Made by a program: the position numbers and the translations under genes. The notes under the pieces are model-generated. The model was not told the origin of the DNA, did no database searches, and worked only from the letters and a program-made list of their open reading frames with translations. From Epithemia pelagica (taxonomy: Eukaryota > Protista > Bacillariophyta): a stretch of DNA of 64,000 bases. This document shows, in pieces, positions 1 to 64,000 of this stretch; positions within the stretch are counted from its first letter, which is position 1, and each line of letters opens with the position of its first letter. The stretch lies in contig OX337232.1 of NCBI GenBank assembly GCA_946965045.2, positions 1,798,001 through 1,862,000 of the forward strand, in the 5' to 3' direction.

Positions 1-98
1 GATGAAGAGTTAGTTTCTCAATTGCTTGTTTCCCATTTAGCAAGCGTACGAAAACGCCATCACGTACCAAGTCGGCTGACATGTCAGCATAACTCATC

Positions 99-3000
99 CT
101 AGGGTAAACGAAGGCGTCCACTGTCACCTTCATCTCGACCATCGTAGTCTCCCCAGGGTAAGTCAACCTCGTGCCATCCATTTGAATTGAACGTTAGAAT
201 GTTGGACAAAGTGACGTATGCAAATCTCGCAGGATACCTGCGGATCTTCTCCACCGGGGCGACATGCGTTGAAGCTGTTGCTCCCGTATCAACTTCTGTA
301 ATAAAGAAGTTCCCTTCTTTAACCTCCAATCGGATCTGGGGAACATCACGACAAATGCTCTCATAAACCGTGCTTTTGAAGTAGGTGGGAACCCAGAATG
401 GAGCAGCATGAACACCGCTTTGCTCTGTGATTCTCGCCCCCGGCAATGCTGGAGAACACATTATGTTGTACGGTGTCATGGACGATTCCCATCCACGAAC
501 AAGGTATACCATAGATGTGACCATACATCCGAAGAATAGTGTACGGGCAAGGAAAATGATAGTCGCCCATGTTACGCTGTTCTTCCTTTCGACAGCAAGC
601 CTCAAGCGCACCATCTCTTCGTACTGAGAGCCAAGAACATCATTCATTTTCCTGAACAAAGAGTCCTCTGGACGATACACGGTCGTGGTTTTTCGATCCT
701 TTGATCTGGAGTTGGCTTCTTTTTCGCTGGCGATCTCTGACAACACTGCGTTTGACTGTGCATCAAGGAAGCCAAAAATACCACGAAGCTGAGTGAGCTT
801 ACCAAGCATAGTTCGTGCACTTATCGAGTTCGTCGTCTTCATGTCTTCGGAGCCTCGAGAACTCGTTTGAGATGGGTCCGTAGCCATCTCACCTGCCGTG
901 GATCGGAGATTGCTTAGGCCTGTTTCTGCGAGCCTTAGCCGCGTTTCCAACTCCTCAACACCGCCACACCCATGCTCCTTTAATTTGGTAACTTTTGAAC
1001 GGACAAGCTGAGCCTGAACTTCCTGAAGTCGGATGAGCTCCAAAAGACAGGCAGATGTGTTCGATCTCTCTTCCAGAACCTCCTGGCGATCAACCGTCTT
1101 CAGACACTCATCCTCGGAACTTTCGGACACATCAGACTTTTCGGGTGTAACAGAATTCACCTGTGCTTGAAGAAAGCCGATGAGACCACGCAACTGTTTC
1201 AATTTCGCTTCACCAGCGTTTGCGTTGGGGTTTTGCGGTCCTTCAAACTCCGAGCGAAGTGTACTAAGCGCAGACCCTGCTAGCTTTAGCCTTGTTTCCA
1301 TTTCCTCCACCCCAATGCTACTGTTCTTCAGATTATTGACCTTTGATTGGACAAGCTCTGCTTCCTCTTGAACAACGATGATCTCTGCCAAAACAGATGC
1401 AGCTCGCTTTTTCTCTTGGTCCAACACTTCGTCGTCCGGCATAGCAGCGTTGACCTGCGCTGAAAGAAAACCAATAATTCCTCTTAGCTGGTTCACCTTT
1501 GAATCCCTTTGGGCAACATGCGCGGGAGTAATTGCATTGGCATCGGTTACATCCCCTTTTCCTTCAATTGCACGAACAATGCCCTCGAACTCATCTCTAA
1601 TCTCTGAAAGGGCGGTATCGGCGAGTCGAAATCGTGTCTCCATCTCTTTGATTCCGTCGCCTTTTCGCGCTTTTAATTCAGAGAGTTTTCCCCGCACCGG
1701 TTGGGTTTCCTCTTGTAGACTAACAATTTTCGACAAGCACTCTCGTATTTTACTTTTCTCGTTCTCTGTCAGGGAGCACACTTCTGACTTCTTCTTGGGT
1801 GCGGCGTCATCTGATACCGCAGCGTCCAATTGTGCTCTTAGGAAGCAAATGATCCCTCGGAGCCTGTTTACCTTCGCAAGATTATTCCGTGTATTGGAGA
1901 CTTGCACAGGTTCATCGACATTTTGAGATTGTGTACGTCCCTTTTCGACACTCTCCTCACATTCTAGGCGAAGATCTCGCAACGCAACTTCAGCAAGCCT
2001 CAACCTGGTGTCCATTTCATTGACACCAGCTTTTCCTCCTTCCTTGAGTTGATCAACTTTATTCCGCAGACACTGGGCATCATGTTCTTGGACTCTAATG
2101 ACCTCCATTAAACAAGTACATGCGCTGTCCTTCTCCCCAAGGAACTTTTCCCCCATCTCATGAAACTTTTCCTCGGCTGCTTTCTCGGCAGCAGTCTTCT
2201 TTGGGGCTCTTCGCTTCTCCTCTGACGCTATCGCTGCGTCCAAGTGCGAGTTGAGGAATGAAAGGATTCCTCGCAATCGAGCCAACTTCGCGAGGCTCTC
2301 CTGAGCATTGCTTGATTTTGCCACCTGCGGATCCGCATATGTCTCGCCGTCAATCTCGTTCTTCGTGCCCTCACAACCTGAACGAAGCTCCGTAAGGGCA
2401 ACCTCGACAAGTTTAAGTCGGGTATCCATCTCATGGACACGGACGTCACATTCCTGCAACTTGTTGACTTTGGACCGTGCATTCCCTGCCTCAAACTCTT
2501 GTACCTTGATAACATCCATCAAACAAGAGCACGCATGATCTTTCTCACTGAGAAATTTCTGCCGCATCAAGTCCAACTTTTCGGCTGGTACCACATTTTT
2601 CTGCGGTGGAGGTGGTTTTGTTGCAGACAAAATCGCGGCATCCAAGTGCGAGTTGAGGAATGAAAGAATGCCTCGCAATCGAGCCAACTTCGCGAGGCTC
2701 TCTTGAGCATTGCTTGATTTTGCCACCTGCGGATCCGCATATGTCTCGCCGTCAATCTCGTTCTTCGTGCCCTCACAACCTGAACGAAGCTCCGTAAGGG
2801 CAACCTCGACAAGTTTAAGTCGGGTATCCATCTCATCGACACGAACGTCACATTCCTGCAACTTGTTGACTTTGGACCGTGCATTCCCTGCCTCAAACTC
2901 TTGTACCTTGATAACATCCATCAAACAAGAGCACGCATGATCTTTCTCACTGAGAAATTTCTGCCGCATCAAGTCCAACTTTTCGGCTGGTACCACATTT

Positions 3001-5786
3001 TTCTGCGGTGGAGGTGGTTTTGTTGCAGACAAAATCGCGGCATCCAAGTGCGAGTTGAGGAATGAAAGAATGCCTCGCAATCGAGCCAACTTCGCGAGGC
3101 TCTCTTGAGCATTGCTTGATTTTGCCACCTGCGGATCCGCATATGTCTCGCCGTCAATCTCGTTCTTCGTGCCCTCACAACCTGAACGAAGCTCCGTAAG
3201 GGCAACCTCGACAAGTTTAAGTCGGGTATCCATCTCATCGACACGAACGTCACATTCCTGCAACTTGTTGACTTTGGACCGTGCATTCCCTGCCTCAAAC
3301 TCTTGTACCTTGATAACATCCATCAAACAAGAGCACGCATGATCTTTCTCACTGAGAAATTTCTGCCGCATCAAGTCCAACTTTTCGGCTGGTACCACAT
3401 TTTTCTGCGGTGGAGGTGGTTTTGTTGCAGACAAAATCGCGGCATCCAAGTGCGAGTTGAGGAACGAAAGAATCCCACCCAATCGATTTAGCTTTCCGAG
3501 ACTTTCCAGGGCATTGCTTGGTTTAACAGTTTCGATTTCTCCTGTTCTTTCTTCTTCGAGGTCCACGGTGATTTCCTCGCAGCTCAACCTAAGATCCCCC
3601 ATCGCGGTTTCGACGAGCCGAAGTCTTGTCTCCATTTCGTCGACACCTAGGTCGCTCTGTTCCTTCAAAGTGTTGATCTTTTCGTGAGCTAGGTGAACCT
3701 CATTTTCTTGGCAGTGCAACATGTCCATCAAACAAGCGCAAGCGCTTTCCTTCTCGCTGACCAGCTGCTCTCGCATTGACTCCAAGGCCTTGGCAGACGC
3801 CTTCTCCGCCTTGGAAGGGCGGCGATCATCATCCTCAAACATTGCAGCATTTAACTGAGCACGAAGAAAACAGAGGATTCCACGAAGCTGATTCAACTTT
3901 GCAAGACATTTCTTCGCACTGGATGGTTGAACTTCGTGATCGTCTTCGGAGTCCAACTGGTTCTCTTCCTCAATAACCCTCGTCGCCTCTTCACATTCCA
4001 TGCGGAGTTCGCCCAGGGCAACTTCGACGAGTTTGAGCCTTGTTTCCATTTCTTCAACTCCAACATTTTCCTTGCCCTGTAATTTATTGATTGTGGTTCT
4101 GATGAGTTGTGCCTCGCCTTCTTTTAAAGCAATAACTTCCGTCAAACAAGCAAATGCGGTCTCTTTTTCAGCCTGGAAATGTTGCCTCATAGCATGCAAC
4201 TTCTCATCTGCTTCTTGTTTCTCTTCTTCACCCGTCCTCTGAACAGAGCCTTCGTCACAATCTGTGGATTCCAACTGTGAATGAATAATGCCGAGAATCC
4301 GACCGAGATTCTGTACTTTGCCATGATTTGTTTTGAAGTCGGGTACATGGGGGATATCGTCTTGCTTTTCCTCATCCTCTACTGACTGAGTTCTGTAGGC
4401 TGTGAGCTTTCTTGTCGCCTCCTCGTATTCCTCACCAATTTGTGACAGTGCCTTATCCACCAAGTTCAACCTTGTTTCCATCTCATTCAAACCTGAGCAG
4501 GTGGACGAGGCGTCACCATCTTGCGACATGTCACTTATGTTTGTCAGTTGCTTGCGCAATTGGTCAACTTCTTGTTTCTTCATACGGATAACTTCAGCCA
4601 TACATTCACATGAGTACTCTTTTTCCTGCAGCTTCTCTTGTTTTCCTTCATGGATCATATTACGCAAATCTGCTACTTCCTTTTCGTATGCGGCATTTTC
4701 GTCGCGTAGAGTCCTCATTACACCTTCAAACTTCTCTTCGTTGGAAGCCTCAGCAGCTTTCAACTGACCGTGGACATAGCCCAGGACTTCGCGGAGCCTT
4801 CGAACCTTGGCAAAACTACTAGAAAAGTCAATGTCGTCCAGTTTCTTTTGGTTCGAAGACGAGCGCGCCTCTTCAATAACCTTCCCCTTCTCTTCGTGTT
4901 CTTTCAACAACGCCAAAAGGGCTGTTTCTGTGAGCTTGAGTCGAACCTTCATTTCTCCAAACCCAGCACTTTCTGATTCGTCATCAGTACTCATTCTTTC
5001 TTTCAGTTGGGAGAGCTTGGAGTTCACAGCTTGGGCTTCTCTCAGCTGAAGCAGAATGACCTGCTTCAAAGAAGCGTAAGTGTCTTCTTTTTCTTGTAGC
5101 AAATGTTTCCTTCCAGAAGCGGCGGAATCCAACTTGCCCTCATACTCTGTGCGAAGGTCAGCAAGGGCTTGTCGGGACGCGGCGTTCTGCTTCTCAGCCG
5201 AAGCAAGCTTCTCGTATGCCACGGCGACCTCCAACTGGTAGTCCGCTTCGGTCTTGGAAGCAAAGAGCTGCGAATAAAAGTTGGAAACGATGACCTGGAG
5301 ATTTTGAAGAGTTGCAATTTCGCTTCGAAGGACATTTGGGTCAATATCTTTCACAATGTCCTTTATGCTTTCGGCTTGACTATCATCCTCACTTGCGTCA
5401 TCTTCAGCGGATGCGACCTCTACAGTCGCACGTTCAACTCTCTTGGCTCTTTCGTTGTATTTCTGGCGAAGATCGGACAGCGATTGTTCGACCAGCCTGA
5501 GCCTTGCGTGAATGTCACTTTCTCCCGGAGAACCGCTCTCAAAGCTAGTGACTCGGGCCTTCATACCGGCGACCTTGTTTTGGACTTGTTCGACTTCACG
5601 GGCTTGGTTCAGAAGGAACTCCTTGAGGCTCGTGAAAGCGCATTCTTTCTCTTCAATCAAAATCTGCTTCTGAAGGATGCTTTGTTTCTTGAAGTCGTCA
5701 AATTCGCTCTGAAGAGCGATGAGGGCTGCATTTTCCACGGAGCCCTTATCGCTTTCCGCCAGCTTTGGTTTCTGCGAGAAGCCCAT
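99..5786 (-). CDS. 1895-aa helical/coiled-coil repeat protein with ~12 copies of a ~130-aa repeat, one TM helix near the C-terminus and a short Cys-containing tail
   Basis: Single 5.7-kb ORF. Recurrent motif EM(E/D)TRL.L.E.AL...L..LRGI..FL.AQL.AA. Hydrophobic segment VTWATIIFLARTLFFGCMVTSMVYLV. Extra 5' exons cannot be excluded. Confidence 0.85.
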   Translation of the reverse strand: MGFSQKPKLAESDKGSVENAALIALQSEFDDFKKQSILQKQILIEEKECAFTSLKEFLLNQAREVEQVQNKVAGMKARVTSFESGSPGESDIHARLRLVEQSLSDLRQKYNERAKRVERATVEVASAEDDASEDDSQAESIKDIVKDIDPNVLRSEIATLQNLQVIVSNFYSQLFASKTEADYQLEVAVAYEKLASAEKQNAASRQALADLRTEYEGKLDSAASGRKHLLQEKEDTYASLKQVILLQLREAQAVNSKLSQLKERMSTDDESESAGFGEMKVRLKLTETALLALLKEHEEKGKVIEEARSSSNQKKLDDIDFSSSFAKVRRLREVLGYVHGQLKAAEASNEEKFEGVMRTLRDENAAYEKEVADLRNMIHEGKQEKLQEKEYSCECMAEVIRMKKQEVDQLRKQLTNISDMSQDGDASSTCSGLNEMETRLNLVDKALSQIGEEYEEATRKLTAYRTQSVEDEEKQDDIPHVPDFKTNHGKVQNLGRILGIIHSQLESTDCDEGSVQRTGEEEKQEADEKLHAMRQHFQAEKETAFACLTEVIALKEGEAQLIRTTINKLQGKENVGVEEMETRLKLVEVALGELRMECEEATRVIEEENQLDSEDDHEVQPSSAKKCLAKLNQLRGILCFLRAQLNAAMFEDDDRRPSKAEKASAKALESMREQLVSEKESACACLMDMLHCQENEVHLAHEKINTLKEQSDLGVDEMETRLRLVETAMGDLRLSCEEITVDLEEERTGEIETVKPSNALESLGKLNRLGGILSFLNSHLDAAILSATKPPPPQKNVVPAEKLDLMRQKFLSEKDHACSCLMDVIKVQEFEAGNARSKVNKLQECDVRVDEMDTRLKLVEVALTELRSGCEGTKNEIDGETYADPQVAKSSNAQESLAKLARLRGILSFLNSHLDAAILSATKPPPPQKNVVPAEKLDLMRQKFLSEKDHACSCLMDVIKVQEFEAGNARSKVNKLQECDVRVDEMDTRLKLVEVALTELRSGCEGTKNEIDGETYADPQVAKSSNAQESLAKLARLRGILSFLNSHLDAAILSATKPPPPQKNVVPAEKLDLMRQKFLSEKDHACSCLMDVIKVQEFEAGNARSKVNKLQECDVRVHEMDTRLKLVEVALTELRSGCEGTKNEIDGETYADPQVAKSSNAQESLAKLARLRGILSFLNSHLDAAIASEEKRRAPKKTAAEKAAEEKFHEMGEKFLGEKDSACTCLMEVIRVQEHDAQCLRNKVDQLKEGGKAGVNEMDTRLRLAEVALRDLRLECEESVEKGRTQSQNVDEPVQVSNTRNNLAKVNRLRGIICFLRAQLDAAVSDDAAPKKKSEVCSLTENEKSKIRECLSKIVSLQEETQPVRGKLSELKARKGDGIKEMETRFRLADTALSEIRDEFEGIVRAIEGKGDVTDANAITPAHVAQRDSKVNQLRGIIGFLSAQVNAAMPDDEVLDQEKKRAASVLAEIIVVQEEAELVQSKVNNLKNSSIGVEEMETRLKLAGSALSTLRSEFEGPQNPNANAGEAKLKQLRGLIGFLQAQVNSVTPEKSDVSESSEDECLKTVDRQEVLEERSNTSACLLELIRLQEVQAQLVRSKVTKLKEHGCGGVEELETRLRLAETGLSNLRSTAGEMATDPSQTSSRGSEDMKTTNSISARTMLGKLTQLRGIFGFLDAQSNAVLSEIASEKEANSRSKDRKTTTVYRPEDSLFRKMNDVLGSQYEEMVRLRLAVERKNSVTWATIIFLARTLFFGCMVTSMVYLVRGWESSMTPYNIMCSPALPGARITEQSGVHAAPFWVPTYFKSTVYESICRDVPQIRLEVKEGNFFITEVDTGATASTHVAPVEKIRRYPARFAYVTLSNILTFNSNGWHEVDLPWGDYDGRDEGDSGRLRLP
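2239..3466. repeat. Near-identical coding tandem repeat, 3 x 402 bp (134 aa) plus a partial copy
   Basis: tccaagtgcgagttgagg recurs at 2239, 2641, 3043 and 3445. Units differ at only a few positions. Confidence 0.95.
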
Positions 5787-6950
5787 TGTCGTAGTCCTTC
5801 TTTAGGGCGCTCTTGAAAGGGAACTTATGGATCTGTATCTTACCAATCGTAATAAAGTGTTGGTGGTCGAAAAAAGAGGATGTGAAAAAGTGACAACCAA
5901 ATTGGCACTGGTAGGTCATTCGATGCCGGAAATATCAACTCAATGTGGTAGAGCCTATGTGGTCATGATCTCAAGGAGCAAAGATCAACCACCAGAAGAT
6001 CCAATAAATACACAGCTGCGCTCATGGATGATGTATCTCCTCCCATCCAATTGCCTCATCTCCTCACTCTCACTTCTTATAAGTACGAGTAGCGCAGATG
6101 AAAAGCATTAAACATCTGGAGGTCACAGTCACACTGGTTGTCAGTTCGTCTCTTTCTTGCGTAAATGTCGGGTGTCGGGTGGGTGACATGGGTACGTAAA
6201 TTGCAATCTTCATTTAGATATGCGACACCCCCAAACCCGAAATCTATTTGCTCCTATCCCCCAATCCCCCAAGAAATCCATTGTGAGAAAACGCCGCATC
6301 TCTACCAATATTCATTCCAACACCCCCAAACTGCTCATTTGGAACTACCAATCGCGAAATATTGAAAACGTGATGGGATGGACCATGTCACCACACCTGT
6401 TGGGACCAACTGATGCCATCTGCACAGAAATGCCATCTCCAGAATACGACATTCGTAGGACAGGGATGGTGGTATAAAACAGATTGAGCTCTCTTCCACA
6501 GATGTTCCTTGGATGCTTCTCCATGCTCTGGAGTCTGCAGGTGGAATGATGTCATTCTTCTTGCTCTGAATACTCCATCGTACCCAACCAACTTCATACG
6601 ATATCAAATAAATGTCACCCTTCTACTGAATCTTAAATGAGCCTCTATCAAAAGGTCATCAAACAAAATGACTTCGGTGAAAAAGTCATGATGTCATTAA
6701 GAGTTCGAATTCTATAGAAATGCTGTGGGTTACGAGTTTTTTATAACAAATAATAACAACACGTCATACGTCATTCTAGTCGTCAAACCTACCATCCCTA
6801 CCAAACTTTGGGCCTTTTGAGTTCGCTTGAATTTAAATTTAGAAAGTAGTCGCGAATATTACACATTTACGGGCGTGCGCGCCCTCGGCGCGCTCTGGAA
6901 AGGTGAGCGTGCGCGCCACAAAATCCGGAGACCAAAGAAATACATCCACC

Positions 6951-7942
6951 ATGTTGTTATCTTCGTCGTCGTCCTTGAAAAGCAAGCACAACAACGATCC
7001 AGGAAATCTGGTTCCTCATCCTCGCCAAGGTCGTCGTGGCGCCTTTGTGGTCTTGGAAGGACTTGATCGCAGCGGCAAAACGACGCAATGCAAACTTTTG
7101 TGGCAACGTTTGCTACAGGCTGGCATTGCTGCCTCATGCATCAAATTTCCGAACCGAACGACGGCAACGGGGCGGATTATCAATGATTACTTGCAGTCCC
7201 AACAGAATTTGGACGATCGTGCCATTCATCTATTGTTTTCCGCCAACCGATGGGAAGCAACGCACGATCTGACCAAGACCTTATACGACGGAACTACCAT
7301 CATTTGTGATCGATACGCCTACTCGGGAGTCGCCTTTTCGTCTGCCAAAGTGAAATCGGGAGCAACTAGTGACAAAGAAAACATGGCTCGTAATGGTGTT
7401 GATCGAAACTCAGACAGTGAACCAGTCATGTCGCTGGATTGGTGCCAAGCTCCCGATCGCGGTTTACCAGCGCCCGATTGTGTCATTTTCTTACAACTCT
7501 CACCGGAACAAGGTACGTCTCTGCCTTCTACTATGCCAGTTGATCTGATTTTTGTATGATTTCATAGTCCTGATTATCCGTTTGTGTCACAGCCGAGAGT
7601 AGGGGAGGCTATGGTGAAGAACGATACGAGAAGCGCGATATGCAACTGCGCGTTCGCCAGCGATTTGCCGAGCTACAACGCATGGACGAACAACAAAGAG
7701 CTAAATCAGTCGATTCATCGGACCCCAAAGCGACCACAGCGTCCCGTGTCCCCGCTTGGTATGTGATTGATGCTGCGCAATCCATGGAGGACGTTCATGC
7801 ACAAGTTTGGAATGCGATTCAATCCAGTACATCCTTTTCCGAAGACGGCACTACGTCTGAGCCACTGGGAAAACTGTGGGAAACCGGATACTTTAGCCGT
7901 CCCGAAGAGGTGAAGGAGGAAGAGAGGGGCGAAAGTATATAG
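6951..7942 (+). CDS. tmk: Thymidylate (dTMP) kinase; exons 6951-7512, 7593-7942
   Basis: P-loop VLEGLDRSGKTTQ, FPNRTT, HLLFSANRWE, CDRYAYSGVAFS. GT-AG intron 7513-7592 restores AESRGGYGEERYE. Confidence 0.93.
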
Positions 7943-8048
7943 GAGGGAGTATGTAGAGAGTCGGTAATGTCAGGGTCATTGCTTGTTGTTCCACTTTTCT
8001 ATGTTAGTTCCCCCTTTTATTTTGATTTTGGGCATTGTCTTGGTACTC

Positions 8049-8276
8049 CTAGTCGTTGTTCGAATTCATGGCACGATTGTGCAAGGAGGAAAAGAATTTT
8101 TCGTCCTCTTCTCTCTGTCGTTTGATTTTTTGAATTTGCTGTTGTCGATATCCAAATAAAAACACGGTAATTATAGCTTGCCCACCCAATAGAATCTGCC
8201 AATGGATTGGGGCGCGTTTGTAGGCCGCCCATGCCTGTTGAAACAAATTGCCTCTCGGACCGCTGCTGCTTGCCAT
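8049..8276 (-). CDS. Small 75-aa single-pass membrane protein
   Basis: ATG ORF with one hydrophobic helix (WQILLGGQAIITVFLFGY) followed by a charged tail; divergent from the TMEM184 gene. Confidence 0.55.
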   Translation of the reverse strand: MASSSGPRGNLFQQAWAAYKRAPIHWQILLGGQAIITVFLFGYRQQQIQKIKRQREEDEKFFSSLHNRAMNSNND

Positions 8277-8403
8277 GGTCGTTCTTCGGAGGAATGATGC
8301 CTGCGATCTTTTCTGACCAGGACGCCAAGATTTTGGTACTCCTCAGCGGCTGTCATACAATTGGTTTTAAATCGTGCTGCGCCCCTGTTTCCTCACAGTT
8401 CTC

Positions 8404-8511
<108 letters not shown>

Positions 8512-8758
8512 CAACCACACCGTGGTCTCGGTTCTCTGTTCCAATATCTCCTGTTCTGTTTTGACATCTCCATTCCATTGATTCCCCATTCTTTGCAAGG
8601 ACTTGCTAATTGCCATACATTCGCCTATCATATCCTCTGGATTTTTTGTCAACGAATCTAAGCCTACGAACTCGTACGGCGCAACGTCAAACTCTTTGTT
8701 CTCCACCTCGATTGCAAAACCACATCCCAGAAGAAGTACTACACCTTCAGAGTCTGTC

Positions 8759-10362
8759 ATGGGTATCCCATACCTTCGAAGTGCCTCTTCTGCACAAGAA
8801 GAGGATGGTCTCTACAATCGTCCCGAAGCATCAACATCAACAAGAAGATCCTCCCGCTTTGAATGGTTCTGGATTGCGATTCGATTTTGTAACACGTTTG
8901 CGGTCACCATTTTGGGAGTTTGTGTGGTTTGGATTTTCCTTCAACTTCAATACATTACATATTCCTTAAAGCAAGAATCGGACCGCATTGATGGCTTGCT
9001 GGACCAAATACAACAGCAACAGACGCAACAGATACAGGAACTAGATCAGAAGGTATGTCCTGACCGTGATTCGTGCATATCACAAGAAACAATGGAAGAT
9101 CTAACTTGTTTGCTGTCGCTTCAATCCTCCATTAGGTGGAAAACAATCATTCTTTAACTCTGTATCAAATGGCTGGCACTTTCACACTCATTACATGTGT
9201 ACTGACAACGTTTCACATGAGCACACACTTGAGAAATTACAACGAACCAATTGTACAGAGAAGGATTGTTACAATATTGTGGATGAGTCCGATTTACGGA
9301 GTGACAGCCTTTCTTTCTTTGTTATTTCCCAGCGCTGATGGGTATTTGGCCGTGATTCGCGATTTTTACGAGGCATACACGGTGTACACGTTTTTGGCCC
9401 TGTTGATTGCCATTTTGGGTCGTGGGGATCGTGACGCAGTTGTGCGAGTGTTGGCTCAACATGCGGATCATTTGAAGAAGCCAACCGCATGCTTAAACTC
9501 ATGCTACCACCCACCTCCTGACACCTCGGATGAAGCAATGGCCAACGCTGTTCTTTACGAATGTCAAGTGTTGGCAATGCAATTCGTCTTTATCAGACCC
9601 ATTACCTCCATCGCCTCTTTTGTTTCAACAACCCTTATGCAGAACCGTGATACGGACAACGACAACGACCCTTGGGCCTTATTCAAGACTCCCAACTTCT
9701 ACATTGCCATGGTGACGAATGTCACGGTGTTTCTTGCCTTTACGGGGCTTCTCAAGTTTTATCATGCAGTTCGTGACGATTTGCAGTGGTGTCAGCCCTT
9801 TTCAAAGTTTATGGCAATCAAAGGAGTTGTCTTTTTGACGTTTTGGCAAGGACTCCTTATTTCCATTTTCGTATCGGTTCATGAAGCCAACAAATCCAAC
9901 GACGACAGTGACAGCAGCGGCACCGCATCTGGAAAAACAGCTCAAGAGCAAGCCACGGAAATTCAACATATTTTGATCTGCTTGGAGATGGTATTTTTCA
10001 GCATTGCACATTTCTGTGTTTTTCCTGCGGAAGAATGGGAACCGAATTACAGACCTACAGAGTTCCAAGCTCCATCAATGGGAATAAAGGATTTTGCCAA
10101 GGATGTGTCCTACATTATGAGTTCCGGAAAGAGACGGAGAGATGCTGCCACAAAAAAGGTTGGTGGTGAGCTTGCAATGAGCATACCGCAGGACGATGTG
10201 TGCGATGGTGACACTGAAGATGGAACCCTTCCATCCGAGAAAATGGATCGTGACGAAACTGCTTCACCGGAAACAGAGCGTTACGATGACAACGACGCAG
10301 ATCCACTGGCGCGTTCGCCATCAAGTAAGCTTTCCTCCGAGGAGGAGAGAACAGTAATTTGA
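8759..10362 (+). CDS. TMEM184 / organic solute transporter alpha (DUF300) family protein; exons 8759-9052, 9136-10362
   Basis: QRRIVTILWMSPIYGV, IRDFYEAYTVYTF, QFVFIRP, KFMAIKGVVFLTFWQG, LICLEMVFFSIAH. In-frame GT-AG intron 9053-9135. Confidence 0.9.
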
Positions 10363-12709
10363 AGCAGTTTTTACTTAGCATTGCTGTTACGGCGATGTTG
10401 AGAGAGAAACGTGCAGAGTTCGGCTTCCTCCAGTTGATACTGGAAAACCGTGATAAGACAACGCAGTGTCTGCTAGAGGAAACTATCCAGATATGAAACA
10501 GGGAATAAGACTATTTTTATGTCTCGCTCGGATTACTACGCACGCACCTGCATCTAGATGAGGGTTAGTTATGATTCCTATTTGTGATTGTTGCTGGTCC
10601 ATGCGCTATGGGAACAAACTTCACGTATTCATGATTCGCAGGAGTAGCTTAGCTCGTACGAGTAGGTAGCTTTCATGGAGTCCTTCAGGCTTCACCTTCA
10701 CACTCTAAATGGCGCGGGCTTTACGTATTCGTATTCGTTGAAGGAGTTCGTATGATGTAGCGGAGCTGTTCGCATCTCATGGTGGAGACCAAGACTTTCT
10801 CCTTCGGGCTTCACATTCTCACCGAAACCGAAGGGAACACCATTACCTCGGTTTTGTTGGCCAAGTCGCGGTAAAATCGCACCTTCTGATGGCCATTTGA
10901 CCGACAATTTTGCGATGACTAGAAATAGTCGACCTGGGTAGCTCCGTAGTAATCGGCAATGATCAGCGTTCCTTAAAGTTATGTTGGCCGAATGGCCATC
11001 ACAATTTCTGGTAGGTTGGCTACGTACAGACCAGATTCGGCAATGGAATCATGCTAATCTAGAGTGTCTACGAGTATCTACTAGCTAGAGCAAAGCAATA
11101 GAAGTAGATACGAAAGGCTACTGGCAATAGAGTAACTTGCCGTAGATGATACGGACTGTGTCTCTTGTGGTTATTACTACAGTTTGTAGAACAGAAAAGG
11201 GACAGGATGAAAAGCAGAGCCCATATTATATACTCCTAGGAGTATGGAGTTCGACTTGAGGATGCCCCAGGGAAAGAGGCACACCATCCGGCTGGATCCC
11301 TTGCCAGCACCACCCATGCCACCAGTGGATCAACAACCAACCATGGAGATGTATGGGGTATGGGGTGGGTGTCGAATGATACAACAGTGCAGTCCAATTT
11401 GGAACTGTTCTACGGTTAGCCGGACTCTTTGCTTTCCTGTAGGGTTTAAACTATCCATGTTGATTGATGAGGATCCATCTACTGGCAACCAATGGAAATA
11501 GCAATACATGAACAAGGCAAACACTATAGCTATACATTACACTGGGAGTAGGCAGAGAAGGTTGATACCTCTCGTACATTAGCTACCAGAAACACTCTTG
11601 TTTCTCGTCGGGTGCAAGGATCTCCCGGAACTCAAAGTATGTGGATTGCCACCACGGAATGGTAAAATGGGAGGTAAAAATGATGGATTTGGTCCCAGTG
11701 GTTCGGAGTCAAAGATAATTGATCATGCAAAAGAAAACAAACACATGAGTCATCCCACGATTCCACCATTGTGTCGGAAGGTAAACAGTAGCTATTGTAG
11801 ACAATCTGGCTCGAAAGTACGGAAACCAGAGGCTGCGATCAACAGTAGACCTTTCACTGTATCCACAACCTTTGCCATGTTGGCTTTATAGCCATCATCG
11901 GAATACTGGTCCTCGAACCAAGCCGAAGCCAATGGAGTAGTTTGTTTACTCCAAAACTTGAAATCTCCTTTGTGACGCGGGTAGTTTTCGCAACTAAGCC
12001 ATAGTCTGAAGTCCTCAGAAGTTAGATTCCAAATTCCATGCTCTACATACGTAACTGGTACATTTCCCTACATACGTAAATATACGTAGACTAGTACTGG
12101 ATGGTCGCTGTGGCCATCAATACTTCTACACGCCAAAGACCTAAGCTACGAGTCAAAAGTCAAAAGGGTTCGATGCAATGACCCTACCAGTTTCCTATCC
12201 GAACTCCTAACCAAGTTCATCCGAACCTCAAGGTCACCATGCCACTTTCTCTACTCGTAAAGAAGAAGCGTTATCCGCTATCCGACGAGTAAACTACGAG
12301 TACTGGTAGTCTATCAGTTTCAATGATTGTTTCCACGATCAAGACCTAAATACTAAATACGAGTATTCCCTAATGCTAATACGTACAAGTACAATACGAG
12401 TAGAGTACACTACTCTTATAATGAAATCATACAAGACCAAAATAGAAAGCCTTGCGCCACATCATTGCGAGTCAGGCTCGGAACCTCGAGCTTGGATCAA
12501 AGATTGGATCGCCCTGCGCGCACTTTCTGTGTCGACATCCGAATCAGAACAAACAAGACACATCAAACTACCGTCAATGCGAACCATGACCAACGGCAGT
12601 GCTTCAAATTCGGGTTCATGCAGACAGGAAACTATAACTTGATCGACAGATTCGAGGCTCATAATGTTGATCACAAACTTGTTGAGACTCACTGACCGTT
12701 CCGAACAGG

Positions 12710-14102
12710 ATGTTTTCCTACTCCATTCAATTTCTCATTCCCCTCGTGGGTTTGAGCTCATTCCACCAAACCGCCATGTTCGTCCACGGACAAGATGTTG
12801 TGGTGGCTGACTACGGCGTTGACTGCACCTTCCCGATTCATGGAAAGCAGCTTACTTGTGATGAGCGCTTTGGAGACGATCGGAAGAAGTTTTACGATGA
12901 TTTTATGCAGGGTTGCCGTGACCACTACGGTAAATCCGCCAAGAGATGCGACAGCACGGAGAACGACCGAATTGAGATGAGTCTCAGACAGCCACAATCG
13001 ATGGTCAACTTCACGTCAACGGGATTCAAAAAAATCCGGGCACCGCAGAGGACTATGGATTTGCTTCTTTCTCACTGGAATAGAAATCGAGACGACATGA
13101 AAAAAGAAGTCTGGGGAACCGGAAGCATTTATGTGTAAGTCTTCCGATGGATGCACCACACTCCCCTGTCAATATCTATTCTCACCGGATTTTTGTTCAC
13201 CAGTAACCACTGGGCTGCTCCGACGTACATGGTATCCGTCGAAGACACACGTCTCCGAGGAGGAGGTCCCACCCTCAAGAACCAGGTTTGGGACTCTGTC
13301 AAACCAGTACCTGAAGAGTGGACAAATATGGAACTGAAACCGACGTCTCAATATGGCATCCGTGTCTATACGACGGGAGCAGTGCTTTCCCCACATGTGG
13401 ATCGTCTTCCCCTCGTCAGCTCTTGTATTTTCAATGTTGCACAGGACTTGGATGAACCCTGGATTCTTGAAGTCATTGATCGTCAAGGCCATGCAGTGAA
13501 TGTCACGATGCATCCCGGTGACATGGTGCTCTATGAATCTGGATCTTTGATTCACGCTAGACCTTTCCCATTGAAGGGGAAATATTTTGCAAACATTTTC
13601 ATCCACTTCGAGCCCACTGGTCGCCCACTAGGCGATACAAGTGACGATTATTTGGAATCGCTTGATCCCTTTTTCCCACCCTACATTTTGAAGGGAAGTC
13701 CGGAAGAAGCAAATTGGGCTTCCAGGAACCCACATGGTTGGAGAAAGCCATCCCCATCCACACCTTTACAGCAGCTTTATTCCCCTGCAGGACACGCCGC
13801 AGCTGCAACCGGAGACATTATTCGTATCAAAGATCTAGCAAAAAAACGACAAGAAGGCCCTTACGTACCGTGACCAGAATGGATGGGAGCCAATCCATGA
13901 AGCAGTCCGTGGTGGACATGTGGAAGTTGTGAAGTTTCTCGTCAACAATGGAGGAGCTGATATTAACAGTCGCACTGGACGAACGAAACAAGGCAGTTCT
14001 CCATTGAACCTGGCCCTTGAGCATCTGAACGGTGGGCATGCCGTGACAAAGTTCCTCCTTAGCAATGGAGCACTGGATCACCGATTCGAGGAGGAATTGT
14101 AA
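12710..14102 (+). CDS. Secretory 2OG-Fe(II) oxygenase (prolyl 4-hydroxylase-like) with C-terminal ankyrin repeats; intron 13135-13203; apparent frameshift at ~13840-13846
   Basis: Signal peptide. YGIRVY...PHVDR (HxD) and LYES...HARP. After an A7 run the next frame gives DQNGWEPIHEAVRGGHVEVVKFLV (ankyrin). Ends EEEL. Confidence 0.8.
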
Positions 14103-14222
14103 GAGAGCATTTAAAAAAACGAAGGACAAAAAACAATTGAATTAGAAGTCAGATCAGACCCCAAGATACAATGATTGTGCACCCTTCAAGCAAGCTAGCA
14201 CGTACAGGGGAGCTGACCAAGC

Positions 14223-14363
14223 CATACACAAAAGGCAAGAATACACATGAAACGCATGAAACAGAATACATACAAAACTCTTACTTGGAAAGAAAAGAGC
14301 CGACAAAGTCACACACAAAAGACAAGAATACGCATGAAACAGAGTACATACAAAACTCTTACT
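14223..14363. repeat. Imperfect ~55-60 bp direct repeat in the intergenic/3' UTR region
   Basis: cacaaaag(g/a)caagaata...gcatgaaacaga(a/g)tacatacaaaactcttact occurs twice. Confidence 0.8.
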
Positions 14364-14638
14364 AGAAAAAATGAAGGTTCTAACTTGTACAACGCTAAAT
14401 GATTATATCAGGAGATTGAAACTCCTTATGTTTTTGTAAGCCTGCCAAACTAACTTCCACGAATTGTATCTTATGATGTGCTATGACATATTCACTATTG
14501 ACATTATTCATTTTATCATATATACGAATCAATCCTCCCATGCTTTTCAGTATGCATAGGGACTTCCCCCACGACGTTGGTTCTGTACTAGTTACCACTG
14601 ATATTCGGTTCAATTGCCATGCCTTCGAGTCACGGCCT

Positions 14639-16240
14639 CTACAACCACTTTGGTCGGATGTCGAACTCCTTCTCCCCCTTCTTATTCTTTCGGAAAGAAG
14701 GCGCAGTCCAGGAGAATCCGAGGTCGTTGAGACGTTGAATGCGTTCGTCGGTGATCTGACAGCGGTCACCTTTTTGCCGAAGGGTGTACTGGCAGCGCTG
14801 CTTCATGACCCATCGACCCAATTGTCGATTTTCCGGCCAGGCTTGAGGGACATTGCAATCTCCATGCAATCGCTTGTACTCCACCAACTCTTCGTAACGG
14901 TGTTCCCACCCGGCGGCAGGAGGAGCTACCTTCCATTGGAAACCGATACTGTTCAACTGAGCAATACGCTCTTCCGACAAAGTTGGACGAGGCTTGGTGC
15001 GGTTCTGAGGAAGAGCCCCCTGTGCTCGAAGCTGCGTCTCACGGTAGTTCTCTCGTTGCATCTTTACCCATTTGCCAAGAGGTGTAGACTGAGGCGCGTT
15101 GCAGTGACCATTTTCCCGCTTGTAAGCAACCAATTCTTCAAACTGACGCTTCCAACGAGCATCAGAATCGAACTGCTGTAAATCCCAAATGAAATCAATA
15201 TTACGAAGAATCATCAAACGCTCTTCTGTCAGATCAGCTGTAGGATAGCCCTTTTGCAGGCTGCTGTACTGGCTCCGCAACGAGGCTACCCACCGCCCGA
15301 GTGCCGACTTGTTGTCGACTGGAACACGACAGTGACCTTCCCTTGAACGGAAAGCCATGAGCTCGTACAGCATGTCATTGAAAGGCTTGATTGGTTCCGC
15401 TTTTCTTCGCGCTCGCTTGGTTTTTTCTGGACCTTCAGGGAGACCAGCTTCTGAGCTTCTACGAATATTGCCTGGATGACCCATTGCAGCGCTCAAATCC
15501 ATCGCAACATCCGGCGGTATTTCACCTGGATGATGATGATGCATGTCAGCGTCATCAATCTTGGGAAGGACAGAAACAATGTCAGCAGCTTTCATATCCT
15601 CTTCCGTTTTTAAAGCTTCAGGTTTCTTGTCTCCATCGAGACCTTGCGTGGTTGTTGCCACGGCTTCACCAGCTTCAACTGCTGCCACGGCGGCTTCACC
15701 GGCAATCGCAACAATATCAGCTTCCGTCGCTGTGGGAGTCTCGCCAATCATGTTAGAAGGTGCAGGCATTATATTGGAAGGAGAAGGCAGCACATTGCCA
15801 GGTCCATGTAGTATATTGGAAGGGGCAGGCATCACAGAAGGAGAGGCCATCACATTCGGGGAAGAAGGGTCGGCATGATTCGAATGGGGATGATGAGGAA
15901 CATGGAGTCCATGATTTGGTAATCCTCCACCAACTTCCCCATTTTCGTCATTTAGACCAATTTGATTAAGGATCTGACCAGGAACAACATCCTTCGTAAC
16001 ATCATCTACATTATGAGCGATATGATGCTGAGGATCTTGTGGTTGCATGTGATCGCTGGCGTGAGGAGCCTCGCGAGTCATGTGAACATTGGCTCCATGT
16101 TCTCCCTGGACCGCAGCAGCAATATCGCGGTCGGTCACAGCCGCAATTCCATTGTAATGGCCATCATCACCATGATGGCTGGATGATGGAGGGAGTGCAT
16201 TCGCATCCACACCCTCATTGACTTTAACAGACTCCTCCAT
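14639..16240 (-). CDS. Helicase-associated (HA) domain protein, three HA repeats after a disordered His/Pro-rich N-terminus
   Basis: Repeats of W...(F/Y)EEL..YK...G(H/D)C.VP....LG.WV..QR......L.EERI..L..IGF.W. First ATG at 16240. Confidence 0.9.
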   Translation of the reverse strand: MEESVKVNEGVDANALPPSSSHHGDDGHYNGIAAVTDRDIAAAVQGEHGANVHMTREAPHASDHMQPQDPQHHIAHNVDDVTKDVVPGQILNQIGLNDENGEVGGGLPNHGLHVPHHPHSNHADPSSPNVMASPSVMPAPSNILHGPGNVLPSPSNIMPAPSNMIGETPTATEADIVAIAGEAAVAAVEAGEAVATTTQGLDGDKKPEALKTEEDMKAADIVSVLPKIDDADMHHHHPGEIPPDVAMDLSAAMGHPGNIRRSSEAGLPEGPEKTKRARRKAEPIKPFNDMLYELMAFRSREGHCRVPVDNKSALGRWVASLRSQYSSLQKGYPTADLTEERLMILRNIDFIWDLQQFDSDARWKRQFEELVAYKRENGHCNAPQSTPLGKWVKMQRENYRETQLRAQGALPQNRTKPRPTLSEERIAQLNSIGFQWKVAPPAAGWEHRYEELVEYKRLHGDCNVPQAWPENRQLGRWVMKQRCQYTLRQKGDRCQITDERIQRLNDLGFSWTAPSFRKNKKGEKEFDIRPKWL

Positions 16241-17088
16241 GTTCAAAATACTATGTAGCAGGGGACACGAGAGGTTGTTGTTGGGAATCAAACTGCTTTG
16301 GTTGTGATTGCTGCGGTTCACGATAGGAAAACCAAGCGATCATTTGACGTTCTATGCACGCTTGCCAAACGGCCTCGCCCGAAAAGGCTTTCACTCTTCA
16401 AACGGCATGTACACTTTAGCAAATATAAGATGCCCAACTATACCATAAAATGTACCAATTTCCGTTAAGGGGCATATATAGTGTAGAAGTCACAGTCAGT
16501 CTATATGATCTGAAGTGTAGTTCTGTCGAAAAAAGACAACGACAAGATTTCAAATAAACAGATGGAGCTAGGTCCTCTACCTTACTCCTACTTCTCTATA
16601 TTAATACTCCCACTGCTCTTTACTCTCTACTACTCCTAGAAGCAACCTGACGGTTTGGCGCATGAGTCACGCCATAAATTCTGAGTCACGACCATGTTGC
16701 CGTATTTCAATGTTAAGCAGCGGAATCGACAGAGCTCGACGAGCTCTATCTGGTGATAACCTTTATTTTGAAAAAGATAAATGCCCGGTCGAGTTATTCA
16801 GGATTTTCTGGATTTCTGGATTCTGGCAAATATCTGGTCTACCTGACAATTTGGCACCGCGATAGCCCGTACTAATTTGGACCAAAATGTTTATACGGGC
16901 TATCACGTGAATTAACACGTAACTTCTCACTGTAACACTAATTAATCGGATTTTGTTCCCTATTCATTGTCTTTCATGTCCTTCATGGCTTTCTCAATAG
17001 ACAGGATCAAGTTCTTGTTGTTAATTCTACTGCTGGTTCCCTTCGAGTCGAGATAGATGCCAGTTCTGTTGGACAAGACACAGCGAGA

Positions 17089-17406
17089 ATGTCAACAGCG
17101 GTTCCTGCGTGTATCATCAGGTCTGTTTGGTATGAGTACAATGGTCAGAAGGAGATGCCTGTGTCCTTTGATTACCTCAAGATGATCTGTGGTGCTGTTT
17201 GTCCTGTCTTCAACAAAGAATCCAAGATTAAGTTGGGTATCAGAATGAAGGTTCATCTCGATGAACACGAATCCAATCATCACATAGGGTTTAGCATGAT
17301 GTACACGATGTGTGCTGATAATGATACTGTTGGAGCTGAAGGTAGACGTTGCATGTTGACAACAATGAAGTTGTTGGGTACACACTATGCATTCACGTTA
17401 CCTTGA
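17089..17406 (+). CDS. Hypothetical protein or gene fragment (frame open upstream to ~16980)
   Basis: Stop-free, protein-like composition, preceded by a pyrimidine tract ending in AG at ~17000. No recognised family. Confidence 0.3.
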   Translation: MSTAVPACIIRSVWYEYNGQKEMPVSFDYLKMICGAVCPVFNKESKIKLGIRMKVHLDEHESNHHIGFSMMYTMCADNDTVGAEGRRCMLTTMKLLGTHYAFTLP

Positions 17407-18021
17407 TGGATGCTGACTTTGTCATTATCGTTTCTTACTAGACTGCACCAAATCTGATCGAGACTGTGTGTGGGCAGGTAGCTGAGTTAGACTACCAATT
17501 TAAACTTTCCTTCATCCATTTGGCGACAAAAACACATTTTGAAGTGCCCAATCGACAGATCTCGTTCTGGGCTTTTGAATGACACCTCAAATTCCAAAAT
17601 TGGTTAAGTAGAAGTTAAGTTATAAATTGTCAAAGTTTTCTACGGTGGCATCGCGGTGACCCCAGAAATCCGCCCACCAAATTTAGTCAGACTGCCAAAT
17701 CTTAGTCAGGTTCCTTCTAGCTCTCTAGAGTAGAGGAATACCTTTTAGTCTACTCCTACTAGCTATCTAGAGTATACTCTTACTCCTAGTCTAGAGTAAG
17801 TCTCGCAATAGAGCACCAAGGGTAAAGGGGCTACTCCAAGGTAATAGCATCATGACTGATCACCACGACACTTCTAGGAGTAGTTTTATAAGGGCTTCAT
17901 CATGGAACGTGACGAGCCATATTCCAAGAGTCCAGGCATCTCGATATGTTGCAACTCTATGGACACGTTTTCTATCAAAAACGAGTTTCAGCTTGGGATC
18001 CCACATGTCCTCAACAAAGGT

Positions 18022-19069
18022 TCAAAGGATCTCCAAGACAGAGGGCAACGCACGAGGTTGACGAGAAGATGTGCTATTCGCCGGTTTGTCTTCGAGAACT
18101 TCCAGCACAGAATCGTCATCTTCCTTATCGTCATTCTTTGGACAAACACCTTCGTCAATATTTGACTCCATGTGAACATCCCTGAATGCACGTGGAACAC
18201 CTCCAGTTTGTTCTTCGTTCGAGAATGTCAAGCATAGAATGGTTTAGCAAACTAGCTCTCATTTCAGTGAAGTGCACTCCACACTTACCCGAAAGACAAA
18301 ACAAAGCTTTCTCGACTCGTCCAACCTCTTCCAATAGTAGCGACTTAAAGTCTTCTGTCCCGTCTTCCGAGCCGCATGAGTTAATTGAGCTGCAGACTTT
18401 ATGTGTGAAGTAAGCCCTGCCCAGAGCCGAGTACCACCGACATGCCTTCTTTTCAAGATTCAACAATCGAAGAACCAACCGTTTGTCATCAATGACTTGC
18501 TGCTGTGTATTGTTTCCATTGCAAGAATTCAGCAAAAGCTCTAGTCGCTTTGCACAATCGGAGTTATTGAGAATACAAGATCGAGGAAAGAATTGAGTTT
18601 TCCAATCATCCAAGAAAGCAGATTCCAGGCTTTGATTTAGATCTTGTCGTTGTCTAGCGAGATCTTGTTCATGCTGTTGTTCTGACATCAAGCGCGCGTC
18701 ATCCAGAGCCCTTGCTTCCGCCAGGAGAGCACGATGATTTTGGATTTCCGTCACAATGTGCTCAACCATCAATGGGCTTTGGCCGTGCTCCTCCTGCTCC
18801 CGGCGCAGAGCCAGTCTCCGAATGGTTCTCAATATTTCGCGTGTACTCTTGAACGGAGAGTTCGGAAGATGAAGAACGCCATTCAAAAGACGCGATTCTT
18901 CCTCATTGATAGGGATTCTTTCACGGTCCCGTTCGTCCGCATCAATCACGACAACTTCGCCTTGACGACGAAACGGCACGGCGTTGCTGGAATCTCGTTT
19001 TCGTTTCATTTGCTTGGTTTTTGGTTTCTTCCTTCTTTCCTCTACCTTCGCTGTTTCTTCTGAGGACAT
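18022..19069 (-). CDS. Hypothetical protein, paralog A of head-to-head pair; exons 19069-18289, 18212-18022
   Basis: GT-AG intron 18213-18288 joins LCLS/E-QTGGVPRAF. Shares motifs with the 19542 gene. Confidence 0.75.
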
Positions 19070-19541
19070 TGTACGATGCAAGGTCACTCTGCCTATGTTG
19101 GTGGTCTGTTACGTCGAGCTCTTGATCTATTCTGATCTCCAATCTCCAAGCTACCGCGTTTTCCGTTTTCTCTGCGCGTTGTGGAGTTTGGAGACACAAT
19201 CGCGAGCCCGTAGTTCGGTAAAAATTTCTAGCGATATTCTTATTCATGAACGAAGGACATTTCAGAGACTTATATCAAATATCTAATCCTTTTCGATGGC
19301 TTAGCGCTAGAATGTGATTTGTTTGGACCCCATCCCCCAGCGGGGGTGGTTTCGAACGGGTAGTTTCAGTCATGCATTACACCCAATAAGTCAACACCGC
19401 TGGGGAGTTTTCTCTTCCCCCGCCTCCAAATGGCGGTGCATGCGCGCTACACATCGACAAGAGCGACCAAGAGAACGAGCAACCAGCCGGGTCCATTTTT
19501 TCCAAGTTGCAACGCGAGCATTATCATAGAGTTGATGCGTG

Positions 19542-21320
19542 ATGGACTTGAACGAAGGTCAGGGAAGCAAATGCATCCCACCAGAAGCGGCATCTTTTAT
19601 TGCCCATGTACTTTACCTGTTCTGGGAGAGAACGGAAAATATCGCACACATTGCACGGTATGGATCTTTAACAACATTCAGCTCTAACCTGGGAGGTCCT
19701 TCCGGCATGCGTATCCTGTATAAACATATGCTAAGGCGGGTATGGAATGACATGCGAAGGATACCATACTTTGCTGCGAAAATAAAGCGAGGTGGTGAAA
19801 GTATCAAATCTTTTTCAAATCTCAACAAAAATGGTATGATCCGCCAAATTGCTGCCCAGTTCTTCCAGACTGATGGCGTGAACGTAGATCAGAGTGCAAT
19901 GCAATCGCTCTCCTCCTATACTCAGGGATTGGAACCTCAATATCAAAGGCTTTTGTTGAATAGACAGCAGAAGGAAGCCTCGACAGAAAGCCAAGCTTCA
20001 CATTCGGAACCACGTTCAAGCCAGAGGTCTCAGAGCCTTCGCAGTCCTCATCCTCTAATTCCAGTGGTTCCACATGTAGTGAATCAAGTATCCTTCCCTC
20101 CAATCATACCTTATGCTCCTCCCGTTTACCATTATCCGCCCTTCCATCCTCGGCACATTCCGAATGGTCCTAATCCTCATCCTGCTGGTCTCGCTCAAAC
20201 AGCACCAAGAAACTCTTTTGTGAGCAATCCTCCCACCAACTCGTCAACAAACCAACCGTCTCTCAAAACGCCTGATGTAAAGACCATGGACAGAAAAACA
20301 GTCAAGCAAGAGGATGATGCCGATCTTGAAGATGAATCTGTTCCACGCGATGACCAAGAATCGCATTTGTTACGAACTCTGACTCAAATGGGTTTCACCG
20401 ATCAGCAGGAAATTCTAGATTCCATTAGACGGGTGAAATTCAAAAGAAACTCGAACTGCGTCACACCGACTATCTTCCATCAATCAATATCGGCTGATAA
20501 TGTCATGTTGAGTATAATATCACAACGTGAGGAATCAGAGCTTGCTCGACAAACTGATCTTGCAAGAACCGAATCCGAACGGTCCCGAAAGGAAGAGGCG
20601 TCTCGTCGTCGTTTGCTGGCTGCTCAAGAAAAAGAACAGAAACTACGAAGTGCCTCTCTTTCTAACTGGAAAAAAAACAAGGAATTTTTCGCAAGGTCGT
20701 GGGTTTTGGCAGACGAAACTGTTTTCGATTCACTGTTGGAACAAGCTGATTACGAAGAAAACAAACATCATCCCGTCAAAGAAGCTCTCCTTCTCCTACT
20801 CAAATTGGAACGGGATTCTCGCAAATGGTACAAGGATGTTCCTTGTACGTACTTTACTTCAGTCGTCAATTCCAGTATTTTGGCCTCAAGCAGACCAAAA
20901 GAACTCGTAGAATATTTGAATCACGAAATAGACAAGATAAAGCACGCTTTGTGCAGTCTTGAAGGTACAGTTGGGATTTGTTTTATTTGGGTTGAAATAC
21001 GCTGTATGTAGCTTTCTCACACTCACGCGAACTTTCTCATACAAAAATTACATTCGACAGAGCAAAAGGAAGGCGTGCCCCGCATATACCTGGAAGCCTA
21101 TGACCGACAGCATGACAGTTTAAAGAAAAAACTGAGAGGTCTTGAAGGCGATGCGAATGATGCGGATGATGATGACGATTTCATAGAGGTGGTAGATGCG
21201 CCAAAAACCACTGGTTGTCACCCTATTCAATCGTCACCATCTCAACTAAAGCATGTGAGCCAGCAGTATCCTCCACGAAAATCGAGTTCATCTCGCAATG
21301 TTATTGAGATTTTGGATTAG
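19542..21320 (+). CDS. Hypothetical protein with UBA-like segment, paralog B of head-to-head pair; exons 19542-20964, 21061-21320
   Basis: LRTLTQMGFTDQQEI is UBA-like (MGF). Intron 20965-21060 joins LCSLE/E-QKEGVPRIY. Start codon uncertain. Confidence 0.75.
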
Positions 21321-21749
21321 ATGTATTCAAATCCTGGCTTGAATTGCTGTGCTCTGGCAGCGATTGACTGATCACCCTTGAGAAGTTTCATTCGGCTTCA
21401 TGCTTGATTTTAGTGGTCGACTGATCTGTTTCCATCACTAGCTAGAAGTAGGAGGTTTCTTGCACTGTTACCCTTTTTGTGAGCACGAGGGAACAACAGC
21501 GATATTGCTTCGCGTATCTCATAAGTTTCGGAAATAGAATTGAAGCTTATTGTATTGTGTTTCAATTACTCTTGTTTTATGTTTGATTTTATTCTTGGCA
21601 TACATCTATTTTTGGACCCTCCCCTGATCCCCTTTTGAGTATCTGGATTTAGATCCAATGCTCCTGTTACACCCATGTTTCAACCTCCCTAAAATCTTCC
21701 CAGGCATTCCTCTAACATGTTCGACCACATCGATCACGTCATTCCACGA

Positions 21750-24700
21750 CTAAGTGGGCCATGATGACTGGTCCGATGACGATGTCGTCATGGACCGTTT
21801 CCCAGATGAAGGAGCAAGAGAGGGAGTCCCACCACAGGAGAACTTTCCATGGGAACGGAAGGATACAGTCCCTCCGTTGGTGAAGTTACAAGACTCCCCA
21901 CTGGGGAACACAAGACCCTCGTCTTTGTTGGTCGTCACAATGATCTGTTTCTTCTTTTTCTTCTTGTTACTTGTGGGTGTCTTCGTGGTGATTGGTTCTG
22001 GTGGTGGCACAGGTTCATTTGAAGTACTGACGCTGGTCCACAACGCCACAAACGGCTTCGTCCAGAAATGATGATTCGTTGTCGATGTCAAAGCCTTTAA
22101 TGTCTTGGGGTTTGTTCCATGATACATGCTGTTGAAGTCACGCTCACGTTTCTCTTCCCCGTATTTGTCCGCCTTTTCCTGGTCGCTTGTCTTTTTCAGA
22201 ACAAGCACCAGGAGCGCAGTAAACATAACAGCATAAAGAAGGATCAAATCGCGGAGATACGACAAGGAGGAGTTGTTGGCAACCCCACTCTTGTCGCTGT
22301 TATTTCTTCCATCAGATTCTTCGCCTTGGTTTTTTGTGCTGAATGCATCAGGAAATAGTTTGACTGGTCTGACCTTGGTCATGTTCTTCCTGTTCTCGCT
22401 GTTTGAGCCACTGCCTCTTCTTCGCCGAGCTCCAAGGAGATAGTCCAAATCTTCTTGCATCAGCCCGTAGTCACCGGTTTTGTTGTAAACTTCCTGGGCT
22501 TGTGCCAAATCATCTTGGAGTCTTTCCAAACCGGATTTTGTGGACACTTCGTCACCCACATTCTCCACAAGTTCTTCTTCGTCCTCTACTTCTGTATGAA
22601 TATGATCTCGATTGTGTTCCATCCTTTCATCAACACTAAAGGTGTGCGGAATTCTTATTTCCTCTTCCTCAGTTTGAAAGTCGGTCGTGTCGCGAACCAC
22701 ATAAAACTCGTTGGCGTCGACATGCCGGTCCATGGTCTGTTGCTCGTGCAAGGTTGCCGTGGTGGTTGTGACCGTCGTCATAGTTGTATTCAAAGCCGTC
22801 ATGGGTGGTCCGACTTCTTGAATGGATTCCATTCGATACTCATGTTTCCTGTGCTCATCATTATCATGGAGCTCTGATGGATGATGATACTCTCGTGGTG
22901 GAACTTGTTGTCGTTGCTGATGCGGTGCGGTCATTTGCATACGAGCGTGTTTGCCACTACGCCGGGGCGTGGACCGTCGTTTCGGAGTCGCCATCGTGGC
23001 GGGAGTACGGCTGTGCATCAGTTGATGAAACCAAGCTGTCGTTTCGTCACCGGCCTGCTGTTGACGTTCCTCTGCGGATGATCGGTTCAGCAGCAAGGAG
23101 GGTGACATTGGATTTCCACTGCCCGAAGCCAGCTTTGATTCGGTTCCGGCCATGGATCGGTGCCCTCCACCGCGAGGTGTGGAAGCCGAAAGTGAGTGAT
23201 GGTAGGCTTCCAGTGAAGTCGGATGGCGACCAATTCCTCCTCCAGGTGGCATTGGGATGGACGATTCCATCAATCGGGTATGATTGAAGGAAGTTTCGGG
23301 CAAGAATGAGTTAGAGGGCATGAAGCCTGTTTCTCCATGAGAAGGAGGGGCTCCAGGGTCAGATGTGGTGACCAGTGCCCCACCATTGCGTTCCGGGTAT
23401 TCCTTTGGTTTCTTCTTCTTGCTAGTCATGTTGATGTTGATATGGGATGGTTGCATTTCTTCCAAAAATGGCTGCGTTCCGTTTTCTTTGTCTGGTCGTT
23501 GTGGAGTTCTGGGCTTGTTTGCTCCGGCGATTCGAGAAGTCGGCGGCTTTTGCATGGATGGTGACGGTGATTCTTCTTCCGCAAAGGTAAAGAGGGGAGA
23601 CGGTCGAGAAGCTGGTGCATAGGGATTGTCGTTCTTCTGACGTGCCAAGCCTCGCGAGCCACTTGTCCAGGGGGGAGTTGCTGTGGGACCGATGAGATTC
23701 CTGTGTGGTTGGTGGAAACTACTGTTGTGATGCTTGTTGACGTTGGTTCCTTGGCTGTAAAAGTTGGTGTTGTGATGATGGTGCTGATGATGATGATGAC
23801 TTCCATGTGTATTTTGGTGGGCACGAGCGTAATTGGATCGATGATATTCCATGGTGCGAATGGTTGATTCTCCACTCCGTTCATCAAATTCAATTTCTTC
23901 TTCTTCGTTGTGGAATTTGTACTGGCGATACAAGTCTTCGGAATGGCGAGGTGCGACAAGCTGTTCTTCTTCATTGGCTTCACAGCTGATAAAGAGACCC
24001 ACCAAGGAGGAGGGTGGAGACGAGGAAGAACCTCGACTGGCGGCAGCGGCAGCAGGGGTCACTGGGGCGGAGGGGGGACGAACCGCAGCAGGAACAGATG
24101 CTGTGGGGAGGGTCGGTGGCGGTGTCATCACGGGCGTGGGTGGTGGAAGTCGGCTTGGTGTTGTCGGGGTTGCTCGGGGCTGCATCATTGGCGTTGTGGT
24201 AGTGGCAGCTGTTGCGTTCATGGTGGTGTTACTGTTGTTCCCAGGACGGCCAGCCGCCGCAGCCTTTCGTTCACTGCGTTGCTGTTTCTTTTGTTCCTTC
24301 CAACGCATCAAGGCTTCTTGTCGTTCTTGTTGCTCCGAGGTTCCCACAGTAGGAGCACTACTACTAGGAGTAGGAGTTACTGCGGGCACAGCAGGGGAGG
24401 CATGATACTGCGGCGTTTGAGGCAATGGTCTGGAGGAGGACGACGATGCCAACACGGGTGTGGACGGAGGTACATGTGGTTGTGAGGGTGGTTGGATTTG
24501 AGAGGGCGGATGACGTGACGTTCGAGTTGCACCATTGGCACCAGCACTACTAGTAGTGTCGGTGCGTCTCGTCCGAGGTTTGGATCTATTTCCAATACCT
24601 CCTGGACTAGTTGCAGTCACACGCGGTGATTGAGGAACATGAGGAGAAGGATGAACCCCTTGTTGTGGTTGTAACTGCTGTTGTTGTTGTTGTTCTCGTA

Positions 24701-25271
24701 GTTGTTGCAGCTGCGGTGGACCGGGGGACATTGGTGGCATAGCATGACTGGCATGACCATTGGGAGTGGCTGTCATGGTTGGTGCTGGAGTGGCAGCAGC
24801 AATCCCTCCTGGTGCACTATTCATCATGGTGTTGTGCTGGTGGGGGTGGATCATGTTGTAGGGATTGTACTGATGATTTTCGCCATTTTGAGGTGTGGTT
24901 GTGGTAGCCGCAACAGCAGTCGAAGGGGTGTTATTGTTGGTGGTGTTGCGCAAGTAGATACATGATTGTCTAACAAAGACTCCAGAATTGGGTATAGTAG
25001 TGGTAAAGTATTGAACGCCTTCGACCGTGCCTGAGTTCTTGCCCTGCGAGGCGGAACTTCCTGTTAAAATGACTCCAACCCAATCACTCCCTTCCGCGAA
25101 TTCCACTTGACCCAAATAGGCCACTCGACCTTGTGACAAGGGCTGATTCTTTCGTTTCACCCAAACGGCTGCGCCTAAGTACAACCATCCAGACAATTCG
25201 GACCAACTGCTTCCACCAGTTGGAGACGATGATTCATTATTTTTTTCACGGGCAGATGGAGAACCCACCAT
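21750..25271 (-). CDS. CAP-Gly domain protein with long disordered region and a C-terminal TM helix
   Basis: GRVAYLGQVEFAEGSDWVGVILT...GKNSGTVEGVQYF...GVFVR. TM LILLYAVMFTALLVLVL. 3.5-kb ORF; hidden in-frame introns possible. Confidence 0.8.
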   Translation of the reverse strand: MVGSPSAREKNNESSSPTGGSSWSELSGWLYLGAAVWVKRKNQPLSQGRVAYLGQVEFAEGSDWVGVILTGSSASQGKNSGTVEGVQYFTTTIPNSGVFVRQSCIYLRNTTNNNTPSTAVAATTTTPQNGENHQYNPYNMIHPHQHNTMMNSAPGGIAAATPAPTMTATPNGHASHAMPPMSPGPPQLQQLREQQQQQQLQPQQGVHPSPHVPQSPRVTATSPGGIGNRSKPRTRRTDTTSSAGANGATRTSRHPPSQIQPPSQPHVPPSTPVLASSSSSRPLPQTPQYHASPAVPAVTPTPSSSAPTVGTSEQQERQEALMRWKEQKKQQRSERKAAAAGRPGNNSNTTMNATAATTTTPMMQPRATPTTPSRLPPPTPVMTPPPTLPTASVPAAVRPPSAPVTPAAAAASRGSSSSPPSSLVGLFISCEANEEEQLVAPRHSEDLYRQYKFHNEEEEIEFDERSGESTIRTMEYHRSNYARAHQNTHGSHHHHQHHHHNTNFYSQGTNVNKHHNSSFHQPHRNLIGPTATPPWTSGSRGLARQKNDNPYAPASRPSPLFTFAEEESPSPSMQKPPTSRIAGANKPRTPQRPDKENGTQPFLEEMQPSHININMTSKKKKPKEYPERNGGALVTTSDPGAPPSHGETGFMPSNSFLPETSFNHTRLMESSIPMPPGGGIGRHPTSLEAYHHSLSASTPRGGGHRSMAGTESKLASGSGNPMSPSLLLNRSSAEERQQQAGDETTAWFHQLMHSRTPATMATPKRRSTPRRSGKHARMQMTAPHQQRQQVPPREYHHPSELHDNDEHRKHEYRMESIQEVGPPMTALNTTMTTVTTTTATLHEQQTMDRHVDANEFYVVRDTTDFQTEEEEIRIPHTFSVDERMEHNRDHIHTEVEDEEELVENVGDEVSTKSGLERLQDDLAQAQEVYNKTGDYGLMQEDLDYLLGARRRRGSGSNSENRKNMTKVRPVKLFPDAFSTKNQGEESDGRNNSDKSGVANNSSLSYLRDLILLYAVMFTALLVLVLKKTSDQEKADKYGEEKRERDFNSMYHGTNPKTLKALTSTTNHHFWTKPFVALWTSVSTSNEPVPPPEPITTKTPTSNKKKKKKQIIVTTNKDEGLVFPSGESCNFTNGGTVSFRSHGKFSCGGTPSLAPSSGKRSMTTSSSDQSSWPT

Positions 25272-26216
25272 TACTCCCCTCTCCAATCAAACGACGAAGG
25301 TAGAAAGGTATCAATGGGAGGATTCGAGCAGTGCCCTCGCACACACAAGGCAACAAACACGACAAGGTGCAACAATCAATTCCTCGTTTTGCTATTGGAT
25401 TCCGGAATCATGAAAAAAGATGACAGATCTCCAACTACTGTCTGAGTATCTTTTTGATGTTTGGCCCACTGTTCTCGTTGGAATCGCTGAGCAATCCATA
25501 TACAACCGGCGCAATATAATAATACAGGACCTCCTCAGTTGGCCTCTCTCACTCGTCGTCTGTTCAAGGTTTCTGTTGTTGTAACAGGTGAGAATGGCAG
25601 ATGGTCCATCGAACTCGAACAACCACCACCACCTGCAATTCTGGGGTGCAGGTTTGTACCACCCCTCCTTTTTCTCGGTCGTGCAGGCGCGCCAAGCACT
25701 CGTTCCTCACACAACCTTCCCGCCAAGAGGGGCGACCACGTAGCGCTCCCCCGGTCCCAACATTTTGTGGTTCAGTCTCGCCGTTGATGGGGCAGCGGTT
25801 CCGCCGCGAAACAGTTGTTGCAATCCAATGGGCAATGCTCATTCAAAAGGCTATTGATTTTGGGGCTGTTATGAATTACAACTTTTATTATTGCCTTGAT
25901 AGACCCAAATCTTTTGGATCCTCGAGACTCTGGCTTTGGAAGTACATTTTAGCGAGCCATCGATATCCATCAGGCGTGCTCTCCATGCTCCAAAAACCTT
26001 CCAGTCGCATCTTTCAAGAACATCAGACGTGGTTTAGTCGCCTTAGACGCTTTCAACGCGAGTTCATAGTTCTAAATTTTCTGCAATCATCAGAACAAGT
26101 TCCATCATGTTGTGTTTGAGATTCTATGTGAATGATAACTGAATGTTATTTGGTTCCATCCATGATCCATGTATCAGTAGAAAGTTCAAGTTTTCTTTCT
26201 TGTCAGCGCAGCCATC

Positions 26217-27893
26217 ATGCTCCATCGGATGCTATTCGTTGCCTTCTTGTCACCATCATGGCTGAACCATCGTGTCCAAAAGGCTTTTCCAATCGTCGCA
26301 ATCAGACCACCAATCGATACAGCAGTCTTTATGGGAAGCAATCAATCAATCCAAGATTCCGTCGAATCCGTTCTCCTGTCTCAAAACCCCGTCAACACCA
26401 CTTTGGACAACTCCATGGAAAGCATTCTACCACAGACAGATAGCAACGGGGATACCATCACCACAGATTTACTGAAACTATCATCGTCAGGGGATCTATT
26501 ATCAATAGACCATGTTGATATGTCAGACAAGGTGGCCCATCGCCGTCGAATCGACAGAGAACTCAAGAGAAGGGAGGTTTCACGTCGCGAATGGCTCCGA
26601 TTGGGAACCTTGATGGTTTCGGGTTGTCTTCTCGGTGGTGTCGCCGTGGAAGAGAAGCTTCCGGCATCCACGGCGGCCTTTCAAAAAGCTCTAGGTCCAG
26701 TGAATCTTACGAGAATATGGCAAGAGACGGCCATTAATGTGACCGTTCAAGGACCTCCATTTACATGGGTGGCCTTGGACCCCACTACCTTTCAAAAGAA
26801 GCAAACGCTCAAGCTTCCCGGATGGGTACCCAGCTTTCTCATTCCACCCTCACGCGTGATTGGCGGTACAAGTAACGCTGAATTGCTCACCGCCGCTGTC
26901 TTGGCTGGATCCGTGGTGGAAATGGGAAGGACGTGCATTCTGTATCCACTCTTGACGCTCAAGGTTCGAATCCAAAGTGAAGTCAATACACGAAGGAAGC
27001 ACATTAGCAAGGGACGAGCGCGACCCGTCGTGCAATTGGCCACTAGGGTCAAATTGAGCTGGTTGACGGCCAAGAAATATTGGGAAGAAGGGAATTTGTA
27101 TGCTGGACTGTTACCTTCCGTGCTCATTGCTGCACCGGCCACAGGTCTGTTCTACGGTGTTCGGGATGTTGTCAAGCGGTCCTTGCTGACCATGTTTCCC
27201 CATGGCATTTTGGGATCGGACATTCCTATTGTGCTGACTGCCGCCTTTCTAGGAGATGTCACGGCACTGGCCTTTCGGACTCCTTTTGACACGCTTTCTA
27301 TCCGACTCCAGGCCGCAGCTCCCTCAGTTGTTCCATTGGAGGAGGCGAGCGAGGTAAGGAATAGCACTTCTCTTGTTATCGCTCCAGAAAATGCAACGAC
27401 TCGCGATGATCACCATCCCGACGCTTTCGAAGTCCACGTGGGGAACTGGCTCAAGGATTCGATTGAACGACTTCCTGCTGCAATCATAACGGATTTGCCC
27501 TTTTTATTGTCTCGGATTGCCCTGAATCGACTCATTATGAGTGACCGAGTGGATGTGGGACGGTACGAAGTGGTCGTCATTGGGGTGGCCATTCTATGCG
27601 CGCTTCTCACAACACCCTTCGATGTGGCTCGGACACGAATCCTGGTCGATAGTAGCAACCCCACATCCAACGACGAAAACCATCCAAAGGCCATTGACGG
27701 TGGTTCCGGGGAAGGTTTGGTGCGAACCCTTCGTACTATTTACAATGAAGGAGACGGCGGATATCGCAATCTGTTTGCCGGGTGGATTGAACGGACGGCC
27801 TATCTTGGAATTGGGAGAGCTTGTCTGGAACCACTTCAACTGATTGCCTACGTTGCAATCCGAGATGCAATCCTCCTCGAGTTGTTTGACTAG
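26217..27893 (+). CDS. Mitochondrial carrier family (SLC25) protein with long N-terminal extension
   Basis: Three carrier-signature-like repeats: YPLLTLKVRIQ, TPFDTLSIRLQ, TPFDVARTRIL. LYAGL..SV...AP..GLFYG. Confidence 0.85.
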   Translation: MLHRMLFVAFLSPSWLNHRVQKAFPIVAIRPPIDTAVFMGSNQSIQDSVESVLLSQNPVNTTLDNSMESILPQTDSNGDTITTDLLKLSSSGDLLSIDHVDMSDKVAHRRRIDRELKRREVSRREWLRLGTLMVSGCLLGGVAVEEKLPASTAAFQKALGPVNLTRIWQETAINVTVQGPPFTWVALDPTTFQKKQTLKLPGWVPSFLIPPSRVIGGTSNAELLTAAVLAGSVVEMGRTCILYPLLTLKVRIQSEVNTRRKHISKGRARPVVQLATRVKLSWLTAKKYWEEGNLYAGLLPSVLIAAPATGLFYGVRDVVKRSLLTMFPHGILGSDIPIVLTAAFLGDVTALAFRTPFDTLSIRLQAAAPSVVPLEEASEVRNSTSLVIAPENATTRDDHHPDAFEVHVGNWLKDSIERLPAAIITDLPFLLSRIALNRLIMSDRVDVGRYEVVVIGVAILCALLTTPFDVARTRILVDSSNPTSNDENHPKAIDGGSGEGLVRTLRTIYNEGDGGYRNLFAGWIERTAYLGIGRACLEPLQLIAYVAIRDAILLELFD

Positions 27894-28624
27894 TGAGTGA
27901 GAGAGAAGTTTGTTGGAACGGCTTTGAATCACTGCAAACGTAAACACTCGAGGTAGGTAGACTGGTGGAATTTGGATTTGGACCTCTGTGAGTTGAAACA
28001 TGGATCGACGCATCTTTGACACAACGTCGTGTTCAGAGTCGCAAAGGGAATCGCTGTATCATCTACCTTCCAAAGGCAGTGGACAGTACCAAATCGTTAA
28101 AATTGTCGGTTCTGTGAGAGCAAATGACAAATGTTTGGATGTGAAAAGGGTCCACACGCACCGGTATGGAATGCTGTCTAGAGATGATGCTCCTAGGGGT
28201 CTGTGGTCTGTCGATTCGACCAAGAGAGGCCCCAACAGACACAGAACTAAGGGCAGTTCCTAGAGGTGGGTCATTGGTTCCGGCCAAGCGGATCGTCGGT
28301 TAAGACGTCATGGGATGCTCTTTTGTTGGAAAGGAAACCCGTCCATTCTCACTTTCCTCATCTTGCGAAACTCCACTAAAGTTAGAGGAACGGTCTGTAC
28401 AAAAGATTGGTTTCTAACCATAGTCAACATAGCACTTCTGTCGATTCTGTTCCCGCCATTTGAATTTTAAAATATCCCCTGTGGTTGATGTGACAGGTTC
28501 TCTCATTTTTCATCCAAAGTCCAAGTCCACAACGGAAATTATATACTGAGGTCATTGTGGTCAACAACACTGCGACGAGGGGAAGCCATTGTGGGGAAGA
28601 GAAAGAGCGTCATTGCAAAAGGAA

Positions 28625-31600
28625 ATGAGTGCATCTTCTTCAGCGTCGAGTACTCCGTCCCCATCCTCACGAAAGGTTGCACACCAACGAGGATCTTCCA
28701 ATCCGCCCGTTCGCACCTCGGGTTCCAATCATGGAAGTACTGGCAGTCCTCGTTCCACCTCCAAACGACCGTCGCCACCCTCACCTTCCTATTCCACAAC
28801 GTCCGGTGTGTCTTTGGCGTCCTTGCTGTCCACGTCCTTCCAACTGAATGTGGGCACTCCGGTTTGGATTCGTCGAAAAGGACAACCCCTGTTGGAAGGA
28901 GAAGTGGCCTATCTTGGTCCCGTCGAATTTGCTTCTGCTCGAACCAAACGCACTTTGACGACAGCCAGAGACCAGAAGGAGTCACCGTCCGCACACGTCG
29001 ACTCCGAAGAAGAAGAAGATGATGACCAAGACGAATGGGTGGGCGTTTGTTTGACTGGACCTTCGGTCGAACAGGGCAAACATTCCGGCACGGTGCATGG
29101 CATTGTCTACTTTGAAACTCCATTGCCACATCAAGGATTGTTTGTTCGACGATCCAACATTCAATTGCGTACCACAGCGGCCACTGCCGCGAAACTTCAC
29201 CAGCAGACAAGCACTCCCAATGATTTGTGGGAGTCTCCCACGCGAGACGCACATTTGGTGCCGGATCGTCAACCGCAACACAATGGTATAGACAACCATG
29301 TGGCAACATCAGCAGCAGCTGCAACACCCTCCTTACCAACACTTTCTCCCACCAAACCTGCAGCAGTGGAGAGACAAACCATGTTCCGGACTCCATTGCA
29401 TCCCTCCCATCTACCATCCGGACCGGGAGACGACGACAACAACAACTGCAGTAACAATGAAAATAATCCAGAGACTATGCATTTTGCAAATGGGCCACTA
29501 CAGGGCCTCGATACTGCCACCAAAACAACAACGAGGGCTTTTGACTTGCGAGACCCTGACAGACGTGGCGTACACAACAATGAAAGTTTAACGGAAGGAA
29601 GAGCACGACGAAGAAATGATGAAAATGGCAATGATCCCGACCATCATCAAGACATATCCTTGCTTGGTAGGTGTCAAATCCTATGGTTCGTCCTGCTTGT
29701 GTGGATGAGTTTGGTTCCACCCCTGCTCTTTATCCTAGCTTTGTTGGTACCGACGTCCTGGCAGCAGATCCTGGATGGTGGTTCAGATCCCAGCCGTCGA
29801 TTTTGGGAAAAGCTCACGGCAGGCCTCTTGTTGGGCCATGTTGGCGCCAGTCTCGGTCTGTTGCTTCCTCTGATGGTCTCTTCTGGTGGTCGTAGTAATC
29901 GGACGACATTGTCGGTCCAGACCGGTCGCATCTCGGCCGTCTTGAGTGCCTGGATGGGTTTGTGGATTCTTCTTGTCACCCTTTGGTGTGGTGTTCCAAC
30001 GACCAGTTCTTCAAAGAATGATAGTGACGGTAATGATGTAGAGTATGGTCCTGCATGGATCATTCTACTAAGTGGATCTGCCTCGTCCCTCTTGTTGGCC
30101 ATTCTGGCACTCATGGTCTCCTTTTGGCCGACGGGTCCGCAGCAAGGACGATCCAATCATTTTTGGACACGTCACTCGTATCCCATTCTCAATACCCTTT
30201 CGCACCAAAACGGCAACCATGGTACGACTGCCGAAACTATCGGATCCTTGACCGAACCCCTTTTGTCACCACACGAACCACAACCTTTATTGCACGAGAC
30301 GAGTCACCACCAGGACTGGCAAGACGAACCCTTGGACGACGAAGAACAACAACAGGGAACCTCTGCGGCAGATGATTGTCAAACATCACAAATCAATGAG
30401 ACGGATGCTGCTGCCCTGGAGGAAATTCCTAGTGGAACGAGTCGAGTTCGAGGGACACGGCGATTGTTACAACTTGCATCGTCACAAGTCTTGTATTTGT
30501 ATCTGGGTTGCATTGTCTTGTTAATCCGATTGCCCTTTTCCTTGGCCATTCCTCACTTTGTGTCCACGACACTGGCTGCCCTGGGCCGGGGCGCGTTTCA
30601 TGAAGCCCGGCAAGAAATTCTTTCCCTCTTTGTATTGGGTTCCATTGATGCCGCTCTGGATTTCTGGTGCATCTTTTTGTTTGGCTATGCCAACCAACGG
30701 ATTGTCCGTGGAGTCCGATTGGATCTCTTTCATCGACTCTTGCACATGGAAGTGGCCTTTTTCGATTCGCACAACTCGGGTACTCTCGCCTCCCGACTCA
30801 ATAGCGATTGTTCCGAAATGGCCGGTGATTTGACCTGGTTCTTTCGCTTCAGCATTGAATCCGTCGTCCGCATCACGGGCATTACGGCTTACATGTTGGT
30901 TCGGAGTCCCAAATTGGGGGCCTGCGCCCTGAGTATTGTTCCCGTCGTGGGAGTGATCAACAAACTCTACGGCGATTGGTTGGCCCGCAATGCCATTGCC
31001 GTACAAGATGCCTTGGCCGAAGCCAATGCCGTGGCGCAAGAAGCCCTGTCCAATGTACGGACTGTCATTGCCTTTGCCGCTGAAGATTTGGAGGAGGAAC
31101 ATTACCAGACAAAAATTGATCGACAATTCCATCTCAATGTCCAACAACTGTTTATGCAAGGTGTCTATTACATGGCTATTTCGACGTTTTTGATCAACAC
31201 CTTTGTTCAATCGGCGCTCCTTTATTTCGGGGCCTATCTCATTGAGCGAAATGGACTCACAGCCGATGTCCTATTGGCATTTATGCTGTATCAAGGACAA
31301 CTTCAGAATGAAACCTTGAATTTGTTTCAGTCCTACAGTTCTTTGGTCAAGTCCTCGGGAGCAGGCGACAAAGTGTTTGCGTTATTGGATCGGCAGCCCC
31401 CTCCTCCGGCCATGGGGTCCACGGAACAACGACAACGACGACGTGCGAGAAACCAAACTTCTACCGATGACGTGCCCTCGTCCACGGGATACAATTTGAG
31501 TTTGCAAACTGTCTCGTTTGCCTATCCGAGTCGACCATCTCATCCCGTCCTGGACCAAATGGTTTTGGATATCCCTCAAGGATCTACTGTGGCTCTTGTG

Positions 31601-32614
31601 GGACCGAGTGGGTGTGGCAAATCAACGGTATGTATACGGCCCTTTTTCTCTGTTTCGAGTTATGGAAACTCATTTTGTCCTCCTTGCGAATGTCACGCAC
31701 AGGTTGTCAATTTGCTTCAACGATTTTATGACCCAATGGAAGGTCAAATTCTTTTGAATGGAAGAGACCTTCGGTCGTACGACTTGCGTGAGCATCGACG
31801 TCGCATTGGTGTGGTTTCGCAAGATGTAGGTTCCTAGAGTGTTTTGCTTCGGTTATGACACGTGGGAGGAGCGTTGCTGGAATGATTTTCTCACCACAAA
31901 ATCCGTTTCTGTTTGTCTCAAGTGTGTCTTGTTTGACGGAAGCATTCTGGAAAATATCACTTACGGTAGCAATCGTCGTCGCCGGGGACCCAACGAATCC
32001 AATGGTGCTGCTGTGGTTATGGACGAAGTCGAAGAAGCGGCGAGGTTAGCCCATGCGGATGATTTCATTCGTCAAATGGCACATGGGTATCACACAGTTG
32101 TGGGGGAGAAAGGAGTACAATTGTCTGGGGGACAACGGCAGCGGATCAGTATAGGTAAGAAACATTCCGGGCGCTCCTGTGTGTGTTACGTTGGATAATT
32201 CCAGGGACCGATCTGATTCTCCGGACTCATTGGTTGTACTCACATATGTATGCTTTAGCTCGGGCGATATACCAGAGACCGTTGTTGTTGATACTGGATG
32301 AAGCCACATCAGCTTTAGACCGAGAATCGGAACAAGTGGTGCAACAGGCTTTGGATGACTTGTTACAACGACAGCACGTGGAGCATCAAGAGCCACTGAA
32401 TACACTTTCGACAACGACGACGACATCAACAACGACAACTGTGGTCATTGCCCATCGACTGCATACCGTCGAGAATGCTGATTACATTGCCGTTTTGGAG
32501 AATGGAAAAGTTGCAGAATTTGGCCCCCCACAAGAGTTGTTGTTACTTCGCAATGGCAAATATCGTACACTGGTGGAACAAGCTCGTCATACAGGGCGCA
32601 TTGCAGAATCGTAA
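28625..32614 (+). CDS. CAP-Gly::ABCB (TAP/ABCB9-like) half-transporter; exons 28625-31627, 31703-31825, 31923-32154, 32259-32614
   Basis: CAP-Gly ([11 protein letters not shown]...WVGVCLT...[13 protein letters not shown]...GLFVR) in the same ORF as the ABC TMD ([17 protein letters not shown]) and Walker [10 protein letters not shown]. Splicing restores [43 protein letters not shown]. Confidence 0.85.
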
Positions 32615-32915
32615 ACGTTCGATTTCATGCTCCAAATTGTCTGGGAGGCTTGAAGCCAGGACGTTACCCACAATCTAAAATGGATGAACCATCTGGAAAA
32701 GTTTCGCTGGCTTTCCTCGTCCAACATCCAACATGTCATGAGGGAAACGTCTGTTCTAGCCAGAATGTTTCTACTCTCGAGACGACGGCCAACAGGACAA
32801 CTTTCGCAGGACAAAGATCGAAAAGACTGTAGAACTCGTCTTACTAATCCCTAGTGCATTTGTCCACTCGCACTACTAGAACATTCCAATAACTCACAAG
32901 GCACAATAGGTATTA

Positions 32916-34259
32916 TCAAGATTTTGTATACGTGTTGAGACCGGTTTTAGGGTCCAGGTTGGTGACAGCATCTGCTGAAACGGCAGACGCCGGTGACGAT
33001 GGTACCAATACCTGTGGCCCTGGCCCAGCTTTGGTAACGTAGACATACTGGACTTTGCCTGGATCCGGTGTCCCTTCGTACGATTCCGGCATGGTATCTA
33101 CACAGTGCTTGAGCAAGCTTGCATCGGCTAATGGAGACGAGGTTGCCTCGGGTGCCAAAATGCTGCTGTCACCCGAACGAATGTACGGCTTGGCGGAGGG
33201 AGACGAGGGCTCCGAGGGTGGCGCTGGAAAGAAATGAGATACCAACTGCACAATTTCCGTCAAGTATGGTTCAGTGGTATACAAGACGGCATTGGGACCG
33301 GCATCAAAGGTATAGGCCACGCGCAAGGCTCCATGAAAGTCATTGTAGGCAGTAATGAGTCGAATAATGTCCCGACTGGTGTCGTTCAAATAGAAAATCG
33401 GTGGAAAGGTATCCAAGCAGGTGGAATGAAATTGATTGGAATCTTTCATGGTCAAACAGGCAAAGGTTTCAAAGTCTCGATTGATCCAGGCTTGTTCCAT
33501 TTCTTCCATTCGACGAGGAACGACATGTTCGGAACGGTATTTCAAAAAGGGACTGGTTTTCACCGACGTTTGCATACCGGCCGTGGAACTGGTATGCTTT
33601 TTCTGCGCCGACACAACGAGAATCACGGCCCGCAATTCCGGCCAATGGTTTTCGGCATTGGGTCCAACAGGTTCGGCAAGACTATCTTTCCAATCATTGA
33701 CGGCTGTCCCGGCACGCCATGCCACAAAACCACCAAACAAGGACCGACACGAACTTCCCGATCCTTGTCTCGCAATGGTGGTCAACTCACCCGGAAAGCT
33801 CTCCTTGGCTTGGTACAATTCGGTCAAGGCGGCTACCAAGGCAGCATATCCGGCGGCAGAAGAGGCCAATCCTGCAGCTGTAGGGAAGGTATTGTAGGAA
33901 GAGACATGGACCTTCCATTCTTGCCACTCGGCGACCGTGACCAAGACTTGACTTCCGTCCTTCTTTTCGGTCGCCAAACGCTTGACGCCGTCGATACAGG
34001 CACGAAATCGTTTGTGCGTGTTAGCACCTTCATCTTCTTCTCCATTCAGCCACAGCCGATCTTGGGTGAACAAAGGGCTGGCAGCAACCGTAGTGACGGC
34101 ACGAAGATCAGTCTGATCCAACGTGACGGACAGAGACGCATTGGTAGGCGTATTGAATTCCACCGATGCCTTGCCCCAATATTTGATGACGGCAATGTTG
34201 GTCGGCGCCGTCACCGTCGCCATGAACATTTTCGGAGCTTCTTTGTCCTCGGTTGCCAT
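32916..34259 (-). CDS. MVD: Diphosphomevalonate decarboxylase
   Basis: APTNIAVIKYWGK, NTFPTAAGLASSAAG, ARQGSGSSCRSLFGG, DSNQFH, YTFDAGPNAV. Confidence 0.97.
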   Translation of the reverse strand: MATEDKEAPKMFMATVTAPTNIAVIKYWGKASVEFNTPTNASLSVTLDQTDLRAVTTVAASPLFTQDRLWLNGEEDEGANTHKRFRACIDGVKRLATEKKDGSQVLVTVAEWQEWKVHVSSYNTFPTAAGLASSAAGYAALVAALTELYQAKESFPGELTTIARQGSGSSCRSLFGGFVAWRAGTAVNDWKDSLAEPVGPNAENHWPELRAVILVVSAQKKHTSSTAGMQTSVKTSPFLKYRSEHVVPRRMEEMEQAWINRDFETFACLTMKDSNQFHSTCLDTFPPIFYLNDTSRDIIRLITAYNDFHGALRVAYTFDAGPNAVLYTTEPYLTEIVQLVSHFFPAPPSEPSSPSAKPYIRSGDSSILAPEATSSPLADASLLKHCVDTMPESYEGTPDPGKVQYVYVTKAGPGPQVLVPSSPASAVSADAVTNLDPKTGLNTYTKS

Positions 34260-34634
34260 ACTTCTCTCTTTGTTTGAGTCAACGAAAAACAATTATCCGA
34301 TCTATAATAACCAACACAATAGAGACTTGTAACTTGTAAGGTTATGATCTTGGATGAAATGAGGAATGAGGAGGTGACGTATCCAATCTCGAGCGGTATC
34401 ATCATATTCATGGATCGGAAAATGGATAGCAAGAACTATTCAGCGTCATTGGTAAAATGTAATGAGCAAGATGAGGTGTGAATCTCATCATTGTGTGATC
34501 CGACGACGGTCCCCCGGCGTGTTGTCCCTTCGCCATGAATTAGGGGGAGGCTCCCACCGCCCCCGAAACCAAACGGATCGAAAGGATTTTTGTTCATCAC
34601 CCTATGTCAGGCGCCAGATCGAAGGAAGACTCTC

Positions 34635-35552
34635 ATGATCCATGTAAATGTACTTGCGCTCACGTTCTTGCTTCTCTTTTCGTTGGATGCTGGTGCGCTT
34701 TCGAAAGTAAATGCCCTTGCATCCCCGCGTATTGGCGTTTGTGGTCGAATTGGTGCATCATCCTCATCAACAACAAGATCCTGTTGTATGATCCATCGTG
34801 CTCCGGTGTCACACCGCTCAGTGGTTCCCATTCACCGTGCAGCCGCAACATTGTGTCATCGGAAGACTCAACTGGTAATGCAAAAGATGGCATCCTCATC
34901 TAAGAGCGAAACAGACGGTCCAACGAGCAATCGTATCGTGCGTATATTGGCTCTGCATGGGAGTGAAGGGAATGCGGAACGGTTTCTCAGCGTATTAGAG
35001 CCTTGGAAGGAAATGGCCATGCAACAGCAAAATCTGGAGTTACAAATCTCTGCTCTTACAGCACCGGTAGCCAAGGGAAGAGGCTATGCCTGGTGGTCCA
35101 TGCCACCTGGAGTCCGATCGTCCAATGCGGAAACCTACGAATCCTTTTCCGACAGTTGTAAATTGGTCCAAGAGCAACTGGGTCAAGCAGAACAGCCGTA
35201 CGACTTGATTGTAGGATTCTCGCAAGGAGCCATTTTGGCCACGGCACTCTTGGCATTGGATAAGATTCCCCATCCCTCCATGGGATATGTTCTCGTGGGT
35301 GGAGCCTGGCCCAATCCCTTTACCCGTGAAATGGAGTCGTTATCCTTCTCCTCGACTGTACCTCGTGTCTTGATTGTCACGGGCAATGGGGATGAAATAA
35401 ATCCACCCCAACAAAGCTTGCGGGTCCAAGATGCCTTGCAAAAGGGCGGATGTCGGGTGACAACTATACAATTTGACGGCGGCCATGTGGTACCAACGAA
35501 ACAAGATGATACAATGGTCCAGATACTAGATTGGATCGCCAAAGGAATCTGA
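34635..35552 (+). CDS. Serine hydrolase, FSH1/OVCA2 family, with N-terminal signal/targeting peptide
   Basis: ILALHG, GFSQGA nucleophile elbow, G..D, FDGGHVVP. Confidence 0.88.
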   Translation: MIHVNVLALTFLLLFSLDAGALSKVNALASPRIGVCGRIGASSSSTTRSCCMIHRAPVSHRSVVPIHRAAATLCHRKTQLVMQKMASSSKSETDGPTSNRIVRILALHGSEGNAERFLSVLEPWKEMAMQQQNLELQISALTAPVAKGRGYAWWSMPPGVRSSNAETYESFSDSCKLVQEQLGQAEQPYDLIVGFSQGAILATALLALDKIPHPSMGYVLVGGAWPNPFTREMESLSFSSTVPRVLIVTGNGDEINPPQQSLRVQDALQKGGCRVTTIQFDGGHVVPTKQDDTMVQILDWIAKGI

Positions 35553-35744
35553 TTCAGAGACAAACCAAGAAGGATGAAAAGGTCGCCGGTTCGAACAATG
35601 ACATCCATTGTTGAACTGGGACAAAAAATCGATCGGTGTGGAAGCAGAGTCTACCAAATCGGAATCAAGGAGAACAACCTTCCAGCGACCTGTTGCGAAG
35701 GATAAAGGAATGAGACACCATAGCTTGTCGAACCCTGTTCTATT

Positions 35745-36307
35745 TTACTTTTTGAGTTGTGATAAGATGCGTTGTTGCATAGGCTTGAGAAGGGATATGT
35801 GGTTATCGACCGTTTTGGATATACAAGCAACCAATGCATCTTCCACTTGTTGCATCTTTCGTGCATTGTTTTCGTCCCCTGGTTTCATCATATCTCTTGC
35901 CTTGTCTTGACACTCCTGCATGGAACGATTGAGTCGATTTTGAAATTGGTTCACCTCCTAAAAAATGGAAAAACGCATGGACCAAAGAAAGTACGAAGGG
36001 AAGGAATCGTGTAAGTACCCAAGGATGGGCAAATGGGAAGAGCACGCTTTCCTTGCGATCCTCTTACGTTTTGCATAACATTGTTCGCTTGTTGATGTGG
36101 AAGGTGACAGGTTCGCGCACAATGATCCAAGGTTTCCGAAGATCCTGCCGAACCGGCCTTGTCGTAACAGGACACGACACAGGCATAGGCCGATCGGGCA
36201 ACCTTTCGAACATGGTTCTTTTCAATGTCGTCTAATACGCTTCGAGCTGCATCTTCCAATTTCGCGTTGAGCTGCTGCGCCTTGGCTTGGGCCGTGGAAC
36301 TCGCCAT
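35745..36307 (-). CDS. FAM136A (DUF842) family protein; exons 36307-36068, 35957-35745
   Basis: Twin Cys pattern C...CY...C...C, EVNQFQNRLNRSMQECQDKA, C..K.VD.HI.LL. In-frame GT-AG intron. Confidence 0.88.
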
Positions 36308-36588
36308 GTTCGATACAGAAAGAAACGATGAGGCAGAAAGGATTCTAATGGAAAAAAGGTATTACACGTCGGTTGAAGATCTTGTGTTTTGTTTGGGGGG
36401 GATCCGATTTCCGATTGTGGGGCCGCGCGGGTTTGGAGTTTGGAGGGTTGTCGGAGTCGGAAGGACGGCAAGACGATCACATGAAAACCCCGAAATGAAG
36501 ACACCCCCAAACCTCTTTCGTCGAGGGGGGGGGGACGACGCAATGCAATGATGAAGGGGCCCGAAAATCAACAGAGGGGCAAAAACTC

Positions 36589-39051
36589 ATGACAATGGGA
36601 ACCACCGAGTCCTTGTTCTTGGAGACAACACCATCACACGAAGAAGACGGCGACGGATCGACTTCGGGTCAGACTCATGAATCTTATCCGCAGTGGAATG
36701 CTGTTGAAGTTGGTACAGGTGGCGCATCAGGAGTGCCGTCGATACCACTCAGCCACGTCGTTCGTGAGGAGGGACCACCCAGAAGTGGACCTGTCGTCAA
36801 TGGTGGCTCGAAACGACCTGGAAAACCACAAAGGAGAGGAAATGATAGAGGATTAAGGCCGTTACAGCTAGACGGAGCGTTGGTGGGTCTACGAGGATCC
36901 GGGAAACGTACGCTCTTGCAACGTTTGGATGGTCAAGACCCCTTTTTGGAACCAGCCAATGGTTCACATGGACACACCACCACAAACCAACATAATAACG
37001 TCAAATCATTCTCTGTCGCTCAGGCAAAAGGGGAAGTACTGGTTAATCAAGTGATTGTCCCATACCAACCTCCAGGGAAGGTATGGGATCGAGTGCGATT
37101 GCGAGTTCTGTCGTCCGAACACTTGATACGTTCCAAGGATATAGATCCTGAGGGTGCCGAAACAGCCACCTCCTTGGACTTTTTAGTTATTCTGTTGCAT
37201 CCTCGCACAAAACGAGAACGACTAAAATCATTTTTGACAAAAACACTGCAAAGATACCTGGATCGACAAGGCTATTCGAATGCATCCAGACGCACATCAA
37301 GTGACCATGAGAGGTCGACGACTCTTCCACCTCGACCAATTTCTCTTTGTCTCTTGCTCAACTTTCGAGATCTGGTGAACCCATCAGACGCTTCACAGTC
37401 TTCCATACAAGAATCAGATATCACATCGACCACAATGGAAATCTTGCAGCAGCAATCCACCTTGGACCCTAGCAAACTGGTATTGCAGTTTGGCGTAACG
37501 TCCTTGAAAAATTGCTATGGATTGGATGTTCTTCACAACTTTATCTATCAAAGCTATCTTTTGCGGAAGCAATGGGATCTCCAGCAACAGCTTTCTGAGA
37601 TTGAACAGGTTCACTCACATTCTAAACGAGTCCAATCCACAGAATCTTATAATCAATTTTTGACCCGTATCTTTGGGAAGCATGACCAACCCACTGTGGA
37701 TCGTAAAAGCCATGATTCAGACAAAAATGAAGCTTACATGGACAGTGCGCAAAACGACACGCGACGACAATCTCAGACAAACGGTTCCTCAACAACCATT
37801 GCTCCTGTTTCTCATGCGCCACAACAACAAAGCACCCAGCGCCCCGGACACTTTTCTACGCCCTCTGCGTCGTCCACGATACCGGTCATCTCCGTTGCCT
37901 TGGAGGACTTTTTGGCGTCTTCAGACGATGAAGAGGACAAGAAAAACACACCTCCACACAACCGTGACCAAGGAAAAGGTCCAATACATCCAGAGAGTGA
38001 CAGTGATGACGACGAAGAGTTTTTTGTGAGTGGCGATGGAAACAACACCGTGATAAAGGATGAAAAGAAGAAAGATTCATCATCTCCAAGGGGGCATTCC
38101 AGTGATGCGGAGAGTGTCCAAAGGGTTGGTGGAGCTAAGGAGTCTGTATCGAAAACCACAAAGGTCGATGATGATCACTCTAGCGTTGCTGAAACTTCCA
38201 CGATAAACAAGAGCCCTTTGATTATTGATGAGGAAAAAGGTTCCACCAGCACAAGCAGTCAGCAAATCTCGAAAGGCGAGCAAGTTTTCAACAATGGGGG
38301 TGACGGTAAGGAATCAGGGGATGTGTCCTTGAATCGGCCGGAAAAAGAAAGCACAAACGACGAAAAAGTGCAATTAGAGGTATCGCGTGTTGAAACCTTG
38401 ACTGCTACGGATTCGATTGCCGCCGCTGCTTCCGAGTCGACTGTTGTAGCGGTAGAGAGCGATGAAGGAGACAATCACTCTGAATTGAGACCAACAGATG
38501 TGAATCAGGAACCCGATGAAGCTGGACAATCGGTTGTTAAGCATGAAAGCACACCGGATGAATCATCCACTAAAGGCGAGTCGACGTTGACAAAGGCTGT
38601 CGCGGTGACTCCCGAACCCGTAACTGACCAGTCAGGTAATAGTTCATTCCTAGAGAAGGAAAAACTGCCAATTACAAAACGTGACACCAACCCGCTTGAT
38701 GACGAGGACAGCGATGACGAGGAGTTCTTCATTGGAGGTTTAAACCAGGAAACGGCTGCATCGACGAACCAAGCGTCTCAATCTGTGACATACAGTGCCG
38801 CTCCTCCTCCTGACAACAAAAGGAATGAACCTGAGAAAACAACTACCACCAATAACTTGGGATTGAGCTCGGCTGCTCTCGCGGCAATCGCAAACGCCCA
38901 GAGGGAGGCTGAAATGATGCTATCTACATCTGAGCCTACGAAAGCCAAGAAAAAGACAGAGAAGAAGAAGAAAAAATCAAAGGAAATGAAAAAGACCAGA
39001 AAGAAATCCTCTTCTGCCAACGAGGGTACCGTGACAGCAGAAACCGATTGA
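36589..39051 (+). CDS. RABL6-like atypical small-GTPase-domain protein with acidic low-complexity region and Lys-rich tail
   Basis: Degenerate P-loop GLRGSGKRTLL. TSLKNCYGLDVLHNFI..YL.RKQ.DL resembles the RABL6 post-G-domain motif as I recall it. KKKKKSKEMKK tail. Confidence 0.6.
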   Translation: MTMGTTESLFLETTPSHEEDGDGSTSGQTHESYPQWNAVEVGTGGASGVPSIPLSHVVREEGPPRSGPVVNGGSKRPGKPQRRGNDRGLRPLQLDGALVGLRGSGKRTLLQRLDGQDPFLEPANGSHGHTTTNQHNNVKSFSVAQAKGEVLVNQVIVPYQPPGKVWDRVRLRVLSSEHLIRSKDIDPEGAETATSLDFLVILLHPRTKRERLKSFLTKTLQRYLDRQGYSNASRRTSSDHERSTTLPPRPISLCLLLNFRDLVNPSDASQSSIQESDITSTTMEILQQQSTLDPSKLVLQFGVTSLKNCYGLDVLHNFIYQSYLLRKQWDLQQQLSEIEQVHSHSKRVQSTESYNQFLTRIFGKHDQPTVDRKSHDSDKNEAYMDSAQNDTRRQSQTNGSSTTIAPVSHAPQQQSTQRPGHFSTPSASSTIPVISVALEDFLASSDDEEDKKNTPPHNRDQGKGPIHPESDSDDDEEFFVSGDGNNTVIKDEKKKDSSSPRGHSSDAESVQRVGGAKESVSKTTKVDDDHSSVAETSTINKSPLIIDEEKGSTSTSSQQISKGEQVFNNGGDGKESGDVSLNRPEKESTNDEKVQLEVSRVETLTATDSIAAAASESTVVAVESDEGDNHSELRPTDVNQEPDEAGQSVVKHESTPDESSTKGESTLTKAVAVTPEPVTDQSGNSSFLEKEKLPITKRDTNPLDDEDSDDEEFFIGGLNQETAASTNQASQSVTYSAAPPPDNKRNEPEKTTTTNNLGLSSAALAAIANAQREAEMMLSTSEPTKAKKKTEKKKKKSKEMKKTRKKSSSANEGTVTAETD

Positions 39052-39289
39052 GCATCACAGTGTTCATTCATCAAAGATGACCTGTGTTTAGTGTCCATGG
39101 GAAGCTTGTGTGGTTCTTAGTCGATCCGAGGGTATTGCTCCAATACCATTTTGCTTGCATGGAGTGATGTCTCTGTCTATCAAGCCTCCCATATCATATG
39201 CTTATCAACTCTTGGTCCTTCACGTTGATGTATATAGTAACTTAGTGACTTGGTTTCGGGCAAGGGTATTAAAAGTTTACTCTATCAAA

Positions 39290-40121
<832 letters not shown>

Positions 40122-40642
40122 TCAGGGGAATAAAGTTATGTTTGCTGCTGTATGGTGGGTTTCTCCCCGCAAGACGTCGATTGCTTTCGATTTTTGTTTT
40201 CTCATCGCCATAGTCGCACATTGAACATACTTCCACCGTCTGTGGGGCGTACGATAGAACTCGACCGATCTTTGGAGAACAATCAGAGCAGGTAGCTTTT
40301 CAGCAATCTATCATGAGGCATGAGGGGCATTTGGAGGTCCGTCTTCTCAGTCTCAACCTTCTAGAAAACCGACTATTGCGTGAACAATCCAACCAGAAAG
40401 AGGTCATGTGGACAATTGATATTTTATGCCCGTCCGTCTCCGTAGAAATAGTTACTAGGAGTACTCCTACAAGGAGCAGCTGGAGTCGTTCCGATCGAAG
40501 AGTAGCCGAGTCCCGAGCACGCCAACGTCTCACCGTCGGTCGTCCTGTTCATCCTCTCCCTCCGTGTCGTCGCGTGGGAAACCTTGGAGTCGGAGATCTT
40601 CGATGGCACCGTCGATGTTGCGACCTATTCGAACTATCCAAG

Positions 40643-41305
40643 ATGATTGAGCCGAATGCGACCCTGTATGTCAAAAATATCGACTGGAAGGTCAAGAAGC
40701 CGCTTCTGAAACGAGCGCTGTATGCGCTGTTTTCAAGACATGGGAAAGTGTTGGAGGTGATTGTCCTTCGTCGTGATGGGTTGCGAGGACAGGCTTGGGT
40801 GATAATGGAAGATGTCCAAGCGGCCACAGCCGCTCTTCAAGCGGAGAATGGGTTTACATTTTTTGAAAAGGATCTTGTGATTGAATATGCTCGGGAAAAG
40901 TCTGATCGGATAGCAAGACTAGATAAGACATATGTGCCAAAGGCAAAACGACGAAAGGTTGCCAAGGACGGTGCAGATGCCGAACACACAGAGGCAGACG
41001 ACAAAGGTGATGGCAGAACTGAAGAAGATGGGGACGCCTCTGAGCCGACACAACAACCGAAAGCACCACAAGAGCCACCCTCCAAGTATTTGCTTGCTCA
41101 AAACCTTCCCGAAGCTTGCAATGAAATGATGCTCGGAATGTTGTTTCGACAATACACTGGGTTCAAGGAAGTTCGGATGCCACGTCAGGGCCTGGCCTTC
41201 ATTGAATTTGAGGATGAGCCGCATGCAACGCTGGCCTTGAAAGGGTTGAACGGTTTCAAACTTTCGCAAACAGAAGCATTGGAGTTGACATATGGGAAAG
41301 CATAG
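40643..41305 (+). CDS. U1A/U2B'' snRNP protein (two RRMs)
   Basis: PNATLYVKNI, LYALFS.HG..L.V......LRGQAWV; C-terminal RRM LLAQNLP...FKEVR...AFIEF. Cannot separate U1A from U2B''. Confidence 0.9.
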   Translation: MIEPNATLYVKNIDWKVKKPLLKRALYALFSRHGKVLEVIVLRRDGLRGQAWVIMEDVQAATAALQAENGFTFFEKDLVIEYAREKSDRIARLDKTYVPKAKRRKVAKDGADAEHTEADDKGDGRTEEDGDASEPTQQPKAPQEPPSKYLLAQNLPEACNEMMLGMLFRQYTGFKEVRMPRQGLAFIEFEDEPHATLALKGLNGFKLSQTEALELTYGKA

Positions 41306-41439
41306 GTTACAGTGCGTGTCTTTGATAAGCTGAAGTGGATGGAGTTGGAAGAAAGATCTGGGGATCTGTGCACTTGAAACAGAATCTTTAGTAATGCCTG
41401 TTTATTCGCTTTGCTTTGACTCATTTGAATGATGCCAGC

Positions 41440-41638
41440 CAAACTCCGTAACATAAACTCCATGACGTAATTAGCTGACGAGACTAATGGAAGGCGCATG
41501 CACATTCCATTCAAATGGAAAGCCCATGATTTCTTTGGTGGAAGGCTCAAACTCCGCAGCATAAACACCATGACATAATTAGCCGATGAGACCAATAGAA
41601 GGGGCATGCACATTCCATTCAAATGGAAAGCCCATGAT
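41440..41638. repeat. Imperfect tandem duplication, period 108 bp
   Basis: caaactccg...gcatgcacattccattcaaatggaaagcccatgat at ~41440 and ~41548. Confidence 0.9.
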
Positions 41639-41715
41639 ATCCTTGGTGGTAGTGCCGTTTCTCTTCACTGGATTTTTCTTCCTGCCACAAGTCGTACCCG
41701 TCCCAAAGACGCCAG

Positions 41716-43335
41716 TCAATGGGGGAGCTTTCTTTCTTCGAGGACGAGTCGAATCTGATGCAACGACCTCTGCTGCGATTGATCAAAATCGAAGAAGAGC
41801 TGGAAACTCTCGATCACATATGCAATACAGGTGATGACTTCCAATTCAGCAAAGTCTTTCCCAGGACACATTCGAGCTCCATGTCCAAAGGCCATGTGTA
41901 CTCCGGATCTTATGGAGGGGAACTCGAGAGATTCCGAATCCTTTGTTTGCACCAACCAGCGTTGGGGACAAAACTGGCTAGGATCTTCTCCATTCGGACC
42001 CAGAGGAATGTCGGCTGGTGGATGTGTTGGGTGAGTATTTGCATATTGTGTGAGCAAAATTATCTCCGTTCCTTGTGGTATAAAGACCTTTTCATTCGAC
42101 TCACTCTGTCCAAATGAAAGATCTTCTGCAGCAGCAAGAAAAATGGTTGGGAGGGGCCCAAAGCACCGCGCCAGCTCCATGACAAATGATCTCGTTCTCG
42201 GAAGACACACCATCATGTCCTCCATGGATGCAGTGCCTACACTTCCACGGGGCAGCCGGGCGAGCTCCTCGACCAAGCTTTCTTGCAATTCCAGGTCTGA
42301 CGCAAGCTGCCAAAAGGCAGTCACCAAAAGTGTGCCAACAGAATCACTACCTCCGATAAAAAGGGTGAGAAGTTGACCGACAAGTCTATTTTGGGGCATG
42401 ATGTCCTCCGAATCATGGTTGAGTGCTAGAAGCTTTGAGAGAAATGTTCTCGATCGATCGTTGTCACTGGTGGGATCAATGTCCTTGATCGACTGTTCAT
42501 GTTCTGAGATGATCTTGTCCAGTTCACGAATCAGTCGATTCTTGATCCATCCACCACCATCAAGGTAAGGCCCGATAAGAGGTATTTCCCAATACGCAAA
42601 AGGAGAAAACATACGAGTCATCGCCAAGTCAAGAATTGCCATCACGTCTTTACTCGTCTTGTCGGACAGAGTTTCTAGTGAGTTTGAATCTTTACCATAC
42701 ACTGCCAGCGACAGAATATCAAGTGACACTGAGTGTAGATCGTTGTGAATGAGCACTCCATTTGTAGAGGAGGGTTCAATACCTGAAGGACACGAACTAC
42801 GCCATTTCTCGACAAGTCGACGGCATACAATCTTCATACATTCGTGGTAAGAAGAACGAATATTCATCCGATTGAGAGCCGGCCCAACAAGTCGTCGATC
42901 AATTGACCATTGCTTTCCTTCAGCAGCAAAAAGTCCCAGGGCACCAATTCCGTTGGCGACAGACTTTGCTTTGTTGCTTCTGACCAGTTTGAAAGGACGA
43001 TGATTCGACATGAGGTCCAAGATACGATCCTGCCGACAAACAACGATGAATCTCGTCCCCATCAGACTGAATTCATAAGCTCCATGTTCGTCGCCATACT
43101 GGTCTGCCCAATCAGAGAGTTGTTCATAAAGACGAGACAAGCCACCGATTTGCCACACGTTTCCAAACCATGGGATGCTTCCAGGAACCTTCGCCCATGA
43201 AGAAGATGCGAACTTCGCGCTTCGACATCTCCTTCTCCTTCCACTGCAGTGCAGTAACACGAATGTAGTTGTGACAAGTAAACTCGCGACAGCTAACTCT
43301 CCAACTGTAAGAATAGTGCTCTTGCTGTTGAGCAT
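41716..43335 (-). CDS. Cytochrome P450
   Basis: N-terminal TM and Pro-rich hinge (VPGSIPWFG), I-helix LFIGGSDS, ExxR (ELAR), F.P.RW, heme motif FGHGARMCPG. Confidence 0.95.
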   Translation of the reverse strand: MLNSKSTILTVGELAVASLLVTTTFVLLHCSGRRRRCRSAKFASSSWAKVPGSIPWFGNVWQIGGLSRLYEQLSDWADQYGDEHGAYEFSLMGTRFIVVCRQDRILDLMSNHRPFKLVRSNKAKSVANGIGALGLFAAEGKQWSIDRRLVGPALNRMNIRSSYHECMKIVCRRLVEKWRSSCPSGIEPSSTNGVLIHNDLHSVSLDILSLAVYGKDSNSLETLSDKTSKDVMAILDLAMTRMFSPFAYWEIPLIGPYLDGGGWIKNRLIRELDKIISEHEQSIKDIDPTSDNDRSRTFLSKLLALNHDSEDIMPQNRLVGQLLTLFIGGSDSVGTLLVTAFWQLASDLELQESLVEELARLPRGSVGTASMEDMMVCLPRTRSFVMELARCFGPLPTIFLAAAEDLSFGQSESNEKVFIPQGTEIILLTQYANTHPTHPPADIPLGPNGEDPSQFCPQRWLVQTKDSESLEFPSIRSGVHMAFGHGARMCPGKDFAELEVITCIAYVIESFQLFFDFDQSQQRSLHQIRLVLEERKLPH

Positions 43336-43659
43336 TCTCTCTCCGTTCGGTGGTGTCGATCTTCGTGGATGGCATTGATGCCAAAAAGACGTCCGGTCGC
43401 TCGCACCCGCATTTCAGTCGCACCCAATGGTCGACTAAGGTCTATGGCCTATGGCCTTGGCTTCGATCATCTCAAGAAGAGAGTACCTATTACAACTACT
43501 CCTAAGCTCTACTTCATGAACAATGGCCATAAGAACTGATTAGATCAATTCACTGTACACTAAACACTGAGCATTTTGTTGGTAGATGTTGGTGGGTCGA
43601 CATGAATTGTAGTGAAACAACACAAATGGGTACTCCTTCTCGAAATAGTCCATCAGTTT

Positions 43660-44600
43660 CTACACTGCCATGGTGTTATCCGCACCCAAGGCACCGGAAG
43701 CCTTCCACCAGTAATAGAGTTCTTCGTATGTGATCTGATCGTCAAAGTTTTTGTCCAAGGCCAAAAATGCCGCAGCAACCTCATTTCGACTCATGTCAAC
43801 CCCAGCATCCCGGATAAAGGCAGTCAATTCTTTCACATCCAAACTACCGTTGTGATTTTTGTCATGTTCAATCCACTTTTCTTTCAGCTGGGTTTCGTTC
43901 TTTATTGAAAATTTCAACAGACGCAAGTCTCGAGCCGCTCTGAATGACCGTATGTTACAATATCACAAACACAAAGGTTTGAGTGACAAACGCGTAAAAT
44001 GAGAAGCAGGCCACATCTATACTTACGCAATTCCCACACCCATAGCAGTGACTCCAACGAAGATCATAAAGCCACCGACAGCCCAGTCCAGCATATTCCA
44101 GTTTGACACTTGCAATGTTCTGTGAACCAGAAAGAAGTGACGATAGGAGAAGTGGAAAATGTGAGATGGAGAGCGATGCAAGGAAACGAGAGAGAGACCT
44201 AGCAAGAAAAGGAAAATACTCACCCAACAAAGAAATACAGTGCACCGCGTCCCCATGTCATTTCCAAGAATTTCGCGTAATATCGAATACCAGAGTTCAA
44301 CCGACGTGAACAAGGACCTGGTGCTTCCAGCAACGTAATGATAATACCAAAAAATACTCCATAGGTTGCAATCACGAACCCACTGTAATTGAACGAGAAG
44401 AACCGATCGAGAATCGCGATTCCGTTGGAGAACACCATTGCCAAACCACCAAGAAACCCAAGCATTCGAAAGGTAAGAGGACCATCCGCTCTGGCTTTCT
44501 TTATCTTGTCCGCGGATTGATTCACAAAAGTGGCCCCACTGACTGCTGCTGCAGCCGCCACCTTTGTATCCAACAAAGCTGTGCTTTCTGCCGTCGTCAT
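43660..44600 (-). CDS. COPI-associated/TVP15-like membrane protein with two C-terminal EF-hands; exons 44600-44224, 44119-44027, 43939-43660
   Basis: Y..FFG..I..LE and FLEMTWGRGALYFFVG. EF loops DKNHNGSLDVKE and DKNFDDQITYEE. Two GT-AG introns keep frame. Confidence 0.82.
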
Positions 44601-45000
44601 GGTGCAACAGGTTCCTTCTGTTCGGTATCTAGAATCTCTTCTGTGGATTCTCCGCAATCCGCAATGACAATGAACCAAAGATATCCGCGACTGAGCTGGT
44701 AGGACACGTGTCCCTCATCAGGACAGCGCGAGCCGACCTCCAGAAAAAGGAGACGCGCTCACAAAAACGCCATTTCACACAACCATCGCCGTCCTCATGC
44801 CTGATGCAGCTCGCTGTTGATTGAGATGGGAAATGCAAAACATCGGAATAAGGCGAGGGATTTAATGGATTGATGGTGCGAGCCATCCTTTGAGAACCAG
44901 ACACCAGACCCAAAACGTTAGCATGTACACGGTGAAATAGATAGAAAATGTGTCTAACATACAGGGGTAATTTCTGATCCTTCGACACACTATTCCATAT

Positions 45001-46071
45001 TCACACGCTTGTGACATGAACAGTGTGTCCAGAATATATGTGGTACGTCGATTCTGTAACCAACCACCTTGCCAAATCCTTCCGATCGGTCCTATTGCCA
45101 GGGGGTTGGTGATCCGTCTCTTTGAATGTCGCTAGTCTACGTGTCTTTGTGTTTCTCGTAAATATTGTAGGCCTCACAATAGTTGTTCGTTGGCGAATTG
45201 TCTGATTTTGGTTGAAAATGTCTTCTTGACCTTGATGGTCTTGAACATCATAACGACTGTGGTGACGTGTCGAGCCACCCCAGAAGAGTACTGAATGTAC
45301 CGCCTGTGGAACGATACAGCTCACGTTACTGCCTGAAGACCCCGACGCTGCGCTTGCAGCACGTAAAGTGGCGGTAGAGACAACTACCAATCGGACGTGG
45401 TGAAATGGAGGGTGGACAAGAACCTTCACCAAGGCAGCAGCACACCTTGTTCGGACGTACTCCCTTGCTGCGCGAGAGCTGTTGACACTCCCGATACAGA
45501 TAATGATGGTGTCTGCTCCACTAATTTGCAGTGCTCTGTATAGATCCACTGGCCTCGTCGCGTCACCAACAATCAGCTCTTCACAATGAGCCATACAAAG
45601 TAGCATGTGATCTTCGCTCATCTCTCCCATATCCCGACACAATCCGTAGATTAAAGGTGGGTTCTGAGAATTTGCGAATTGACGTATGCACTCCATTCCA
45701 GTTTTTCCAGCAACACCAAGGATAAGAACTGATCGACGCTCATTGAATTGATATTTTTGTTGTTGCTTACTTCTCAGAGCAGGAAAGCTTCTGGGAGACG
45801 GGGGTGGAGTGCGCACCTGCTGAACGGTGGATTCGTCTCGAGATTGGTTGGTGCTGTCAGATGTCGTTATTGTGTATACACTTTCATTGTCAGTGGCATC
45901 GCCAGTTGCAAACACTTTTCTGGTATGCCGTGCACATGTTCCGGAGGAAGTTTCTTCCGGATGGCCTTCTTCCGTGATTTGACATAGTGGTCTTTGGGAA
46001 ACTGTGAGAGACTCTGCATCGCTGGCAACAAAAGCTGCTCTCCTGTTGATTCGGTCACCTGCCTTGACCAT
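45001..46071 (-). CDS. NAD(P)-binding Rossmann-fold protein (flavin reductase / atypical SDR-like)
   Basis: VLILGVAGKTG, IVGDAT, ADTIIICIG, TIVRPT..T, DRKDLARWLV. Confidence 0.8.
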   Translation of the reverse strand: MVKAGDRINRRAAFVASDAESLTVSQRPLCQITEEGHPEETSSGTCARHTRKVFATGDATDNESVYTITTSDSTNQSRDESTVQQVRTPPPSPRSFPALRSKQQQKYQFNERRSVLILGVAGKTGMECIRQFANSQNPPLIYGLCRDMGEMSEDHMLLCMAHCEELIVGDATRPVDLYRALQISGADTIIICIGSVNSSRAAREYVRTRCAAALVKVLVHPPFHHVRLVVVSTATLRAASAASGSSGSNVSCIVPQAVHSVLFWGGSTRHHSRYDVQDHQGQEDIFNQNQTIRQRTTIVRPTIFTRNTKTRRLATFKETDHQPPGNRTDRKDLARWLVTESTYHIYSGHTVHVTSV

Positions 46072-46524
46072 TTTTGCGTCAGAATGATCTTTGTCTTTGA
46101 TTGATGAAATAAGGCAAATGGATATTCATTTATCTTCTTCGTTCGGTCGTGCCCAGGTTTTGATGTGTGCTTTGGAAAAAAGTATTGGTCCCTACCTATT
46201 CGTACTTCTAAGAAGAAAAGTTTTGACCTCAGATCGGTGAAGGAAGCCCAATCAGAAAACCGCGTACGTTTGGGGGCAAGCGGGGGACGAACGCCGGAGA
46301 ATCATCGAAGGCGCGGCGGACATGTGCGAGCCATCTCCGACCATCTGCTTCTTTCAGCGACGGCCGGTCATGGTCCGTCTGGCGAACGATTTTCGCAAGC
46401 TGGTTTGAGAGGTTCTCTATCTTCTCTTGTTTCTGGTGGGGTGAGATCTGAGGCGCTGTGTTGTCAACGATCCAGCTCACCGATCGTCACCTTGGGTAAG
46501 GGAATGTAACTACAGTATGTCACG

Positions 46525-47963
46525 ATGATAGCGTCGACGGCTCTGTCCCATTCATCAAAGACCTTGCTCCGCAGTTCGTTGCGCAGCAGAAGGCTTCCTG
46601 TTCATTTGGGGTCCATTCGAACCAAAATTTAACTACCAATCTCTCGATAGTGGAAAATCCCATCTGGATGGGCGTTTCTTCGACGTCGCCAAAGTATCGA
46701 AACAAAGTGGTGTTCGGTTAACTGAGTCGGAAATTCTTCTTTTGCGTCGAAAGCTCGACAAATCTGGAAATGAAAATGTGTACGCTGAAGAATTTCGGGC
46801 AGCAGGAAAGGCTGCTTTGGAAAAGCAATGGGCTCGAGAGTTTTGTTTGAGCGCTGTAGAACAGCCGACAACGTGGTTGGATCGATTGGGGACCAAGCTA
46901 CTCATGTTCCTCGACATTGGAGGGAAAACTCTCTTCGCTGTAGTTGGTACCCAAGTTGCAGGTGAAGCCGGCATGAATGTTGTAGGGTGCACTTTGGTTG
47001 GTTGTATTTCATGCTTGGGCGGAGGGACCTTAAACAACTTACTCTATGGAACGTCTGTGCTGTTGGATAGACCTGGAGTGAACTGGGTCCGCAACCCTAC
47101 CGTTTTCTTCTTTGCGGTAGCCGCCTCCATCATCACATTTTACACGTGGCCCTTGCACTGCTTATCCGAGGCTCGCAAAGAACTGCGAGATGTGTTTGGG
47201 CGTGAAAATCTTGAACCTGACGGCAGCGTTGGAAAACAGGCGTTTGTCGATGCCTGTGAGCGGAACCATGGCTTCAAGAAAAGCATTTCAAAGGCTCTCG
47301 AGTTACCTGACACGACTGATCCCAGAATATTGTTTGACTGTGCAGACTCGGATGGATCTGGATTCATTGAAATCAACGAAATGCAAATGCTAGTAGGGAA
47401 TCGCTTCAATGCCTCGTCCACCATGTACGCCCTTGATACCTTAGCCTTGTCAGCCCTGGCAGTGACTGGTGTACATATGGCCATAACTCGGGGGTTGAAC
47501 CCCTTTTTGGCTGCCACTTCTGGTGTAACTATTTGTTTTGGTGGAATATTACGTGACGTGTTGTGCGGACGCCATTTGGCCGTCGGTGGACAGTCCTATG
47601 GTGAGTAGCAATGAGAATCCGAGAATTGATATTGTGTGTACGAGAATACACGCATCGTCTTACCCTAATGCTCAATTGTAAGCCATGGCAACGGGTGCTG
47701 GATCTACGATATACGTGCTTTTGCGCGAACTGAGTCTCAAAGGATTTCCCATCCCATTGATTGCCCGAATCTTGCTGTCGGCCGGAACCACAATATCGGT
47801 GCGCGTATGGGAATTTGTGAGACACGAACCCCTGTTACTTCCGATACACTTCCACATGGATGGAAATGAATCGATTCCAAATCCAAAAGACATGCAAACA
47901 ACACCCCCGCAGCAATCATCTGTTCAGCAATGGTCGATGACAACTGAAACTCCCAAGCAATAG
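46525..47963 (+). CDS. UPF0126/TRIC (glycine transporter-like) membrane protein with EF-hand insertion; intron 47601-47682; apparent frameshift at ~46624-46627
   Basis: Two UPF0126-like halves (LDIGGKTLFAVVG...CLGGGTLNNLL; LDTLALSALAVTG...CFGGILRDVLCG). EF loop DSDGSGFIEINE between them. The only nearby upstream ATG (46525) needs removal of one A. Confidence 0.8.
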
Positions 47964-48556
47964 AAAGCTAAATTAGACGACACAGGGAGAGGATACGACA
48001 TACGACTCTGCTGAAGTTAGATCGCAAGAGATCGTGCGTAAAGGAGCTAAGCACACTGCTTTCAGTCTTTGTATTCTGTTAAACATTTGCCATCTCCTTG
48101 AATCATTGTGGTAACCTTTAAACTTGACAAAATCCAACCCATCCTGTCTTTTTCTATCCATTGTCCATTGAGGAAAAGCCGCGGAACAGTCGCAAGAATG
48201 CCGCCTTAGCATTTTTTTCTCAAGAAGACTAAATACTTAATTTTTTCCACTACCTAGCTACATAGTTAGAGTAGATAGTTAGAGTAGAGAGCTAGAGAGA
48301 AGATGTAGCTAGTAGACGATTACGGCCTTTAAGCGAAAGAAGCATGGATTTTCTTATTAGATGTCTCTAACTCCTTTTTGTTTCGATAGATTTCTCAGGC
48401 AGCATGAGAGATACGGATATCTTTGAGAACATCGCGGAAAGATTCATAGAAAGTCTGAAAGTCTTCCTGTTCGCCTTTACGTCGTCGCACCAAAAAAAAA
48501 AAAAAATCCATCTCTCTGCATTTCCAGTCTCAACCGTACAGCAAACGTATTTGAAG

Positions 48557-51500
48557 ATGAGCGGCGTTGCAACCAAGGACGCAGGGCAACTTCGCCCTGG
48601 TGGCATTGTTCATGTCGACGACTTTGGGCCCGAAGAAAAGGTCTTTTTGACTGCGTCAACGTTGGTTGTCGTCGTTGTTGGAGCCTCGGGAGATCTTGCC
48701 AAAAAGAAAACGTATCCAAGTTTGCTCAACTTGTACGACGATAACTTACTTCCCAAAAATGTGATAATCTATGGATTTGCTCGTTCGAAGCTTACCGACA
48801 ATGATTTGCGCGATCGATTGCGACCCTATCTGGCCAAAACGGAGCATTCCTCCGAGGTTGTGGAGCAATTTTTGTCGCTGTGCTACTATCAAGGAGGCAG
48901 CTCCTACGGTGATCTGAATGCCTTTGAAGAACTCAAGACTAGAATTGAAACCTACGAACAAGAAAAAGCTGATGGAATGACACAGTTCAATCGTTTGTTT
49001 TATTTTGCCATTCCACCAAATGTGTTTGCCGAAACTGCACTGGCCATAAAGCAAAAGACCATGCAAGATGAGGCCAAAGGTTGGACGCGCCTGATTGTTG
49101 AAAAGCCATTTGGCCGTGATCTTGAATCGTTCGAAGATCTGAACAAGACACTTTCACAGCACTTCACTGAGGACCACCTCTATCGAATTGACCACTACCT
49201 TGGCAAGGAAATGGTCCAAAACCTCACAGTGATCCGTTTCTCGAACGTCTGGTTCGAACGTGTGTGGAACGCCGAGAACATCAAATGCATTATTCTCACC
49301 TTCAAGGAACCGTTCGGTACAGAAGGACGTGGAGGATATTTCGACAAATATGGAATCATTCGAGACATTCTACAAAATCATCTACTCCAGGTTCTTACGC
49401 TTCTTGCCATGGAAACACCGACGGTTTTGGAAGGTCCTGGTGCGAGTAAAGCCATCCGCGATGCCAAAGTAGCAGTGTTGAATGCGATTGAACCGATTCG
49501 TCTGGAAGATGTTGTTCTTGGTAAGTCAAAGGATAAGTCAACAGCTCGAATTCTTGTCCACACTTCTCAACTCCGAATATTATGACGTTCAGGGCAGTAT
49601 GAAGGTTACGCAGACGACCCGTCCATTGAAAATAAAGACACCAATACGCCAACGTTTGCCACTATCCAGCTTCGTGTCCGCAGTCCTCGTTGGAATGGTG
49701 TCCCATTCATCATGAAGGCCGGGTAAGTGAAACTGTGGTATAACAGCTGTGTTTGTGGAAACAACTTTCTCAGCTTTACTTTCCATCCTACAGGAAAGCG
49801 TTGAATGAGCGCAAGGCAGAAATGCGTATTCAGTTCAAAGATGCTCCAGCTGCCGATTTTTTGTTTGCTGGAACAGCTACCCCTCGTAACGAACTTGGTA
49901 AGATGACCAAAAGATTTCATCATCACTAAACAACAAATGCATGGGACCCACACCAATATATCTTGTTGCCTATTGAACAGTTATGAGAATGCAACCCAGT
50001 GAGGCAGTTTATATGAAAACCAATGTCAAAAGTCCTGGATTCACTGCCAAGCCCATTCAGTCGGAGTTGGAAGTTAACTACGATACTCGGTTCTTTGCCC
50101 ACGAGAAAGGATCCAACCCGGATGCCTACACAAGGCTGATCTTGGACGTTCTTCATGGGAAGCATGCGGCATTTGTTCGAGATGATGAGCTTCGAAGAGC
50201 CTGGGAAATTTTTACTCCTCTCCTTCACAAGATCGAACAAGGAGGAGTTCGTCCACTTACCTACCCACAGGGAAGCCGAGGACCACCAGAGTCGGACAAA
50301 TTCATTGAAGAGAAGGCGGGGTACGTTCGCAACGAAGACTATGTCTTTTACGAAGGCAATGTTGCACGGAAAAGTGAAGGAATACCAACCAAACAGGAAG
50401 CGACAAAGGAAATATCTCAAGTGTACCCTGAAGACGAACTTTGTGACGTTGGACTTTTTGGCCTGGCAGTAATGGGCCAGAACTTTGCATTGAACATGGC
50501 TGAACACGGGTTCAAAGTGTGTGTTGGGAATCGGTCTCCTGTGAAGGTTGAGGTAACGGTGAAACGAGCCCAAGAGGAGGGGAACCTCCCACTCGTTGGG
50601 GCGAAAGACCCCAAAGATCTCATTGCAAGACTTAAGACACCTCGCAAGATCATTATCCTTGTACAGGCGGGAAAACCTGTGGACGATACAATCTCGACTC
50701 TTGCACGTTTCATGGAAGCTGGTGATGTTATCATTGATGGGGGAAATGAGTGGTTTCCGAACAGCATTCGTCGGGCAAAGTTCTTGGAACCGAGAGGAAT
50801 ACATTTCATTGGAATGGGTATTAGTGGTGGCGAAGAAGGGGTACGTTTCTACACGATGTTAGCCTTCTGTGTGAGCTTTATAAAGATCCGCATCACTAAC
50901 TTTTACATTGCGATACAGGCACGGCATGGACCGTCGTTGATGCCAGGAGGTCCCAGAAAGGCATATGACTTGGTAGAACCAATCTTGAAGAAGTGTGCGG
51001 CCCAAGTTGAAAAGACAGGGTCTTGCGCTGGGTATCTTGGTCCTGTAGGTGCAGGAAACTATGTGAAAATGGTACACAATGGTATCGAGTACGGCGATAT
51101 GCAGTTAATTGCAGAGGTTTATGATATTCTGAAGAATGTGCTCAAAATGTCTAACGAAGAGATGGCAGATGTATTTGATGAGTGGAATAAGGGAGAACTC
51201 TCGTCTTACTTGATTGAGATAACATCAAAAATTCTTCGGAAGAAAGATGATGAAAACAACGACGAATATGTTGTTGACTATGTTCTGGATAAGACCGGCA
51301 TGAAAGGAACTGGAAAGTGGACAGTGCAAGAGGCAGCGGAAAAGGGCGTAGTAAGTTCAACTAGGTAGCTGGTGAGAAGGACATTCAGCAATTTCTCACA
51401 TACATCTGTTTTCTGGTTATGCGTTTCTGTCATCCTCACAGGCTGCTCCAACCATGGCCGCAGCATTGGATGTTCGAATGTTATCTGCAAGGAAAGAAGA

Positions 51501-52089
51501 ACGAGTCGAGGCGGAAAAAATACTTTCAGGACCAACCGAAATAGGAGAAGGAATAGAGAAAGAAAAAGTTATACACGATTTGGGTGCGGCTCTCTACGCT
51601 GCAAAGATTTGTTCTTACGCACAAGGGTTGAGCTTGATCAGGGCAGCATCTGATGAACACAAGTGGAATGTTGACCTTTCTGAATGTGCGCGACTTTGGA
51701 CAGGCGGATGCATTATTCGTGCGAAACTGCTTGATACTATTCAGAGGGCTTTTTCTGAGAACCCCACATTGTCTAATCTTTTGGTGGACAAAGATATATC
51801 GAGGGATCTTAACGAACGATGTGCTTCATGGCGTCGTATTGTTAGCCTCTGTGTGACAAGCGGAATTGGTTGCCCGTCGCTTTGTGGTAGCTTGACATAC
51901 TTTGATACCTATCGACGAGGTCGTCTACCGGCAAATCTCACACAAGCTCAGCGCGACTTTTTTGGCGGACACACGTATGAGCGTGTTGACCGTGATGGGC
52001 GTTTTCACACAGCTTGGACTGACGCACACATGGATATCGGAGATACAAACCTCCGTACGGCGGGAGAAAACCTCCAGACTACCAATTGA
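48557..52089 (+). CDS. G6PD-6PGD: Fused glucose-6-phosphate dehydrogenase::6-phosphogluconate dehydrogenase; exons 48557-49520, 49593-49722, 49794-49897, 49981-50840, 50919-51350, 51442-52089
   Basis: [38 protein letters not shown] continue without a stop into [37 protein letters not shown]. Confidence 0.96.
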
Positions 52090-52363
52090 TGTACGTTTCT
52101 GGTTCCGCATTTTATGGAGTCCCATTGGTTGACATACCAGAGACAGCATATTACCATGTGTACAGTAAGTGTCCCATGGGTTGAAGATTGATTTGAAAGT
52201 TGAAAGACTACGTTTTGTGGTTTAACAATAGAAAGACTTTTTTATTCCGAAATAAGATTAGTCATGTCACTCTGACAAGTGAAAGACTTCACCTTCGAAA
52301 GCTTTTTAGCATGTGGGTTGCGATTTTCGCCCCGCCCATGCGCGATATGAACGATTGTTGCAA

Positions 52364-53764
52364 TTAACTCCAATGGTCTTTAGGTGCACGCTCGCTTCTG
52401 GTCGTGTCGGTCTCATTATGAGTGGGTTCGAGGTGCTCAGTGTGCCTGTCATCCTGATTTTGTTGCGTTGACGTTGACTGGTGGGTATCCGAGTACATCG
52501 CCATCGGTCCAAGAACCTCATTGATTCTGTCGAGAAAAGGGTCGACTTCAGTTTGTTGCTGTTGTATGGATGGGCCCAGATGATGGTATTGACGCGAAAG
52601 ATCGACGTTACTCTGTGTATGTGCAATGTCTCTCCGTTCCTGTGAAGAAACATGCGAACCGGGCCGAAACGAAGATAGATCTGAAGCTGCTAAGTTTTCA
52701 GGTACTTGAACTCTCATTCTTCGATCATTTAATGTCGCAGTCCTCGTGGCATGTTGATCATAATTTGTGCCATAAGCTCCTTGCGAAAGTGCTATCCCGC
52801 TCACTTCCGGTGCCCCAATATGCGACCCTGGGTGAAAGGAAGGCAGATTTGGATCGTCTGAGTTTTCGGGTTGTTGAGCTCTGATATGCTTATAGGAAGT
52901 TTCTGTGTTTGAATCATTTTCCGCTCTATCTTCGGGGAACATTGAGGCCACTGAAACGTTAAGTTGGGAACTGCTTCCACTGAACGGGTGTTGAGTGGCT
53001 CTTGACGGAAAGAAGCCAGGTTGCATTTCGGCTTGGTGATGATCAAGTCCAATACCAAGATGACGGGAAGCTGCTTCTAGATTTCGATAGATTGCACCCT
53101 CATTGCGTGGATCAGCATGATCACTCACAGCAAAATTCTGTTGTTGTCGCAGGTGACTTGAGTCCCTAACGACAAAGGGAGGGATGTCTGAAGCTTTGTC
53201 CTGGCGTGTGTAGCTAGATTGAGAAGAAGGCCACTGTTTGATTTCCTTCTTTGCCAGTTTCTTTCCTTGCCTTCTTGCTTCATTTGAGTTCACCGCGTCT
53301 CGAACGGCGTGTGCGATTTTCTCCTTTGCTTGTTGGTCAGAGAGCTCAAACCATTGCCCTTTTTCTTCATGTTTCTTCAAAAACCTTCCACCCCTTGTGC
53401 GGATGCCGTCAAAAATTGATAAAATGAGCAACGATTTCTCAACCCGAGTCTCTGCTCTGCTGTAGTCCTCCAGAGAATTTGTTATGGTTTCCCGAAATCG
53501 TTTGTTGCCGACTGTTGTCTCCTATCAGACATGAATATTGATACTGGCACCTGCCAAACTCAAAACAGAACACTTACCATGGTTGAACGACTCTTTCCCT
53601 CTTCCACAAAGAACATCATGTGGTCCAATTCCGGTCCTAGAATCTGGCAGTTGAATTCTTTCTTCTTCTGGTGCTGATATCGGAGTGGACAGACCATACT
53701 CATCGGGAGCGGAACGGATCATCATCCTTTCAATTTTCCTCTGCCCTTCAGGCTTCTGAGCCAT
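52364..53764 (-). CDS. DUF6824-type protein (diatom-expanded family); exons 53764-53578, 53511-52364
   Basis: PHDVLCGRG...NH|VGNKRFR...GGRFLK...W.ELSD..AKEKIAHAVRD followed by a low-complexity tail. Confidence 0.85.
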
Positions 53765-55020
53765 GGGCGAACAAGAGCGAGCATACGCACCTTTGAACCA
53801 CACCTACTCTTGCGCTCACGCACACAATTCCATGAAAAGGTGGCAACAGTGATACGTTTTGTGGTGGTGTGTAAGAAATGAAGAGGTTGAGAAACCTTTC
53901 CTTTTGGTTCGATCATTGGTGTCTGATGTCGTGCATCAATGATCAAGCACACAAATAATTGAAAATGCCATCTTTATGTTTTTCGGTATCTGGTCCAACA
54001 AAAAAATCAGACACGCAAGACAAGACAACCCATACAGAACGGAACTTTAATTGGAATACTTTCTACGAACAGTAAGTAGTGTAGAAAATGACGAAGGGCT
54101 ATAGACCAAGGATCGGATGCAGGAATGAATTAAAGAAGTTAATACCTATGCCTTATGCCTGATACACTAATTACGTATAATAGAAATAATTCCCCATGAG
54201 AGTACTACGTACGGGTAACGGGTATTACTATCAATGTTTCATCTTGCTTCCGGCCTACCACCTGCGACTACCTGCTACAGCGCTATAGACTATTGAGTAA
54301 TCCTTGAAGACGGCAAGCTGCAAGAGTACTATCCAGTGCAATTCGCATTGGTACTTCGTACTGTACGACTAGGGTGTTGGTATTGGTATGCAGTGGTAGC
54401 CATGGTTCATGGGACATACGAGTTACGTATCTGCTGTCTAGCTAGAGGAATACAATACTCCAAGCTACCTGGATCATGGAGCATTTCCCACCTAGATTGC
54501 TGATATTCACCTTGATCAACAGGACGTTCACCGCTCACTGCTATTATCGACCGAAGCACCATAAAGACAACCTAGAAGTTACTGACATTTACGATTACTT
54601 GGGACTTGGGACATTGGAATTGGATTGGGCGCTTGGAAGCTCCTTCAATGCACTTTACGAATTACCAATAATAATTATATTCCCAATCCAGCCCTACCAA
54701 GTTCCAACATTTCCCAAAACGAACCTTGACCTCAAGCCGGCTCTTGGTTCCGACCCAAGAGCCAGGGACACCCGGTACTTTGGTAGCAGCTTGGACTTTT
54801 CCGCTTTCGTGGTAGTCTCCTAAATTGGTACAGTGTGAATTTAGCGATCTCTTACAACACAATAAGTTAACTACTTAGCAACAATTTCCGTTGACTTTAT
54901 TGATAATTAAGTATTTTGATCTTGAAATAAGATCAAAATTGCTTTCTGACGTTAAATTAGGGTTTAAACAATGAATGTTTTCGAGTCCGCAAGTCAGAGC
55001 CACGTGTGGCTTTGATGTAA

Positions 55021-55129
55021 CGTCGAAACCAGAGTCGAAACCACGTCGAAACCAAGTCGAAACCACTGGACACCAACTCGAAACCACTGGACACCAACTC
55101 GAAACAAGTGGAAACAAGTGGACACCAAC
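55021..55129. repeat. 11-bp satellite array (CCAACTCGAAA variants), left part
   Basis: gtcgaaacca / ctcgaaaccactgg / gacaccaac units. Confidence 0.9.
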
Positions 55130-56361
55130 CAGGGTATTGAAGTCATACCGGTTGACTTTTGACTTCATGACTTTAAGTCATAACTTTTGACTTTTTTACA
55201 AAATCAAGTCAAAGTCACGTCCCTTTGGTACGACTTTTCTGAACGAATTCAAATCAACCTATATTTTGTACGATTTTTTCTCTGAAGTCAAAGTCAAATC
55301 CAAGTCACTCTATCTAGGAACGAACTTTTTTCATACCAAAATCATTGACTTTTGGGGGGTTTTCTCGCTCAAAATCAAATCCAAAGTCACGACATTTTTT
55401 GAATGACTTATCATCCAAAGTCAAGTCACCGTGCCTCATTTACTGACTTCTTTACAGAGAAGTCAAGTCACGGGCGTCTTTCCCCACTGACTTGGAGTCA
55501 GTCCACGCAATATCAGTACTAACTTTCCCTATACTGCCCTTCCCTACGACTAGAAACTAGAGATCGACGAATAGGTAGTTTCCCTGGCATCTTTATTGCA
55601 CAGCAAATTGCAGCGGCACATCTTTTCTGGCCAGTCTCTTGTTGCTCATTCATCTCAAGCATTGAGACCAGAGTATGATTCCTGGTGAGATCACTCAACC
55701 CAGATCGACGACAGCCAGCATATCATCACTCTCTCCCATGTCTGAAACAACCAATGGCCGTACCAGCAATGATGGTGAATGTATGACGAACACCAACAAC
55801 AACAATCCATCCACCACTAATCCAAACCAAGACACTGCTGCTCCGATGAATCAAGAACAACCCATTGCTCCTTCGAACGACAACCCAGCTAGAGCCCGTA
55901 CAAATGAAGGAGCTCAAAGTCATGACTTAAGTCATACAAAAAGTCTGACTTTTGTCTTGACTTAAGTCAAACGAAGGTTGAAAAAGTCAGGAGAAAAGTT
56001 AAGTCATGGGGGTATCTTGACTTTGCATCGTGGACGAAGTCAAGTCAATAAGGTGCTTGACTTGACTTTTGTTGAATAGTCAAGTCATGAGATGAGAATG
56101 TATGACTAAGTCAGATGAAGTTAAGTCATGAGTGGGGCGCGCGTGACAAGAAAAGTCAAAGTTAAGTCGTTGTGAAATTATCAATGGCTTAAAGTCAGAA
56201 GTTAAGTTGGGGTAATGATTTGTATGATTATTAGTTAGACATTGAAATCAAGGGTACTGTTATGATGACTTTGGAATGGAAGTTAAGTTCGTATGAAAGA
56301 AAAATCTGACTTAAAGTTAGAAGTCAAAGTCACAACTGGATTTCATAACTTCAATACCCTG
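55130..56361. mobile_element. Non-autonomous hAT-like DNA transposon (1232 bp)
   Basis: Imperfect ~50-bp TIRs starting CAGGGTATTGAAGT. 8-bp TSD ACACCAAC at 55122-55129 and 56362-56369. More than 25 subterminal AAGTCA/TGACTT motifs. No transposase. Confidence 0.88.
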
Positions 56362-56420
56362 ACACCAACTCGAAACCAACTCGAAACCAACTCGAAACCA
56401 ACTCGAAACCAACTCGAAAC
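56362..56420. repeat. 11-bp satellite array, continuation after the hAT insertion
   Basis: (CCAACTCGAAA)x5. Confidence 0.92.
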
Positions 56421-56687
56421 CTACATACGAGCTCCACCTCCAACCACACCATGGTGAGGAGGCGCTAGCACAACAATCAACCTCTTTGAATATGAACAGC
56501 TACTATTATAGAACATCTACCTAGCTTTGTACATGCTTGTATGTGTCGTAGGTCGTAGGCAATCGTTTCGTTCATCTTCACCATCCTGCATCGATCCATT
56601 TGTCTTCGTTGGTTGTTGTTTCAACGTCCATTAAGGTTTAAAAGGGGCTCTCGTTGACATTGCACCCAGCGACAAAGGTTCCAACGG

Positions 56688-57352
56688 GGGAGTTGATTGT
56701 TGAGTAAGGTGTTGTTGCGTTTGGTGTCAGATTGTTATCGTTGTTTTCTACGAGTGCTGTAGTTGTTGTTCGTTTGGTGGTAGCCAGTAGTTGATTGTCG
56801 CATTGGGGCTGTTGGGGCACAGCCATTTTCCGTCCAGTCGTTGTCCTTGTCGCCGCTAGTCATTGTCGCCGCTTGCTGTCGTTGTCGTCGTTGGGTTTGT
56901 CGTTGTCGCCGCTAGTCGCTTGCTGTTGTTGTCGTTGCTGCGACAGTCCTTGTTGTCGCAACGTCGTCTCCATCACCACTACTGCTTCCTCCATCCAAAA
57001 CCACCATTCTTCCCTGGGAGTTGATTGTTGAGTAAGGTGTTGTTGCGTTTGGTGTTGTCGCAGCATCAGACTGTTGTCGTTGTTATCTCCGAGTGGTGTA
57101 GTTGTTGTTGTTCGTTTGGTGGTAGCCAGTAGTTGATTGTCGCATTGGGGCTGTTGGGGCACAGCCATTTTCCGTCCAGTCGTTCCGTTGTCGCCGCTAG
57201 TTGTTGTCGCCGCTTGCTGTCGTTGTCGTTGTCGCCGCTAGTCACTTGCTGTTGTTGTCGTTGCTGCGACAGTCCTTGTCGTCGCTACGTCGTCGCCATC
57301 ACCACTACTGCTTCCTTGACACTTCCTCCATCCAAAACCACCATTCTTCCCT
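56688..57352. repeat. Tandem duplication of ~330 bp (56688-57015 / 57016-57352), GTT/GTC-rich
   Basis: Both copies start gggagttgattgttgagtaagg and end cttcctccatccaaaaccaccattcttccct, with internal indels. Confidence 0.9.
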
Positions 57353-57956
57353 CCCATGTCCTGTCCTCTTGTACGGACTGGGAAACTTCCGGTTCGGACA
57401 ATGTGACGGTGGCCGATGCCATGGAGTTTGTCCAAACGTGCTTTCGGGCACAAAACGACAACAACGACGCTCGAATACTCACAGCCGATACCGTAGCCAA
57501 AGCCATGGGTGCCGTGAAACGTCTCGATCAGATTGTCGAGTGTGTGAAACAAGAGAACCTAGCAGAGACCATCCGCCTCCTCCCATCGACCCATTCGACG
57601 AGGATTGTCCGTCGATATTCAACCCTATGATTTCTATACACCACCACCCTCGTCAAGGCTATCGATTGATTGTTGCGTATGGCGTTGTTGTTGTTGTCGT
57701 TGTCGCCGTCTGATTGCCGCGTTTCCATTTCCCGTTCACTGTCGTTCGATAGGACCAGCAGTAGGAGGGTAGGAAGACGAGAAGGCCATAGCCGAGACAT
57801 GCGTATCATCTTGTTGCATCCATGGTGCTTGTTGTTGTTGTTCGGGAGGTCGTTGTTTGTTGCTTCCTCGTTGTTGTTGGTTCCATAGTTGTTGGGTCAA
57901 AACGATCCGTCTGTTGCGCGACATGGTTGATTATTGCGTTCGCAGTTTGTAGAGGG

Positions 57957-58130
57957 GTCGAAAGTCGAAAGTCGAAACCAACTCGAAACCAACTCGAAAC
58001 CAACTCGAAACCAACTTGGAAACCAACTCGAAACCAGTGGACACCAACCCGAAACCAGTGGACACCAACTCGAAACCAGTGGACACCAACTCGAAACCAG
58101 ACGTTAAAAACGGGACCAACCCGAAACCAA
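57957..58130. repeat. Second 11-bp satellite array (CCAACTCGAAA / CCAGTGGACA variants), same orientation as the first
   Basis: gtcgaaagtcgaaaccaactcgaaacc...gaaaccagtggacaccaac. Confidence 0.92.
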
Positions 58131-59050
58131 CACGACTTAAAACGAGAAAGCTTTAGCGATCGTCATAATACAAGACTCAGATGTGACACAAAAAACGACT
58201 AATTAACGATTCGTTTGGTCTTGAACACGTGTCTTTGACCCGAGCCCTATTGTGCATAAAATAAAATAGCTAGCCCTCGCAAAATTAGCGATCAGCCCTA
58301 GCTACCCAAAAGGAGTTTAGGTAAAGTCATCCTGGGGGAACCAAAATGCCGGGTGTCCCAGATGCAGTCTGAAAAAAATACGAATGCCTCATTTTTCTAT
58401 TGCTTCTTCTTCTCATCTCGGATCGCAGATCGCAGATCGTAGATGACGAAATAATTGCAAGTACAGCGTGTGCGAAGTCCGAAGTCGAGAATCGCATAAT
58501 AGGAATCGACACAAGAAGTGTCCATGTCTTTCTACCGTCTGAGATAAGAAATCCGACGAGATCGTAGATCGTATTCGGCATCGGATCGGACAGGCGGTGT
58601 CGTTTGTTGTGTGTGGTGCACGAACCTAGAAACCAGATTAAAAACTTGTCATGGTCATAGGAGCGTAGGAGTGGGTGTCTACTGAATGTCTTAACTCCTA
58701 GCGCCTAAACAAAAATCATACTTAAACCAAAGCCCATAACCCAATAGACCGAACTCAAATTTATGATCGAAACCATTTAAGAGCAAATTTGTCCGGGGGT
58801 AGACCCCTGCCCATGAACGTCGATCGTGATTCGGATCGTAAAACTTATACATACAAATATATATACATGTATAGGATATATTGCCTGGCCGCACCTTCTC
58901 TTCCCCCCAATCGAGCTACCTGACTCCAACCAACCAGTAATTGGAAAAGGCGGTAAAGAGCTACCTGACTCAGCTACCTGGCCCTCTTGTTTCGTTTGTC
59001 CCCTGATTCCTGTTTCTCTTTGATCAAATACCCTCTTCCATCATCACACC

Positions 59051-60367
59051 ATGTCCTCCTTCGCAAGATCCCTCGAAGAAGTATTCAACAATGTGGAGAA
59101 GTCAATGGCAGACTCAGACGAGGAGCCTGACATCAAAGAGATAGAAACTCCAAAAGCTGTAACGCAGACAGCCACTTCAGTGACGTTGGATATGAACCAA
59201 CCACAGCCAGTGACAAACAAAAGGCCTGCAGAGCCGGTGGCAAAGAGAGAATCTCCACGGCTCAAGATACAACGTCTATTGGACGAGGCAAAACGGGCGA
59301 GACTACAAAAGACCAAGAAAGGCCCTCCTACAGCACCTCCTTCTCGTGCTCCACCGGTGCCTGTCAGTGCTTCCGCGGCAACAACAAACAAGTCGACAAA
59401 AGCCAAACATTCAAAAGGCAATGGCGGAAAAGGCCGAACAAGGGGCAGGAATTTTACAAGCGATGAGACTTGGTATTTGTTGAATCTCATTGCCACTGTT
59501 CGTCTGGGTGGTCAAAACGATTGGGACCGCATTACCGAAGCCTACAACGAGAAGTTTGGTAACAGTGATGGAGAGCGGCTACGCGACAGAGAGTCCCTCA
59601 AGCGTCGCTTCAGTGCTCTCCACGGCAGGAAGATCCCTACTGGGGATCCTGACTGCCCCAAAGACGTTAAAGCTGCGAAGAGACTTGTTCGTTACATCGA
59701 ATCGCGTTGCGATTCAGGCGAAGTTGGAGACGAGGAAAACTTCTTGGGTGAGGACCAGATTTTGTTGGACAACAAGGAAGAAACAGAAGATTATGCAGAT
59801 GGAGACGTGGAAGACGATGCTTCTTTGGATGAAGAAGAAGCAGCAACCCAAGAGGAACAAAAACAACCATCCAGCAAGAACCCACGAACTCCAAAAGAAA
59901 CAAGCAAGCCTGTGGAGGGTTTGGCTCTGGATTTGGCTGAAAGACTGGAATCAAAACCGCTCCGGTCTGCCACCAAAGGCAGAAAGAAGGTAACAATCGA
60001 GGATCCCAAGAAGGACGACGGCGACATAATGAAATACCTTATTGTGTCGCAGCAGAACCGACAAAATGCAGAGGACAAGGAACGCCGTGAACGCCGTGAA
60101 AAGGAAGACCGCGACCAAGAGGAGCGCCGTGAAAGAGATGAGCGTCGCGAGCGACAAGAAGAACTTCGACAACAGCAAGCCATGCAACAATCCATGGCTA
60201 TGCAGCAGTCTATGATGCAAATGATGATGATGGTGTTTGGACAGCGCCATCCGGTGCAGAACACCCAAACCGTTCAAAATACCCAGACTGTAACGGACGA
60301 CAACATTCCCAAAGGCAATAGCGACACCACTACAAAAGAAAACACTGACGAGAACACAAAGAACTAA
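59051..60367 (+). CDS. Harbinger-associated Myb/SANT-like DNA-binding protein
   Basis: RGRNFTSDETWYLL...DWDRI...YN...RDRESLKRRF..L...PTGDP.CP..V..AK; charged/Gln-rich C-terminus. Confidence 0.85.
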   Translation: MSSFARSLEEVFNNVEKSMADSDEEPDIKEIETPKAVTQTATSVTLDMNQPQPVTNKRPAEPVAKRESPRLKIQRLLDEAKRARLQKTKKGPPTAPPSRAPPVPVSASAATTNKSTKAKHSKGNGGKGRTRGRNFTSDETWYLLNLIATVRLGGQNDWDRITEAYNEKFGNSDGERLRDRESLKRRFSALHGRKIPTGDPDCPKDVKAAKRLVRYIESRCDSGEVGDEENFLGEDQILLDNKEETEDYADGDVEDDASLDEEEAATQEEQKQPSSKNPRTPKETSKPVEGLALDLAERLESKPLRSATKGRKKVTIEDPKKDDGDIMKYLIVSQQNRQNAEDKERRERREKEDRDQEERRERDERRERQEELRQQQAMQQSMAMQQSMMQMMMMVFGQRHPVQNTQTVQNTQTVTDDNIPKGNSDTTTKENTDENTKN

Positions 60368-60395
60368 GTAGAATCATTTAACTATAGTAAAGACT

Positions 60396-61573
60396 TCAAT
60401 GCATGTAACCATATATTTCTGTGGCGGCTAAACCAGGGTAGAACGTAGAGGAGATTTGGTTAAAGCTGACTGTAGAAGCACAAAAATTGTAGAGCAAGAC
60501 AATGAGAGAGACAATCACTTTTCTCTCACCAAATTCCTCGTACCGAAGACGGTCTTTCAAACGGGGAAAGGAGGCTTGAAGGCCTCGCATCCCCCACTCG
60601 GAAAGCTGTCGGACGGATGTGGCAGCCTTGTGAATCTCACTATCTCTCCGAACTCTTCCCTGTCGGTCTGTGTTTCTCTGGTATGACTTTAGGAGACTCT
60701 CTCGTGCCTCAGAGCCAAAAGCAGAATCAACCACAATTCTTGCTCCACCACAAGCTTGTTCTCGTGCGTTGATATGGTCTAGCTTCTCGTAGGTTTTCGA
60801 GTAGACGGCCATTGTGGAATCGTGCCAGGATCCGGGCGCATTGATATAGCTGCCCGAATCCTGCCATCGGGCGAGAACACAAACAAGTTGGAAATGTAAT
60901 GATCACAATTCCAACCGTTGTAGAACATGTTCTCGAGGTCCGGATTTGCCTCAATAAGCAGTTTTAGGCCGTCCATTGCTCCCCACACGTTGGTCAACAC
61001 AGGGTACTTTTCGTTGATGACTCTTTTGAAAGTCGCCACTTCGTCACTTGTAGGCAACTTTACCATTGCGTCCGGATGATCTTTTAGCACAGTGACTAAG
61101 ACCCTTCGTCCGAATCTTAGCCATACAGAGACGGGGGTTGCAGTCATACCGAAGATGACCTGCAATGCTGTCGTCGCCCCCCTTGTCCGTGTCCAGGCTA
61201 GAACCAACGCTAGACAAATAGTTGCATTGATCAGCCTTTTCCTGCCAGTCCTCCCCGAACGTGGGAGTCGCCTCATACGGTAGGTGTTGCTTGCAGTTTG
61301 CGGATGGGGCGTCCACTCGTTGAACAGAGGAGCAAATAGTTCAAGTAGTTTTTGGAAGGACGCATGATCAAAGCCGCATAATGCAATCAAGGACGAGTCG
61401 TCTTTGCTATTAAACAAGCGGATGAATGCAGAACGTTTTGGATGCTGAAGTGCCAAACGGCCAATTCGTGCGGAGGGACGTCGTTTGAGTTGCTGCAACA
61501 TGCAATGAAGTCGTCTCTGTTTCTTCCTGTGAAGGAGAAGCATAAGAAAGGCAGTTTCCTCATGTTCGTCCAT
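60396..61573 (-). pseudogene. Harbinger (DDE_Tnp_4-type) transposase with one frameshift at ~60845
   Basis: WGAMDG, FYNGW..HYISNLFVFSPDG, then in the shifted frame NAPGSWHDS, VDSAF, RQLSEWGMRGLQASFPRL. Confidence 0.85.
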
Positions 61574-63308
61574 TGTTTTGCCTAATAACAATTCTATGAT
61601 CCTAGGACTAAAGCAATCTACATGAGGACGATGGTGGATGATGGTGGATGGAGGTGGAGGATGGTGGACGATTGTTGGATGAATGTTGGATGTTGGATGG
61701 AGTTCATTGGGGGATAGATGGCATGAAAAAGGTGAAAATGGCGCGAAGCATGAATGTAGACCTTATACCCTTAGTGTGCTGGCGTGCGCTTTGAGTCTTA
61801 CTGGTTTAGGGTTATGACTTTCAGTACCAGTACGTCTTTTAAACTTAACCCCTATTTGTCCTAAATATGGTTTGAGATTTACGTCAGATTTACGAAAATA
61901 CATTCAGTAGACACCCAGTAAGGGCTGGGGATACCGATCCATGTACATCTAAGTAGGCTCAGTACATTAATCTACGTAGTACTATTTTCATCAGTGTAAC
62001 AAGTGGGGCGGATGGTCTCAAATTGAAAACTTGCTGCCACGAGAAACAATGCAAATTGGAAGCCATCGCTCGACAATGGTGGAAGTCGTCACCCCCATGG
62101 CCATAACTTCCTCAATAATAGAGCTTGACTCGACCGCTTTGACAATAAGATTAACACAGAGCGGGGTTGAGCGAAGCCAACCCCGGCAGCTTCGCGCTAC
62201 CCCGTTCTACCAACTGCAGAGATCAGAAGAAGGTGGAAAATGCGTCGATTCAACGCGATAGATAGTGGATTTGCTGAATCATGATCAGATTATGATCAAA
62301 TGTCATGGTGAAACAAGGCAGAGATTCCAGAAATCCCGTGCATTTGAAGATTAGCAGCGAGGTCAGAGAAGTCAACGGGATCACTCTTGTTCGGCACAAT
62401 CCTGCAACTGTGATAGTGGACGACGCCAACCAGAATCTGAATGCTGGACAGGACAACCCAAGTCGTGGTCCGACACAAGCTGCGAAAGGCCAGTGATTGC
62501 GCCATTCTGTTGCTTCTTGCTACCGGTTACAAGTCAAAGTGTGGTTGCTGTCATTGAGAGGATGGGTTGTCTGTACCTTTCTCATCATCCTCATCTTTTT
62601 GTCCCATTTTCATGACCTCTTCTTTTAGCTCTACTCATCTGATTGCGGCTAGTTTGCTCTCTTGTCTGGTCACGAGCAAGCTAGATCAGTACTTGGAGCT
62701 GCATCTCTCGGTTTCAATTCTCTCGGCTCGTTCTGACCAGACCGGCGTCGTCATCAAGATCCTGTCACTGGTGGAGGAATGCATACCAAGACTCTGAATT
62801 TGCGTTCCGTTCCTAGGGCGAAATTTTTCCTTGAAAAACAAAATTGTGCAAGGGATCTCTACCTTTCTTCTGTTGGTGGAAGCAGAATTCACATATCCCA
62901 TGTTCCTTCCCTGGTACCCGAAATGGAGATAGACTTCGCATTCGTTACGATTGGACGGAGGAGCCGCCCGACCCTTTGCACATCGACGCCGTTTGGCTTG
63001 TCATGCCTTGCGTCACATTTCTGGAGACTTGCTCAGGACAGTTCCACTGGCACTAGTTTCGGGTGTACGTATTGTAGAATCACATCCAAATCGCCATCTC
63101 ATCCAGCACGTGCACTGGATGTCGCGAGCCTTCAGAACTCACGTGTTTTCGTCGCTGCTGGATTGGGAGATATTAGCCAGCGCCGTGTGTTGCAAGATTC
63201 AGATCAATCCCAACTCCCAACTCCCAACCACTGATCCAGGAAACAACTCTTGCCATAAGTCCGTCGCTGACTATGACTGCAAGGTTGCTACTACGTCACG
63301 TCACCGGC

Positions 63309-63400
63309 CAGGGGCGTGACATGACGCCGTCAAAAAATGACGGGAATATGTTCCCGTCTGGTTTTTCCCGTCACTCCCGTCACCTTTGGGAAATTGATAA
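63309..63400. mobile_element. Probable terminus of another DNA transposon (hAT-like CAGGGG start, subterminal CCGTCA/TGACGG motifs)
   Basis: caggggcgtgacatgacgccgtcaaaaaatgacggg...cccgtcactcccgtcac. Partner end not in the window. Confidence 0.4.
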
Positions 63401-63534
63401 AGACAACATGGATGGATGATGGAAATAACATGTATTGACTAACTTGGTGCATAAATATAATATAGAATGGTCTCTGGTGTCTGCTAATGGTGTTTGAATG
63501 CTCCCATAATGGACGGAAGCTTCATTCCGTCTCT

Positions 63535-64000
63535 TCAGAGGATAAATTCTGCAAGCAAATACTTATCCCGCCTCACATAGTCTTTCCGACTAAAGTATCG
63601 CTTGTCCTCCTGAGCAAAGTTCTTAAGATTTTCACTGGGCAAAGGCTCCAATGTATCTGAGCGTGTCTCTGGTGGGTCTTTGTCGTATCCAGGCTGTAGT
63701 TGTTCTGTTGCAGCTGCAGCTGCCCGTTGCGCAGCACGACCAGCCCGAGTCGGAGAATGTTCCGTTCGTAGACGAGCTGCGTTCTCACGGGCCATTGCAG
63801 CAAAATCAACAACACTACCAGCATCACTGTCACCATCCAATGCTTCTATGTTGATGGGATCATGCATTTCATTTTCATAGCCCGTACCGTCATTAGGATC
63901 CTCATCGTACAGGGATTCATCATCAGGAAACGACGACTGGATTGCATCTAACAATTGTTGCATCTCTGGTCCCAATTGTGTATCGCTTGTATTGGCATTC
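63535..64000 (-). CDS. 3' end of a gene truncated by the window edge (acidic low-complexity protein, possibly element-encoded)
   Basis: Frame is open from the window edge to the stop at 63535. No recognised motif. Confidence 0.45.
   Translation of the reverse strand, partial: NANTSDTQLGPEMQQLLDAIQSSFPDDESLYDEDPNDGTGYENEMHDPINIEALDGDSDAGSVVDFAAMARENAARLRTEHSPTRAGRAAQRAAAAATEQLQPGYDKDPPETRSDTLEPLPSENLKNFAQEDKRYFSRKDYVRRDKYLLAEFIL

Follow-up and report, generated by a model that had tools for sequence, protein, structure and literature searches.

In TAP1/TAP2 and TAPL (ABCB9) a four-helix TMD0 precedes the core exporter, and in TAP and TAPL this TMD0 acts as a hub. Half-transporters of this type work as dimers. 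We know of no TAP-family protein with a cytosolic domain ahead of its TMD0 nor, more generally, of ABC transporters bearing cytoskeleton-binding domains. CAP-Gly domains bind the C-terminal EEY/F tails of tubulin and EB proteins, with groove residues (Phe, Trp, Phe-Val-Arg) holding the C-terminal aromatic side chain of the bound tail; some have different ligands, CYLD being an example. The CAP-Gly heads of CLIP-170 and p150Glued belong to soluble plus-end or motor-complex proteins, in which they are displayed as dimers on flexible or coiled linkers. CLIPR-59 (CLIP3) combines ankyrin repeats and CAP-Gly at Golgi and endosome membranes, on which it is held by lipid modification. CLIMP-63 and STIM1 (by its SxIP motif) are integral membrane proteins that bind microtubules through unrelated elements, and neither is a transporter.

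The window analysed here, 64,000 nucleotides of an Epithemia pelagica contig (OX337232.1), contains a genuine, expressed, single-copy gene encoding a 1237-residue ABCB-type half-transporter with a CAP-Gly-bearing N-terminus. Its layout of TMD0 and core is that of the TAP proteins, while its CAP-Gly domain shares fold, groove residues and a basic Ser-rich flank with the heads of CLIP-170 and p150Glued, its best sequence and structure matches. Unlike those heads it is a covalent part of a polytopic membrane pump, has the motif GKHSG and carries a 33-residue loop insert. It resembles CLIPR-59 in placing a CAP-Gly domain at a membrane, but CLIPR-59 is not an integral transporter. The likeness to CLIMP-63 and STIM1 is functional only, in the working principle proposed below of a cytosolic tail that couples an organelle membrane to microtubules. 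The features of the gene are as follows.

28517-28624, + strand: 5′ untranslated region (minimal extent), from the start of the spliced X4 contig (record 14) at 28517
28625-31627, +: exon 1 (1001 codons) with N-terminus, CAP-Gly, linker, TMD0, ABC TMD and Walker A; from ORF, GT at 31628 and Pfam
28625-28831, +: basic Ser/Thr/Pro-rich N-terminal region, residues 1-69, by composition
28832-29182, +: CAP-Gly domain, residues 70-186, from Pfam (PF01302), AF2 and Foldseek
28931-29029, +: 33-residue loop insert with acidic run, residues 103-135, between the FA and WVGV strands
29075-29089, +: GKHSG, counterpart of the GKNDG tubulin-tail-binding motif, from alignments
29183-29644, +: disordered linker, residues 187-340, with one M-F-R-T-P motif and no Pfam match
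29645-30121, +: TMD0, four TM helices (residues 341-374, 389-419, 427-455 and 475-499), from hydropathy, loop charges and AF2
30122-30442, +: acidic disordered linker between TMD0 and core, residues 500-606 (pI 4.4, 17 D/E, pLDDT about 50)
30443-31504, +: elbow helix and six-helix ABC exporter TMD, from Pfam (ABC_membrane) and AF2
31601-31627, +: Walker A (GPSGCGKST) at the end of exon 1, from sequence, Pfam and P0003 alignment
31628-31702, +: intron 1, 75 nt, GT..AG, in frame and without a stop, absent from the X4 contig
31703-31825, +: exon 2, NBD as far as the Q-loop (ABC_tran 25.8 bits; tiles onto P0003)
31826-31922, +: intron 2, 97 nt, GT..AG, absent from the X4 contig
31923-32154, +: exon 3, NBD with the LSGGQRQR signature, ending in phase 1, from ABC_tran and tiling onto P0003
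32155-32258, +: intron 3, 104 nt, GT..AG, absent from the X4 contig
32259-32614, +: exon 4, Walker B (LLILDEA), D-loop, Thr-rich insert, H-loop and stop TAA, from sequence reading and P0003 alignment

The interval 28625-32614 of the forward strand is thus one four-exon gene of 1237 codons, as first reported. A long ORF spans 28589-31837, with its first ATG at 28625 and an in-frame TGA upstream at 28547-28549. The splice sites, read directly from the sequence, define three introns, every one GT..AG, and the four exons align consecutively, with no gaps or overlaps, to the intron-free orthologue P0003. Since the window exons were searched singly, this natural full-length protein served as a stand-in for the whole. 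A public cDNA-derived contig from run X4 runs from 28517, unbroken through CAP-Gly and transporter, and lacks exactly the three predicted introns; a single X4 contig covers 28517-31626 continuously, while 28384-28516 has no X4 cover. The initial annotation, which had proposed a CAP-Gly domain, TMD0, ABCB TMD and NBD in a single gene with three introns completing the NBD, was right on each of these points. It had also envisaged transcripts that start downstream of about 29200 or splice out the CAP-Gly; the spliced contig retains the domain and starts upstream of that position.

The protein belongs to the ABCB-type (type IV exporter) half-transporters, with a six-helix TMD and one NBD in the same chain. 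ABC_membrane matches residues 627-895 with 160 bits, over profile positions 3-272 of 274, behind an elbow helix at residues 607-622. ABC_tran runs over exons 1-3, and the NBD motifs are all intact: Walker A, Q-loop, LSGGQ signature, Walker B with its Glu, and H-loop. PDB matches of the core include ABCB1, ABCB4, ABCB10, ABCB8, TAP and ABCB9. The TAP/ABCB9-type label originally applied is not supported, the core being about equally close to ABCB10, ABCB1, ABCB9 and TAP2. ABCB10 matches as well as the TAP-like proteins or better, both for the full core (ABCB10 341 bits, ABCB8 309, TAP2 279, ABCB9 277) and for the TMD alone (ABCB10 120.6 bits, ABCB9 112.2, TAP2 108.5). The TAP-family model TIGR00958 is the best NCBIfam model for P0003, but it matches the core only and its 486.2 bits lie far below the cut-off of 874.6. 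One relative does bear the JGI label ABCB9.

The extra membrane helices, previously put at about four, number exactly four by hydropathy and in the AF2 model (58-sequence alignment, pLDDT 87-96). Fold searches with this TMD0 returned nothing below E 0.04 (Foldseek against the PDB) and generic four-helix bundles only (VIA wide search, Z ≤ 12.7), so kinship with the TMD0 of TAP or TAPL cannot be claimed. The loop at 418-439 is positive and that at 457-479 acidic. With four helices the N-terminus comes to lie on the same, cytosolic, side as the NBD, and the predicted topology places the CAP-Gly domain in the cytosol.

The TMD0 can be aligned across a diatom-wide family of TMD0-ABCB half-transporters, within which the fusions nest. 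Its other members, such as Fistulifera solaris FisN_10Lh277, have orthologous TMD0, core TMD and NBD (core 56-82% identical), and share with the fusion both the elbow helix and a WP motif that follows helix 4. Their length is 700-930 residues and their N-terminus lies at the first TMD0 helix or immediately ahead of it, with neither the CAP-Gly domain nor the 340-residue cytosolic extension of the fusion. Judging by their names none has been functionally characterised, a Nitzschia inconspicua member being called ‘efflux ABC transporter permease/ATP-binding protein’. In the E. pelagica genome the fusion is the only member of its ABC family, the next match being 31% identical.

The survey of diatom orthologues called for in the initial annotation finds the fusion kept in a subclade of raphid pennate diatoms, against a wider TMD0-ABCB family that lacks the domain. 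Nine protein clusters in two clades carry it, from separate genomes, transcriptomes and metagenomes and including transcripts of Entomoneis paludosa and Amphora coffeaeformis. At least three species transcribe it. Two orthologue transcripts, L001 (with an upstream in-frame stop) and L023, contain one complete ORF each, and a 1283-residue fusion ORF is uninterrupted on a 9-kb contig. The two fusion clades each have 100% SH-aLRT support, and the likelihood is higher when they are constrained as one clade (AU p 0.91), so that a single gain of CAP-Gly is not rejected on these sequences. A tree of the CAP-Gly domains only (91 columns) is neutral on a shared origin of those in clades A and B; in it, clade A joins the ankyrin type described below (92% SH-aLRT, unstarred).

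Comparison with the L003 orthologue shows the CAP-Gly domain to be a clear island of selective constraint. With dS saturated (values exceed 1.5 or cannot be computed), omega values are rough, and constraint was judged from the contrast in dN between regions. The domain is 67% identical with a dN of 0.25, compared with a dN of 1.22 in the fast-evolving N-terminal region (residues 1-69), 34% identity and a dN of 0.85 in the linker (residues 187-340), and 84% identity and a dN of 0.12 in the ABC transmembrane core. With this constraint, the nine clusters and transcription in at least three species, the suggestion of a recent chimeric gene falls away: the fusion is neither recent nor an artefact.

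Assignment of the CAP-Gly domain itself is straightforward. CAP_GLY (PF01302; gathering threshold 26.5) scores 40.1 bits on exon 1, 44.8 on the N-terminal piece and 52-56 in the fusion orthologues. The AF2 model has a core pLDDT of 92-96, and its top 42 Foldseek matches in the PDB are all CAP-Gly domains (probability 1.0, target TM-score up to 0.87), those of CYLD occurring among the fold matches. By sequence, the dynactin p150 domains are the best PDB matches. The groove residues F, W, K and F-V-R align with p150Glued, and the hydrophobic ones (Phe, Trp, Phe-Val-Arg) are invariant in the 11-13 aligned diatom sequences. The region ahead of the domain is 58% S+T+P, with seven K/R and no D/E (pI 12).

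The acidic insert noted at first reading is real. Its ten-residue acidic run is part of the 33-residue loop (residues 103-135, pLDDT 56-62), which is retained in the spliced X4 contig with no joint visible there and in which one allele has E131 replaced by D. It is found only in this species: the other eight fusion proteins lack it, as do related CAP-Gly proteins. It could interfere with binding or mimic an acidic tail.

On this evidence it seems reasonably probable that the CAP-Gly heads bind the EEY tails of α-tubulin and so couple the pump, or the compartment that bears it, to microtubules. Three features add to the plausibility of such tethering: the topology is cytosolic, the groove residues are conserved, and both α-tubulin genes of this genome end in GEEY. 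Since half-transporters are dimeric, each pump would display two CAP-Gly heads, on flexible linkers of about 150 residues, and these would engage the tails with the help of the basic flank, as in CLIP-170 and p150Glued. Through this binding the pump-bearing endomembrane compartment would be held or positioned along microtubules or, alternatively, the pump would be concentrated where microtubules touch its membrane. Counting against tubulin binding are the acidic loop insert and the motif, which is GKHSG and not GKNDG, with Asp replaced by Ser at position 4. The Asn to His change at position 3 has been described as a conservative replacement (PMC3806363). Relatives have GKHSG, GKHDG, GKHNG, GKNNG, GKNDG or GRNDG, and a literature search for GKHDG found nothing.

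Other partners for the heads were considered. The EB1-like protein encoded in this genome has ...ALDEE at its end, without an aromatic residue, so that the classical EB1 route is doubtful and EB1 is not favoured as a ligand. An internal ligand was rejected, as the transporter has no acidic-aromatic C-terminus: the tails read ...TGRIAES or ...GRIDAE, and those of CAP-less orthologues are similar. Complex prediction pairing the CAP-Gly domain with the C-terminal 60 residues of the α-tubulin of this genome, run without controls, gave a score of 0.10 and a mark of 0.34, which is evidence neither way.

A different role for a real fusion is possible, though somewhat unlikely. Here the CAP-Gly domain would be a general peptide-binding or sorting module that recognises the tail of another protein or, in the manner of CYLD CAP-Gly domains, a partner that is proline-rich or ubiquitin-like, and that regulates the pump or directs its trafficking, replacing or adding to the hub role of TMD0 in TAP and TAPL. 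The drifted motifs (GKHSG, GKHNG, GKNNG, GRNDG) would fit such a role, as would the RLTG.S strand, unusual in replacing the normally acidic ELDEP, and the presence of the same CAP-Gly type in an ankyrin-repeat protein of this genome. Short linker motifs conserved in both fusion clades (M-F-R-T-P; M-x-R-T-P-x-P) likewise suggest further partners. However, clade B fusions retain the canonical GKNDG, the groove for a terminal aromatic residue is conserved throughout, and the basic Ser-rich flank and EEY tubulin tails are both present. In addition, although the fold search also retrieved CYLD structures, it is not CYLD but tubulin- and EB-binding domains that match best in both sequence and fold.

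It is improbable that an internal start gives a CAP-less TMD0-ABCB pump as the main product of the locus, with the CAP-Gly form a minor or conditional isoform. Most diatom orthologues do begin directly at TMD0, and neither transcript starts nor isoform ratios can be read from assembled contigs; transcription may also begin at a second, internal site and yield a CAP-less pump. Against its being the main product, one frame runs uninterrupted from 28625 with no break in X4 coverage, full-length single-ORF transcripts occur in two other species, the CAP-Gly domain is constrained while its flanks drift, and the genome contains no CAP-less paralogue. An origin of the fusion in faulty assembly or annotation, or as a recent chimera without function, is highly improbable: the N-terminal 600 residues are mostly of low complexity and the precomputed, prokaryote-style gene calls (P0001 and P0002) ignore introns and extend into intron 1, but the same DNA is present in four independent runs and in a spliced cDNA-type contig, the architecture recurs in nine clusters from independent sources, the adjoining gene is syntenic in a second species and selective constraint is visible.

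The claim that no ABC transporter with CAP-Gly had been described holds, in that our literature search found no description of the architecture. The same search returned nothing on the ABC fusion, its syntenic membrane-protein neighbour, or the cystinosin-type and MFS CAP-Gly fusions described below. The proteins are already present, unnamed, in the EukProt and MMETSP sets, but the wide cataloguing that the initial annotation had allowed for was not seen. An ESM Atlas feature search with exon 1 returned plain ABC_membrane clusters and no CAP-Gly plus ABC cluster, a null that is uninformative because only large clusters were searched.

On a broader reading of tubulin tethering, raphid pennate diatoms may have come to use CAP-Gly repeatedly as an N-terminal add-on to integral membrane proteins. 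The CAP-Gly type of the ABC fusion also heads the adjoining single-pass membrane-protein gene, and a second type heads a cystinosin-type transporter, of diatom origin, and an MFS transporter. On a tentative and, we think, unlikely extension, the ABCB pump, the cystinosin-type PQ-loop transporter and single-pass or tail-anchored proteins, together with the MFS transporter, would directly couple membranes to microtubules at vacuole/lysosome-like or silica-deposition compartments. To our knowledge, few transmembrane links between cytoskeleton and silica are known in diatoms. The diatom cytoskeleton is thought to shape silica via membrane-spanning proteins, according to a proposal quoted in PMC5647440. 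The ABC fusion, its syntenic CAP-Gly neighbour and the cystinosin-type and CAP-Gly-MFS fusions are candidates for such links and, if the extension is true, would supply the long-postulated transmembrane connections between cytoskeleton and endomembranes in diatom morphogenesis. If tethering is true, a pump equipped with a microtubule-binding head of its own would represent a novel means of positioning transport activity, or an entire compartment, in the cell. Related diatoms that have the same transporter family with and without CAP-Gly provide a natural experiment. The nearest relative of the transporter CAP-Gly (60-62% identity) is that of P0008 (L007), an ankyrin-repeat protein of this genome, which is likened to CLIPR-59 by its ankyrin plus CAP-Gly layout only.

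The ABC gene was read from the sequence as four exons separated by three introns of 75, 97 and 104 nt, each with GT..AG ends. It begins in a long open frame at 28589-31837, whose earliest ATG, at 28625, is the first possible start because of an in-frame TGA at 28547-28549. The coding sequence of 3714 nt specifies 1237 residues and a stop.

Features of the ABC gene and two neighbours (window coordinates, strand, description)
21750-25286, minus, upstream CAP-Gly gene: 1178-residue ORF, Pfam CAP_GLY 55.3 bits, motif GKNSG
28625-31627, plus, ABC gene, exon 1
31703-31825, plus, ABC gene, exon 2
31923-32154, plus, ABC gene, exon 3
32259-32614, plus, ABC gene, exon 4
32916-34292, minus, mevalonate-diphosphate-decarboxylase gene, convergent with the ABC gene

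Exons were searched separately, with P0003, a natural full-length orthologue free of introns, standing in for the whole protein. In Pfam, exon 1 matches CAP_GLY (40.1 bits against a cut-off of 26.5), ABC_membrane (160 bits, near full length) and already positions 1-26 of ABC_tran, which is carried on through exons 2 and 3. Aligned exon by exon, all four exons tile the nucleotide-binding domain (NBD) of P0003 with neither gap nor overlap, and Walker A, Q-loop, LSGGQRQR, Walker B with its Glu and H-loop are intact. The product is a bona fide ABCB-type half-transporter. Between D-loop and H-loop, exon 4 (window 32340-32450) encodes a Thr-rich insert of around 25 residues, an unusual site for low-complexity insertion in an ABC ATPase; P0003 and the genomic orthologue L003, from another species, have their own, differing versions.

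The protein begins with 69 residues that are 58% Ser/Thr/Pro, with seven basic and no acidic residues and a pI of 12. The CAP-Gly domain follows at residues 70-186; by sequence, the CAP-Gly domains of dynactin p150 match it best in the PDB. An AF2 model based on a 13-sequence alignment has a core pLDDT of 92-96, and when this model was compared with the PDB by Foldseek, every one of the top 42 matches was a CAP-Gly domain. Alignments show the groove residues Phe, Trp and Phe-Val-Arg to be conserved, and the domain passes the family tests for score, fold and groove residues. GKHSG replaces the canonical GKNDG; among relatives the motif reads GKHSG, GKHDG, GKHNG, GKNNG, GKNDG or GRNDG. PMC3806363 describes the exchange of Asn for His at position 3 as conservative. 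The acidic run remarked on in the initial annotation is real and forms the end of a 33-residue, poorly ordered loop insert (residues 103-135, pLDDT 56-62) that is absent from every relative compared and kept in a spliced contig of the public sequencing run X4. A disordered linker of 154 residues follows the domain.

Hydropathy places four hydrophobic TMD0 helices at residues 341-374, 389-419, 427-455 and 475-499, modelled by AF2 with pLDDT 87-96 (58-sequence alignment). Helix 2 is followed by a positive loop (+3/0), helix 3 by an acidic one with an N-x-S sequon. Since the number of helices is even and the 340-residue N-terminus has no signal peptide, the CAP-Gly domain is predicted to be cytosolic, on the same side as the NBD. 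Residues 500-606 form an acidic disordered linker, followed by an elbow helix and the exporter core. The TAP/ABCB9-type label originally given to the transporter is not supported: the best NCBIfam model, TIGR00958, scores 486 bits where its cut-off asks for 874.6, ABCB10 scores equal to or above ABCB9 and TAP2, and TMD0 fold searches gave generic helical-bundle matches only. The likeness to TAPL is one of layout, without demonstrated orthology.

ABCB half-transporters are dimeric, and the behaviour of the CAP-Gly heads of CLIP-170 and p150Glued, which have basic Ser-rich flanks, is established. From these two facts we infer a two-headed, tubulin-binding pump: by analogy, the dimer would display two CAP-Gly heads on flexible linkers, the heads would bind tyrosinated alpha-tubulin tails, and such binding would couple the pump's membrane to microtubules. 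We hold this coupling to be somewhat better than an even bet. Both alpha-tubulin genes of the genome end in ...GEEY, offering possible ligand tails, and an EB1-like ORF ends in ...ALDEE. The main rival, rather less likely, is that the domain binds a non-tubulin partner or has a sorting role.

DNA of the ABC gene was found in four public runs of one study, in genomic form in three and spliced in X4, which from its intron-free contig appears to be a cDNA-type run. The 5.6-kb X4 contig starts at 28517, is unbroken to 31626 and from there on leaves out three stretches of exactly 75, 97 and 104 bases, each bounded by GT..AG; cover is absent over 28384-28516, an intergenic gap. In this contig the CAP-Gly is retained and all three introns are removed. 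Within the gene the contig has one uninterrupted frame; by itself it is no proof of one molecule, because it continues into the convergent mevalonate-diphosphate-decarboxylase gene. As it spans both genes, their transcript 3' ends must overlap or nearly do so, within some 300 bp (32614-32916). Independent support for one transcript comes from the 3.9-kb transcript-like contigs L001/L002 (P0003) and L023 (P0037, Entomoneis paludosa MMETSP1065), each with a single complete ORF from CAP-Gly to NBD end; L001 has an in-frame stop upstream of the ATG. L024 carries a clade-B member (see below) in an uninterrupted ORF of 1283 residues, and L003 has the same exon layout as the window gene. We judge it improbable that a CAP-less pump is the main isoform. 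In exon 1 (window 28680-30835) 12 single-base differences separate runs or alleles, six of them protein-changing (A19G, E131D, S241P, V359M, H532Y, I665M); none touches conserved CAP-Gly core residues, and E131D falls in the loop insert.

A word search with the N-terminal half retrieved three proteins with CAP_GLY and ABC_membrane. Searched with the core only, the ABC family proves diatom-wide at 56-82% identity (Fistulifera, Nitzschia, Cylindrotheca, Pseudo-nitzschia, Seminavis, Thalassiosira, Skeletonema, Attheya and others), the survey of diatom orthologues suggested at the outset thereby placing the CAP-Gly fusion in nine clusters. A typical member has 700-930 residues and begins at TMD0. 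The window gene is the sole member in its genome (60.5 Mb, 23 contigs), the next match being 31% identical. In the core tree, CAP-Gly carriers fall into two clades (SH-aLRT 100% for both), nested in a group of 36 sequences that has 99% support. Clade A comprises the window protein, the gene call P0002, P0003, P0038 and the Entomoneis paludosa protein. In clade B a fragment that lacks its N-terminus joins Amphora coffeaeformis, P0074, P0060 and P0084. Trees were quick searches with SH-aLRT support only. A tree holding the carriers together has a log-likelihood 29.6 above the quick free tree and an AU p of 0.91, so that a single gain is not rejected, and an M-x-R-T-P-x-P motif in the extension is common to both clades. 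Entomoneis, Surirellales and Amphora are near neighbours in diatom phylogenies, which would fit one gain. Two gains or a domain exchange may instead have taken place, because in a CAP-Gly-only tree, from a short alignment, the clade A domain groups with ankyrin-type CAP-Gly at 92%.

In its form M-[E/D/F]-R-T-P-x-P the motif recurs in linkers or N-termini of P0003, P0037, P0038, P0060, P0065 and P0084 and at window 29381-29395; it is the extreme N-terminus of three clade-A proteins and occurs in one or two copies in linkers of both clades. Some copies read T-P-L-P and agree with the SxIP pattern that marks EB1-binding motifs. The adjacent CAP-Gly gene and P0037, P0003 and P0038 have a further motif in common, E-R-x-x-A-L-E-x-W-[K/R], the window transporter being without it.

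The suggested dN/dS check against the L003 orthologue found dS saturated, so the dN contrast between regions is used alone: N-terminus 1.22, CAP-Gly 0.25, linker 0.85, TMD0 0.52, second linker 1.0 and core 0.12. By this measure the CAP-Gly is a conserved island within a fast-drifting extension.

Of 1.84 billion cluster representatives searched with a diatom CAP-Gly profile, 5896 matched at E <= 0.001. In the 150 top-ranking ones, an ABC core accompanies the domain in P0037, P0038 and P0084 only; beyond them there could be other fusions whose CAP-Gly domains are more distant. The same 150 include CAP-Gly with an MFS_1 transporter (P0247), CAP-Gly with a PQ-loop protein (P0262) and several proteins that start with CAP-Gly and have one hydrophobic helix late in the chain. 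P0262 (L025:6001-7831, on a 21-kb eukaryotic scaffold) has its CAP-Gly N-terminal to a cystinosin-type PQ-loop transporter whose nearest counterparts are the cystinosins of diatoms (Cylindrotheca, Nitzschia, Fistulifera); when the 120 best relatives of this transporter part are compared, P0262 itself is the only one with CAP-Gly. The N-terminus of animal cystinosin is luminal, which makes the topology of the P0262 fusion less certain. Its CAP-Gly is of a second subtype, shared with the MFS_1 fusion (P0247/P0301) and bearing 'NDPV...LEGV', which a split with 97% support sets apart from the ABC subtype in the CAP-Gly-only tree. More than once, therefore, CAP-Gly has become joined to a polytopic membrane transporter, with at least two such cases in diatoms. 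A faint hint that the pump's membrane may be vacuolar or lysosome-like comes from the parallel with cystinosin and from the layout of TMD0.

Full-text searches for CAP-Gly with ABC transporters, diatoms or membrane anchoring gave incidental co-mentions only. Fusion proteins are present, unnamed and with precomputed Pfam matches, in EukProt, MMETSP and metagenome sets. The architecture has thus been catalogued silently and, as far as the literature searched shows, is apparently undescribed, which leaves the supposed novelty standing for description and not for presence in public protein sets. The domains and the transporter class are known; their combination is unreported, conserved and expressed.

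Six CAP_GLY matches occur in the genome. Besides the transporter and the gene 3.3 kb upstream of it, they are a TBCB-like protein, a CAP-Gly protein of 1490 residues, a protein that combines CAP-Gly with ankyrin repeats, and one weak match. The ankyrin-repeat protein (P0008, 609 residues, L007:790-2619, G000:C5 at ~2.77 Mb) has an internal CAP-Gly that is the closest relative of the transporter's, at 60-62% identity, and resembles CLIPR-59 in its ankyrin + CAP-Gly layout, the comparison being of layout alone. The upstream gene encodes an N-terminal CAP-Gly of the transporter's diatom subtype, a very long disordered body rich in Ser/Thr/Pro/Gln and, close to the C-terminus, a single hydrophobic helix. 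In L003, too, its orthologue (CAP-Gly 84% identical) is located upstream of the ABC orthologue and is transcribed away from it. L003 lacks the two genes that flank the ABC gene in the window, those for a mitochondrial carrier and for mevalonate-diphosphate decarboxylase. The two CAP-Gly membrane-protein genes are a conserved head-to-head pair whose intervening genes differ. Between its CAP-Gly genes, at 3363-4280, L003 carries a DDE transposase (Plant_tran/DDE_Tnp_4), and downstream, at 14879-16627, a reverse transcriptase of the copia type (RVT_2); such mobile elements may account for the loss of local synteny.
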